From Phoronis australis (Eukaryota > Animalia > Phoronida): a DNA stretch of 64,000 nt. The DNA lies in assembly GCA_002633005.1 (NCBI GenBank), contig NMRA01000150.1:437707-501706 (forward strand). Direction: 5' to 3'. The notes beneath the pieces were generated by a model. That model was given only the letters and a program-made list of their open reading frames with translations, had not been told where the DNA came from and did no database searches. A program made the position numbers and the translations under genes. Below are positions 1-64,000 of the stretch, piece by piece; within the stretch, counting starts at the first letter, position 1, and each line of letters starts with the position of its first letter.

Positions 1-1575
1 ATCCGCCACTGCAGTCCGCGGGTGGCTTAAGTTAAAAACTGCCAGTTCCAAGCCAGCTAGGCTAAGGCTAAAAGTCAGAAAATCTATCCGACACAACTCG
101 AACTCCATATGAATAGACAGAAATCCGTTTATAAGCTTTGAGCTGGATGCACACCCTAACTGCATTGCGCTGTACGCCTGGGCACTCGGTCGTCGGAAAA
201 TCTCCCGCCGACAGCCTGATCGACATCAGTTTATTTATACTACATCCTGTTGATCAACTCAGTCCCTGCTCACCAACAATGCTTCAGTTTCCAATAACGA
301 TCTTCTTTAATCTCTTTAGGAAAAGTATCGATATCTTTACTGTTATAAACTCAAACTAGACCTACCGTATTGATATACTCAACAATAAAAATTGCTACTG
401 GTTTTATGTAATTCGACCCGTTGCTTCACGATGCAAATTTTGACTTTGGACTACGTGAAGATTCAGATTCTCTCCTCCGACGGTAGTTCCCGGCACTCAC
501 CATGACGGCGACATCCCGTACTGTTGCTCCCAACTTGTTCGATTTTATAGCCAAACAAGTTGGGAAGTTTACCCTCGTAGCCAATATCTTACACGACTAA
601 TTAACTCCATTCTGGCATTTATGGTTGGAGGGCCTGCGCTCTTTTGTTCGATAATTGCTCTAATGTCCGATCAGATCGTATCTAGCCTGCATGTCTGAGC
701 TGGGCTGATAAAAATGAAAGTTAAGTTATAACACTTATTTGAGCGTAAACCAATAGAATTTCTGAATTCCTCGCCAAATGCTTATCATATTCCGTTTTTG
801 AATCACCAAAATCGCCCAACTACAACAGAATTTAAGACAATCTATTCTGTCCAAACGGATTACGAACGCACTGGGTTTGACTGTGTTCTGCCAGTGAATA
901 CGCGTTTGGTAATAGCGTGCAACCATACGTTTCCTTTGAAGCCTGGGAGATAATTGGCCTGCTTGTTATATCATACGGGACAAAAGACTGAGCTGGGCAG
1001 TTAACAAAAGAGCCAGATGTTATCGCACGTTCAGCACCCCTCACGTCTGGAAAAGTTACTGAACGACACCGCTGTAAGTGCGATGGTGTATTTTTCACAT
1101 TTTTGGGTTCACATGACGTGACTGAAACATAAGAACTACCACCACAACATATTGCTGCATTTTTCAGATCATCGGAACGAGGTTGGGATTTTCACTCGCG
1201 TGCCGGTCACACGTCCATACTCATTGAAATGTATACATGAATTTTACGGCTGAAAACAGACGAATCCTTAGTTAAAATTTGGGATTGTTGTTATTCTTCA
1301 ACAAACGATAGAAATACCGAATGGGTGGACGTAAGTTGGCCAGAGCTAGAAAACAACATCCTCTTCACCGAGTTACACGGAGTTTCAGAGGAAGCAACGC
1401 ACAACATGATCATTTTGTGACTACCGGCGCGCGCTAGCTGGTTCGACTGAAAATTTTCTTTTGAATAGACACTAGGTGGTGCGTGTGCAAAATTTTAGTT
1501 CTTTTGAACTGAAGACGAAGAACGGCATAACCGTGGGAAAGCCGGTTGAGCATCAGCAAAATCATTTTATCACCA

Positions 1576-4500
1576 ATGTCTTCGGTCCAACCAGTTCCGT
1601 TCACTGCTGCCTTAGTGGTGAGTTGGTTTAGTTGTATGAGTACATGTATTCCATTTGTTGGTACAATATCATGATTCCAAAGACAGGACTAGCCAGCTAG
1701 CAGCATGACAAGAATCTTAGTCGTCGGCGGTTACGTTGTCGTTGACACCTACACTAACACTAGATAGAAGTAGAACAGAGGTACACCGGCTTAGGAGGCC
1801 GTCTATGTCTTTGGTTTCTTCCATCTCAAACAAATACTCCCTGCATTATCAAACTTTTCTTCTAGCAATCCTTCGTTAAGTTCCCAAAATTGATAACTGA
1901 CCATTTTTAACACTGCATGTGACAGGTGGTATGACGTCTGATATTCCCTGGCGTGTGCAGTGTAAAAATGGTCAGTTACCGATCCTAGGCTAGGAACTGA
2001 ACGAGGGACTACTCTAGAAAAAAGTTTGATAATGCTGGGAGTATTTGTTTAAGTTGATAGGAATTAAAGACATCAGCAGCCTAGCTGCTAAGATGACCCT
2101 CTACACACAAAAGCCATTTATAACAACGTGACTTTGATGTTTTAGTTGGTGGAACTTTATAGACAGTGACCATCTCTTGCAGCTGGCCCCAATAGTAATA
2201 CCGACTACAGTAGTCAGTAGAATCTGTGAAGCCAGGGGCAGATGCCGGATTTTGAGTTGGGGGGGCGGGAAGGGCACAGGAATAACCAGAATTTCGGCAG
2301 ATGTGTTGTGAAATGTGCTTCTGATGAATCATATATGAGCCTCTGTTAGCCACTCGCTAAGGGGCAATTGCCTATTAGCTGAATGGTTAGCACGCTCGTC
2401 GGTTAAATCGGGGTCGCTGGTTTGATTCCCGAGGTTGGGCAAACTCGGCTAGTACGACAATTGGCGTAGTCGGCAAAAGGATGATATACCGATGAAGTGC
2501 TTCACGGAGCCTCGGACCTGAGATAGCACGCTTGATGGTGAACCTAGACCAGGAGTCGAGGACCTTAATGCGAGACAATCTTGGGGTTCATCTGTTGGGC
2601 GGCTATTCTGGGAGGTAAAAATCTTAGAGTAAAATCTTGTGACGTAGTCCAGGAGTAAAATCCTGTGATGAACCCAGGAGTAGAATTCTGTGTTCACCTG
2701 CCAGGTGGCGCGCTTGTTCGTAGGAAAGGGGGTCGTTGCGAAATGTGCTTCCGGTGAATCATATATGAGCCTCTGTTGGCCACTCGCTAAGGGGCAATTG
2801 CCTCTTAGCTCAATGGTTAGCACACTCGTCGGTTAAATCGGGGTCGCTGGTTCGATTCCCGAGGTCTGGCAAACTCTGCTATTACGACAGATGCGCGCAC
2901 CCAGCCTAAAGTGTAGGGGTACAGGGGTCTTGAATTTTTGGGTTTGCGGACCTTTTGACTGAAGAAAAGGTAAACAGGGGGGGCATGGCCCCCTTGGCCC
3001 CCCCCTAAATCTGCCACTGGAAGCTTCTATGTGTAAGAGAACACAATCGCCACTCAAGCTTGAATATAATCTGTTATAATCGTCAATATGATTCGTTTCT
3101 GATCTTTCTGTGGTGTCTTGTGATTTTTCAGTTTTGTGTGTTTGTTTTATTTACACTTCTGGTGGGAGGCTGCTAGCAGTCTTTCAGTGTGCTGTCAGGC
3201 CGGCAGGGATGAGCACCCTGATTGGGTAGCCGTGTTTTAACTGGTGATTACTTCTGGAAGCCTATAGCTAGTGAACCTGTAGGAATACAACAAACCCAAT
3301 CTAGGTGCTCATCCCTGAATCGTGATGGCTGAAAGCCTGTCAGCAGTCTCCACTAGGAGTATAAGTAACACAAAGATTCGGGAAACCAGGCACCTGGTAC
3401 ATCACCTCCAATCATTAATCCCACTCTGTTGCTAACCATCACCTTCTCTAGTAATTGCTGCCCCTTGCTTACCTTCCTCATCTCCCGTTATCACTGCCGT
3501 CTTGTTTACCATCACCTCCTAGTATCGTCATCCCCTTGCTAGCCATCACTTCCTTCCCGCTAACAACGCCCTCTGGGAGCCATCCCCACGTCACTGTGCT
3601 TTTAAGAACTCTTCATTAATTGCAATTGCTCTTGTAAAAATGAACAAAACTGCTGAGTTGTGTTTTGTTTTCATCCTCAGACAAAAATCATGATTAGATT
3701 CTGGTTAATGTATGTACTTATTTGTACATTTAAGTTTGGAATGTTTACTTTTAGGNTCTGTTGGGCGGCTATTCTGGGAGGTAAAAATCCAAGAGTAAAA
3801 TCTTGTGACGTAGTCCAGGAGTAAAATCCTGTGATAAACACAGGAGTAGAATTCTGTGTTCACCTGCCAGGTGGCGCGCTTGTTCGTAGGAAAGGGGATC
3901 GTGGTGAAATGTGCTTCTGATGAATCATATATGAGCCTCTGTTGGCCACTCACTAAGGGGCAATTGTCTATTAGCTGATTGGTTAGCACACTCGTCGCTT
4001 AAATCGGGGTTGCTGGTTCGATTCCCGAGGTCAGGCAAACTCGGCTATTACGACAGATGCGCGCACCCAGCCTAAAGTGTTGGGGTGCAGGGGTCTTGAA
4101 TTTTTGGGTTTGCGGACCTTTTGACTGAAAAAGGTAAACAGGTTTGCTGTTCAGGGCCTATTCATTGTTTATTCACCCCCCACNCTGAGCCCCCTGGTTG
4201 TGCACATGTGCTAGTCAGCGATTCGCACCCAAACTGACAAATGGTATCTGATAGAATTTTAAGGGGGGCATGGCCCCCTTGACCCCCCCTAAATCTACCA
4301 CTGGAAGCATCTATGTGTAGGAGAACACGATCGCCACTCAAGCTTGAATAAAATCTGTTATAATCATCAATATCATTCGTTTCTGATCTTTCTGTGGTGT
4401 CTTGTGATTTTTCAGTTTTGTGTGTTTGTTTTATTTACACTTCTGGTGGGAGGCTGCTAGCAGTCTTTCAGTGTGCAGTCAGGCTGGCAGGGACGAGCAC

Positions 4501-7500
4501 CCTGATTGGGTAGCCGTGTTTTAACTGGTGATTACTTCTGGAAGCCTATAGCTAGTGAACCTGTAGGAATACAACAAACCCAATCTAGGTGCTCATCCCT
4601 GAATCGTGATGGCTGAAAGCCTGTCAGCAGTCTCCACTAGGAGTATAAGTAAGACAAAGATTCGGGGAACCAGGCACCTGCTACATCACCTCCAATCATT
4701 TATCCCACTCTGTTGCTAACCATCACCTTCTCTTGTAATTGCTGCCCCTTGCTTACAATCCTCATCCCCCGTTATCACTGCTGTCTTGTTTACCATCACC
4801 TCCTAGTATCGTCATCCCCTTGCTAGCCATCACTTCCTTCCCGCTAACAACGCCCTCTTGTGAGCCATCTCCACGTCACTGTGCTTTTAAGAACTCTTCA
4901 TTAATTGCAATTGCTCTTGTAAAAATGAACAAAACTGCTGAGTTGTGTTTTGTTTTCATCCTCAGATAAAAATCATGATTAGATTCTGGTTAATGTATGT
5001 ACTTATTTGTGCATTTAAGTTTGGAATGTTTACTTTTAGGCTGGGGCTGGTGCAGGCTTGTCGGTGGACATTGCTCTGTTTCCAATTGACACGGTTAAAA
5101 CAAGATTACAGAGTGCCGAGGGTTTCATTAAGTCAGGAGGCTTCCGTGGACTCTACTCAGGCTTTGCTTCAATTGCTGTCGGATCTGCTCCTTCAGGTTC
5201 TTGTGTCTTCTTTTTTATGATCTTTTCATGCAAATATTTCTTAAAACCAACTGTATTAAAATTTACAAATTCCATCCACAAAACCGAATATTGTAATTGT
5301 AATTTTTAAAAAAAAATCTTTCTTACTGCAGTGCATGTTTTTTTAGCTTCAAAGTGTTTAAATACGTCTTATGATTTTATGTGTTTTATCCGTTTTATTT
5401 GCTCACTGCTATTGGTGCGCCTCCTGTTGTCACTAATCTGACATCTTTGTCCTGTCTAGCTGCCACCTTCTTCTGTGCGTATGAAGCCACCAAGACGATC
5501 ACATCTCAGTTTGTCACCAAGGCCCACCAGGCGCCCCTCCAGCACATGTTTGCTGCCTCACTGGGTGAAGTGGTTAGTGCATTGTTAGTAATAGGCAGCG
5601 AGTAGGAATGTACCTCAAAAAACAGCTTGGACATTGGACGTGCGTTTATCTATGATCCTTCAAAAATGTGTTTTCATTATTTCCACAACTCTATGTTACC
5701 TTCAGAAGTTTTAACATTTCCACTGCAGCTCTATACTGTTATCATTTAACAAGATATTTCAGTGATGACTTTGTTGGAAATAACCAAAGTCACAGTAAGA
5801 CTGCTTTAATGACACAGTATCGCAATTTTGCCCAGACGTATATTCGGTTTCATTTGACGTTTTTGAAAGGTCATTTTTCGGGGAATTCCCAGTATTCCAA
5901 GTTAGGCCTGTAGCTATGCACAGATTTCACTACAGAATAAAGATTATTTGGTTGCAATACAACTTATGGTTTGATTGTGTCAGAGATTATAGATATACAC
6001 ACAAGTTTTTCATTATCAAAATATTAACAATTTTAAGCTATTTATGAAGCAGACGTCTTATCCAGGTGTCTTTTACCTTCTAAAACAGTTTGGGGTAGTG
6101 GGATTTGAATCCACAAGATGCCTTAATCGGGGACCTAACTGCATGGTCTGGTGGGATTCTATGCAACCCAGGATCTTTAGATTGACAGGTGGCAGCTGTA
6201 TCACTGGCCCACTTTGACTCCAAATTACAATGTGAAAAACATGAGTTACTTCCATGAAAAGTCTGATTATGATGCTATGGAGTAACTGTTACCCCTGCCA
6301 GAGGTGTGCAATCTCTAAATGTTGTGGAGGGACTGTGACCCCTGCCAGAGCTGTACACTCTCTAAATGTTATGGAGGGACCGTGACCTTTGCCACAGGTG
6401 TACTCTCTGAATGTGTATTTATTCTTACCAGGTTTATTTATTATGTTATTTTTACTTTTATATTTTCATATGGCAGTTGCCATTACTCGTTGCAGGCATC
6501 CTGCGTGGTTCGTGTGCCAACAGAGGTCATCAAGCAGAGGGCGCAGGCCACGCCAGGAGTGACATCTATGGGTGCACTCAGGAGTACACTTCATGCTGAG
6601 GTATGCGCTCTTGATTCAGTCAAGCATTGTCTTACCAGTGTTGAGCTTACAATATAATCAAGCAGTGTGTCTTACTTGCGTTGGGTTTGCAACAACATAA
6701 CCAAGCATTGACCTTTATCAGTGTTGAGCTTGCAACAATTTAACCAAGCATTGACCTTTATCAGTGTTGAGCTTGCAACAATTTAACCAAGCATTGGCCC
6801 TTATCATTATGAGCTGACAATGAAAAATACACTTGCTAGTGTTGTTTTGACTTAAAAAACAGACAAAAGCTGACCCACCTCCTGATCTCTTAAGCCTCAT
6901 GAATATGGTAATACTTTCCCTCTGTGATAAGTGGCCCTGGACATGAGTGTCAGTGTAAATGTCATGAAACTGTTGTCATGGTGATAATTCGCCCACAATA
7001 CACATGCAGAATTAATCAGGTGTGTCTGAAGAGCCAGGTGTGTGTTCAGGTGTTGTCATGCATGTTTGATCTTAGAGATTGTTTTTGTCATCACTTTTAC
7101 ATGTGCAGTAGTCATATTATTAGTGACTCATGTGTAAGCTATGTCTGGGTAAATTATATCTGTGTCATCATTGTTACATGTGTAATACAGTCATAGTTAA
7201 GCAATAAGAAAGGTACATTGCTAGTAAAAGAGTGGTATCAATAACATGATCAGATTTCATTTGTTATAATTCAAAATGAAGTATAGAAAACACTATTACA
7301 GTTCTGTAATTCATCATTTTGTTTTTGTTTAGTTCAACTTCTGAAGTTATTGAAAAAATCTCATATTTCTGATATCCCCTAATGCAAAATTTGAACATTT
7401 TAAAAAACAATTATTCACATTGTAGTGAAGGGTCTGTTGAAATCCTCTGTTTCAATGAAATTTTGTACAAAAAGATTGCTCTTGAATTGCTGAATAAACC

Positions 7501-10500
7501 GTAAATGGGGAAATCAAACTATTCAGCTATCAGGTGGTTGAAACACCTGGCATTATTCAAATACCTGTCATTCTATCTTGTTTGTCATCAGATGAAACCA
7601 TTTTTCAGCTTGAGGAACTGATGAGTGAAGAAGAGTTCATTTTCCTTTCAGGGTTTCCATGGTTTGTATCGAGGGTTCATGAGTACTGTAATGAGAGACG
7701 TGCCATTCTCAGTATTAGAGCTCCCTCTATGGGAATATCTCAAGGTGAGATTCACAGACTAACAGTTGTTATAGATTGTTATGTAGCATTTGATCTACTG
7801 AAGTGAGGACGGAAAACATTTGAACTTCATGTTTCAGCATCTTAGTATAAATTTTGAAAATATAAAGGTTGGTTTTCTGACATTCACATTTTCTTAAATA
7901 GTGCATAGTATTTTTTACTATCTTACAAGTTAGTTTAGAAACTGGTGAGTGGTTGATTGGCTAGCTGTGCATTCCCTGTTTTGTAGACAGTGTGGGGAAG
8001 GATTCAGGGTCAAAAGGTCACAGCTACACAGTCTGGAATATGTGGTGCCCTAGCTGGTAAGAATTCTTTATTCAAAAGAATGTTTGAGTGGAAACATAAC
8101 ACACTGCCTGTTTGTATAGGTAGAGCAAGGCAGCCATCAGTTGTTGTGTGGAACTGGACATTTTGTACCATGCAAGCTGGTGGCCTCAGAGGCCCTAACT
8201 GGGTATTTTGTATCATGCAAGCTGGTGGGCTCAGAGGCCCTGACTGGGTGTTTTGTATCATGCAAGCTGGTGGACTCAGAGGCCCTAACTGGGCGTTTTG
8301 TACCATGCAAGCTGGTGGGCTGTGAGAGGCCCTAACTGGGTGTTTTTTACCATGCAAGCTGGTGGGCTCAAAGGCCCAACTGAGTGTTTTATACCATGCA
8401 ACCTGGTGGACTCAGAGGCTCTAACTGGGTGTTTTGTACCATGCAAGCTGGTGGGCTGAGAGGCCCTGATTGGGTGTTTTTTACCATGCAAGCTGGTGGA
8501 CTCAGAGACCCTAACTGGGTGTTTTGTACCATGTAAGCTGGTGGACTCGGAGGGCCTAACTTTGAAGCTGATTTTGATGAAACAGGTAGACATGCCAAAA
8601 CACTTGTATTCTTGTACTCTTGTGTCCTTCGTCTAAGTATGTTGGTAATAGTGCTGTGTATACCTATTTGTCAGTATTTTGGACATGATTTAGCAAGGCA
8701 TGTGCTTTTAAGGTTATTTGTAGTAGAACATCCAATCTCTTTCTATGGACAATGCACCATGTTTCTGTATATCTTTCAACAGTAGCTTTGTCTCGGGTAA
8801 ATTGCCCACTTAAAGAATAGTTTTGTTGACAATTTTTGTTCTCGTCTAAGAGCTACAGTAAAATGTCAACAATTTTGAACAATAATAATTTCCAAACTTG
8901 ACCTTTTCTCATTTTCAAAATGCGCGTAACATGAATACCCACACTTTCCAAAAACATTGTCCGGTAACAGTAACTATGTCATACTTGTCAAAACTGACCA
9001 ATCCTTTTTATTTTGTTACTTAAATGAAAAGATGTATAAATGTAATCATCGTAACCCCAACCTTAAATGTATTACTGTTGTCCAAGACCTCCATCACCAG
9101 ATCTGTGATGAGGACTTCAATATATTAAGTCTACACCTGGAGAAGTGGAAGTGCAGGATATGAGAAGCTATTGAGATCCAAGCCCATAGACCTGGTCTGA
9201 ACAGAGATCCGGGACTTAATCTACCTGCAGTGTATTCAGATCTGTTACAGTATTCCCCCCGACATTTGTAAATCCTCAGTTTTGTTTTTATTGTTTTCTA
9301 CTACGTCAGAGGGCATACGCAGTGGTGAATCAAGTCCATGAGATGTGGATGAAACGGCTGTACACTGCCCACATCAAGGTACGGTTTCTGTGGTTCCAAA
9401 ATGGATCTTTACTCAATATTTTCATAAATTCACTTGTTCTCCATATTTTGGCCTAAATTGGTGAGATTTTACCTTTTGTATTGTTTCAGGAGCAAGTGCT
9501 GCTGCTTTGACTACTCCACTAGATGTTGCTAAAACTCGTATCATGTTAGCTCAGGTACAAGTGAAGGTTTTTATTACTAACTGGTACAAGTGAAGGTTTT
9601 TATTAATAACTGCATGTGTGTGCACCTGTATGTTCCCCACTCATCCGAGATCTATGTCCATGTTCTTGTGTCCCCTGATGGCTGTTCCCCACTCATCCGA
9701 GATCTATGTCCATGTTCTCATGTCCCCTGATGGCTGTTCCCCACTCATCCGAGATCTATGTCCATGTTCTCATGTCCCCTGATGGTTGTACCCCACTCAT
9801 CCGAGATCTATGTCCATGTTCTCATGTCCCCTGATGGTTGTACCCCACTCATCCGAGATCTATGTCCATGTTCTTCTGTCACCTGATGGCTGTTCCCCAC
9901 TCATCCGAGATCTATGTCCATGTTCTCATGTCCCCTGATGGCTGTTCCCCACTCATCCGAGATCTATGTCCATGTTCTCATGTCCCCTGATGGTTGTACC
10001 CCACTCATCCGAGATCTATGTCCATGTTCTCATGTCCCCTGATGGTTGTACCCCACTCATTCGAGATCTGTGTCCATGTTCTTCTGTCACCTGATGGCTG
10101 TTCCCCACTCATCCGAGATCTATGTCCATGTTCTCATGTCCCCTGATGGCTGTTCCCCACTCATCCGAGATCTATGTCCATGTTCTTGTGTCCCCTGATG
10201 GCTGTACCCCACTCATCCGAGATCTATGTCCATGTTCTTCTGCCACCTGGTGGCTGTTTTATTTACTGTGATAACATTAAGTAATGGCCTTCCTTAGTGG
10301 TTCACTGTTTGCTTGTCATCAATGTCATCACTTGTCAATACTCAGTGCTGCCCTCATTTTGATTAAAAAATAACATAAAACTACTAAAAACAGTAAGTGA
10401 ATCATTAGGAAACTGGGCTTGTCAGTGGTATAGTTGGATAATGCTCCTCCATGTCAACAGGTGGCATTGTCCACCCTTGATATCTCAAAAGTTGATCTAA

Positions 10501-13500
10501 GCTACTTTGGTGTGTTACAGAGCAATTATCGCATTAACAATGCACACAGGGCAACAAAATGATGGTGGAAATAAAACAAATTGTCAACTATTTTAACATG
10601 TTTGACTTCTGAAATTGAATTCCTCATGAAAAGTTAATGGAGAATAGTTTTTTCACTGAAGAAATACAATAAAAAGAAGAAAAACGATGCGATGGGTTTT
10701 TATATCTTGACAACAGTTTTGAGTTGATGTGTGTTTACCTTAATGTATTCATTCAGCATGGTAGATAATTGGCATTTGCCTCGTGACATCCGGCAAAAGA
10801 ACAAGCCTGGCACTTGACAAAAGAAAGATTAATATCAGGCCTCTAAAAACCAGTGTCATCTTGAATACAGACTAATGTTGTAATTCACCTGTTTTTAGCA
10901 CCGTGAGAGCATGGACATACCGGTAGTTTGTACATCTATGTGTCCAATAAGTAAGTGTCCAGTGTGTATGCGTCCAGTGAGTATGCGTAAAGTGAGTATG
11001 CGTACAGTGAGTATTCGTACAGTGAGTATGCGTACAATATGTTTACAGTGAGTATGCGTCCAGTGAGTATGTATGTGTACAGTTAGTATGTTTACAGTTA
11101 GTATGTGTACAGTCAGTAAGTATGTGTACAGCCAGTATGTGCACAGTGAGTATGTGTACAGTGAGTATGTGTACAGTGAGTATGTGTGCAGCACGCATGT
11201 GTCCAGTAAGTATGTGTACAGTAAGTATGTGTACAGTGAGTATATGTATAGTATGTATGTGTACAGTGAGTATGCATACAGTGAGTATGTGTCCAGTAAG
11301 TATGCGTACAGTATGTGTACACTAAGTATGTGTCCAGTAAATATGTGTCCAGTAAAAAATACCTAACAATTTGTTTTACCAATTTTTGTTGTAAAGTAAG
11401 AGAACACTGTTTCGTGAAAATTTGTTTGTCAGAATACAAAGTCACAAAATTGTGATTTAAGTAGTGCAGATTCATTAGCACTATCTGGTGACACAGACGA
11501 TGCAGGACCAGTTTTTCAGAATTAATCAGTCAGCTTGATGAGTTTCACAACTACATGTTGCTTGAAAATGAGCGTTCACTGGGTACTACTAGTACATAAA
11601 GGAACCTAGCCATGGAAATGAAAGCAATCACTTGGGAATTTTCCCATTAATGCCCTCTTTTTGATGAAGTGGTTTCTGTCCTCAGTCTATGTATATCTTA
11701 ACAAGAGGCACCTTTAACCATTGGCATTACCTAGTGAATATCTAGGCTGTCATTGGCAATCTACTGAACTCTAACACTTGAGTAAGTGTGACTAAAACAT
11801 GACTGTCTGTGTTTGTAGCCTGGCTCCAGTGTAGCTGAAGGCAGTATATACTATTCAATGAAAGTTGTTTACTTGGACAAAGGAATTCATGGGTAAGTTA
11901 AACGGTGCATACTGCTAAACATTTCTCTTTATAGTGTTCATGGTCACATTTGCCTCTACTTTTAGTTACAAAGTGAGAGCGATCTGCTATCTAGGGGTAC
12001 ATATAACTTTAAATACAATAATACAATTCTAGTATTCAAGGCCATAATCCATAAGTGCAACAGTAATAATGATAATAATAGTAATGATATTAATACGCTG
12101 GTTGATGTACAATCATTTCTTTATGCATTGACCATTGCCAATATTTTTTCTGTATAAATCTATCATTAGTATGCTGAACAGACCTGTACAAAATGATATC
12201 AATAGTTGTTTGGACAAAAAGCCCCACACAACCAGAATAAGCAATATTATTATACCCAACATAAGTCATGAGTTGCACTTTGAACTTTTGTCAAAGACTA
12301 TGAATTTCAATCTGTCGTCATACCAGACAGTTATATTCTCCATTTTAGGTATGACCATGTTGACAAGTGTATACATGTTAAGGCTTTGTATGACCTTGTT
12401 GACAAGTGTGTACATATTAAGGCTTCACCTCAGCTACGTAGTATATTCATTCTTCCTTTTGTGCATTCCTTTTATTTGATGAACTTGTATAATATTTGGA
12501 ACGTGACTCACTTCACTCTACAAGTGTTCGGTCAAGTAACTGGGCAACAGTCCTTACTGTAAACAAAATTTATGTTGACAAAAATAGTCAGTGATGTTCG
12601 GTCGAACTCTCTGTACCTTTGATGCTCATTCGCATTGCAACAATTAAGCAGACGAAGTTGTGACATCAACAAATTTTTTCTTCTAGTGTTTATCATATAT
12701 ATTTCTTAAATTCCATTTTGCAAATCCTATTATTTCTTTAAGTGATTTAACACTTAAAAATAGTTGTATTTGTGATATGTGTATGTGGGCAGCAGGCCTA
12801 CCTACTGGAATAAACTGATATAATGCCGGTCATTGCTTCTTTAAGGTTGTTTGTGGGCGGCAGGCCTACCTACTGGAATAAACTGATATAATGCCGGTCA
12901 TTGCTTCTTTAAGGTTGTTTGTGGGCGGCAGGCCTACCTACTGGAATAAACTGATATAATGCCGGTCATTGCTTCTTTAAGGTTGTTTGTGGGCGGCAGG
13001 CCTACCTACTGGAATAAACTGATATAATGCCGGTCATTGCTTCTTTAAGGTTGTTTGTGGGCGGCAGGCCTACCTACTGGAATAAACTGATATAATGCCG
13101 GTCATTGCTTCTTTAAGGTTGTTTGTGGGCGGCAGGCCTACCTACTGGAATAAACTGATATAATGCCGGTCATTGCTTCTTTAAGGTTGTTTGTGGGCGA
13201 CAGGCCTACCTACTGGAATAAACTGATATAATGCCGGTCATTGCTTCTTTAAGGTTGTTTGTGGGCGACAGGCCTACCTACTGGAATAAACTGATATAAT
13301 GCCGGTCATTGCTTCTTTAAGGTTGTTTGTGGGCGGCAGGCCTACCTACTGGAATAAACTGATATAATGCCGGTCATTGCTTCTTTAAGGTTGTTTGTGG
13401 GCCACAGGCCTACCTACTGGAATAAACTGATATAATGCCGGTCATTGCTTCTTTAAGGTTGTTTGTGGGCGGCAGGCCTACCTACTGGAATAAACTGATA

Positions 13501-13718
13501 TAATGCCGGTCATTGTTTCTTTAAGATTGTTTGTGGCCGACAAGCCTACCCTACTGAAATAAACTGATATAATGTCGTACATTGTTTCTTTAAGGTTGTT
13601 TGCTGGCGTTGTACCTCGAGTTTTGTGGATCTCCATTGGAGGATTTGTCTTCTTGGGCATCTACGAGAAAATTAAAGATTTAATGATGGGGGTGTCTTCA
13701 AACAGAGGTACCAGATGA
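1576..13718 (+). CDS. SLC25A26: Mitochondrial S-adenosylmethionine carrier (SAMC), 280 aa, 9 coding exons
   Basis: Exons 1576-1617, 5040-5196, 5460-5572, 6496-6600, 7652-7744, 7987-8056, 9490-9554, 11819-11892, 13595-13718. All introns are GT-AG and the exons sum to 843 nt in one frame. Protein [39 protein letters not shown]...VRVPTEVIKQRAQ...TTPLDVAKTRIMLA...GLFAGVVPRVLWISIGGFVFLGIYE has three Px(D/E)xx(K/R)xR carrier motifs and is collinear with SAMC/PET8 as I recall it. Confidence 0.96.
1796..2081. mobile_element. Foldback MITE (long imperfect inverted repeat)
   Basis: Left arm aaacaaatactccctgcattatcaaactttt...taactgaccatttttaacactgca mirrors right arm tgcagtgtaaaaatggtcagtta...aaagtttgataatgctgggagtatttgttt; short central spacer. 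Confidence 0.75.
2304..2889 (+). mobile_element. TRIM (miniature non-autonomous LTR retrotransposon) with tRNA-derived LTRs (Helenus-like)
   Basis: 156-bp LTRs at 2304-2459 and 2734-2889 (TGTTGTGA...TACGACA, about 13 mismatches). PBS TGGCGTAGTCGGCA at 2462 is complementary to the tRNA-Ser 3' end. PPT AGGAAAGGGGG at 2722-2732. 4-bp TSD GATG at 2300-2303 and 2890-2893. No coding capacity. Confidence 0.88.
2800..2871 (+). pseudogene. tRNA-Asn(GTT)-like sequence inside the TRIM LTR (further copies at ~2370-2441 and ~3966-4037)
   Basis: A box TAGCTCAATGG (2806-2816), anticodon-loop-like CGGTTAA, B box GGTTCGATTCC (2849-2859). The acceptor stem pairs poorly, so this is not a functional tRNA. Confidence 0.75.
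3140..3375. mobile_element. Foldback MITE (second copy ~4425-4660 in the duplicated segment)
   Basis: Arms cacttctggtgggaggctgctagcagtctttcag...cagggatgagcacc.gattgggt and acccaatctaggtgctcatccctg...ctgaaagcctgtcagcagtctccactaggagt are reverse complements with mismatches. Confidence 0.7.
6620..6810. repeat. ~43-bp tandem repeat, 4-5 copies
   Basis: Unit ccaagcattgacctttatcagtgttgagcttgcaacaatttaa, just downstream of the exon 4 donor. Confidence 0.8.
8150..8560. repeat. ~45-bp minisatellite, ~9 copies
   Basis: Unit ctaactgggtgttttgtaccatgcaagctggtgggctcagaggcc. Confidence 0.9.
9074..9360 (+). mobile_element. Penelope-like element 3' fragment (end of GIY-YIG endonuclease)
   Basis: Translation HHQICDEDFNILSLHLEKWKCRI*EAIEIQAHRPGLNRDPGLNLPAVYSDLL matches the R..(K)EAIEI...LNRD.G..LP.VY..LL terminus typical of Penelope ORFs; one internal stop. 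Confidence 0.75.
9632..10257. repeat. 52-bp minisatellite, 12 copies
   Basis: Unit gttccccactcatccgagatctatgtccatgttctcatgtcccctgatggct, head-to-tail with no unique spacers. Confidence 0.95.
10935..11352. repeat. ~15-bp tandem repeat (cagtgagtatgtgta), rich in GTRAGTAT motifs
   Basis: About 27 degenerate units; produces the spurious YSEYV/CTVSM/HTH ORFs in the track. Confidence 0.9.
12785..13602. repeat. 68-bp minisatellite, 12 units, each containing the exon 9 branch point, polypyrimidine tract, AG and first exon bases
   Basis: Unit gtgggcggcaggcctacctactggaataaactgatataatgccggtcattgcttctttaag|gttgttt. First AG at 12844-12845; true acceptor AG at 13593-13594. Confidence 0.95.
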
Positions 13719-14899
13719 TTACGGAGTATATGTAGTCATTTGCATTTTATGCCAAGTTTAAATTCGCAGAAATACAGTACCCCCTGGAAGAAGCTGACGC
13801 CTCTTATTTGGGAGTCTTTTGTCAATTACACCCTGTTGTTAGACTGGTCGACTTTAAGCTCCTCAGCGTCTTATACGAAGCACAATTCAACAGATAAAAT
13901 ATATACCGTGTCTGAGGCAACTGTTCAGATCAGCTGCAGTTGCGTAATGTTTGGTTCTGCAGGGAGGAAAACTACTCTTCTTTAAGTTTACTGAGGGGAG
14001 ACAACTGCCTCATTTTGTGAGAGGCTGTACTTCTTGCTGAGATCCATTTTGTATAGACTGCGTATCATTGTCCTGGGCTTCCCTCTTATGATTGAGAAGA
14101 GTTTTGTTCTTAATCATGTGTCTAATTGACATCCCCTTTAATGATTGAGAAGTTTTGTTCTTTATCATGTGTTTAGGTGACAAAGAGTGCTGGTACTTTT
14201 ATTTGTTAATTCACAAGTCCTCATTTGTTTTGTCTTTTTGTGGTAATTCGCCAAGGCAACTTTATATTGCGAGGTTTGTTTTAAAACTTTTTCTTGAGAT
14301 TTTCTACATTCCTAGTTTTTTAATGTGATGCAATATAATTGATATTAAAGTGGGTGCAATACCTATACTGCAAGGTAGGCCCATGTGCTGTGCATGCAAC
14401 TGTGCAAGCCTGTCTGCGTAAAACTGAAGTAAAACCAAGCAGCACATTATAGTTCATTTGAGTGGAAATCAACATTTCAGTCTTAAATGGGAGATGTTGG
14501 CATGTTTCCAGTTTAAAATTGACTAGGTCATTGAAAAAGACCACGGATAGCAACAAATGCACTCAAGAACATGTGATACATAAAGTTAACACACCAACAC
14601 CTGGTTGTAGGAAACACTCTCAATAGGGGGAGCAACTGTGCCTTGTATTCTCAGTGCATTTGAAGACTGTTTGCTCACTGATGTTGTTTTGCGAGTTCCT
14701 CTTTTACTTGTTACGTTTTCTATTAATACACCTGAAAAGTGTGCTATTGTTTCAATTAGGGATATTGCTTATTATTATTATTCAATTAGGAATAGTGCTT
14801 ATTTTGAATAATGTTAAGAATTCAACATAGTTTTAGTGTCACTGTTTGTCAAAGCTGACGAAGCAGTGAAGATAAAATAGCATAAGGAAGGATAATCAG

Positions 14900-15005
14900 T
14901 GTTTGCACAAAGTTCAAAAATGCACTGAATATTCAGTGCACAAAGTTCACAAATGCACTGAATATTCAGTGCACAAAGTTCACAAATGCACTGAATATTC
15001 AGGGA
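14900..15005. repeat. 30-bp tandem repeat, ~3 copies
   Basis: Unit tgcacaaagttcacaaatgcactgaatattcag. Confidence 0.8.
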
Positions 15006-15924
15006 ACACAGTTGACTTGTTAGTGACACTATTTCATGAGGTACTAAGCAAGTCTTGCTAACAAGGTTTTTGAATGCATTATTTAGAATATTGAACTGTT
15101 ACTTAGTGTATACTTATGGTGCAGCAGATAATCTTACCATTTTCACCTGTTTTACCTGTTATTGTTATCATAGCATTTATTTTCAGTGAGAAACGGTTAT
15201 GGAGGAGTGTGAGATAGTTTGAGGTAAATTTGTTCAAACAACATTTACCAGACTTTATTTGCTGTAAATGTCATTTTTGCTTGATGTTTCAAAGGTGCTA
15301 CATAGTGACATTCTTTTTGGATTTTTTTTTTAAATTTGCAACAATTACCGTTTTAACATTGTTATTGACTTCATAACTGTCATTTCTGACAATATCACAC
15401 TCCTGCATAGATCTCTCCTGTGTACCTAGGTAGTACACCAGCACCCCTAACAATGGCTCTGGTGCATTTTCTTTTTTATTGACCTATACATTCTGTATTG
15501 TTACGGATATTGTTTGTTTTTTTGTTGTAAATCGGGACAAATATTAGTGGTTCCAAACTGTGAACAGTGTGTATCTCTATGCCAGTCATGCAATGTAAGT
15601 ACTATATTACTAGACTACTTCCTGATGTATGGCACTGCGTGGGAATAATATGCTATACATTGCACTTGACATAAAGTTGAACAAATGCACTTTAAGAAAG
15701 CAAGTGTGTTTTATAAGTCTCACCTAACCTTTTAAAAATAAACTTTCAACCCAGCCCTTGTTTGGCTCAAAACACAACCAATTTTTTAGGTTTTTCTAAT
15801 TTAACACCCAAGTATCAGCACAGGCGGATGCTAAATATAAAACTGGATCAAAACCACAGTAAAATACAAATTTCGGACCAAAACTGTGCTCAATTCATTG
15901 TTCAAAGGCTACTAGTATTGTGAC

Positions 15925-16275
15925 TGAACACTGTAGGAATGAGCACAGTTCCTCAAAACACTGTCCAGTATTAGGAATGAACAAAGTTCCTCAAAACACC
16001 ATACAGTATTAGGAATGACCACAGTTCCTCAAAACACCATACAGTATTAGGAAGGAACACAGTACCTCAAAACACCATACAATATTAGGAATGAACACAG
16101 TTCCTCAAAACACTGTCCAGTACTAGGAATGAGCAGAGTTCCTCAAGACACCATACAGTATTAGGAATGAACACAGTTCCTCAAAACACCATACAGCATT
16201 AGGAATGAACACAGTTCCTCAAAACCCTGTCCAGTATTAGGAATGAACAAAGTTCCTCAAATCACTTTCCAGTAT
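15925..16275. repeat. 38-bp minisatellite, ~9 copies, between the convergent 3' ends of SLC25A26 and the CD225 gene
   Basis: Unit ttaggaatgaacacagttcctcaaaacaccatacagta. Confidence 0.9.
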
Positions 16276-16881
16276 TGTGGCATACAAATGAAAACTGAAT
16301 ACCGGTAGCCTTTATTTTGTGCTACTTTTATGAAAACATAAAATTTCACTTGTCCGCTATATCGTTCTTTAAATTAATGAGACTACAGTATTGTCAATCA
16401 AGCATGGCACACTATTGTCAATCAAGCATGACAGTTTTTAGCAGTTCTGGTAAGAATGCACGTTTTGAACCAGGAAAACCAATGAAATTGTAGACAACGA
16501 TTTATTTTAGTCAATTAAAGTATATCACAGACATCTTAACTTAACACAATAAAATATATAACTAAACAGTCAAGTATTTTGTAAGGGTTAGAAATAACTG
16601 CACAAGACAATGTTAGTGCAATCAAAACAAAAATCAATTTTGTCTAGGGCTATGATGATCCCTACAATAGATTATACACATCTGAATATACGCAATCATT
16701 CACTCTAATAATTCAAAAATAACCTTAAGTTATACCCCATTATGGTAGATGTTACAATTCTACTTATACACAACTGAATATGCACAATCATTCACTTTAA
16801 TAATTCAAAAATAACCTTCAAGTTATACCCCATTATGGTAGATGTTACAATTCCACTTACTCTGTGTGTAAGCCTGATTGT

Positions 16882-18911
16882 TTAGTTGCTTAACATAGGC
16901 AACAGGTACAATCCAATGTACAGACCTACACCCACGAACACCAACAACATGAAGCCGATACCGACCCCCAGCGCCCAGTGTGAGAGGGTACGTGCCTTCT
17001 CGCCACTTTCTATTGCTCTGGTCATATTTCCCATTGTGTACTCTCGCTGGCTCTCCAAAGCCTTGATGATGGCGAAAGCTCCAATTGGCCAACAGCAGCA
17101 GAAGGTAACAAAGATGGCGTAAGCCAAGTTATTTGGTGGCGGTGGTGATACCGGACCAGCTACGTATACCACATGGGATGAAGACGGCTGCTGCATGTGC
17201 ACATAGGGTTCACCAGCCCCTGTGGTTAGGGGGTAACTGGGTGGTGGGCCATTAGTCTTGTTGTCAAGTGGATAGTCTACACAAGAACAAAAAAGTAAAT
17301 AAATTGAGAGCACAGTAATATGGTCCAGCAACACTCACATTGCTGCAAGTAACTTTTTAGCATACCTTTGGAGCTTGTCTATGTCTTGAAATCCTTCCAA
17401 CTCGGACAAATACTTTCATTGGTAATTAAGATTTCTTTCCAATACGGTAGGTTAATCTTGTAAGTAAATGTACAGTGGTTTGCTGAATAAGACTAGTCTT
17501 AAAATATCTTTGTTTACCCAAACCTGACCGTACTTTTAAAAGGATACCAAACCCGGTTTTGGAGTATTAACAGATACTAAAAACGACACTCCCATCCAGT
17601 TCTCTGAAACAACGTAATGCTCTGTAGCCCTCAACAACCCTCAAAAGTTTGGAGGAAAATCTGAAACCTCCTTTCAAAGGCTGCTAAATGGACAAGCGTG
17701 ACATACGCTTTTAGTGAATTACATGGCAACTGTGGGAAAATACCACTCACTATAATGTCTTATCTGTGGCATAGGGAGTATGAGTTTTTAGTCGATTTTT
17801 GCCTTTGACTTGGAAGATTGATGACAATGATGCATTAGCATATGATAGAACGAGGATTGGTGGAAATTATCAAAACAAGGTTTAGTATCCGTTTAACATC
17901 TAGGAAGGTAGGTAAGTAATTTCTTCATACTTCATAAATTCTGAGCTTTTTGAACTTTTGTTTTTTTTCACTTTTGGAAGAAGTTGCTTCAATCGCCATG
18001 ATTAAGGTGAATCACAAAGTCTTATCACCTTTTGGGACAGCTCTATCTGGTGGTAATTGGGGAACCACAAGATTTGAGTAGTTGTTGTTTTGTACTCACT
18101 GATTGGTTCTTCTTGGAGTTGCATCTATTATTTTTCAACCAATGAGCGACGTACTTTTAAACTTCTTTGAAAGCTTAACTGGATAAACACTTAGCAATTT
18201 TGTAGCTGTGTGAAGGATTTTTGTCATTTTTTGTGACAGACAATGAACCAAGTTGCCGGAAAGGATTAGTTCTCCATCATCAATTGAGTAAAAAATGGTT
18301 ACAGCAATTTTACATAGCTATAAATAAAAAGTCAAGTAATTTCGTGAATAAAAATTTTTAAGTCAGCCAGTTTTTCGCGGGTCAGTCGAGTTCGGGGAGT
18401 CAAACTCTAATTTTATTTAGGCCTTAGGAGGTTTATATTACAAATACATCTATAACTTACAACTTACCTGGGTGTACCTGGTTTACTTTGTAATGAGGTA
18501 CGTTACTTCTCCAACTAACAACTTTCAGGAGCACACCTGGTTTACTTTGTAATGAGGTACATTAATTACTTCTCCAACTAACAGCTTTCAGGAGCACACC
18601 TGGTTTACTTTGTAATGAGGTACATTACTTCTCCAACTAACAACTTTCAGGAGCACACCTGGTTTACTTTGTAATGAGGTACATTACTTTTCCAGCTAAC
18701 AACTTTCAGGAGCACACCTGGCTTACTGTGCAAGGAGGTATACATTACAAGTACATCTATAACTTACAAATTACCTGAGTGCACCTGGTTTACTTTGTAA
18801 TGAGGTATACATTACAAGTACATCTATAACTAACAACTTACCTGAGTACATCTGGTTTGTTGCGTAAGGAGGCGGATTCTCAAACTGTTGTGCTTCTGCT
18901 TGCTTTGACAT
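16882..18911 (-). CDS. CD225/dispanin family membrane protein (PRRT1/TMEM233/IFITM-like), 154 aa
   Basis: Exons 18911-18842 (MSKQAEAQQFENPPPYATNQMYS, CAG|GTAAGT) and 17276-16882 (ttgtgtag|). Pro-rich N-terminus, then PPPNNLAYAIFVTFCCCWPIGAFAIIKA...GNMTRAIESGEKARTLSHWALGVG (CD225 signature) and a C-terminal TM helix. A possible upstream non-coding exon has a donor near 20950. Confidence 0.9.
17537..17895. mobile_element. TTAA-flanked non-autonomous element (Kolobok-like), family copy 1, nested in an older MITE ending ...tttaggcctta (~18426)
   Basis: ttaa-aaggataccaaaccc...ggtttagtatccgt-ttaa. The same sequence occurs in the opposite orientation at 23597-23947 and 57255-57687. Confidence 0.75.
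18437..18870. repeat. ~60-67-bp tandem repeat, ~7 units, derived from the CD225 exon end plus 5' splice site
   Basis: On the minus strand units read cctcattacaaagtaaaccaggtgcactcag|gtaa, versus the true exon end cctccttacgcaacaaaccagatgtactcag|gtaagt. Confidence 0.8.
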
Positions 18912-18949
18912 TACTCAACACTGAAGAAAAACTTGCTTATCAATTACTT

Positions 18950-19290
18950 TGTCAACACATCACAACATATTCAACTAGACATTATGTGTACTGACAACAC
19001 ATCGCAACATATAGGACCAGAAATTATGTATATTGACAACAACAAATAGACAATATGTGTATTGACAAGCATCAGAACATATAGGACCATTATGCATATT
19101 GACAAGGAATCACAACATATAGGACTAGACATTGTGTGTATTGACAACACATCACAATATATAGGACTAGACATTATGTGTACTGACAACACATCACAAT
19201 ATATAGGACTAGACATTGTGTGTATTGATGACGCACCCCAACATTGTAATGTACTGTTTACACCAAAGCAGCTACATGTTATGTATTAAC
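18950..19290. repeat. 42-bp minisatellite, ~7 degenerate copies
   Basis: Unit acaacacatcacaatatataggactagacattatgtgtactg. Confidence 0.8.
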
Positions 19291-22149
19291 ACGAATACTT
19301 AATACTACAAATTTTTTAAAAGTTATTTGTTACAGCAAGTGTAGACTAAAGCACATTATATTCTGTTATTTTCTAAACTGTTCAGACCAACTGGTTAAAA
19401 TGTTAATTAAGGTTACATCAGTCTCCTTTCATCACTGGTAAGGAGCTTGCGACGCACGTATCATTTATCTATTATCCGGGACATATGTCGATCATAAAAA
19501 TGTACTGTGAAAGAGATATTTAACACCTGGTTTAGTTGATGTGATCAAAACATAACACTACAGACACTATGTGTACTGGCAACACATCATGATAAGATGG
19601 AAATTCCCAGTCAAGGCAATTAAGTGGTTTCACTTTCTAAACTAAAGACAAAATGTCTAACACTTAAAATTTTATTACAAGACTAGAATACCGTATCAAG
19701 GTCATACAAAAACAAAAGTTCAAATACACTAAGCCGAGATGTAAATTCTCTGTGATATCGGTATCAGAAAGATTCTTCAAACAGATCTTTAACTTCTTTT
19801 CCATGAGAGTGGTTTTCTAAGAAAATTATGGGAAAACCCACAGAATGGCGTCATGAGTCATACTACCAGCTGCTGTGTTGCTGCTTAAGCGTACGAAATT
19901 CCACGACTACATGAATATTTTGATCATGATTGTGACCTAGGATTTGTAAAGACAATATCTTCATTGTCTGATGCTAATTAGCATAATGTTAACTGGTCAA
20001 ATGCTACCTGGCAAAAATTTAAAGTCTCTAAACAGAAACTTGACAAAGCTCATTGATGTGAGCTGTAAATAACCTGAAGTGAAGAACTCTGGTGAACTAA
20101 GCAAATGTTCATCAGCGTACCAAAGATCGCAGCATTTTCCTGGATGTAAAATGACCACCGGGCTGTTATGATTTTGTTGAACAATTCTGACTTTAATTGA
20201 TGTAGATTTTGAGTGTCTGCTCAGATGGTGGCGTGGCAACTTCTGGCGAAGCAAAATCTCAGTGAGGTATTAGCGAGCTATAGATCTTCAAATCAGCCCA
20301 TCCTTGTTGTGAGGAATTAAATAAATAAAAATGTTGGAAGGGAATCGTTAAAATCGATTTCAAAGCTGTACAGTATGAATTGAAAACTCTACGCGGCTGC
20401 GCAGAAATAAAAAAATGGTCGTGAATCTTGGCAATATAGCTACCACTGGATAATAAATAGCCTACATGACTGCCGAAATTGCAATTATTTTTGTTTCATT
20501 TTTGCATTAAATATGCAAATTATAGGTCACTTGATAAGGAAAAGTTGTGGTCTTAAGAAAACGCGATTGTCAATGGACGATTTAGGCAAGAGTAAGACTA
20601 AGAGAACAAAGAACATGTAGGCTGCGTAGTCAGTATCCTGCACAAAAACCGGAATTTATTGACACAGGTCGTAAGCCTGAACTTGTTTACAGGAGTGGAG
20701 ATTGCTCCATTGCATTACAGATCACACAACTATAGTCTATGACCGTAATCACTGATTGCAGTACGATGGTGCGAGAATGTTCACGTATAGGACTACCTGA
20801 TTCCAGGACTTCTTACTCTTAGTAACCTACCTATTCAACCGACCATCGATCGTCATCGATTTTCACATCTGGTACACACATAAACTAGAACCACACTCAC
20901 AACCTCGTCCTAACCTGAATAAGGACAAATGGTGGACATTAATATCTTACCTCACAAGAAGATAAGAATAGAAAATTAGATGAGACGTGAATCTGTACAT
21001 AAATATTTACCCGATTATTTGCGCCAAAAACAAGTGCGTCACCTTTGATTGACTGCTGATTATCGACACTTTGACGGTAGCGCCGTCTATTTGTTGAGCC
21101 GTGAGTTGATGGTCTTGATCAAAGGCCAGTCACTGGCAGCATAGATTATATAGTCTATGCTGGCAGCTAGCTGTATGAAGATCGTCAAAATACAGCTAGG
21201 TACCACTCTGCACAGGCGCTTGAGTTTATCTGTTCCTCGTTCGCTAGTGACGTCACTCATTACTAAGAAAACCATAGACAAAGATGTCAATGAAGAAAAC
21301 ATAACAAGGCTATGCAGAAGATCGCTCCACAGCAGCAGTAGAACTGAAGTGGAATGCCATTTTTTCCAACACCCTTAAATAATCTACTTTACTCAAGGAA
21401 TACTGTAGTTTTTAATGATACTAATTTTGTGTCAGATTTTATCTTGCCACTTTTTTACCCACATCGGTTCAAAGCTGTATAATCAGTATACAGCTTTGTA
21501 CCAAGGCTGTGTCAAAAGCCCAAGTCGGGGGGTGCCACATTTTAAGAACATTCAGTGGAGAAAACTGCTGATGCGGCCACGTTGTGCTGTGCGTGAAGTT
21601 GAAATCCTGCTTTTATGCAATCTTGAGATTAAAATCTCAAGATTGCATATTCCTGAGCTCGGAATCAAATAATCATAAAAGCAATCAAGTGAATTTTTTG
21701 GTTAGTGTAAAGAATGTTTGTAATTGCTAGCCTCACAATCGCCCACTTTCTCTTTCACAGGAACAACTGTGTCACAGAATCGAAGGAATGTGTGAATGGT
21801 TATGCAATTGTTTGGCGAATAAGGTAGGTTGAAAAATCCAATAAAGGTTGGTTCATGTACATAAGTTTATCAATATGTAATTTAGTCTACTAAGTGTAGT
21901 GAAGTGCCCGGAATTTGTTTGAACGAGAACGCGATAAGAACCAGAACTGCTCCCTAGTTTGAGTGACCTCGCCAAATTCCCTTTTGTATCCAAAGTTCAC
22001 GCTACAGGTCTAGCCGACTCACCGGCCAGAGACCACCAAGATCTTGTCATCTTCACTATTATCCACTGTTAATTAAAATGGCAGCAGCTCAGTGAATTAG
22101 TGATTGGTCGGCGCGCCGAGATCGATAGATAGAATGTTAATGAGAGGTC

Positions 22150-22615
22150 ACTTTTTTTCTTTTATTTACATATATTGAGCTAAGTGTTTCACAGTACAAC
22201 TAGTAGTAAACACATAAAAGCACGCATACGTTCATCACAATCACACCCGGGATCAGAATACTGTCAAAGACGAAAGTTAAACAAATAGAAGAACCACAGG
22301 GGCCGGGTCCACCTTTGAACGAATCGTTCATATTCACAATTATTACACAAAATTACTAGAGCTGAGTTCTTTTTTGAGTAGCTGCAAACACGGAACACAA
22401 CAGTTTAATCTCGCTTTATGAAGATGATATTTGACCAAACATATGACCAAATTGATGGCATGTTCTGCATTATGCCTGCCAAACAATACACCATGTAAGT
22501 TCAGTTTATAAGATTCACCGGTTTTCGATACGATCCAGTTGTTTACAGCCACTCAAAAATTTTAAACCATTGTACAAGACCAATACAAGTGAATAAGATC
22601 TTCAGACTCACTGTT
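22150..22615 (-). mobile_element. L1/Tx1-clade LINE 3' relic (zf-RVT C-terminus)
   Basis: Minus translation CSCNSESEDLIHLYWSCTMV*NF*VAVNNWI...VLFG...INLVICLVKYHLHKARL matches the C..C....E...HL.W.C..V..FW motif. A-rich tail at ~22151-22170. Confidence 0.75.
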
Positions 22616-23340
22616 ACAAGAGCAACGCGGAGCGTTGACATGCGCATACGAATGCATCGCAAACGGTGTGCTTCTAGGGGTGTTTATTTAGAACATAAAA
22701 ATGGCCATTAGATGGTGCAAAATACTGTCGAATCCATCCAAGCTATTTACACCGTGGTATTGTCCGATCCGTCCGAAAGTCGTCGTCGTTTTCTTTTGTC
22801 AACTTGATATAAATACACCAGCAAAATTCAATAAAGATCCTGTAGAACGTTTAGGAGATACAGCCATTAGCACAAAAACAAACAAAACTCCCACTAAGAG
22901 GCGCCACAGTAGTCCTAGTCGGAAAATCGTCGTCAGCCGCCCTCTTCACAATAAGAAAGTATATGCCAATTTTCAAAATCATCCCTTGAGTGGTTTGGTT
23001 GATAGAAGGGCGGACGCCAAAAAACAGACTCGAAAACAATAAAAATGGCCACTAGGTGGCGCAAAGTTCCTCGACCGTCCGAAAACGGGAGCATGGCATC
23101 ATTGGCTGACAACTATGAAAATCTGTTGTGGATCTCCAAAGATAGACAGGTAAGCGTAAAAAACTAAAATTGCCACTAGGGGGCACATCGGTAGTCGGAG
23201 AGGTCCGAAATTCGTAGTCATCCGTCGTCAGCTTCATAAGAACACATCTCCAAATCTCATCAAGATCCTGTGAGGCCGGGTTTCCGGCGGAGATACAGCT
23301 GCGGACGCCGGACGCCCAGACAGAGATGACTGCAATATGG
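22616..23340. mobile_element. Helentron-associated (HINE/DINE-like) element with internal CCACTAGGGGGCGC-bearing repeats, copy 1
   Basis: Starts acaagagcaacgcggagcgttg (short hairpin), then internal repeats with gccactaggtggcgc motifs, then a ggacgcc-type short repeat near the end. Homologous to 59372-60208 and 63560-64000. Confidence 0.7.
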
Positions 23341-23596
23341 GACCATTTTCAAGTGTGACTTATCGCTCTTGCCATTATTTTTCGTATTAATCTATTTTAA
23401 ATTGGTGACCACTTGTTTACATCTTTAACAAATGGCGACGATACGTCCTTCAAAACTGCTCCCAAGCCTGACCTTACCCTTAAAATTAGAATTTTGAGAC
23501 TTCAAATTGGCCGCTGCCGCAACCCAACTGTTCAGTGCAACCTGGTAATTCTTGAAGTTTGGATATGAAAAATGGCCAAATTTACGACAGCTGTCT

Positions 23597-23947
23597 TAAA
23601 AGTATACTAAACCCTGTTTCGACGATTTCAACCAATCCCCGTTCTGTCACCTGCTAATGCATCATTGGTGTCAATTTCCAAGTTAAAGGCAGGAATCAAC
23701 AAAAAAATCGTACTCTCTATCCCGCAAATTAGATATTACGGTCCTTAGTGGGTGGTGTTTTCCCACAGTTGCCGTGTCACGCTGGACAGTTTAGCAAACT
23801 TTGAAAGGAGTTTTCACTCAAAAAACTTCCTCCAAACTTTTGAGGGTTGTCGAGGATTACAGATCATTTTTTTGTTTCAGAAAACTGGATGGGAAAGTCG
23901 TTTTAGTATCTGTTAATTGGCCAAGACCGGGTTTGGTATCCTTTTAA
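23597..23947. mobile_element. TTAA-flanked non-autonomous element (Kolobok-like), copy 2
   Basis: ttaa-aagtatactaaaccc...gggtttggtatcctt-ttaa; reverse complement of 17537-17895. Confidence 0.75.
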
Positions 23948-26430
23948 CGTTTCATTGGATGTTGCAAAAAACCTCGGGTTTGCAAAACGTGAATATACGC
24001 CGACCGGCGGGCGTATCTGCCGTGATGAAAACAGTCCTGAATGTATTACCGCGTGTGGCACGTCAGTCAGCTATACCAAAATCATAATACGGCTAGCCAG
24101 CTGACACAAGGTGTTTCACTAGCACCGGGTGCGTTTTTGATCCAAGTTTCTTGAACCTGCGAGTTGAGTAAAAAACTTATCGGTATTTCAGGGTGTTCCA
24201 TCGAAATTGGAATCCCGGTGTAAAACAGATATCCCGGAGACGAAAGCAGACTCCCGCAACTTCAAAACTGCTGACCAGTTCGAACAACACAAATCCGACC
24301 TTTAAAACAGGAACCGCGGGGATCGGACAGGAAACCCGGAAAATTTTTCAAGTCTGAGACGATGTCAGTAACCTCAGACTTTGAGTTAAGCCATTATCAA
24401 GTTCTTTCCACTTGTTTTCTGCATTTATTTGTTAAAAATTGTCAATAATAAAACTTAACTTCTTTCATATTTACTCTTTCATTTGATTTTTATCAGTGAA
24501 AACTCGTGCAACATGTCTATGGTCGAATTTCAACATAATCTATACTCTCAACACGTTGCTGACCAATTTTCAATCCTACAAAACCTGCTCCATGGTTCTT
24601 ATTTATGAAGGCGGCTGAAAAATCACGAATTGAATCCGGCAAATCTTCCATCACACTTGCACACAATGTTCACTCTGTCGTATACACTGTACACATTCTC
24701 GAGTAAAACAGGTTCTTAAAAAGAAGCAAAGAAGCAACACCCTTTTTCCTTAAAGATTGATCATAAGTTGTCTAAAATTCTCATGTAATGAAATATCAAA
24801 AGTAAGAAGATTTTTTTCTTTCATAATGTGAAATTGACACATGTCGTATGAACACAACGCACTTAGCTACTTAGGTACTATTTTCTTGAGATAAATAATG
24901 TTTGAAAGAAAGTACTGGAGTGGTGTTTCGGTCTCCGTGTGTTCTGTTCTATCCCCGGGGTTCGTGTTTTTCGGACGGGTCAGCTAAAGGTGCGGGCGTT
25001 TGTTTCACACCAGGGTTTTAATTTAGATGGAAAACTTAGTTGTATTTTCTGCAGTCACAAATTCCTTGCATCGTCGTGAGTGTCATTGATTTATGCCTGA
25101 CTGTCATTGTCGTCGAAGCCATATTAATATTAATTAGCTCGCATTTATTAGGCAAAGTTGTTGCTTTAAGAATACTTCCACCGAACCTAGCTGAGTAATG
25201 TTTTTCCAGGCAGGACAAAAAACCAAGCGTGTCCTACACAACATATTTGCTTCACCGCAGTTGTACGTTAGACGCGCTACATGTAGGGGCTTGTATAACG
25301 GATGATTGAGATTTTCCCAATTTCAGCGTGCACCTAACTTCAGTGAATTAAGCATCATACAAGGTTACCTAATCATCAAATATCATCTATGAATCAATTG
25401 ATTTTCGTAAAATGAATACACTCGTAAATCTGCAAGCAACACTTTCCGTGTTTATCAAAACAGAACATTATAAGCAATTCCCGAAGGTATGCACGCAGGT
25501 TCTTGACGGACAACCGAGGGAACATGGGAGACGGGGCATCCCACGGCGTTTGGGGTTCCGCCACGAAAATTTCCGAATTCATTTGCATTAACGTGTATTT
25601 CAGTTCATTTCAGAGCTGGCTATTATGGTTTATGATTTAGACTCGAGCTCCAAAAATCGCTGAAACATTTGTTTTCTAATTGGCATAATGTACAGTACTT
25701 TGAATGCCGTAATCCGTTAGAGATGTACACTGTACAGTACATCCCTCACTTTTCGGCGTATCAAAGACTTCACGGCGTCATCACACTTCGATGTGAGCTG
25801 ATAGCTATTCATGGGCTTGGCCCAAGGTGTATTAGACGAGGTAATTGCGGTCGTAACCAACGCCCTTGTTTAGCGTAATACTTTCGAAGGAAACAAACGA
25901 CCAATATGTAAGGCAAATGACCAAAATGTTTTTTAAAGCTGAAAAGTAAATGTTACTGTAGCTCTTTTCGAATTCTTAATATCGGTATATTATAAAATAA
26001 ATTATAGCATATACGTTTTCTCCACCACTGGCAGCGCGGCTGAGCCACACGCATTAATTAACTTTATGAAAGGACGGGTCTGTCTGCTTATATGGTTGCG
26101 GTGGTAAACGGCAAATGTTAGCGTACGAGTTGCGTCGTGTTTCACGTGCTCATCACTTGGACAGGAGACCATATGCTAATACTACCGTTCGCCAACGTGA
26201 TATCATCTTATGACGTAGTCAGTATACAGGTGATACAGGGTATGTGTTACCCGACAAAAAGGAACTAGTGTATAATTGTGTTATGAAGTTATTTGAAATC
26301 ATTAAAAATTAGGCGTCTTCCCATAATTGATGTTGAACGACTCTTCTGGTGATAAAAGTACATACAGATTGAAACAAAAGTTTATTGTTATGGTAACCCT
26401 TTATTCTCCCGAATTGTGTTTCCAATGAAT

Positions 26431-29400
26431 TCACGCCACATTCTCCTGACAAGCACCTGCAGTGAAGACCAAGTCGTCCAGGTGCACCGTTCCTTCATTA
26501 TTATCCACGCGGTCTTCAGTTACTTGAAGCTACAAATGAATAGTATAGTAGAGTAACTAACGTTGGTGCGAGAAACAAGGCTGTGCATTGACTTACCGAC
26601 CACACATTGTAAATATTGGACAATAGTACGAGTACGAAGAGGTGAAGGTTTATTTCTCATTGTCAATCAATTGGATGGTATTATTGTTGAATGATTTCAT
26701 TTGTAACCTATTTCTCTACTAGCCATTACCCTGTGGTTTACGGGGAGTAGGCAGAGGCGTCAAGAGAAAGAGTGAGCCCGGGGCAACACGACACTGGGTT
26801 CCTGATCCAATATCCAACACGACACTGGGCTCCTGATCCAATACCCAACACGACACTGGGCTCCTGATCCAATAACCAACACGACACTGGGTTCCTGATC
26901 CAATAACGAACGCGACACTGGGCTCCTGATCCAATACCCAACACGACGACTCCTGATCCAATACCCAACACCACACTGGGCTCCTGGTCCAACACCCAAC
27001 AATAACTTACCGCACATGCATCCCCCGTTTAAGGTGTTATTCAAGCCGTACAACTAAAAATGACTTACTAAAAACATGCAATTATTTTTGTTTAATTCTT
27101 CATTTTCATAAAAACTTGATTCACTATTCGTGTTCTGCATAGTCCTACTACGCATTATGTGTAGCTTTGTAGGCTTTCGCAGCACCAAATAGTTCAGCGA
27201 TTGGGAAAAAATCCAATTTCCTTGAATGAGTGGATTCCGCAGTTCCTAAATGAGCCAGCCAATTCTAGCACGTGGTGGAACGGAGACCATTCTTCGCTCT
27301 TGCGATAACACTGAATGAGCGATCTCCTTGAGCAACTGGCGCAGGCAGGCAACAGAAAAATTCTCAGAGAAATGCAAAGGTTTAGGAACAGTGTTTCAAG
27401 TTTTAGTTCTTACAAAGCTGAAGCAGAAACAAAAGTGCATCTCTGAGATTGGCTGCATGTACCGTCATCAAGTGGTGAAGATACTGGAATACATCAACGC
27501 TATACAAGCAGCAGAGTCGTTGAACATGTTCTCGTAGATGCTTCAAATCTAGGCTTGGGTATCTCCACGACACACCAAATATCCTCTCTAACTGCTAAAC
27601 TGACTGACAACGTGTAGCTAAACTCGCTATGACAGCGTCCATAATGCAAATGAAGACTTGTCTTGTGAATTTATCCTCTACAGTAATGNCCCAACAATAA
27701 CTTCCCGCACATGCATCCCCCATTTAAGGTGTTATTCAAGCCGTACAACTAAAAATGACTTACTAAAAACATGCAATTATTTTTTGTTTAATTCTTCATT
27801 TTCATAAAAACTTGATTCACTATTCGTGTTCTGCATAGTCCTACTACGCATTATGTGTAGCTTTGTAGGCTTTCGCACCAAAAAGTTCAGCGATTGGGAT
27901 AAAATCCAATTTCCTTGAATGAGTGGATTCCGCAGTTCCTAAATGAGCCAGCCAATTCTAGCACGTGGTGGAACGGAGAACATTCTTCGCTCTTGCGATA
28001 ACACTGAATGAGCGATCTCCCTGAGCAACTGGCGCAGGCAGGCAACAGAAAAATTCTCAGAGAAATGCAAAGGTTTAGGAACAGTGTTTCAAGTTTTAGT
28101 TCTTACAAAGCTGAAGCAGAAACAAAGGTGCATCTCTGAGATTGGCTGCATGTACCGTCATCAAGTGGTGAAGATACTGGAATACATCAACGCTATACAA
28201 GCAGCAGAGTCGTTGAACATGTTCTCGTAGATGCTTCAAATCTAGGCTTGGGTATCTCCACGACACACCAAATATCCTCTCTAACTGCTAAACTGACTGA
28301 CAACGTGTAGCTAAACTCGCTATGACAGCGTCCATAATGCAAATGAAGACTTGTCTTGTGAATTTATCCTCTACAGTAATGACCTTCTTTGTCTCGTTGG
28401 CATAAACGTTCTCGTTTGCTTCTTTTCTCACAGTACTAAGTCTGCTCTCAGCTTCAATGCCCCCATTTGTCTCTCAAGTCATTGAAATTGTTAAGTATAG
28501 ACCGTTTATGTTTACTACTTTACTGTCTAAGGTGGTATCTCTTGTTTGTAGCACTTTGTTGCTCATGGCAATTGTTGAAGGAACCTTTAGGCATGAAGCG
28601 GTCTTGGTCATTCACTCACCATTTGATCAAATATAGGTCTGGCCTTGTTCCTGTAGACAAATTCAGCTTGATGACGTCCTCAATGTCTCTCTTCAAGGAG
28701 GGGAAAGGTACAGCAAACGGTCTCAAGCTGTCCACTGTCGCTGACCAACTTGTGTCTAACATGTTGCGGATAGCTATAGGCCTACTAACGTGGTGTGATG
28801 GAACTGAACAGTTCCCTAACAGTTCAAAAAGGCAATAGCCTGTGAGAAACTTTCAGCATCATGGCTTCCACACAGGTTAAGACTATGACAAGCACAGTGT
28901 GAGAATGTGACCACAAAAGACTTCTTCTACATGTTCTTCCATGGTGATCCACTTCAAGTAACACATTTTGTGATTAGCACTCCATGGATTATTCTAAAAT
29001 CCCTTCGACCCCCACACGCCACGACCTCCTCGACCCACGATTCCCTCGACCCACGGCCCCCTCGACCCACAAATCCCACGATCCACTACCCCCCTCGACC
29101 CACGACCTGTGGCAATAGATGTATCTTTGCGCTTTTTACACATTTCATCATCATATTACATCGCAAGACTTACCTACACGCAAATATGCTCTGACTCAAG
29201 TCTGGAGTTAAGAACAGAGCACAGGCGCTCGAATTTCCCGATGACTCATAACCATATGAGATGAGATATGTGTCTCGAAATATCGCTTTTTAAAATATGT
29301 TACCTTCTGATGTCGTTTGGATTTTTGTTGCACTTGCGATGTAAAGACAAGATCTTTATTTAGAGAGTTGGAAAGAACTGAGATTAAACTAGTAAAAACA

Positions 29401-32400
29401 GATCAAAGTCGTGTTTTTAATGAAATATAATTAAGCTATCTGCATTTTCACTCGAAATTTGCTCGTCCTGCAAAGAACAACGCCATGTTGGTTATTTGAG
29501 CCCGTCAGATTACACGTTTTACCCCCCCTTCCGTCCATCTGGTGGTCATAATTCCTCCTATCCCGCGATCGCCACATGTTTCGGGCCACCACTCCGGTCC
29601 ACACCAAGAATTCCTAGTTTTCCTAGTTTCGCCACAACTTTTGAGGCGCGGTTATGGCTACTAGGGGACCCCTAATTAGTATGGGGACCATGAACTGTAA
29701 CCCGGCACTGTTTTGCTCAGCATATCCACCCACACATTTCTGTGACATTACTATGGTTTTGTTGTATGTTGGTTTCAAATGGTCGCATGTGACCCTGGCA
29801 CCCTTAGCTAACATACCTGGATACATGTACGTCTCTGGGTACATACCTGCGCTTCCTCGTCAGCATGAATAGTTATGAAGTACTGTCGCCATGTCTTGGT
29901 GTATTCCTCGGTGTCAAACACCAAAATCGGATCATTCGACATGACGTACACACTCAAACTTCTATAGCCTTTTACAACGTCCATGAATATTCTGAATTTG
30001 AAACAGTATGTACCCGCTGTAAGAGATGACGTACACAGGTTGAGTGAGGTGTTGTACCACATCCGCCAGCCAGTGACACCGCCCTGGAAATCTCGAATTT
30101 TTACTTGAGTTTGTAGCTATAATCTCGGAGTCAGAAAGTGCGAATTGGACTATAAATGCCAATGAATAAACCATAATATAATCGAGCAAATAGACCCTTA
30201 CATTGAGTTGGCACAAAAGTAGAACGAAAAATATCAAAAGTATTTTCGAGTTCGATTTACTGTTCCATTTCGAGTACAAAGATCAGACCCTGGCTCCCTG
30301 GTTATTGCATTTAGTAAGGTTTTTGAGGGCAAATCATTCCTTCCACTAAATTGAGCGTAAAGTGACACATGTGCTTTAAATGACGAGTAGAATTAACTTG
30401 CCGTGCATTCGAAACTGGCCGCCGGCGCCTATGGACTTGAGCGTATGCCATATAGTTTGCACTGCTTATGCAATCCACTTTGGCGAATGCCGACTCGACA
30501 AGTGCGGCCTGAGATTGTCACAAGAGGGCAATTTCAGCCCGGCTGCCCTCACTCGCTTGAAGTGACTTCAAATTTTAGTTCCTCAACTCGTCAAACGTGA
30601 GTTGAAAATTAAAATTGATGGCCACTTTCTATATTTTGTTGAAATTTTTAATTTCTTCACGGAATGATGTCACAAGGCTGCGATGAGTAATGACATTGTG
30701 TATAATTTAATCAGAATTGGAGAAAATCTGATTTATTAATTACTATATTCTCGAAGCTTAAATCCTCCACACCATGGCCATAAATGCTTGAACGCTGTTA
30801 CGAACAATTTTGGTATGATATATTTTAAGTACTTTTAATCAACAAATAAACGCAAACATTAAAAATATTAAATTTTGGAGTGACGTCATCAGTGGACCCT
30901 GTCTCCGATGTTGTTGTTCCACACCAGAGCCGTAGTGATCTCGAAAACTTAGTATTATCATAGACTATGGTATTATGAAAAGTTGCACGTGCGGTGGATG
31001 CAGTAGTAGTAGTCTGCATGGGCGGCGCACCATAGGGGCCTGGGGGACTATAACCCCCCACTTTTTCAGTGCTGCGCCGCACATGGTCTATGGGCGGTGC
31101 ACCACAGGGGGGCTGAGGGGGCTTTAGCCCCCCACTTTTTTCAGTACTCCACCGCCCATGATCTGTCAGACACTATTTTAGTTTTTGAGTTTCAAAAAGA
31201 CCCTAACTTCGCCCAGAAATGGCACAGGCCACGAGTATGGCAGCACACGGTGAAGCAAGCGATCAGTTCAAGGCCAACGCTGTGTTCGGGCCAGCCTGAA
31301 GCCTAGTGCTTGAAGATTTCTCCAACGTGAAACTGCATTTGATAGAGAAAAGTCACATGAATTCAATATCAAATAATGACTGAGATAATGAATGTTCAAG
31401 ATTTTGTGGAAATGCATGCTATCCATGCATTCGCCGATGCGTGCTATCCATACACAAGCCAATGCGTGCTATCCATACATACGCCAATGGGTGTCAGTTG
31501 TTTACCGATTGAGCAGAGTCAGAAGGTCAAGGTCGAAAACGATGTCATAGTGATGAATCGGCAACGATAGTAAAAATTTTCAAAGCCTGTCACGTTCCGA
31601 TTTTACCGGTTATCAAGAGGGTTCAGTGACGTAAAATTGCCCTCACCTTTCGTCAAAAAAAATAACACCTCTTCCCATGTCTAATGCACCAACAAGGCCG
31701 TTATTATTTAAAGGGAGTAACAAATTATCCCGCTCAAATCAAGATCTGTGTGATGTCATTGGTTCAAACGAGGCGATGACAGGACAGAAATTAACAGGTT
31801 TACTGTAAGTCTGAACATAACATAAAGGGATGAATACAAGAGACAATGTTTACTGTTAAGTGGCAGTGTTTACTGCATATCTGAACTTAACATAAGGGTT
31901 AAAAAAACAGTGACATTGTTTACTATACGCCTGAAAATAAAACAAAGGTTTGAATGCCAGTGAAAGTGTTTACTTAAATCTGAACATAACATCATAAGGG
32001 TTGAATAAGAGTGACAGTGTTTAAGACGTCTTGAATACTAATGAATCACTGTTATGGACTTGGATTACAAGTAATTCTGTCAACATGAAGTTTTGTTTAA
32101 AGTCTGTGCCTTGAATAGGTGACTGCATGCCAGCTACATTGATGACCTTTTAATACTTTTGTGTAAATGGTTTCTTTTATCTGATGTCTCGTTGTGGTAT
32201 TTTAATTAATTGATAAAGTTTGCCAACACCTAGTTCAGCTGAGTCGGGTCATACCTTTAAACTTGTGTGAGGTCAAGATGGCTTCGCCTGCGTTCTGAGA
32301 TTTGTTGTTGCCGCTGAAGACGGTGCATCCGTGTGATTTCTGTAAAAAATGTCCAGTTCGATCAGCAGTGTTGGATAACATGTCCCCTAAAAAGGGGCAG

Positions 32401-35400
32401 AAAGTTTCAAATGCGTTGGGTTCTTGCCATACGCCGCGACGAAGGAAAATATGTCCGTGTAAAATTCATAACTGTTTTCGAATCATAATTTGTCGCATCT
32501 CGGAGTGGATGCCGCCATAGCAACGAGGACCGGAGAATCTTCGGCCAGCCAGACTGTGTTTTCATGACTATGGGTTGAAGCGCGATGCATTTTTCTTTAC
32601 AAAAAGGACAGGGCCCTCAATTCCTCAATTTTGGGGCCAAGTATGGGCCCTATTCCCCTCTTAAAAATATTGAAAAATCACGCGAAATTCCCGGCCACGA
32701 GGCCTAAGAATCCCATTTGTGATTGAAAATTTCTCTCCAACGGTTCAAATCACCTGTGACCACAGAGGTGACAATNTATTAGCCAGGATTTTGTCCCAGA
32801 AAATTGCGCTCCTGAGCTGCCAAATGGAATCTGGGAGAATTTTAGGGGGGGGCTGGGGCATAGCCCCTTGGCTCCCCTCTAAATCCGCCAATGTGTTCTG
32901 TCCAGTTAACTGAAATTGAGCTCTAAAACGAGGTTATGCTTTGGACGAAAGAATTAGGTGTTTTAATTTTAAAATTCAACTTGGTCGAGATTGATATTTA
33001 AAAAATATAACACATGAAATAGAAGTAATTATTAAAACCAAGAAAGCATAATTGATGGTCATATAATTTTTATTTTCGTCTGCGAGCCTAGTTTTTTATC
33101 GTAATCAAAATACATATTTAATAACATCAAGTATCCGCATTTCAGGTCAATGACAAATCAACTGTTAGTCCCGGTAGTGCCTACCTCACCAGGACCTAGG
33201 CTATGCTTGAAGCTAATAGGCCTACTCTTGGTCTACAAATTAAACCAGATGAGACTAATTGCACATGACAGCAAAATGCTATGAGCCACCACTGTCGAAT
33301 ATATCTTCAACTCGTCAACAATACGACCAGATCACCTGGTTCGTGTAGAAAGCATTTTTATCAAGAATTTAGTAGAAGAAACGTAACCCTGCATTCAGCA
33401 TGATACCTAATCCGTCACTACGATCGCCGCAATTTAGTCATGTTTACTTTTCATGTTTCGAACCTAGTTTTCCGGAAAAAACTATATCCTTTCGTCAGAC
33501 AACTCTTTGGTGCATTGACTTGTTCTATAACTGTATTTTTCTACGTCTCTGTGGTTAATTATTGACACATTTTTTAAGATTTGATATTCAGGTTGGACTC
33601 CAAAGACCGGCCATTTAACTCACGCAATGTAAATTTCCGCTTTGTTTATCGCAGTGAGCCTCGCTTTGGATGTTAATGTCCGCCGCGTGAATAGAGTCTA
33701 TGTATGATATCCATGCGACCTGTTTTGTTTTATCCAACAAAGACGCAACAAAGAAAAACGATAGTAGCGTCCCATAAGCGACAACCACGCGACGCGCTTA
33801 TACGCCCCGCCCATAGGTCTTACAAGTTAAAAAATAGCTTGCGACCTCACTGCATAAGTGGTGTTTCGGTCCCCGGGTGTCCAGTCCGATCCCTGGATTT
33901 CCTCTTTTAAATGTCGAGGTTCGTGTTTTAGGGCTGGTTAGCTGTTTTGAAGGTGCGGCATTGTGAGTCTGTTTCGGACTTCAGAATATCTGTTTTACAC
34001 CAGCGTTCCAAATTTGATGGAACACCTTGTGATAGCTAGCACATTGAGATTTCAGTACAATGGCGGATTCATAGCAACAAAAATATTCCTTTGAGTTAAC
34101 CCGTACATTACAGTCGTCTCTGCAGTAATGCACAAAAGTGCAACAAAACTGGTAACGACGAGCAGGGGCACGAATTGTTGACGACGAAGGAGGGGACGCG
34201 ACAGTTAAACGCAACGCCAGAACTCGCACTCCCTCATTCATCCATGACGGGGAACTGCATCGAAGCAACGTCATATTCCACTGTAGGCAATTACATCGCC
34301 CTGGATGCTGCAGGCATTCAGGGGCGGTAGTACATCCCCACAAAAAGTTACTCATTTCAAAATACAACAAATAAAATCAAATGAACCATGCATATAGGAA
34401 CATGGAGTGATAATTAACACATACCATGACTCTGGATACAATTAAGTCAGCAAAACCTGAGCGAATCGATGATTTGTCGCGGTTTGCTCGAGTTTCTCTT
34501 ACCGGGTGCCATTTTGAGGAAGTTACGTGAAATCACGCATGTTGACGAATAAAAAGTCCAAGGGAAACAAATCTTACAAATTTCAACTGATACCTTCTCA
34601 TGCTATTTTGCAAGTGTCACGCGCTAGTGTCATACGCTTCGCTCAGTCTCACGCCTCGCTGGTTCGCTGCGTGCCGCTAGGTGGGGCGGTAGCGGCGCCA
34701 GCACGCAGGTATCACTTAATTTTCCTCGGTAAATTTTTTTACACCGACGTTTCTGATTGGCTAGTCGAATTCTCAACAGGCAGCGCTTTACGCAAACAAA
34801 TTGGCATGGCTGATGGAATGAAGTCATGTAAATGTGGTCTGTTGTACAGACAAATCGGTGCTTAAAATTTATGTTCAGGAAATGTGAAGCCTGGAAATTG
34901 TGATTGTGACTTTTCGGAATGCATCTTTCTACTGTCGATGACTTTTGTTTATGATGGTGTACTGTATTGATACAGTATGAATAACACACCTGTTAAATCG
35001 GCCAGATATGTGTTTATTGTAAATGTATGTGCTTCAAGCACGCGGCTATCACTGTAGAAACGAAATAGTTGCTGCGACGCCACTGGCATGAAAAGGCTAA
35101 AAATCGTTCACAGTCCGTCATTTTTCACGGTGTTGTAAAGCTAAACAATGACTGCCGAGGTTACGTTGACCAATGCTAAAGCGCGTGCCACTGCGTGATA
35201 ACTGCTACCTGGTTGGGCTAAGCACGCAGGGAACCAGCGACAGTCTCGCGCTGGCTCTTTGCCTAACTCACGTGACTCAGTTGACCTACTTAAGGTTAGA
35301 TCACGCGCGTGGTGAAAAAGTTAACGGCAACCAAAAAAGTGGAGTTAGAACTCTTCACTAAAGTCACCTCAATTCTCACAACTAAGCTTCATCGAAGATA

Positions 35401-38400
35401 TGTGTAGAAGTAGAAAGGACCAATGAAGAAATTAAGCGCTTTTTTAAATGATAGTTTTAAGTGTAGAATGCATTTTTGACGAGGTGAAAACCCAAAACGG
35501 GTCACCGCTCTTTTTACAAATACGTGTAACGAAATGCGTACAGAAAGGGAATGAAAGTATTGTAGCCCCTAAAATGGCCAACCACGAGGAGCTACGTGTT
35601 GCCTAATTCCACTGCAGCCAACGTCTGTACAACAGCCTAACAATACTCACATGTTCTAGTTCCCAGCCAAATTCGTTAGTGTTGGAAGTCACGGTCCAGC
35701 CGCACGTGTCGCCACTGTCGAAGTCGCATGTTATCCCATTTACTTAACAATAAAGTCAATAGTTGTCAATAAGCACAGTTAAAACTGAGAAAAGGCAGCT
35801 ACCCTCAATTTGATGTAACGATTCATTCAGATTTCAACGAGGTCAATGCAAAATATTATTCAGGCTACATCGTTTTTTCGCGTAATCATTATCAACCCCA
35901 ATTATCAGCCGGGCACCTCCGGTATTTTCGTTGCTTCAACGCACGTGCGGGCTTCAGTCATACGGCAAATCGTGTTACTTTCAAATTGGAGAGTGATTGC
36001 TGGTATGACTGAAGCTTGAACATGCGCTGAAAACGTACACTTCGAAAGCGGAATTTAACGTTACGAAAACACCTGAGATGTTCTGGATGACTATTCGAGG
36101 TGAGTGAAATTATTTCATAACTTATAGTTTTCCAGGTAAAAAAGATACTCACTGTAACAGTTTAGGCCGTTGCCGTAATATCCAGGTTTACAGAGACATG
36201 TATAAGTACCTATGCTGTTAATGCACTCGGCATTGGAGTGGCATGTGTGCGCTCGATTGCATTCATTCATGTCTGGAAAAACAATTTCGCTCCGTTTGGG
36301 TTTCAATTTGCACTAAAGGGCCATAACTGCAGCTGTAACTAAATGAGCCATTATAATACATCGCGCAGGGCAGAGGTTGTCAACATCGAATAGTTATGAC
36401 ACCGTTGCCTAGTTAATCCCTGTTTGGCACCTTTCTCGAGCACGTGCCGGGTCAAAGTTTAACCTCTAGCTATAACGCACTAAGGCGCAAATCAGGATAA
36501 GACCGAAGATTGACAATCCAAAAATCCTCAAAAGTTGAAATGGCATCTCGTCGATGTCAATGTTGAATTCTTACCCATGCGCTTCCGAATGAGCTGGCAA
36601 ATCAAGTCAGAGGCATTGCACACATGCGCGATTTTTGTTTTGCAATGTTAGGGATGAAAAGCCTAAAAAGTTTGAAGTATTTTCTTGAGTGGCTCATGGT
36701 TTTGAGGTTCTTGGTGGTATATGGAATTGAATCCCATCATTGTAAGGAATGTTGTAACACCGATTTTATGAGAGTTAAAAACCTGAATCGTTTTAGGTTG
36801 GTTTAGCCAACGAAAAGGCACCCAAGGACGTCTTACCCTGAAATTTACTTTTAACAACGATATTGCACCCCACAAGCAATCTGACCCGTAACAAAAGATG
36901 GTCCTCCAAGCAGCCGCATTAATTTACTTTATAAATATTTTTTCGGCGAAGAAAAAATCATGGGAACGGGAGACTAGGTACGTGGCAGCTCACCGATGCA
37001 TTCGCGGTCGCTTTCTTCAAATCCTGCCTTACAGACGCAGCCATAGCTCCCCATGGTGTTCACACAGTCGGCATTTTGGTTACACTGATATGTTCCAGTA
37101 GCACATTCATCGACATCTATCAATGAAAAGCATGAAATAATCAAATTTTGTTTTACGCACCAGTTTGCTGGTTAACTTTTTTGTAATTAAGGAACTATCA
37201 CAGCGTCAGCTCAATTTTGAGGTCGTTAGAGGTAAGCGAGAGATGAACGTCGTCTGAAATGTATGGAAAAGAGAATAGAGAGAACAGAAGCAATGAAATG
37301 TGTCGCCCCCTAGCGGCGAGTGAATTTTTTCCTAAGTTAAGACCGCGTTACAAATCTGGCGATATTCCACGAGATATCGTCGTGTATTTTTGATGAGAGC
37401 ACATGATTTTCGCTACTCCTTTTCTCGGCGCGAGACAGCTATTGAACTGTACCTAGATCAAAACGTGTAATTTAGTGTCTTATGATTCACGGTGCATGAC
37501 CCCCCACATTCTTCCAAATATGGTGCAAGAGCCACTGTGTCACAAACACAGTATTGAATTTGCTGTTTCAGCTTACCTTGACAAACACCGTCTTTATTTT
37601 TGTAGCCAGCATCACACCTGCATGTATAGCCGCCTTCCAGATTCATGCAACTACCATTCGTCCCACAGGGGTCAGGTGAGGTAGCGCACTCGTTCACGTC
37701 TGATAATTAAAAGAGTTTTACATGTCATCCACGGCGACTTTAAGTGTGGACGAGGTGAGACATTATGGACAAATAAACAAGTAAAAAGCGTTCTTTACAA
37801 AAAGTGTGGTTTGTTCATGCCTTTCATCTTTTATCGTTCCAATGCAACCAATCAAAAAGTCATATTTAACCCAATTAACATTTTTGCGACCTGAGTTTAA
37901 AATTAGGTGGCCATTTAGGAATACCTTATGTTCGCAAATTATCTTAAAATTTCGCAGAAGGAGCTACAACCATTCCCAGAAAGCTTCCTCGATGTTAAAA
38001 CAATCACCAAAGACTGGATACAGTGTGCAACTTTCCCAAGTTGTTCTCAGGTTCGCATCTTTTCACTTATGTCCTTGACCGTTATTTGTGACCAAGAAAA
38101 ACCGGCTGTACTAGATGTCTTTGTCACACTAAAAATTACTTAAAAAAGCTTTGACGCAAATGTTTAACAGAATTTTCTAAAAAAATTATCTGTCGTGCTT
38201 CAATCTTAATGATGGCTTATTGAGCAATGTTATGTCCAAAATCGCCCCACTTAGTCATAGCTGATCACTTGATGCAATGTTCTTTGTCTGAAGCCGCGTC
38301 ACGTAATCCAGTGGGTGGAGCGATAATCAGTTCACTGAGAGACTCATCAGTTTTGCTGGTGGAAGATGGAATAACTTGCAGTAGTGCAACTTATCCCACC

Positions 38401-41400
38401 ATAAAGCGGAGCGTTCGCGCACGCACGCACGCACACACACACACACACACGCACACACGCAAAGTTGTCACAAGTGCAGTAAGTTGCGCTAGTTTAAATA
38501 GCGTCCAAACAGCATTCAAACTTAGCGACAACTCGTACCAGAAGTGTCAGCTGTTCTACGGTAAGTCTGCGTGTAGACGACACCTTAGTTAACGCAAGAG
38601 TGTTTGCAGATGACGGGCCAATTAGATACTGGTAACGTGATCTGTCGTAAACACATGTAGTGGTAGTAGTTACGGAAAATGAATGTAGTGGTAGTAGTTT
38701 TGGAAATGATGGTGGCTGTGATTGATGAAGGTAGCGTAAATGATGGTAGCGGAGTGGTGATTGTGACGTCAGTGATGGCGGCGCCAATTATTACAATGCT
38801 CTTTTAGCGTCTGCGATAATGAGAGCGATAATGACGGCAATAATGACGGCGACAATGACGGCGATAGTCATAACAATAGCGGTGGCTATCCTGAGCTATT
38901 CTTACCGTCACATACAATTCCATCGCCAGCAAAACCACTTTTACATTCGCACTTGTAGCTTCCGTCTGTGTTGATACAATGAGCGTACTTGTGGCAATTG
39001 TGCCTACCCAGAATGCACTCGTTGACATCTAAATAAAGCAATATGTATCGTCTGCTAAATATTGCGTAACACCGAACAAATTCTTCGCCAAATGCATCAG
39101 ACATAATATAAGAAGGGGAGGATAAATAATTTCCAAGCGTTCAGACATGGAGCGTAGATTCGAACTCTAGGCTAATAAGAGTTCTATGATATGAGCAATA
39201 TCGATATAAACATTTGAATGTTTATAGCGAGATTGCTCATGCTATTGTGTTAAAACACAACACCGCTATTTAACTCTATGCCACTACGTATCTGTGCTGT
39301 GTCATTGATCAGGAATACATCATTTTCTGGTATTAGCCATAGACTCTTCCCTCTGACACAGCGCCACCTATACTGAATGTGACATTGTGGAAACATGATG
39401 AACGACACATGGAATTTCGTGTGTGTATGGGCATGTTTGGTCGGAAGTTTATCCATCACATCGCCACCTCTTGCATACGGTTTCTATGCACTGTAGTTCT
39501 TTGGATTTAGCCACGGGATCGAGGTTGTCTTGATTTTGTTTACTTCGACAACTGTCCGGTTTAATAAATTGCAACTATTCAAGTTGATGTGATCGCCATA
39601 CTACGTAACAGTAAGCTGAAAGATTTCAGCCAACGAGAATGCCTGAATGTTATGACTTCGTTTCATTACTCTAGCCAATGAGAAGCCATTATAAACAACT
39701 CCACACAGTGCTACCTGATCGTAGCACTGTGAAAAAGTGTAATAGAACTCTAGCCCTGAAATGCCAACTCCCGCACGTGACCAAAAGGCTTGTAACCGCG
39801 AGACTAGCTGCGAGAGTTAGCACTGACGGCTGCCTAGTCGACTTAGTCTTGATCGCAAGTTTTAGTTATCAAATCAAGCCTAATTTCATTGCTTCGTTTT
39901 CATTTTATTATAGTTCAAGACTCCTGAGGTACCTTATAATCGACGATTTCTGGGCAAAATTAGTCAGCTAACCCGACCATTACAGTTTTCATTCTTCAAG
40001 CATCGACTCCTGTGGCCCTGGGTGGATGGCGGGAGTAGTTTGGCCTTCTGCTATCCACTTACTACGTAAGCCGACACCATGCAGCCGAATAAAGCAATGT
40101 TTTTCGTGAAAATATTCTGAAATCTTTTCAGCTCCAGTCGTAGAACCACTTTCATATTACGAGCCAGTTTTTCAAAAATACATTTTTGGGTGTTAAAATT
40201 ACCTTACATTATTTTAGGGGAAGAAGTTACTAAGTTTGTGCGTGTGTGTGTGTGCGTGTGTATTATTACTGTTTTCAATTATTTCTATAATAGTTCATTT
40301 GTGCTAAGTTTACCTGTTGCACAGATCCCGTTTTTTTGTCAATACGATTTCTGAGAAGTACACACATCCGTGAAATAACAAAATAAAATTTAAAAGAATG
40401 AAGAGTTTACATTGTAAAACAACCCAACCCAGTACTTTGTATTGCTGACAGCGTACGGTGTATTTGCCAATTGCCCCGCTCTTGGCGGACAGTCCCACCT
40501 TTTTGGAGTTTTCCACCATCCCGCCACACCATCTCAATGTTTATCACCTACTATTGTAATTTCCCACGCGACATGGCCATATTTTCCCGCTCGACTAAAA
40601 AAGAAATGAACGGTTTCTGCGGCACCCGCAATTGACCTATGCCAGGATTGTGGCTTAACTGGCCAATCAGAACGCAGTATTCTTGTCACACCTTTTCTCT
40701 GCGTTTCCAAAGTGCCATTTTACCCGACAAACGACATGTTGTCGGGTAAAGCTTATTTTTTGTCGATAACTCAAGAAATTGTGAGATAAGAATGATGAAA
40801 CGGTGTTACTATGGCGTGGGTAACTCTGACAGCCGTCATGCAGCTAGAGAAGAATTTCCAGTCACTTTTTGGGCATTCCCTAAGGTGAAAAGTGATGTCG
40901 ACTGTGGAAACTATGGATCAAACTGTGTGGAAGGCCACACGAGCAACTGAACTTAGCAATGTTGCTTGATTACTTGAAGGTTAAACACAATTTGTTCCAA
41001 GATACGCACTTTTCAGCTTAGTGGCTATTGTGTAGGCCTGTCAGATTTTGACTCCAGAGCTTCACTCGCCTGGCCGCCTTTTGTATCGGCACCTGCTGGA
41101 TCCTAGCACTAGCCCCAGCGGTAGTCTCCGGAAATTGCTGTCTTCATGGAATTTTTATTATTTTTCATTTATTTTGTCCGACTGGACATCGTTTTTTTCC
41201 GTAGCAAAGGTGAGGGACATTTTTTGTAATTCATATACCCGAAGTCTGGCGTTCAACTGAACTTCTCTCCAAAACCGACAAAGATTCGATCTGCACAGGA
41301 GGCCACTGGATTGCTGAATGCAAAGAATTGTTTGAGCTGTTTTCATGAAAAAATAAGCAGTTAACTTACTTTATGTTGAAAAATCTAGTTTACACTTCGC

Positions 41401-44400
41401 GTGCAGAGTTAAAGCGACCTATTTTGTAGTTGTTTCTTCAAACATGATGCTTGGATTTATGAAACTTTAAAAAAAGAATTTGAGTTAGTTTTGTAAATAG
41501 CCATTTTTGCTACTACACCAGAATTGTCATATTTTATAACCACATCTAAGTGATCATGCTTCGATTCTTAATGCTTTCAAACTTAATTTGAAAATTGCAA
41601 CATTGTAACAACAGTATATATTGCGTCCTGAGTTGAAAGAGCCACCAGCATTGTGAAATCTTCGGGTGTCTCTCTATAACTATCACCTATCAACCAATCA
41701 CATGTGTCTCGTTCATTAAAATGGGCGTCATTAGTAATTATTTGAAATTTCCCTTACAATGTCGGTGTCCAAACTGCAGAAGTTCTGATTGACAGTGGAC
41801 GTCTAACTCATACATTGGAGCGTCGTTGCCAGGGAGACCAGAGTTCTACAAGGGTGTCTACTGAATGACAAGCTTCGACAGCAATCTATACTGGATCAGT
41901 CAATCGCACAAGTGTCATGGCCGACCTCCTTTAGTGGAGAACGTACTAGATACCATGTGTGCAGATAAACGAGAGTAGCTTCGCGTGAGAAATCTTCGAA
42001 CGGGCAATTGTGTTTTAACCCTTAATCTAGAAAATTGTCCCTGTCTGACTATGGTTAACACAAAATGCCGAAAATTTGAAGATGGAAACCAGAGTCGAAT
42101 GCCCTGGAAGAGTTGACCCAATACTATACAGATAGCTCTTTCAAAAGTGTAGGGCTACCTGGCGTGCGTTCAGTAGACGCTAGGACCTACGCTAGGACCT
42201 AGCCAAAAGCTAGTCAAGGTCACGTGCTCTTATTTTATATACACTGCAATATCTCGCGTAATCTCGCTAAGTCTCTCTTTTAAGCTAGGTCCTAGCGTTA
42301 CTGAACGGGAGGACTGGTCATTTTTCTTCACAAACCATGCGCGCATCCGGAGGGGAGCGCCCCCACTCCATTTGGCGAAGTGGGCAAAAAGGTCCACCTC
42401 AGAGAAACAAAAAGTCCGAGAAAACGAGGCAAAAGTCCAGTAAGAAGGCTGGAATTCGGCGCGAATGCACGATTCATAGCTTTGTTTGTAGTACCCCTTT
42501 TCATTTTGTAGTCCCCGTTTTTTAGTCCCCGTTGTTTTTAGTAAAAGGCCCACATTCTCAAAAATTCGAGCCCCCTATACTATATTTCAGGCTAGGTGCG
42601 CGCATGCAAACACTAACAGTTATGTTGTCATTGCTGCGTGCAGTGTGTAAATTCCGTTTTTTGAAGATTTATGGAAAGCGATTCATTGATCAAGTGTTGC
42701 ATGCATTCTGATTACAATGCAAATCTTGTTTTATAGTTTAAATTTCCAGATTTCTGACATTTTTTAAAATTATTTGAAAACAGTTTCCTTACCTAAGACA
42801 AATTTATAGACGTGCTCCTTGCTTTGTGCTCTGACAGAAAGGTAGTCTCTGTTTCCCAGCGTGTTAGTGAATTTCAGATACGCTTTACACCCCATGCGTC
42901 CAAAGAATTTGTCTTGCGCTTTGATGTTGGCCGTAAAATTGAAAAGTTTCACCAACGTCGCGTTTTGAAGTGGTTCAACTGCGTCTGACTGGAATATCAC
43001 CTCTTTATTGCTGTGTGCCTTCTTACTCGTTATGTACGTCGTACGACTGTAAAATATGGATTAGACGAGTTCAAGTGCGTACTTTTAGTGAAGAACATGA
43101 ACATGGTGAGTTTTTATTTTGATACTTTGCTGGAAGAATATCTCAAGGAAAACAGCCCTGTTGCGTTCTTATCTATGAGAGACATATGCTAGTACTTATC
43201 GAACTGGTTACTCAATTTTTCGACAGCCTATTTGAATATTTTACAGATTTGGTCCGAAGGACAAACATTCCGAAGGCTTCCGTGTTCAGCTTATAATTCA
43301 GGCGAACTCTATGTCCAAAAAGTACCAATTTGCATGAATACCCATATCTGCGAAAACCCTTTGCGGATTTTTTCTGTAGTGTGAAGACTTATATGTTCCG
43401 TCCACTCAAAAGTCCGACCGTTGAATATTTATCCAACTATTTATTTTATCTTCTCGGTAACCACTTCAGTCAATCCGCCGATTTCGAAGTGGGCACAATC
43501 GGAAATTTTTGCATCATTTAAAAAATAAAAAACAGATATCTACAATTAAATTGTTTGTAGTGTTCAAGTAAATTAAATGCACAAATACTAACATAAACAA
43601 ATAAAAATGCTGGTGTTGAAGGGTGTTAAACCACACACAAAGCGAGCGAGGAAGTCACAACAAACTGAGGATTACAGCCTTGAACGGCCTACCAACACCA
43701 TGTATTTCTTCTTAAAGACGAGGAAATTGGACCATAGATGGTGACAGTCCCCAGCCCGTTGTAAGCGTGTACCTCTGTAGGCAAGTATTCTTTTGTTGCG
43801 GTTGGTCGTTGATCTTCCATATCCCATGCAGTCTGTAACACACGCTCCTCTACTGTAATTGGGGAATTTCCAACTGCTATTTTTAGGTTGGTCAACCTTA
43901 AATTTGCGTATTCGAAAGTGACGCTCGTTGGCATTTACGACTCATTTACCAAAATTTGGTCGTTAGAGCTCTTTGGTTTACACTTTAACATTAGCCTCTT
44001 TTTCGTATATGTTCTCCGGCCCTGGTTTTGAAGATGTTCTGGTAGGTATGTTACACAGTTGTCCTATATGACGTCACGACAGCCAAAATGATGTAAGACT
44101 AGTATACAGGGTCAGGTGAATAACCAAATCTACGTATTTCCTGACTGTAAAAATTAGAAAACGCTGAGAAACCTTTCTACACACGCATGCGACAAGCTCC
44201 ATCCCGGCATATCAGTCATCGCATGCTATTTGTATTTATGTCAGGCGGTTGCAGTTTAGAATAGTTGACAATGCTTTTACAGACGACGCAGTCAGTCTCT
44301 GTTTGGTTTCAATCGTCATGCCTATTCTTTTCTTCGATTAGGGTGTCGTTGATATGTTTGATAGTTTTAGCAGCAGAGAAGCACGGTTGTGTCAACTGCA

Positions 44401-47400
44401 TACATGCTAACTTTACGCGGTTTTACTGATCTGTTAAAGAGGCCCGTAACGCAATGAACAGACTAAATTGCAATATTGAGAGTGGTTCTCTACCACACTG
44501 AAACAGAACTCAACCTGTTTACTAGGTATTTTTAGGATTTGTTCGTAAAGATTTTTAATTTCTGTTAATAGTAAAGCATTTTCTTTTAGTTTCAAAAATC
44601 AAAAACAAGATCTGTCAACTGCTCGCCACTTTGTCAATTTTTCTCCCACAATGCAAAGCACATCTCCTTAGCTGGAATAGCAAGACATAGACGTAGCACA
44701 TTTCCCTTATATAGAAAATGTGACCTTTGACCTTAAGTGACTTTAAACAACTGACTGTGAGCGCATGAAAGCATTTATCATAAGTGGGAGGCAGGTAAGA
44801 AACTCTGTGGTAACCACAGGGTTTTTCCTTCGCGCGTATTTCAACAATCGTGAAATTTGTGAATTTTTTGGAAATTTCCTCACAGAGGAAAGTAATTACC
44901 CTGTACTAAACGTTGCGAGATGATACTTTCTACAGGAATTGTTTATAAGATATTTTTGACGAGCGTTCGCGTTCCATGCCTATATTAGCATCGTTTACAT
45001 ACATGTAAAGCAGGTCCAACATTTACGCTTTGACACAGCGCCACCTATACGGAATTCCTTGCCTGGGCATCAATGCGCATGCCTTGGTCAGAAGTATACC
45101 GATCGCATCGCTACCATGCACTTGCACACGCTTTTATGCACTGGTGGGGCTTAAATCACCGGATCGGGGTTCCTTGATTTTGTTAACTTCGACCAGTGCC
45201 CATTTTGATAAAATGCAACTATTCAAGTCGCCATACTCGGTCGCTGTAAACTGAAAGGGGTTTCCCAGATTTCAACCAATGGGAACGACTGGATGTTATG
45301 ACGTCGGTTTTATTACTTAAACCAATAAAAAGCCATGTTAAACATGCGACAGTACCACTGTGAACTCTTGGTGGATACCACTCTTCACATGAAGTGACAG
45401 TGCTGTCACCCGCTCACGTCCGTGGCTCACCAACGACTACGTAAATCATCAGCAAACCACTTCAAGTTCGATCTCACACAGGCTATGGTGAGAGAGTAAT
45501 CTGATATGGTCAACCGTATCGATTCAAAGTTTTTTGAGGTCGACAAAAATACCCATGTTGTAAATAGTCCACGAATATCTCAAGAAAAGTTCAAGTCATC
45601 ACAGATTGTGCGGGGAGACATCCCGACTGCGAGGCAACCTCCCGACTGTGCGGGGCGACATCCCGACTGTTCGTCACTTGGTATGCGTAATGTTGAGGAT
45701 GTGCATTCATTTTTAAAATTTTTAAAACAACGTGGACGATAATTAGTTACGCGATATTTACCGCCCTCCTTGCGAAAAAGGCGCCATTTTATCCTCTTCC
45801 ATGCGACTGATATTAACTGTATCTAGTGATTTGTTCAAAGTAAATGTCAGCGATTTACTGTCAGCGATTCCGCAGACTTCTGAGTTCACTAGGAGGTACC
45901 TCGTCGGTACAATTAATCTGAGTTAAAGTGATTTGAACGACGCGTATCGGGAAAATTTTGGGCTTGTTTCGAATGCATATAAAAGTAGAGTAGGAAATCA
46001 CAAAAATATCTAGAAGTTTTATTTTGAGTACAAAGACTAGAGATCGAACCTGGGTGGATGTAAAAGTCACCGATCCCACGTGATCAATTGAACTGCTTGC
46101 TGAACGTCTCCCACTGGGTTTATGGATAAGTTTCAGGCAACTGATTGGAGATACTGGAACTCTTCGATCAAACGGTATTTCGATATAATGGGTTGTCAGG
46201 CAGGGGCGAGCTTTGGGTCATTGGGCTGTCAGGGATGTCCTATGCACGTGAGTCGCTGAAAAGTCTGCCTAGTGTTACTCGATTCAACGATACGTAATAC
46301 GTAACGTATCCATTATCTGTCATATTGGATAATTCCTGAGAGGCAATAAAACACTTAGAGAACGTTTAGAAAACTAGCTTGCCGCCAGATATACTTCATT
46401 GAAAGTTAAATCAGTTTTTGGCAATAGTAAGATTAAGAAACGGACGATCGGCGCCCAAATAAAAAAGTTCGTGTTCAAGGAACACCTCAGAGAATAGCAA
46501 CATATACAGGCATTGTGTTAGCAACAATCACCAAGCCAATTCAGTTAGTATTATCTGCAGACAACCTAATAAGGAATTACTGTACATTAAAGAGTCATTG
46601 GCCATTCCGCCGAACCAGCGTGCTACTGATTCTCTGCATAACATGCTGAGATCAGTGACCCCGTAACTATGGTGATGACCAGCTACTCACTATTCCCTGT
46701 ATCTCTCACTTCATTTTATGGATGTTACCCGAGCTGTATGTTAGCACTTGTCGTCCTTTGTAAATAATTATTGTGGTGATGTCTGATGAATAGACGAAAC
46801 GTTGACTGAACATGAACTTGTTTATTTGTGCGGCGATCGTCCGTTTTTTAAACTTCATTGAAAGGTCATTTGATTATGCTCGTACCTGCAAGTAACCGAA
46901 AGCTGCGACTGAGTTGATAAGGTATTGGTGACATGAATGGTTAACGACGCCTTGACGACCGTGTTGCAACCCTTATACACTTGTACTCTTCCAACATTGT
47001 CTCCATCGAACTTAGCCACAACAGATATGATCGGCTTCTGTTCTTCTGCAGACGCCATGAGAAAAGACTGGAAACAAAAAGCAATGAATTCACTACAATC
47101 CGTTAAGTTTCACTTAATGATACCCGAGTGGTTCTTGGGTTTTTCATTTTATTGCCTGCCTGAAGATAAGACATGGCCTGTCTCGAATTCTAGCCGTTAC
47201 AGGTATTTAATATAACAATTCTTATGATTCCTCTTAGCGATCTTCTCTATAGTTGTCCTGCAGATGATGGACAAATATACAAAGAGTTTGAGCGAGCACG
47301 AATGAAAATTGAAATGGAGTGGATGTATGAACATTGTACTGGAATGGATGTATGAACATTGTAATGGAGTGGATGTATGAACATTGTAATGGAGTGGATG

Positions 47401-50167
47401 TATGAACATTGTAATGGAGTGGATGTATGAACATTGTAATGGAGTGGATGTATGAACATTGTAATGGAGTGGATGTATGAACATTGTAATGTAGTGGATG
47501 TATGAACATTGTAATTGTAGTTGCTAACGTAATTGCAACACTTCAGGCATTGACCCAAATTGATTGTTCTGATAAATGACCACCTCTGTGTTTAATGTCC
47601 GTACTTGGGTAATATTTACCGCTCACTCGTTTATTTCTGAGTTTCTCTGTTTTGTCATCCTAGGCCTTAATCCGGACGCAAACGCAGAGCAATTTAATGA
47701 AGTTTCAGCCCTTGAAAGGGCCGAAAGTTTCAAGGCAGCAATGCGACTGAAGAGGATGACGTAAGCATCTGACTACCTGCAGTTTAAAGTAAATCATCTC
47801 GGTGAAGTTGCTTGTCCCGTTGTGGTATTGAAAACAAACTATGGAACGCGATAAACAGACCTAATTGCAATATTGAGAGTCATTCTTTGCCACAGAAACG
47901 GAATCCAAACTGCTCATCAGGTAGGGTTTCTTCCTAAGGATTTTTAATTTCTGTCGATATCAAAGCATTTTCTTTTAGTTTCAAATTTCAAGGAAAAAAC
48001 GATCTGTCAATTGCTTGGCACTTCGTCGGCTTTTCTCCCACAAGCCAAAGCACGTCTCTTTATTTGGTATGGCAAGACATAGACCTAGCACATTTCCCTT
48101 AAATGGAAAATGTGACTTATGAACTCAAGCAACTGAATGTGAGTGCATGCACGCATTTATTATAAATGGTAAGGAGAATACAAATTTTGTGAAAATCAGA
48201 ATAATTATCCGCGCGTATGTCAAAAATCTTTAATTTTGTGATTTTCTGGATTTTTCCTCACAAGTTAAAGTGAATTACTCTTTACTAGACGTTTCGTGGT
48301 GGTACTTTCTTCACGAATTGTTTAAAAGGTATTTTCGCGTTCCATGCCTCTTTAAAATCAAACATGAAAGCCAACAGAAACTTCAAATGTGAGGTTGAAC
48401 CTAGCTGAGAATAAGAGTGGAATATGCAGGCCCTACATTGCAGGGATGGGTGGGTCCTACGCTACAGCAATGAGTGTAACCTACATTACAGCTGTCGTCG
48501 ATCTTTGTTCAATAACAGTAGAATGGGTGGGCCGTACGCTACAGCCAACGTCGATCTTTGAGCGCGACCTCAGGACAACTGAACGTCGGCGCTTGTATAA
48601 CTTACTCGGTATCTATTAGAGGCTATATGGTGCAAGCTGCGGTACCAAACCATGGCGCTTTACAGGAATTATTTAAATATGCTATGTACTCTATTGAAGG
48701 CCATGGACTTATATTCAAATAACATGACGCCGCGGGCGTTTATCCAAACAACACACCGTACCATATTTTTTCTGCTAATCACAATAACCACTATAAATAC
48801 TGCTGAAACACGGAATAATATCAACAACAACAACAAAAAACAACAACAACAAACAACAATAATAATAATAAACTTCATTAAGAAACATGCTTTAGCCACA
48901 GGCTAATATACAGGATGGTCCTCTCACAGCAATAAATTAAATTAAATAAATTAAACAAGAAATCCAGTTACGTTAAATAAAATGAATATTTTACAAATTG
49001 AATTTACAAATTGAATTAAAGATAAATTAAAATCTTTATATGGTATGTACAATGAATTTTATAGAGAACAAGTGACTGGAAACGAACGGAGGGACAGCTA
49101 TGATGACCACATCCACAGGTAACTGATGAATTTGTGTCTGACGTCATCATAACCATCAGTCTCCTTTAGGCTATTTGTTAAATCGTTCCATTGTCAAATA
49201 GCTTGAATAAAATTCGAAGTTCTGTGTCTGGGGACAACAAAATTGTTTAAGGAAGAAAATCTGGTCCGGATTTGGTGTCTGTTTCGAACGAGTAATACGT
49301 TACGAGAAAAATAAGTTGGTACATTATTGTGAAAACTCTTACGCACCACACACAGAGTGACGCCTATATGTATAGAATATATATCAAAAGGCAGCCATCT
49401 CAGTCTCTTAAACATATAAGTTGATATAGTGTCAAAAGGCACACCGAGAATAAATCTGGCCGCCTGCTTCTGAGGAGGATGGATAAAGCCACGGACATGT
49501 CATGTCATGTAAATCCTTGCTTCAACCAGTCTATGAACAGGTTGAATAAATGAAACCGAACAGCCCCGCCGTTTTGTGATTTAAGATATCACGTGAGGCC
49601 CAACGACACCTGTGGAAGAAAAGTGTTTGTATTTGTCTGGCAATTTTATTTTAGTCACTAATTTTGTTTGTGGTCGTCTCAGTTGAAAACTGTTGGAATT
49701 TTCACACGTTTTATCGGTAAGGTTAATTAAATGGTTTAGTCAATAAAACATTTCATTAATTACCTTCGAAACAATATACGATATTCAGGACTGATTCAAT
49801 CAATGATGTACAACTTATGTTCATCCTCCGTAAATACGAGAACATTTAAATCAATTTTGCCTCTTCAAATCAAGCCGCGTGAAAATATTTCGCACGGGCA
49901 AGATTACGCGGAACTTCAGTAGAAAGAAAATTGTATAACACGTTTTCTTAAAAACATGCTCTATTTCCATAGGATAAAATCCTAAAGACAAGTGTGATCA
50001 AATTGCCTGGAATCACCTTCAGAGAGCATGACTACAAATTATTAAAAGTTCATGTCTCAATTTCTTGGCAATTATAAGAGCAAAAACGTTAAACAGACTA
50101 CTTTAGCTTAGAAATGTATTAAATGTTAACTTACCGAAGCAAACACAAATAGGAAAAACTTGGTCAT
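26431..50167 (-). CDS. Secreted protein: signal peptide + unrecognised ~170-aa domain + 4 Ca-binding EGF + MAM (nephronectin/EGFL6-like architecture), 495 aa
   Basis: Exons (minus) 50167-50135, 47067-46886, 43852-43693, 42988-42793, 39028-38906, 37699-37577, 37116-36994, 36272-36153, 35742-35651, 30083-29847, 26529-26431. All are GT-AG, phases are compatible, total 1488 nt. Signal peptide [18 protein letters not shown]; four phase-1 D(V/M)(N/D)EC cbEGF exons; MAM motifs [11 protein letters not shown]...[10 protein letters not shown]...LSVYV...[14 protein letters not shown], then TGA and AATAAA. EGF and MAM exons are firm; linkage of the four 5' exons is inferred from phase. Confidence 0.8.
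26785..27000. repeat. 31-bp subterminal minisatellite, ~7 copies
   Basis: Unit ccaacacgacactgggctcctgatccaatac. Confidence 0.9.
26995..28381. repeat. ~690-bp near-identical tandem duplication joined at N 27689 (probable assembly artefact)
   Basis: 26995-27688 and 27690-28381 differ by only a few SNPs or indels and are separated by a single N. Confidence 0.85.
31017..31160. mobile_element. Short MITE with CATGGGCGG termini and an internal duplication
   Basis: catgggcggcgcacc...tccaccgcccatg, with two copies of ggg..gggg...agcccccactttttcagt. Confidence 0.55.
38418..38460. repeat. (GCAC)n/(CA)n microsatellite
   Basis: gcacgcacgcacgcacacacacacacacacgcacacacgc. Confidence 0.9.
39345..39780. 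repeat. Dispersed repeat, homologous to ~45030-45350
   Basis: Shared tgacacagcgccacctatac...tatgcactg...gcaactattcaagt...cgccatact...agccaa/aaccaat...agccat blocks. Confidence 0.6.
40600..41000 (+). mobile_element. Kolobok-like transposon 5' relic with THAP-domain pseudogene (ATG 40792)
   Basis: [16 protein letters not shown]...[10 protein letters not shown] [frameshift] [14 protein letters not shown]...TICSK has the THAP C..FP..W..C pattern. Upstream 40630-40750 is homologous (inverted) to the interior of the TTAA element at 57255-57687. Confidence 0.65.
42167..42308. mobile_element. Small MITE with terminal inverted repeats
   Basis: cgttcagtagacgctaggaccta ... taggtcctagcgttactgaacg. Confidence 0.6.
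44434..44988. mobile_element. Second TTAA-associated non-autonomous element family (Kolobok-like); other copy ~47830-48355
   Basis: ttaaagaggcccgtaacgc...cgcgttccatgccta. About 500 bp collinear with 47840-48355, which ends cgcgttccatgcctctttaa. Confidence 0.7.
45430..45560 (-). mobile_element. LINE reverse transcriptase micro-fragment
   Basis: [15 protein letters not shown] and [11 protein letters not shown] resemble RT motifs GIFLDLSKAFDTVDH and LKWFSSYLSNR. Confidence 0.6.
47312..47515. repeat. 25-bp minisatellite, ~8 copies
   Basis: Unit aatggagtggatgtatgaacattgt. Confidence 0.95.
48860..49475 (-). mobile_element. CR1/L2/Crack-group LINE 3' end relic
   Basis: [28 protein letters not shown]...[11 protein letters not shown]...HQIRTR...VPR...WNDL is typical of the post-RT C-terminus of this group. 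Confidence 0.75.
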
Positions 50168-51949
50168 TTTTGTCTGTTAGATGTTTCCTTCGGATTGTGT
50201 CTTTTCTAGCTTGTTACCGATCTTGCTTTGTCCACTTTCAAATCATTAGCGTGGGTTTTACTTACAATGCAATTCAGACGATTGGGATCTGACATTACAT
50301 ATATGCGTCACCTGCTTATGAATAATGGGCGCTTAGGGGTGTTTTCTCTGTCATTATTAGTATTTCATCGTTATTATCTCATTCCACAGTCAGAAGGTTA
50401 TTACTAACGTACCCATTTGAGGAAAATATGAACTTCAAGATTTTCTTTCATTTTTCCACGCAATGAAGAAAATGCGTTATTTTTTTCATATATTCGTAGT
50501 AGGAATGTGTATTGCGATTACTCAAAATACTTCATCACTTTGAATGACTTAAGTATATAGTGTGTCGACATATATAGCGCGCTATTCTATGTTGATGGTC
50601 GTGACCATGGATACAGTGTCTATATAGAGTCTATATAGAGTGTATATAGAGTCTCTATATGGTCACAACTATCAGTGTAACAAGAATAGAAACTAGAGCC
50701 TGTAATTCGACTAACCAAGAAGCGAGACGAACGCTTTATAGAATATCTTTTTCTATTTTGATTTGATATGTCTTACACCTTGAATCTTGTAATGGACCAA
50801 GGCCAATCAATGAACGTATATTGTATTTAATGAAATACCTTTAGGCATTCATTAGCGTTAACAGAATTATTAAAGTTTGACAATAATAAGTAGCGTTCTA
50901 AGACTCATGTTCATACTGAAGTCGTTCAGCATTTAATTCCAAAATTCAATGCGCCAACGCCAAGGATATTTGTCGAGTTTGATATATGTAACCCCCTCTT
51001 GTTGCAACAACAAACTGCACATGGTTTCTAGAAAGTTCTAATGTTTCAAGTTACGTTTAGCAACCGTAAGAGACGAAACGTGGTGTAATTACAAAATTTC
51101 ATCATCTGTAATAGAATGGCTGCAGGACACTGAGGGTATTGAACTGGAACCTCGTTGTACAACACTTCAGGGCGGCAGGTGGCGCCGGTGGATTATTAAT
51201 AAAGATGCGTTAGCCAGATTTATTTGAAAGATTTATGTAATATTTTTGATGCTGGCCGATGATCACGAATTGTTGTGTCGCCTCTCCGAGTTCCTCCCCC
51301 CTCCGGAGAGGGTTCCGCATGTACACCCCTCAGGCTGTACACAAGTCCGTGCCCTGACTGTTGCATACTTCTGTATGACTAACTATAAATTGCTTCACAC
51401 TAGTTCAAAGGCTTAGTTTTGATCCCTTATATTTACCGTCTGTATTAATGAACTTATACGCACCGACATTGTGTTCCCCTCGTATTCGTCACTGTCTTAA
51501 TCTTATTTTCTTAACTTAGAATATACAATACTTGTAAAATCTTGCACCTCCATTTTGGTTGATATGAATTCTTTTCAGACTGGTCATGGTTCACATGTAT
51601 CAGTCTTATCATCGTTTACAGCATTATTCTTAAGAAATCGTTTTTGGTCAGTGATGGGAATTCGTATAAATTACTACAACTGGTGAAAAAAATAGATCTT
51701 ACATTACAACAATCGTTGATATTAATTTTTATCAACATCTTATATCGTATCAATACCAATCTTTATCAATATCATATAGGCCTACCATATCATACAGTAT
51801 CAATTTTTATCAACATCATCATGCCAATTTTACAATATGACTCTTATCAACGTCTTATATCATGCCATACCATTCGTAGAAATAGTCAAAATTAATCTAT
51901 TTTAAGAATCATGTATGATAAATTTTATCAACCAAAATTGCTTGTATAG

Positions 51950-52210
51950 CCTACACCTGTCGTACACGCGCAGATATAATGCCTGTGTACACCTGTCGTA
52001 CACGCGCAGATATAGTGCCTGTGTACACCTGTCGTACACGCGCAGATATAGTGCCTGTGTACACCTGTCGTACACGCGCAGATATACCAGTAGTGCCTGT
52101 TATAGGCCTACACTGACTTCATGTGCAGATACAGTGCCTGTGCACAGATGTCGCGGTGCACGCGCAAGTATAGCGCCTGTATACGCCTGTCGTGCTTACG
52201 CAGATATAGC
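51950..52210. repeat. 36-bp minisatellite upstream of UQCC1
   Basis: Unit tacacctgtcgtacacgcgcagatatagtgcctgtg, ~4 near-perfect plus ~3 decayed copies. Confidence 0.9.
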
Positions 52211-52570
52211 GCCCTTTCTTGGTCAGCTATAAAACATATGCTGAAAAATGTGGACCTCGCCAAAGTAGGGGCATCGGTCGGTTTGTGAACTACCAAAAAT
52301 TTGTAACATCTTGTATGCATAAATTCTATTGTGGATGAAAAAAATATTTTAACATTGTCAAATGAGGGTTATGGCCAGGGTGGCTATATATTTATTTAAT
52401 TTCGTCGTCTCTTTTGTAATTGATTAAAAAAGTAATTATCTGATTTAATACTATATAATTATGTAGTACGACATCGCCAAAAACCTATCCCCCGACTTTG
52501 ATATCGGCGAGACCACAGCGCACTCTATTGAATCAACGAGTACTTACCGCGACAGAACGACATCTATTGA

Positions 52571-52590
52571 TCAAGGTGAAGGTCACTTCC
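52571..52590 (+). promoter_or_regulatory. Candidate nuclear-receptor (ERR-like/DR0) plus ETS element in the UQCC1 promoter
   Basis: TCAAGGTGAAGGTCA overlapping CACTTCC, ~130-145 bp upstream of the ATG. Motif match only. Confidence 0.3.
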
Positions 52591-52714
52591 ATGTAGAGTG
52601 TTGTGTAACGAGTTACACCGTTGTAAAGTTATTTTCTCCGTTCCTCCTTCACATATATACTGGACCTCAATGAACCTTTAGTTGTTTGTGTGTTAAACCT
52701 TAAGTCCAAGGAGT

Positions 52715-55700
52715 ATGTTGAAGTCGGCAATGCCACTGTATGCCCGCTGTTTGGGTCACCTGAGGGTAGAAAACTGCTGTCGATCACTCGCCTCGGTCAC
52801 AGCACCTGCGATGAGACTAGTCTTACGTGAAGACGAAGCGTCTGTATCCTGTAATTTACCGAACATTGCGTATCATAATTTCTGTATCTCGAATAGAGTG
52901 GATAAGCGTTTCCAGCACAGTGCTGCTGTCAAAGGTGGCAACCGAAAGCAAGGCTTTCTGTCGCGCTTGCTGGAGTCTACGGGTTTCAAGGCAGAGCGGA
53001 TGCGGTATCAAAAATCAGTTCTAAAAGTTGCTGGCTGTAATCTGTATGTGTGTTTAACAACATTTGTGAACTATGACGAGTTTATGAAAGAATTTGGTTT
53101 GCCCGACACTCTTAATTCCTGGTTTAGAGTTAATGAGCTTCATATGTGGCTGACATCAGTTCGACTCATGCAAGAGGTACGTTACTTTAAGGCAACTTGT
53201 AAGGGGGCTGTTTTTGGGTTCCTGATAAAACATGTGAGGCTGTTTGGCACTAGTCGGATATAATAGAGCCTTACTTATGCAAAATAAATCATTAAATGTA
53301 CTCCACAACTCCACATGAATGATTTTGGTACCGTTGCTATTCCTCAGACATGTGGCTATCTGCCAATATCCATTTCATGACCCTCAATTACTCTGGTTGA
53401 AAACTATGGTATTGCGAAGTTGGTCCACTTCAGCCATGCAGATTATCAATTCGGCAGCCATTTCAGGGAACTTACTATACCTACCGCCATCTATTGGTGA
53501 TCTGCTACAACACGTGCTGTTCCTTTTTCACCAGTCTTGAGTGGGTCACTTTGGTGGGCCTCTGTGACTTTAATGTAGTGGACCGATCAAGATGAAACTT
53601 GGGGTCTGACCATTTGGAGGATTGGCCTTTCAAAAAACAGAAAATAAAATTGAAGACAAGAAGTTTTTTGACTGAAAAAAATTTTGTCTCCAATTCTTCT
53701 ACCTTAATGTAGTGGACCGATCAAGATGAAACTTGGGGTCTGACCATTTGGAGGATTGGCCTTTCAAAAAACAGAAAATAAAATTGAAGACAAGAAGTTT
53801 TTTGACTGAAAAAAATTTTGTCTCCAATTCTTTTAATTTCAGAGTGACATAGAATGTTGAGAAACTAAAGCCCACCAAGTTTGAGTTCGATCGGATCATT
53901 AATAAGGTCACACAGTTTGATCAAATTTGAAAAGCGTCATTTTTAGACCTTGTAGCCGTGTCTGGATACAGGGATGAGTTGAAATTATTACTGGAGAAGC
54001 CATTTGTATAACACACTTTATTCGGTGCAGCATTGGCAAACGATAGAGTTACAGGTGAGGCAAAAAAGTGTCTGAACAAGCGTTAAAGGGTGAAACCGAA
54101 CAAGCGGTTATCTGCAATAAAGAAAAACACACAGTCTGAGTACTCAGCAAGTACTATATATATCAGAACGTTAAAAAGACTAGCAACAAAGACTATATTA
54201 CAGGCCTAACAAATACTACCTCGCTAACAATACACAATTAACTGGAACCCGTACTATCTATTCTACAACTGGGATCCATTACCATGCACAAACAACTACC
54301 TAACTGCGACCCATAACTATTTATCCTATGTACCGGGTACCGCTCAACATATACGCCAAACAAGCAGCTGAATGAAATTATACATTAAACAACAACTATA
54401 CACGCTCTGAACTTAGCTAGTAGATACACATGAGTACAACATGCTATGCCATAATACTCAGTACTTACAACAGTTTGGCCGACAGTCTGTGTTTAAGCTA
54501 AAAGTTCCAGCATCCGAGGAAAACACAAGATTCGCGTTACAGATCTTGTCAACGAATGCCGCTATACACGAGAAACGCTAGTCACCAAAACCCGCGTAAC
54601 ATACAGAGGCTAATACCTAATAATAGCCGACCGGTCAAGCTCATTAGACTATGCAAATGCTGTTGTAACCACTGGAATGAACCGGCTTACTAAAAGAAAC
54701 CAAATCACAGCGGCGAAAGATGTACTGCTACCTCGAAAGAAAATAAACAGCGTGATGAGTAAATGAAACACAATGACAGTAATGACTTTTTAGCACCAGA
54801 AAAGATTTTACCCCAATTTTAAAACTTATTTCATTGTTGGATAGCCCTTTACTCACTGACTCCAAAAACCTAGGTTGACACTTCTGGTGAGCCCTAATAA
54901 GTTCACATCGAGGGATCGAAGTTAGAAAATTGGGAGAGTCTGTGACTTTGACCTTAAATCTTGATCCTGAAAGAGAGAGTAACCTACTAATAATACACGT
55001 TTGGATACTTGTATTTTAACCATGCTTCAAAAATGTCTCGGTTCGGTAGTCTTCAGGTCACTGGTCATGAACATGCGAGTTCGCAAACTATGGCTCATTT
55101 TGACACAACTTTTCTGATATTTTGAAGGGGGTGGGTCAATTTTGGGCACTCCTGGGCCCTTACTAAGGCCGGGAAAAGTACAATAATTACATTTCTGGAG
55201 AGGAGAGACAGGGGGCTATCAGATGCACAAATAATTTTTGAAATCGAAAACAAAATAATTTTGGACCCCAAGAAGGACCCTTGGGTGGGTCACTTTGACC
55301 TTAGATAGAGGACCGATCAAGCTGAAACTTGGGGGCTGACCGTTTGGAAGATTGACCTTTCAATTAAAAACAGAAACTTTAAAATTGAAGACAAAATGTT
55401 TTTCAACCGAAAAAACCCTAAGCCAAGGGTTTTTTGAGGACCAAAAATTTTTTTGTCTCCAATTTCAAAAATTCTTTAGATCGACGTGGAGTGCTGAGAA
55501 ACTAAACCCCACCAACTTTGAGTTCAATCGGATCACTAATAAGGTCACATGGCAAGATCAAAGTCAAAAAACGTCATTTTTAGACTTTTTCGCGCCTTAA
55601 AAATTTTTGACTGATTTCAAAACTTCTTTTTTTGTTGGATAGCCCTTTACTTACTGACTCCAAAAACATAAGTCACCACTTATGGTGAACCCTAATGAAG

Positions 55701-58178
55701 TCTCAACCAGGGATCAAATTTGGAAAATTGGGGGAGTCAGCACATAGAAAATTTTGAGAATTAGGCGCAATCTACGCATCAACTTGGTCAGAAATGTAAT
55801 GTTTTATTTCTTGATCAATTAAGAAGTCTGGTTGTAAGCGAAAGTTAATACAATCCAGCATTTATTAAAAGGTTTAGAAGTAGTTTTGAAAAATCTGTAA
55901 TCTGTGAGATGCTCGTACCTCGAATCTATAACGATCACTGCCATTGGCGTACTCACAAATTAAATGGCAACTGAGGTTTGTGTTACATACAGGGCAGGGA
56001 GGCAAACGCAGAATAACTGCAATGACTTTCGACATGGAGAGGAAGTTTTTTGCCTGAGAGTCTCACAGCTTGACAAGTTTAGATTATAGTATACATATCC
56101 ATGCAAATAGTGTGGTGTGACATCATCATGACATCATGATGACATGATGATGATGAGGAGAGAGTCTCACTGCTTGACAGGTTTATGCTTTAAATTCAGG
56201 CTGCTGATGGAACATTCATGAGGAAATGTTTTGTGGAAGCCATGTGGGAGGACATGACTAACAGAGTGAAATACCTGGGTGATACTTCAGCTGCACACCG
56301 TCGCAAGTCAATAGGCTTACTCCATACACAGTTTAAAGGTGAGTTCACTCCTGTTCATGGATACATCAAGTTACCGTTACTGTACATTGAGGGAAAAATT
56401 TGAACTCGAGCCTTAAAATGTTTCACTATAATCCTTTACAAAAATTTTGTGTGAGAATTTTGCTTTGATCATGATTTTTTTAAGAAAAACTAAACCCCCA
56501 CATAAAATATTTTTTTTATTGTACACAGAGAAACATGTCTCATGTTTTTGATTTGCGCTAAGACAATGGAGTTCAGCTGTCAAACTGGCTGTGGGAGTAC
56601 CTCGGAACTGACTGTGAGCGTACCCAGAGCTGGTCATGGGAGTATGCCTATGAGTGAGGTCGGGGAAAATCGTCCAATCCTGCCAGAGCTGGCTATCGAA
56701 ATTATTATTGGCCTTCTACCATTTGTTGTCTTTATAACAAATTGGGATTCACTATTACTGGGCGCCGATTTATTACAAATTGGACCATAGTGTATGTCCC
56801 AGTTTATTCCAAGATGTTTTGTTAACATTAGCTTTCTATTGTCACAATAGTTTCCATAAAACTCCATAAATAAGTGCATGTGGTTATGTGTGAAGTAGTT
56901 TTCCTTGCAATATTTTTCTTCTGAAATGTTCCACTTATAAGCACAAGCATCAAAGCTCCACAGGCAGGTTTGGGATTGCACCTTAACTGGTGATTTTTAA
57001 TGCTACATTTGTTACACTGCAACTTGTGACTAGTCTACATGGCTATTTGAAGACCGTACATTTGTGTAAATCGACGCAGAATTTGAATATTTTTTGCCCA
57101 ATATGCTCGGTCCTGGTGATGACGTTGTTCTGGTCTCTGAAATAGGTTTGATGGACTGCACTATGCTTCCCTTGGGTTAGACTTTGAATGTGATGGGTAT
57201 AGGATAAAGTAAGGCCAAACTGTTACTCAATTTTATTGCATCTGGTGGCCTGAGTTAAAAGGATACTAAACCCTTTTTTGATTCAACCAATCCTCGTTTT
57301 GTCACCTGCTAATACATCATTGACATTAATCTTGAAAGGTAAATGCAAACAATAACAATGTGTTGTTTGTCGGGTAAAATGGCGGCTTCGAACCGAAGGT
57401 GTGTCAAGAATGCTGCGTTCTGGTTGGTCAGCTAAGCCATCACTTGCGACAGATCAATTGGATATTACGGCCCTTGGTGGGTGGTCTTTTCCCGCAGTTG
57501 CTTTATAATTCGCTAAAAGTGTAAGCCACGCTTGCTCATTTAGCAAACTTTGAAAGTTTTCAAATTTTCTTCCAAATTTAGAGGGTTGTTTGGGGTTACA
57601 GAGCGTTATTTTGTTTCAGAGAACTGAATGGGAAACTCTTTTCTAGAATCTGTTTATAGGTCAAGACTGGGTTTGGTATCTTTTTAAGCAATCAAAGTGC
57701 ATCACTGAAACATGTTGCATAAAATGTCTGGTTTAATGAATGCTTTTATTGTGATGTGTTGCAGTTGTTACATGTCAACTTTCTCAAGTATTTGTGTGAT
57801 TATTCTCATGATCTCTGTGTTATCTTCTTCATATCACTCCACCTGTGTGTTTCAATTTACAATATGTCGTCTGCTCCTCTCACTTCAGCCTCCCTGCTGG
57901 CTTATGATGAGGGTCTCCTAGGTGATGATCATGTGCTCGCAGGCGCCATCTGGAGGACATTCTTTGAAATGGACTGTGAAGACATTAGGAAAGTGGAGAG
58001 ACTGGTGGTGTACATACGTCGACAGCTGGCTTATTTAGAGTTGCAGGACTCGACATTACTTCTCAAACGAGGACTGCTACCTTTCTTGGAACTTAATCAG
58101 GAGAGCGAGAGTACAGAAAAAATACAGGCTGTCTTGACCGAGATAGAAAAAAGAAATGTTTCTGAGCCCACAGAGTAG
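52715..58178 (+). CDS. UQCC1: Ubiquinol-cytochrome c reductase complex assembly factor 1 (CBP3 homolog), 296 aa
   Basis: Exons 52715-53176, 56200-56338, 57889-58178 (891 nt, GT-AG). Motifs FGLPDTLNSWFRVNELHMWL..VRL, MWEDM..R, AYDEGLLGDDHVLAGAIWRTFF, LVVYIRRQ. Arg/Leu/Ser-rich presequence-like N-terminus. Confidence 0.95.
53545..55745. repeat. Internally repetitive interspersed element in UQCC1 intron 1, with a 133-bp exact duplication (~53570-53830) and an unrelated insert (~53950-54785)
   Basis: Recurring gggtcactttgacc / ggaccgatcaagctgaaacttgggg blocks. 53705-53950 matches 55300-55585, and 54790-54940 matches 55585-55740. Confidence 0.6.
57255..57687. mobile_element. TTAA-flanked non-autonomous element (Kolobok-like), copy 3, longer variant
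   Basis: ttaa-aaggatactaaaccc...gggtttggtatcttt-ttaa, with an extra internal segment homologous to 40630-40750. Confidence 0.75.
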
Positions 58179-59371
58179 TGAGGGGGCCGCTTTGAAGAAC
58201 AGTATGAAAGAGATTAGTTTGTGTCTAATTAGTACTAATTATATTAATACACTGATGACAGACTTACCTCTGACCTCACCCTGAGGGTGGATGCAACAAG
58301 CCATCACACCCCTGGTATCAGACCACCCAACCATTACCATGGCAACCTGCCATTTTGGTTGACTTGTCAAACAGGTTGAGACTGGGATATAATAGATTTA
58401 AATGTGGTGTGTACATTTGGTTATTAAATATTGTTTTATAATGAACCTTGTGGTCATTATTGAGTGATGGTAGTTTTGGAATAAACTACCTTTTAATTTT
58501 CACAAAATTAATCCTCCCTCTGTCTAGGACATTGTCCAGTCTTCTAGATTTCATTATGTGAAACTTGTTTACCTCTGGTGGACAGGTCATATGACCATAT
58601 TACTGGTCTCATGACTAGTTTTACTTTGTGCTGCACAATGCTGAAATGTTGCCTGTCTTGATTGCGAGTAGATATTCATTTTTAATCCAATGCAGTTCTC
58701 AGTTGTATTTTGTTAGAAATAATGTTGCTTTCACATTGGTGTCAACACTTACAATCACCGTTACAACTCCTCTGAAGTGAATGAGTTACTGAAGGTCAGC
58801 ACTTTCCCGTTGTGTGGACAGTTAACATAGCTGAATGGTGGTTTAGAGTCTAGGTTGGACAATTGTGACCATGACAATTCAGACTACTTATGTCTCTACT
58901 TGTTTTATCACAGATGAACTTTACTATTCAACCAGTGGTTCAGTTGTGCCTGTCTTGGCCCCTTTTCCATTTTCTGGCAGTCAATTTCAAAGAAGAGAAA
59001 TTTTGAATTAGCACCTTCTTGAATTTGTGCCTTCTCGGAATGGCATGCCTTCCTGTTGTATACTGTCTGTCACTCAAAGTATTGTGTGCATGCTTCTTGT
59101 TCTGGGCAGTGAGGATTTGAATCTGTTGTTTTGTACTTGATGGACTCACTTAGAGTTGGCAGTGTTGAAAATCTGACAGGATGTATTGTGTACAATCTTA
59201 ACGTCACTGTGTTCGAGTAAGCAAAATGAAACCTTGTGATTGGAGTTTAATCCATTGAGGAAGTGTCTGATCCTTTTCATAGACAACTATAGTAAAACAC
59301 ATCAATTCAGAATCAATGTATAGCTTCCAGATCTTGCGGTTGTTCATTGCCAAGGTCAAAACTAAAATGAT

Positions 59372-60208
59372 AACAAGAGCAACACGGAGTGTTGAAATGC
59401 ACCCACGAATGCATTGTCAATGGTGTGCTTCTGGAGGTGTATATTTGTATCATAAAAAGGGCCACTAGATGGCGCAAGATACATCCAATCCATCCGAAAA
59501 CAGGAACATGCCATTGCTTCTTTAATAGACAGCTATTAATTAAATTTCATAAAAATCTGTAAAAAACTTCAGAGAAGCAAAGGAAAACAGAAAAAAAAAC
59601 AAAATTGCCACTAGGGGGCACAGTGTTTGCCAGATTCATCTGAACATCATCCTCGTCCGTTGTCAATTTCATATAAATACACTTACACACTGCAGTAGGT
59701 TTAGGAGTTACAGCTATGAGCCTAAAAAAAACCGAAACTGCCACTACGAGGCGCCACAGCAATCAAAGTCGGAAAATTATCGTCAACCATCCTCTTCACA
59801 CTAAGAACATGTATGCCAACTTTCTCACAATCATCGTTAAAATGGTTTCGTTGATAGAGGAGCGGATGCCAAAAAACAGACTCTATAACAGTAAAAATGG
59901 CCACTAGGCGGCGCAAAATGCCTCAAATCCATCCGAAAACAGGAGGATAGCGTCGTCTCATCAATAGATTCCTATGTGCCAAATTTCATGGAAAACGGTT
60001 GAGGACCTTTGAAGATACAGCGGCAAACGTAAAAAAATAAAATTGCCACTCGGGGGCACAGCGATACTTGGGTAGGTCCGAAACTCGTCGCCCTTCTGTC
60101 GTCAACCTAATAGGAGCACACCTGCCAAATTTCATTAAGATGTCCCAAGGGTTTTAGGACAGAGATGACGTCAATATGCGCCCACATAAATATGTGGCCG
60201 CATAAAAA
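59372..60208. mobile_element. Helentron-associated (HINE/DINE-like) element, apparently full length, copy 2
   Basis: Start aacaagagcaacacggagtgttg (hairpin), five ~130-160-bp internal repeats, terminal palindrome atgcgcccacataaatatgtggccgcat followed by an A-run. Confidence 0.75.
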
Positions 60209-60638
60209 GTACGCAAGGGCACAGTGTGCTACAATTGAAAAACTACGCATTCAAACAATTTAAGGATTAGACAAACAAGATAGGGCAACATCTGGTGACA
60301 GTCGCAGAAACTAACTTTTTTAATGTAAAAAGTTATATTATTGATATACAACATTCGAGTGACTAATTAGATGACTACAGCAGCATCTTGCAGCATTTCA
60401 GTTTGGTTTAAATTGTCGATCCCAAGTATCATTTCATAAACTCTAAATGGAGGTGTTGAGTAAAACAACCTGCTAGTAATCCAGCCATGTAAAAACCTTA
60501 GTTTAATATAATTTGTCTATGAGCAAGCTACAACCCACCAGAGTCTGCTCAAAGTACACAGTATATTCAGTGTGAGTCTATGACCAAGCTACAACCCACC
60601 AGAGTCTGCTCAAAGTACACAGTATAGTCAGTGTGAGT

Positions 60639-60745
60639 CTATGCTCCTGTGCTTGATGCTGAGCAAAAGTTGTTTTAAGCTTGGTGACAGTAGAAGCTTC
60701 TGTAGATGGGGCTGGTAACCTTTTGAAGGCAATGACCAGTGAAAC
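60639..60745 (-). pseudogene. Decayed local duplicate of the TUBGCP6 terminal exon in its own 3' UTR
   Basis: ggttaccagccccatctacagaagcttctactg...agcacaggagcatag versus the true ggttaccagccccatctacaggaacttctactg...agcacaggatcatag. +1 frameshift; acceptor AG mutated. Confidence 0.75.
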
Positions 60746-60801
60746 AATTATGTCGACCTGCCAGCCGTGTGAGTCTGTGCTCAGTGATGATCTGTATGAG
60801 T

Positions 60802-63330
60802 CTATGATCCTGTGCTTGCTGCAGAGTAGAAGTTATTAAAGTCTAGTCGCAGTAGAAGTTCCTGTAGATGGGGCTGGTAACCTCTCATGGACAAGATGTT
60901 GATCACTGGAACAAGATGGTCAGTTACAACACAAACTCACCAGAATGGAAGTTAAGATGAATGCTTAGCAATAAGTAGCAATTATCCAAATGTGACAAAT
61001 TTGGAAACAATCCTCCCTGCAGTGCATTGTGGGTAATTACAATACTGCACCCTTCTCAACAAAATATCTTAAACCTACTAGTTAAAACTATTCAGTACAA
61101 CTTTGGTGAGGGGTAACAGCTAGATCGTGACTAATATCTTATGGGGTGTCACTGATCTAGGATTAACAGCTAGTCCCAACTGAAGTCAAGCATGTATTTC
61201 AAACATTCACTGTTCTGTCTCACATCAGTCAAGCACGTATTTCAAATAGTGTTCTGTCTCACATCAGTCAAACAGTGTTCAGTCTCACATCAATCAAGAG
61301 TTTCTTCAATGGATCAAAACAACAAGGAGGCAGGAAACTGATGAAGCTATGTACTAGTATGTCACTAATGGAAACGTTGCTTGCCTACTGAAATAAGTTT
61401 TAGTCTTTGCTCAAATGAATGTTTTACCTTTGAGTAAGAATGCCAAGTATTCCTTAAACGTCATACAGGTGACTATCAGCTGACTGAAAGCAGGGTGCAC
61501 AGCTTCACCTGTCCTGGGGTGGGGCTGCCAGGAGGCGGACAGCAGCTGGGAGCGAAACTTGAGAATGAGACAGAAAATGTCAGTGATAACCTTCATCACT
61601 GGAGCAGCCTTCTTATTGAGTAAACACCTGGAATGAGTGTTACATAATCACAATTTTTTTATTTAGTAACTGAGACATAACATGTGTGTGATCACTCTCA
61701 ACATAGGAACTGTCTTGAAGAATTCCATCTAACAAAAGTTTCAAACAAAATTTTGTTCAATGTATGTTCTGAAAGTTGAATAAAACAATCACTTGTTATT
61801 TTAGAATGTATTCACATTATGTTGGTTTACGTCTTTTTCACAACTGACATGATTGGAAAAATTGTGATTGATGAACAACTTTGAGAACTGTCCTGAGAGT
61901 GTTACCATGGCTACCATCCAGTAACTCAATGTAAAGGCACAAGGGTAATGGTCTGATATTTTGTGCCCGAATTTTGAGAACCAGTTTTCTCCACTGAATA
62001 ACGGGCATAAACTGGTTATATAAGACTATTGCCAGCAAAAGGGGGCATTACATAACTAAAAGATTATTAGTGAAACAGTGGACAAGAAGACAAAGTTTAT
62101 AATTGAATAGAGCAGTGTCTGAAAATGCAATATAAGTATCTGTCATAGTTAATGTACTCCTTCAAAGAGGAATGCTTATGGAGGCAAACCGTTGAAGAAA
62201 GTCGTACTTTTGTGACTGCTGAATGATTTAGATTATTATGAGGTGTTGAATTAATTACAAAATATTCACCTGAAAATAGCTCTGTTGAGGTAATCAGCGT
62301 GCTTATGATGCAGTTCATCCAGACTATGCACCTGATGGGTCATGTGATCTTGGAACTCCTGCCAGGTGACATCAATGATCTGATTGGCCAGATAGCCCTG
62401 GATGATGTTGACCAGGTGTTGCATCTCATGACGATGAAGTTGAAGCTGACGGAACTGGGTGGAGCGAGCGGCATTGTGCAACAGAGCTGAAATATAGAGA
62501 CAGGACACAGACTATGTGGGGTACTTGGACACTAAAGACTTGGTATATATGTTAGGGGGAAGGGGCGATTCAGTAATTACCACAGACCCTTCTACAAAGA
62601 ACGTATCAATCAGTCTCCAACTGTTCAAGTCCACATTCATGATCCTCATTTAAGCAAATTGCTTTGTAGACAATCTTCTGAACTTATAGAGTGAGCTTCA
62701 TAATGTTAACTTATGGAGTGCACCAGAGAGCTTCATAATGTTAAATTATCGAGTGCACCAGAGAGCTTCATAATGTTAACTTATCGAGTGCACCACTGAG
62801 CTTCGCAATATTAACTTATCAAGTGCACCAGTGAGCTTCATAATGTTAAAAAGACTTATCAAAAATAGACTTGAGGTCATCTGACGCCATGACTCATTTT
62901 GGAAGTGATATCCATGTTTGCCTCCACCAGGGGGTGTGCAAGCATTGTGCAAGGTACAGACACACTAGGTTTACATTTGCCAGTTTGAGATTCTTTGGAA
63001 ATAAACAAATAAGACCTGAAGGAGAACAAACCAAGACAGAGAATAACTTACATTGAGGAGTCAAGGCAACAGTCCTGCTAGAGCTAACGAAAAGATTCCA
63101 AGGTTCAACTGAGCAATGCTTTCAGTTAATCTGATATTGTTGATAAGTGTTGGACGTACCAGTTCTCTTGAGACTGTTCACCACATCCTTCAATACCCAT
63201 GTGGTACGACGGAGCTGTAGCATGAAGGAGAATACCTTGGAATACTTGCTCATACAACTCTCAGTAATCACAATATTGATGGGCCAGTCTACTTTATATT
63301 GTAGCTCAAGACAGTCCAGACTGTTGATGG
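60802..63330 (-). CDS. TUBGCP6: Gamma-tubulin complex component 6, C-terminal four exons (gene continues beyond the window)
   Basis: Exons 63330-63160, 62486-62270, 61627-61428, 60905-60802. LELQYKVDWPINIVITESCMSKYSKVFSFMLQL...RHEMQHLVNIIQGYLANQI...YLNRAIFRCLLNKKAAPVMKVI...RGYQPHLQELLLRLDFNNFY matches the GCP6 GRIP2 C-terminus. Confidence 0.93.
62690..62850. repeat. 34-bp tandem repeat, ~5 copies
   Basis: Unit gagcttcataatgttaacttatcgagtgcaccaga. Confidence 0.85.
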
Positions 63331-63559
63331 CTGAAATTAGAAAATGTTACATCTGCATTTCAATGTGATACTAAAATGGGGCACAAAAATAAATCTGTTG
63401 TTACACAGAAAAACACTTTTTGCAGACGGAGAGGCGAGTGGCAAAAATTCGACGGATAAACTATAAAAATTTCACAAGGTGACATAGAACATCAAACCTG
63501 TCCACAAACAAGAATACGACATCTTTAAAATAAATCTGTTTGTCAATTTAATGGAAATA

Positions 63560-64000
63560 TGTCAAGGAACTCTGGTTCCAAAGGCAAACATAAAAAATCG
63601 CCACTTGGGGGCTCTGTGGTGAACATTTCAACCAAAAGTCATTGCTGTCCCTTGTCACATTCATACGAAGACTTCAGAAAGATCCTGCAAGGCTCAAGAA
63701 CTTACAGAAAAAATTGCCACTAGGAGGTGCTACAGTAGTCAGTGTCATGCGAAAATCAAGGTCAACTGTAGTCTTGACAGAAACACATCTGCCAATTTTC
63801 ATGATCCTTTGAGGAGTTTGGCAAATAGAGAGCCGAACAACAAAAAAACGGACTCAGAAATAACAAAAATGGCCACTAGGTGATGCAAGATATGTTCAAT
63901 CAATTTGCGAAGTAGTAAGCATTGTCATCTTCTTTATATGTAACCAAAGTTTATGAAAATCCATCCAGAAACTCCAAAGGCAAAGATAGAAACTAATTGT
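63560..64000. mobile_element. Helentron-associated element, partial diverged copy 3, in a TUBGCP6 intron
   Basis: Same gccact(a/t)gg.gg repeat units and aaaaatggccactagg junction as 59372-60208. Confidence 0.6.

What the first reader, a model, noticed from the sequence alone, without database searches (positions are those of the whole stretch)
2300..2893. Complete miniature LTR retrotransposon whose LTRs are built around a tRNA-Asn-like Pol III promoter
Seen: two 156-bp LTRs (2304-2459, 2734-2889) with TG...CA-type ends, although the 3' LTR now starts CG. There is a 4-bp TSD (GATG), a PBS two bases after the 5' LTR (TGGCGTAGTCGGCA..AGGAT) and a PPT (AGGAAAGGGGG) abutting the 3' LTR. The ~275-bp interior is non-coding, with short ccaggagta(a/g)aat repeats. 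Each LTR contains A box TAGCTCAATGG, a GTT anticodon-like loop and B box GGTTCGATTCC, intact in the 3' LTR and with single mismatches in the 5' LTR. Known: the PBS is the complement of the 3' end of tRNA-Ser. Plant Cassandra TRIMs carry 5S rRNA in their LTRs, and from memory tRNA-carrying TRIMs with 4-bp TSDs in animals were named Helenus. Inference: a hybrid SINE/LTR parasite transcribed by Pol III from a captured tRNA-Asn promoter, primed by a different tRNA (Ser), and mobilised in trans by a Gypsy-type partner. Annotation would likely miscall it as tRNA pseudogenes.
Basis: partly seen in the sequence, partly recalled or inferred. Interest (0 to 1): 0.85.

Follow-up and report, generated by a model that had tools for sequence, protein, structure and literature searches.

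The report
Helenus mini-retrotransposon with conserved RNA hairpin
This is a real, 586-base, gene-less jumping element whose end repeats carry a decayed tRNA gene that likely serves as its promoter; it is a new family of a kind described in 2024 (Helenus), and it has a predicted RNA hairpin, seen by eye in related fish, clam and ribbon-worm elements but not described there, that may help these elements copy themselves.

Summary
The anatomy is confirmed: 156-bp LTRs (13 differences), GATG target duplication, tRNA-Ser primer site, polypurine tract, non-coding interior, A/B boxes in each LTR. It sits inside a high-copy MITE-like repeat in an intron of a mitochondrial-carrier gene. Reads of other copies of that repeat show the empty site with one GATG. 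Contigs show a copy with another flank, and reads show a more abundant sister LTR with a second 4-bp duplication. The neighbour at 3757-4055 shares the flank and is most likely an allele joined at an assembly gap. It meets every sequence criterion of animal Helenus (Kojima 2024); no published consensus has this primer site. 'tRNA-Asn' is not supported: the cloverleaf is broken and the nearest annotated tRNAs were Lys/Met. Pol III transcription and a Gypsy helper remain inferred. New here: the 25 bases upstream of tRNA +1 are an inverted copy of tRNA +1..+24, folding into a 21-pair hairpin that only the 3' LTR's RNA copy could form. By eye, 53 of 76 published non-insect animal Helenus LTRs carry it with changed but still pairing sequence. 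The paper does not mention it. It suggests one old lineage and a conserved replication signal.

The parts
2300..2303 (+). Left target-site duplication GATG
   Evidence: empty site with one GATG in reads of other host-repeat copies
2304..2459 (+). 5' LTR, 156 bp, TG..CA
2344..2392 (+). Inverted repeat in 5' LTR (outer stem 2344-2352:2384-2392, inner stem 2356-2367:2368-2379); axis one base upstream of tRNA +1 (2369)
   Evidence: 20 of 21 positions pair, z -4.9
2369..2442 (+). Decayed tRNA-like segment of 5' LTR: A box 2376-2386, GTT at 2402-2404, B box 2419-2429 with one change from consensus at 2423
2462..2475 (+). Primer-binding site, complementary to 14 3'-terminal bases of tRNA-Ser
2460..2733 (+). 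Non-coding interior, 274 bp
2623..2692 (+). Three 19-nt repeats, each a predicted 5-bp stem with a 6-nt purine-rich loop (first stem damaged in this copy, whole in the allele); candidate packaging signal
2722..2732 (+). Polypurine tract
   Evidence: PPT-to-TG-LTR joints in 4 contigs
2734..2889 (+). 3' LTR, 156 bp, CG..CA; A box 2806-2816, B box 2849-2859
2774..2822 (+). Hairpin in 3' LTR, 21 of 21 positions pair (17 Watson-Crick, 4 G.U)
   Evidence: z -5.9, 0 of 300 shuffles
2890..2893 (+). Right target-site duplication GATG
2233..3019 (.). Host MITE-like repeat (197 bp without the insert) with terminal inverted repeats and GAAGC on both sides; the TRIM lies inside it
   Evidence: loose read ends at 2233 and 3019
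3757..4059 (+). Partial second copy (interior, PPT, 3' LTR, GATG) with the same right flank, starting at an N; most likely the other allele
1576..5196 (+). Host gene context: likely first coding exon 1576-1617 and exon 5040-5196 of a mitochondrial carrier gene (SLC25A26-like by recall); element is in the intron, same strand
   Evidence: (PF00153, E 5.8e-10)

Best explanation
It is a gene-less miniature LTR retrotransposon of the animal Helenus type, likely transcribed by RNA polymerase III from the decayed tRNA in its 5' LTR, likely primed by host tRNA-Ser and likely copied and inserted by the proteins of an autonomous Gypsy element. Shown: two LTRs, PBS, PPT, 4-bp duplication, empty site, dispersed relatives. 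Inferred cycle: Pol III starts near tRNA +1 (2369) and meets no run of four T until 2935; the RNA is packaged (the three interior stem-loops are candidate signals); tRNA-Ser primes at 2462; plus strand starts at the PPT; integration duplicates 4 bp. The hairpin's left arm lies upstream of +1, so it would be in the RNA only at the 3' LTR, where it can pair with its own R segment or with the identical 5' end of the RNA. I take end-to-end pairing that aids minus-strand transfer as its most likely role (about 0.35; dimer/packaging 0.25, shielding from tRNA processing 0.2, terminator 0.1, neutral relic 0.1). This copy is probably old and silent: its 5' B box is changed.
For: Anatomy. Empty site: 91 (X5) and 124 (X6) reads run from 2303 into sequence like 2894 onward, and a contig joint 2305->2902 with 6 letters between removes net 590 = 586+4. 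Dispersed copy: a 2330-nt contig holds interior plus 3' LTR, then about 1900 unlike bases. Second 4-bp duplication: GCCC before TG (123 reads) and after CA (96 reads) of a sister LTR in X7. Helenus definition, 4-bp TSD in animals and Gypsy inference: PMC10886601. Hairpin: z -4.9, -5.9, -3.9 in the three copies, sense strand folds better than antisense in 3 of 3; axis at +1; its span is where related LTRs pile up most (2345-2389); by eye in 17 of 18 vertebrate, 33 of 51 bivalve, 3 of 3 nemertean published LTRs. U3 arm pairs with 5' R at -26.8 and 3' R at -29.8 kcal/mol. Precedent for 5'-3' pairing in Ty1/Ty3: PMC4974528.
Against: No sign of an independent transcript: in three RNA-seq runs 93-95% of laid reads run on into unlike sequence, interior depth is 0-8 reads and no start or end pile-up appears; the libraries are unspecified and may lose Pol III RNA. 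No helper was found; no genome was available and 50 of 75 window ORFs scanned gave no retrotransposon domain. Lack of T4 is weak evidence (497 of 2000 shuffles also lack it). 23 of 76 published non-insect animal LTRs lack the hairpin, so it is not required for all Helenus. The cross-phylum comparison is by eye, not computed. Local pairing is slightly stronger than the long-range option. Host phylum could not be fixed.
Confidence: 0.85

Rival explanations
1. The element is Helenus, but the hairpin works as a dimerisation or packaging palindrome (two RNAs pair through the self-complementary arm), like Ty1 PAL or the retroviral dimer initiation site.
For: 24-nt core self-duplex -43, -32, -22 kcal/mol; the central 4-6 bases stay self-complementary while differing among published families (by eye); PAL sequences proposed for Ty1 dimers.
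Against: Any hairpin can self-dimerise; the outer stem also pairs, which fits an intramolecular fold; the axis at tRNA +1 is not needed for this role.
Confidence: 0.25
2. The hairpin shields the 3' tRNA-like copy from RNase P/Z, or marks the RNA's 3' end only in the 3' LTR.
For: Axis sits at the position where a pre-tRNA leader is cut (RNase P site recalled). The 7 bivalve families predicted as intact tRNA (Fig. S1) all lack the hairpin (by eye). The sister family has four T in the anticodon loop.
Against: The cloverleaf is already broken in this family. Structure alone did not terminate Pol III in human cells (abstract of 10.1101/2020.09.11.294140) and this family has no T4 run.
Confidence: 0.3
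3. An ordinary Pol II TRIM that carries a dead SINE or tRNA fragment; boxes and inverted repeat are relics (for example of a reverse-transcriptase snap-back) without function.
For: No Pol III transcript seen; no tRNA model hit; inverted repeats of 24 nt with 11 of 12 pairs occur 4 times in the window.
Against: Boxes are kept while stems decayed, and the same arm is kept with compensatory changes in fish, coelacanth, bivalve and nemertean families (by eye); a relic would not keep pairing.
Confidence: 0.1
4. A local duplication or assembly artefact, not a retrotransposon insertion.
For: A second copy 1.2 kb away shares the flank and begins at an N; the 3' LTR differs from its allele more than the flanks do (13/156 vs 31/1006, Fisher p 0.005), so some mosaic assembly or gene conversion is possible.
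Against: Empty site, copy with another flank and second 4-bp duplication in reads; PBS and PPT at canonical places.
Confidence: 0.02

Closest known systems
Animal Helenus (TRIMp3; Kojima 2024, PMC10886601), especially hairpin-bearing families such as Helenus-5_PeMa, Helenus-1_LiLo, LTR-11_DR, LTR1_LCh
   Same: Under 1 kb, two LTRs with tRNA-derived A/B boxes, PBS, PPT, 4-bp TSD, no coding; LTR 156 and total 586 within the published range; same inverted repeat before box A (by eye).
   Different: PBS core absent from all published consensus sequences (0 hits); published Ser-primed bivalve families use other Ser sequences; LTR-specific words absent; no T run after box B, whereas many published LTRs have one (by eye); longer interior with three stem-loop repeats.
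Cassandra and Ajax (5S rRNA TRIMs)
   Same: Pol III-type internal promoter in the LTRs of a TRIM; Cassandra is reported to fold into a conserved hairpin.
   Different: tRNA not 5S (no 5S hit in Rfam); Ajax has 5-bp TSD and Leu primer; the hairpin here is a local antisense copy of the tRNA 5' part.
tRNA-derived SINE2
   Same: A/B box head with decayed cloverleaf.
   Different: LTR pair, PBS, PPT and fixed 4-bp TSD; no tail.
biv-TRIM (PMC6934838)
   Same: Invertebrate TRIM with inverted repeats.
   Different: biv-TRIM lacks a canonical PBS and its hairpin is in the interior.
Ty1/Ty3 end-to-end RNA pairing (CYC5-CYC3; PMC4974528)
   Same: Model for how complementarity between RNA ends aids reverse transcription.
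   Different: Autonomous yeast elements with experimental proof; here only predicted and the arm is antisense to the RNA's very 5' end.

Membership tests
Helenus (animal) | TRIM: short (<1 kb), two LTRs, no protein | tested here: met
   586 bp, 156-bp LTRs; no Pfam hit
Helenus (animal) | PBS and PPT at the ends of the interior | tested here: met
Helenus (animal) | tRNA-derived sequence in the LTR with boxes A (TRGCY..YGG) and B (GGTTC) | tested here: met
   weak blastn hits fall on annotated tRNA genes (26 of the 30 listed); no Rfam/ARAGORN call at default
Helenus (animal) | 4-bp target-site duplication | tested here: met
   GATG with empty site; GCCC at a sister LTR
Helenus (animal) | Interspersed multi-copy family | tested here: met
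   contig with different 3' flank; interior variants in up to 19 contigs; copy number not measurable
Helenus (animal) | Transcription by Pol III (expected, not validated in the paper) | tested here: inconclusive
   RNA-seq shows mainly read-through, no start pile-up
Helenus (animal) | Mobilisation by a Gypsy element sharing the PBS | not testable with these tools
   no genome held
Functional tRNA-Asn gene | Cloverleaf, U33, tRNA model score | tested here: not met
Cassandra / Ajax | 5S rRNA sequence in LTR | tested here: not met
   no 5S hit at E<=10
Retrozyme | Hammerhead ribozyme in LTR (definition recalled) | tested here: not met
   no ribozyme hit at E<=10
SINE2 | Single tRNA head, LINE-like tail, no LTR/PBS/PPT | tested here: not met

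The most novel reading that the evidence does not exclude
Most vertebrate, bivalve and nemertean Helenus elements, and this family, descend from one lineage older than the protostome-deuterostome split (or spread horizontally), marked by an undescribed RNA switch: an antisense copy of the tRNA 5' end placed just upstream of the Pol III start, which makes the two LTR copies structurally different in the RNA and drives end-to-end pairing for strand transfer. This would replace the published view of repeated independent origins and give Pol III LTR elements a concrete replication mechanism.
Probability: 0.35. Interest if true: 0.7.

Novelty: new member of a known kind. Interest (0 to 1): 0.45.

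Why it matters
As an element it extends Helenus by one family (plus an abundant sister) with a new primer site. The broader point is the hairpin: how a Pol III-driven LTR element makes a usable template, and whether animal Helenus arose once or many times, are open in the 2024 paper. A pairing-conserved structure centred on tRNA +1 is a homology marker across phyla, points to where the RNA starts, and can be tested directly by covariation analysis, structure probing and in vitro strand-transfer assays.

Tried and rejected
No whole genome for copy counting or helper search. Pattern scans of metagenome, prokaryote-genome and viral contigs gave 1, 0 and 0 hits; the one hit (L001) is a 24-nt chance match without LTR. 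No RNA holder listed by the run index. Host phylum not resolved: 1 hit at 46% identity, none, and Atlas clusters led by Chordata or Mollusca. Earlier scan notes: none. Rfam: 3 chance-level hits. Relaxed ARAGORN gives many spurious calls. LTR divergence (K2P 0.089) rejected as a clock because the 5' LTR and the allele's 3' LTR share states that the 3' LTR lacks. Summed contig depth not used as copy number. A literature search for a Gypsy with this primer site found nothing useful. One search was a wrong-frame translation and is not used.

Full report
Observation. The LTRs differ at 13 of 156 positions. The PBS equals the first 14 bases of an antisense template for human tRNA-Ser printed in PMC3299991 (one passage seen). 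Each LTR has an A box and a B box at tRNA spacing; a full consensus pair occurs twice in the window and never in 100 shuffles (box consensus recalled, and matching the motifs given in PMC10886601). There is no run of four T on the plus strand inside the element, but a quarter of shuffles also lack one.

Context. The element lies in an intron of a mitochondrial-carrier gene (PF00153; likely exons 1576-1617 and 5040-5196), inside a 197-bp repeat with terminal inverted repeats and GAAGC on both sides. A partial second copy at 3757-4055 has the same right flank and begins at an N; flanks are about 97% identical. The same pattern of a tandem duplicate around an N occurs at 27689, so this is most likely the other allele joined at a gap. 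It neither counts as an independent insertion nor refutes one.

Is it a retrotransposon insertion? No genome was held, so I used public runs of the host (organism A; 4 DNA holders from one sample, possibly the source of the assembly, and 3 raw RNA runs from other samples; 5 of the 8 runs were laid). Reads of other copies of the host repeat go from 2303 straight into sequence like 2894 onward (91 reads in X5, 124 in X6), and one contig joint removes net 590 bases, the element plus one GATG. A 2330-nt contig holds a diverged interior and 3' LTR followed by about 1900 unlike bases. Four contigs join the PPT to an LTR starting with TG. A related, more abundant LTR shares the LTR ends and the PBS; in X7 it has GCCC before its TG (123 reads) and after its CA (96 reads), a second 4-bp duplication if both belong to one locus. 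Summed depths are not copy numbers; they say only that the interior is multi-copy and the LTR core far more so.

The tRNA part. By numbering from box A, GTT is at 34-36, but 33 is G and the D, anticodon, T and acceptor stems are broken. ARAGORN finds nothing at default and calls Leu when relaxed; Rfam gives no tRNA hit; 26 of the 30 best weak phage hits are annotated tRNA-Lys or tRNA-Met (bacterial-type tRNAs are an imperfect reference). So tRNA origin holds, Asn does not. Reads show that the 5' LTR's A box is the majority form and that its B box is the altered one, so this copy's own promoter is probably weak. RNA-seq shows mainly LTR pieces inside other transcripts (93-95% of laid reads run on into unlike sequence), 0-8 reads over the interior and no pile-up of ends; that does not test Pol III.

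Membership. PMC10886601 (seen: main text parts 1-4 of 6, legends and tables, keyword search of the whole text, supplement parts 1 and 5-11 of 11 plus keyword search of the whole file; figures not seen) defines Helenus as TRIMs with tRNA-derived LTR sequence, 4-bp TSD in animals and inferred Gypsy helpers. All sequence criteria are met. The PBS core and LTR-specific words are absent from the published set, so this is a new family. The host phylum is unresolved, so a range extension cannot be claimed.

The hairpin. The 25 bases upstream of tRNA +1 are an inverted copy of +1..+24, with the axis between 2367 and 2368. Of 21 positions, 20, 21 and 19 pair in the three copies, with z -4.9, -5.9 and -3.9; the sense strand folds better than the antisense in all three. 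Non-Watson-Crick changes are G.U at 6 distinct positions (one from reads) against 1 A.C, which leans to RNA-level pairing (hand count, p about 0.06). The span where most related LTRs still align, 2345-2389, is the hairpin. Reading the published LTRs by eye, the inner stem ending at the start of box A is present in 17 of 18 vertebrate, 33 of 51 bivalve, 3 of 3 nemertean, 0 of 3 brachiopod and 0 of 1 ctenophore families (53 of 76; a few are borderline), with different self-complementary centres (such as AATT, TTAA, ACGT, GTAC, GATC, CATG, TGCA). I checked the outer stem by eye in a handful (zebrafish, carp, milkfish, sturgeon, coelacanth, one scallop) and it pairs with changed letters. The 7 bivalve families predicted as intact tRNA all lack it. 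The paper's text has no 'hairpin', 'palindrom' or 'inverted', and searches and passages of PMC12859917, PMC13570524, PMC6934838 and PMC7215508 gave no description of it; subscription papers and Repbase notes were not searchable.

Mechanism. Inferred: Pol III starts near +1, so the left arm is present only in the 3' LTR's RNA copy. It can pair locally (-29.8) or with the RNA's own 5' end (-26.8 kcal/mol). Pairing with the 5' end would hold the two ends together and leave the 3' R free for the strong-stop DNA, as end-to-end pairing aids Ty1 and Ty3 (PMC4974528, section 3 and passages seen). Rivals: dimer or packaging palindrome; shielding from tRNA processing; terminator (weak, since structure alone did not terminate Pol III; abstract only); relic. 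An axis at +1 also fits an origin by snap-back copying at the RNA 5' end, which would be indirect evidence for the start site. The three interior repeats each fold into a small stem-loop (z -2.9 here, -3.9 in the allele) and are candidate packaging signals.

Verdict. A real new family of a known kind, confidence 0.85. The undescribed, pairing-conserved hairpin lifts interest to 0.45; it rests on folding of three copies and an uncomputed cross-phylum comparison.

Noticed in passing
window 2233-3019: High-copy 197-bp MITE-like repeat with short terminal inverted repeats and an apparent 5-bp duplication (GAAGC); superfamily not assigned; partial relatives at 32855-32893 and 42543-42605.
   Followed up: partly
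window 2591-3755 / 3757-5040 and 26995-27691 / 27690-28384: Tandem near-identical blocks separated by a single N, most likely alleles joined at assembly gaps.
   Followed up: partly
reads laid on window 2300-2500: A more abundant sister LTR family with the same PBS; it has four T in the anticodon loop, a possible Pol III terminator that this family lacks.
   Followed up: partly
window 2734-2889 vs 3900-4055 vs 2304-2459: All three LTRs differ pairwise at 13 positions; the allele's 3' LTR shares 6 states with the 5' LTR against the 3' LTR, hinting at gene conversion or mosaic assembly.
   Followed up: partly
PMC10886601 supplement parts 7-9: Several wasp Helenus LTRs have a different hairpin whose right arm reaches tRNA +1 (by eye, not counted), possibly an analogous structure.
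   Followed up: no
window 1796-2082 and 3204-3317: Two further inverted-repeat elements in the same intron; the first is high-copy in reads.
   Followed up: no
window 4143-4262: About 120 extra bases, including an N, inside the allele's copy of the MITE-like repeat.
   Followed up: no
window 16885-17334 (-), 52697-58175 (+): Exons of a CD225-family gene and of a ubiquinol-cytochrome c chaperone gene.
   Followed up: no
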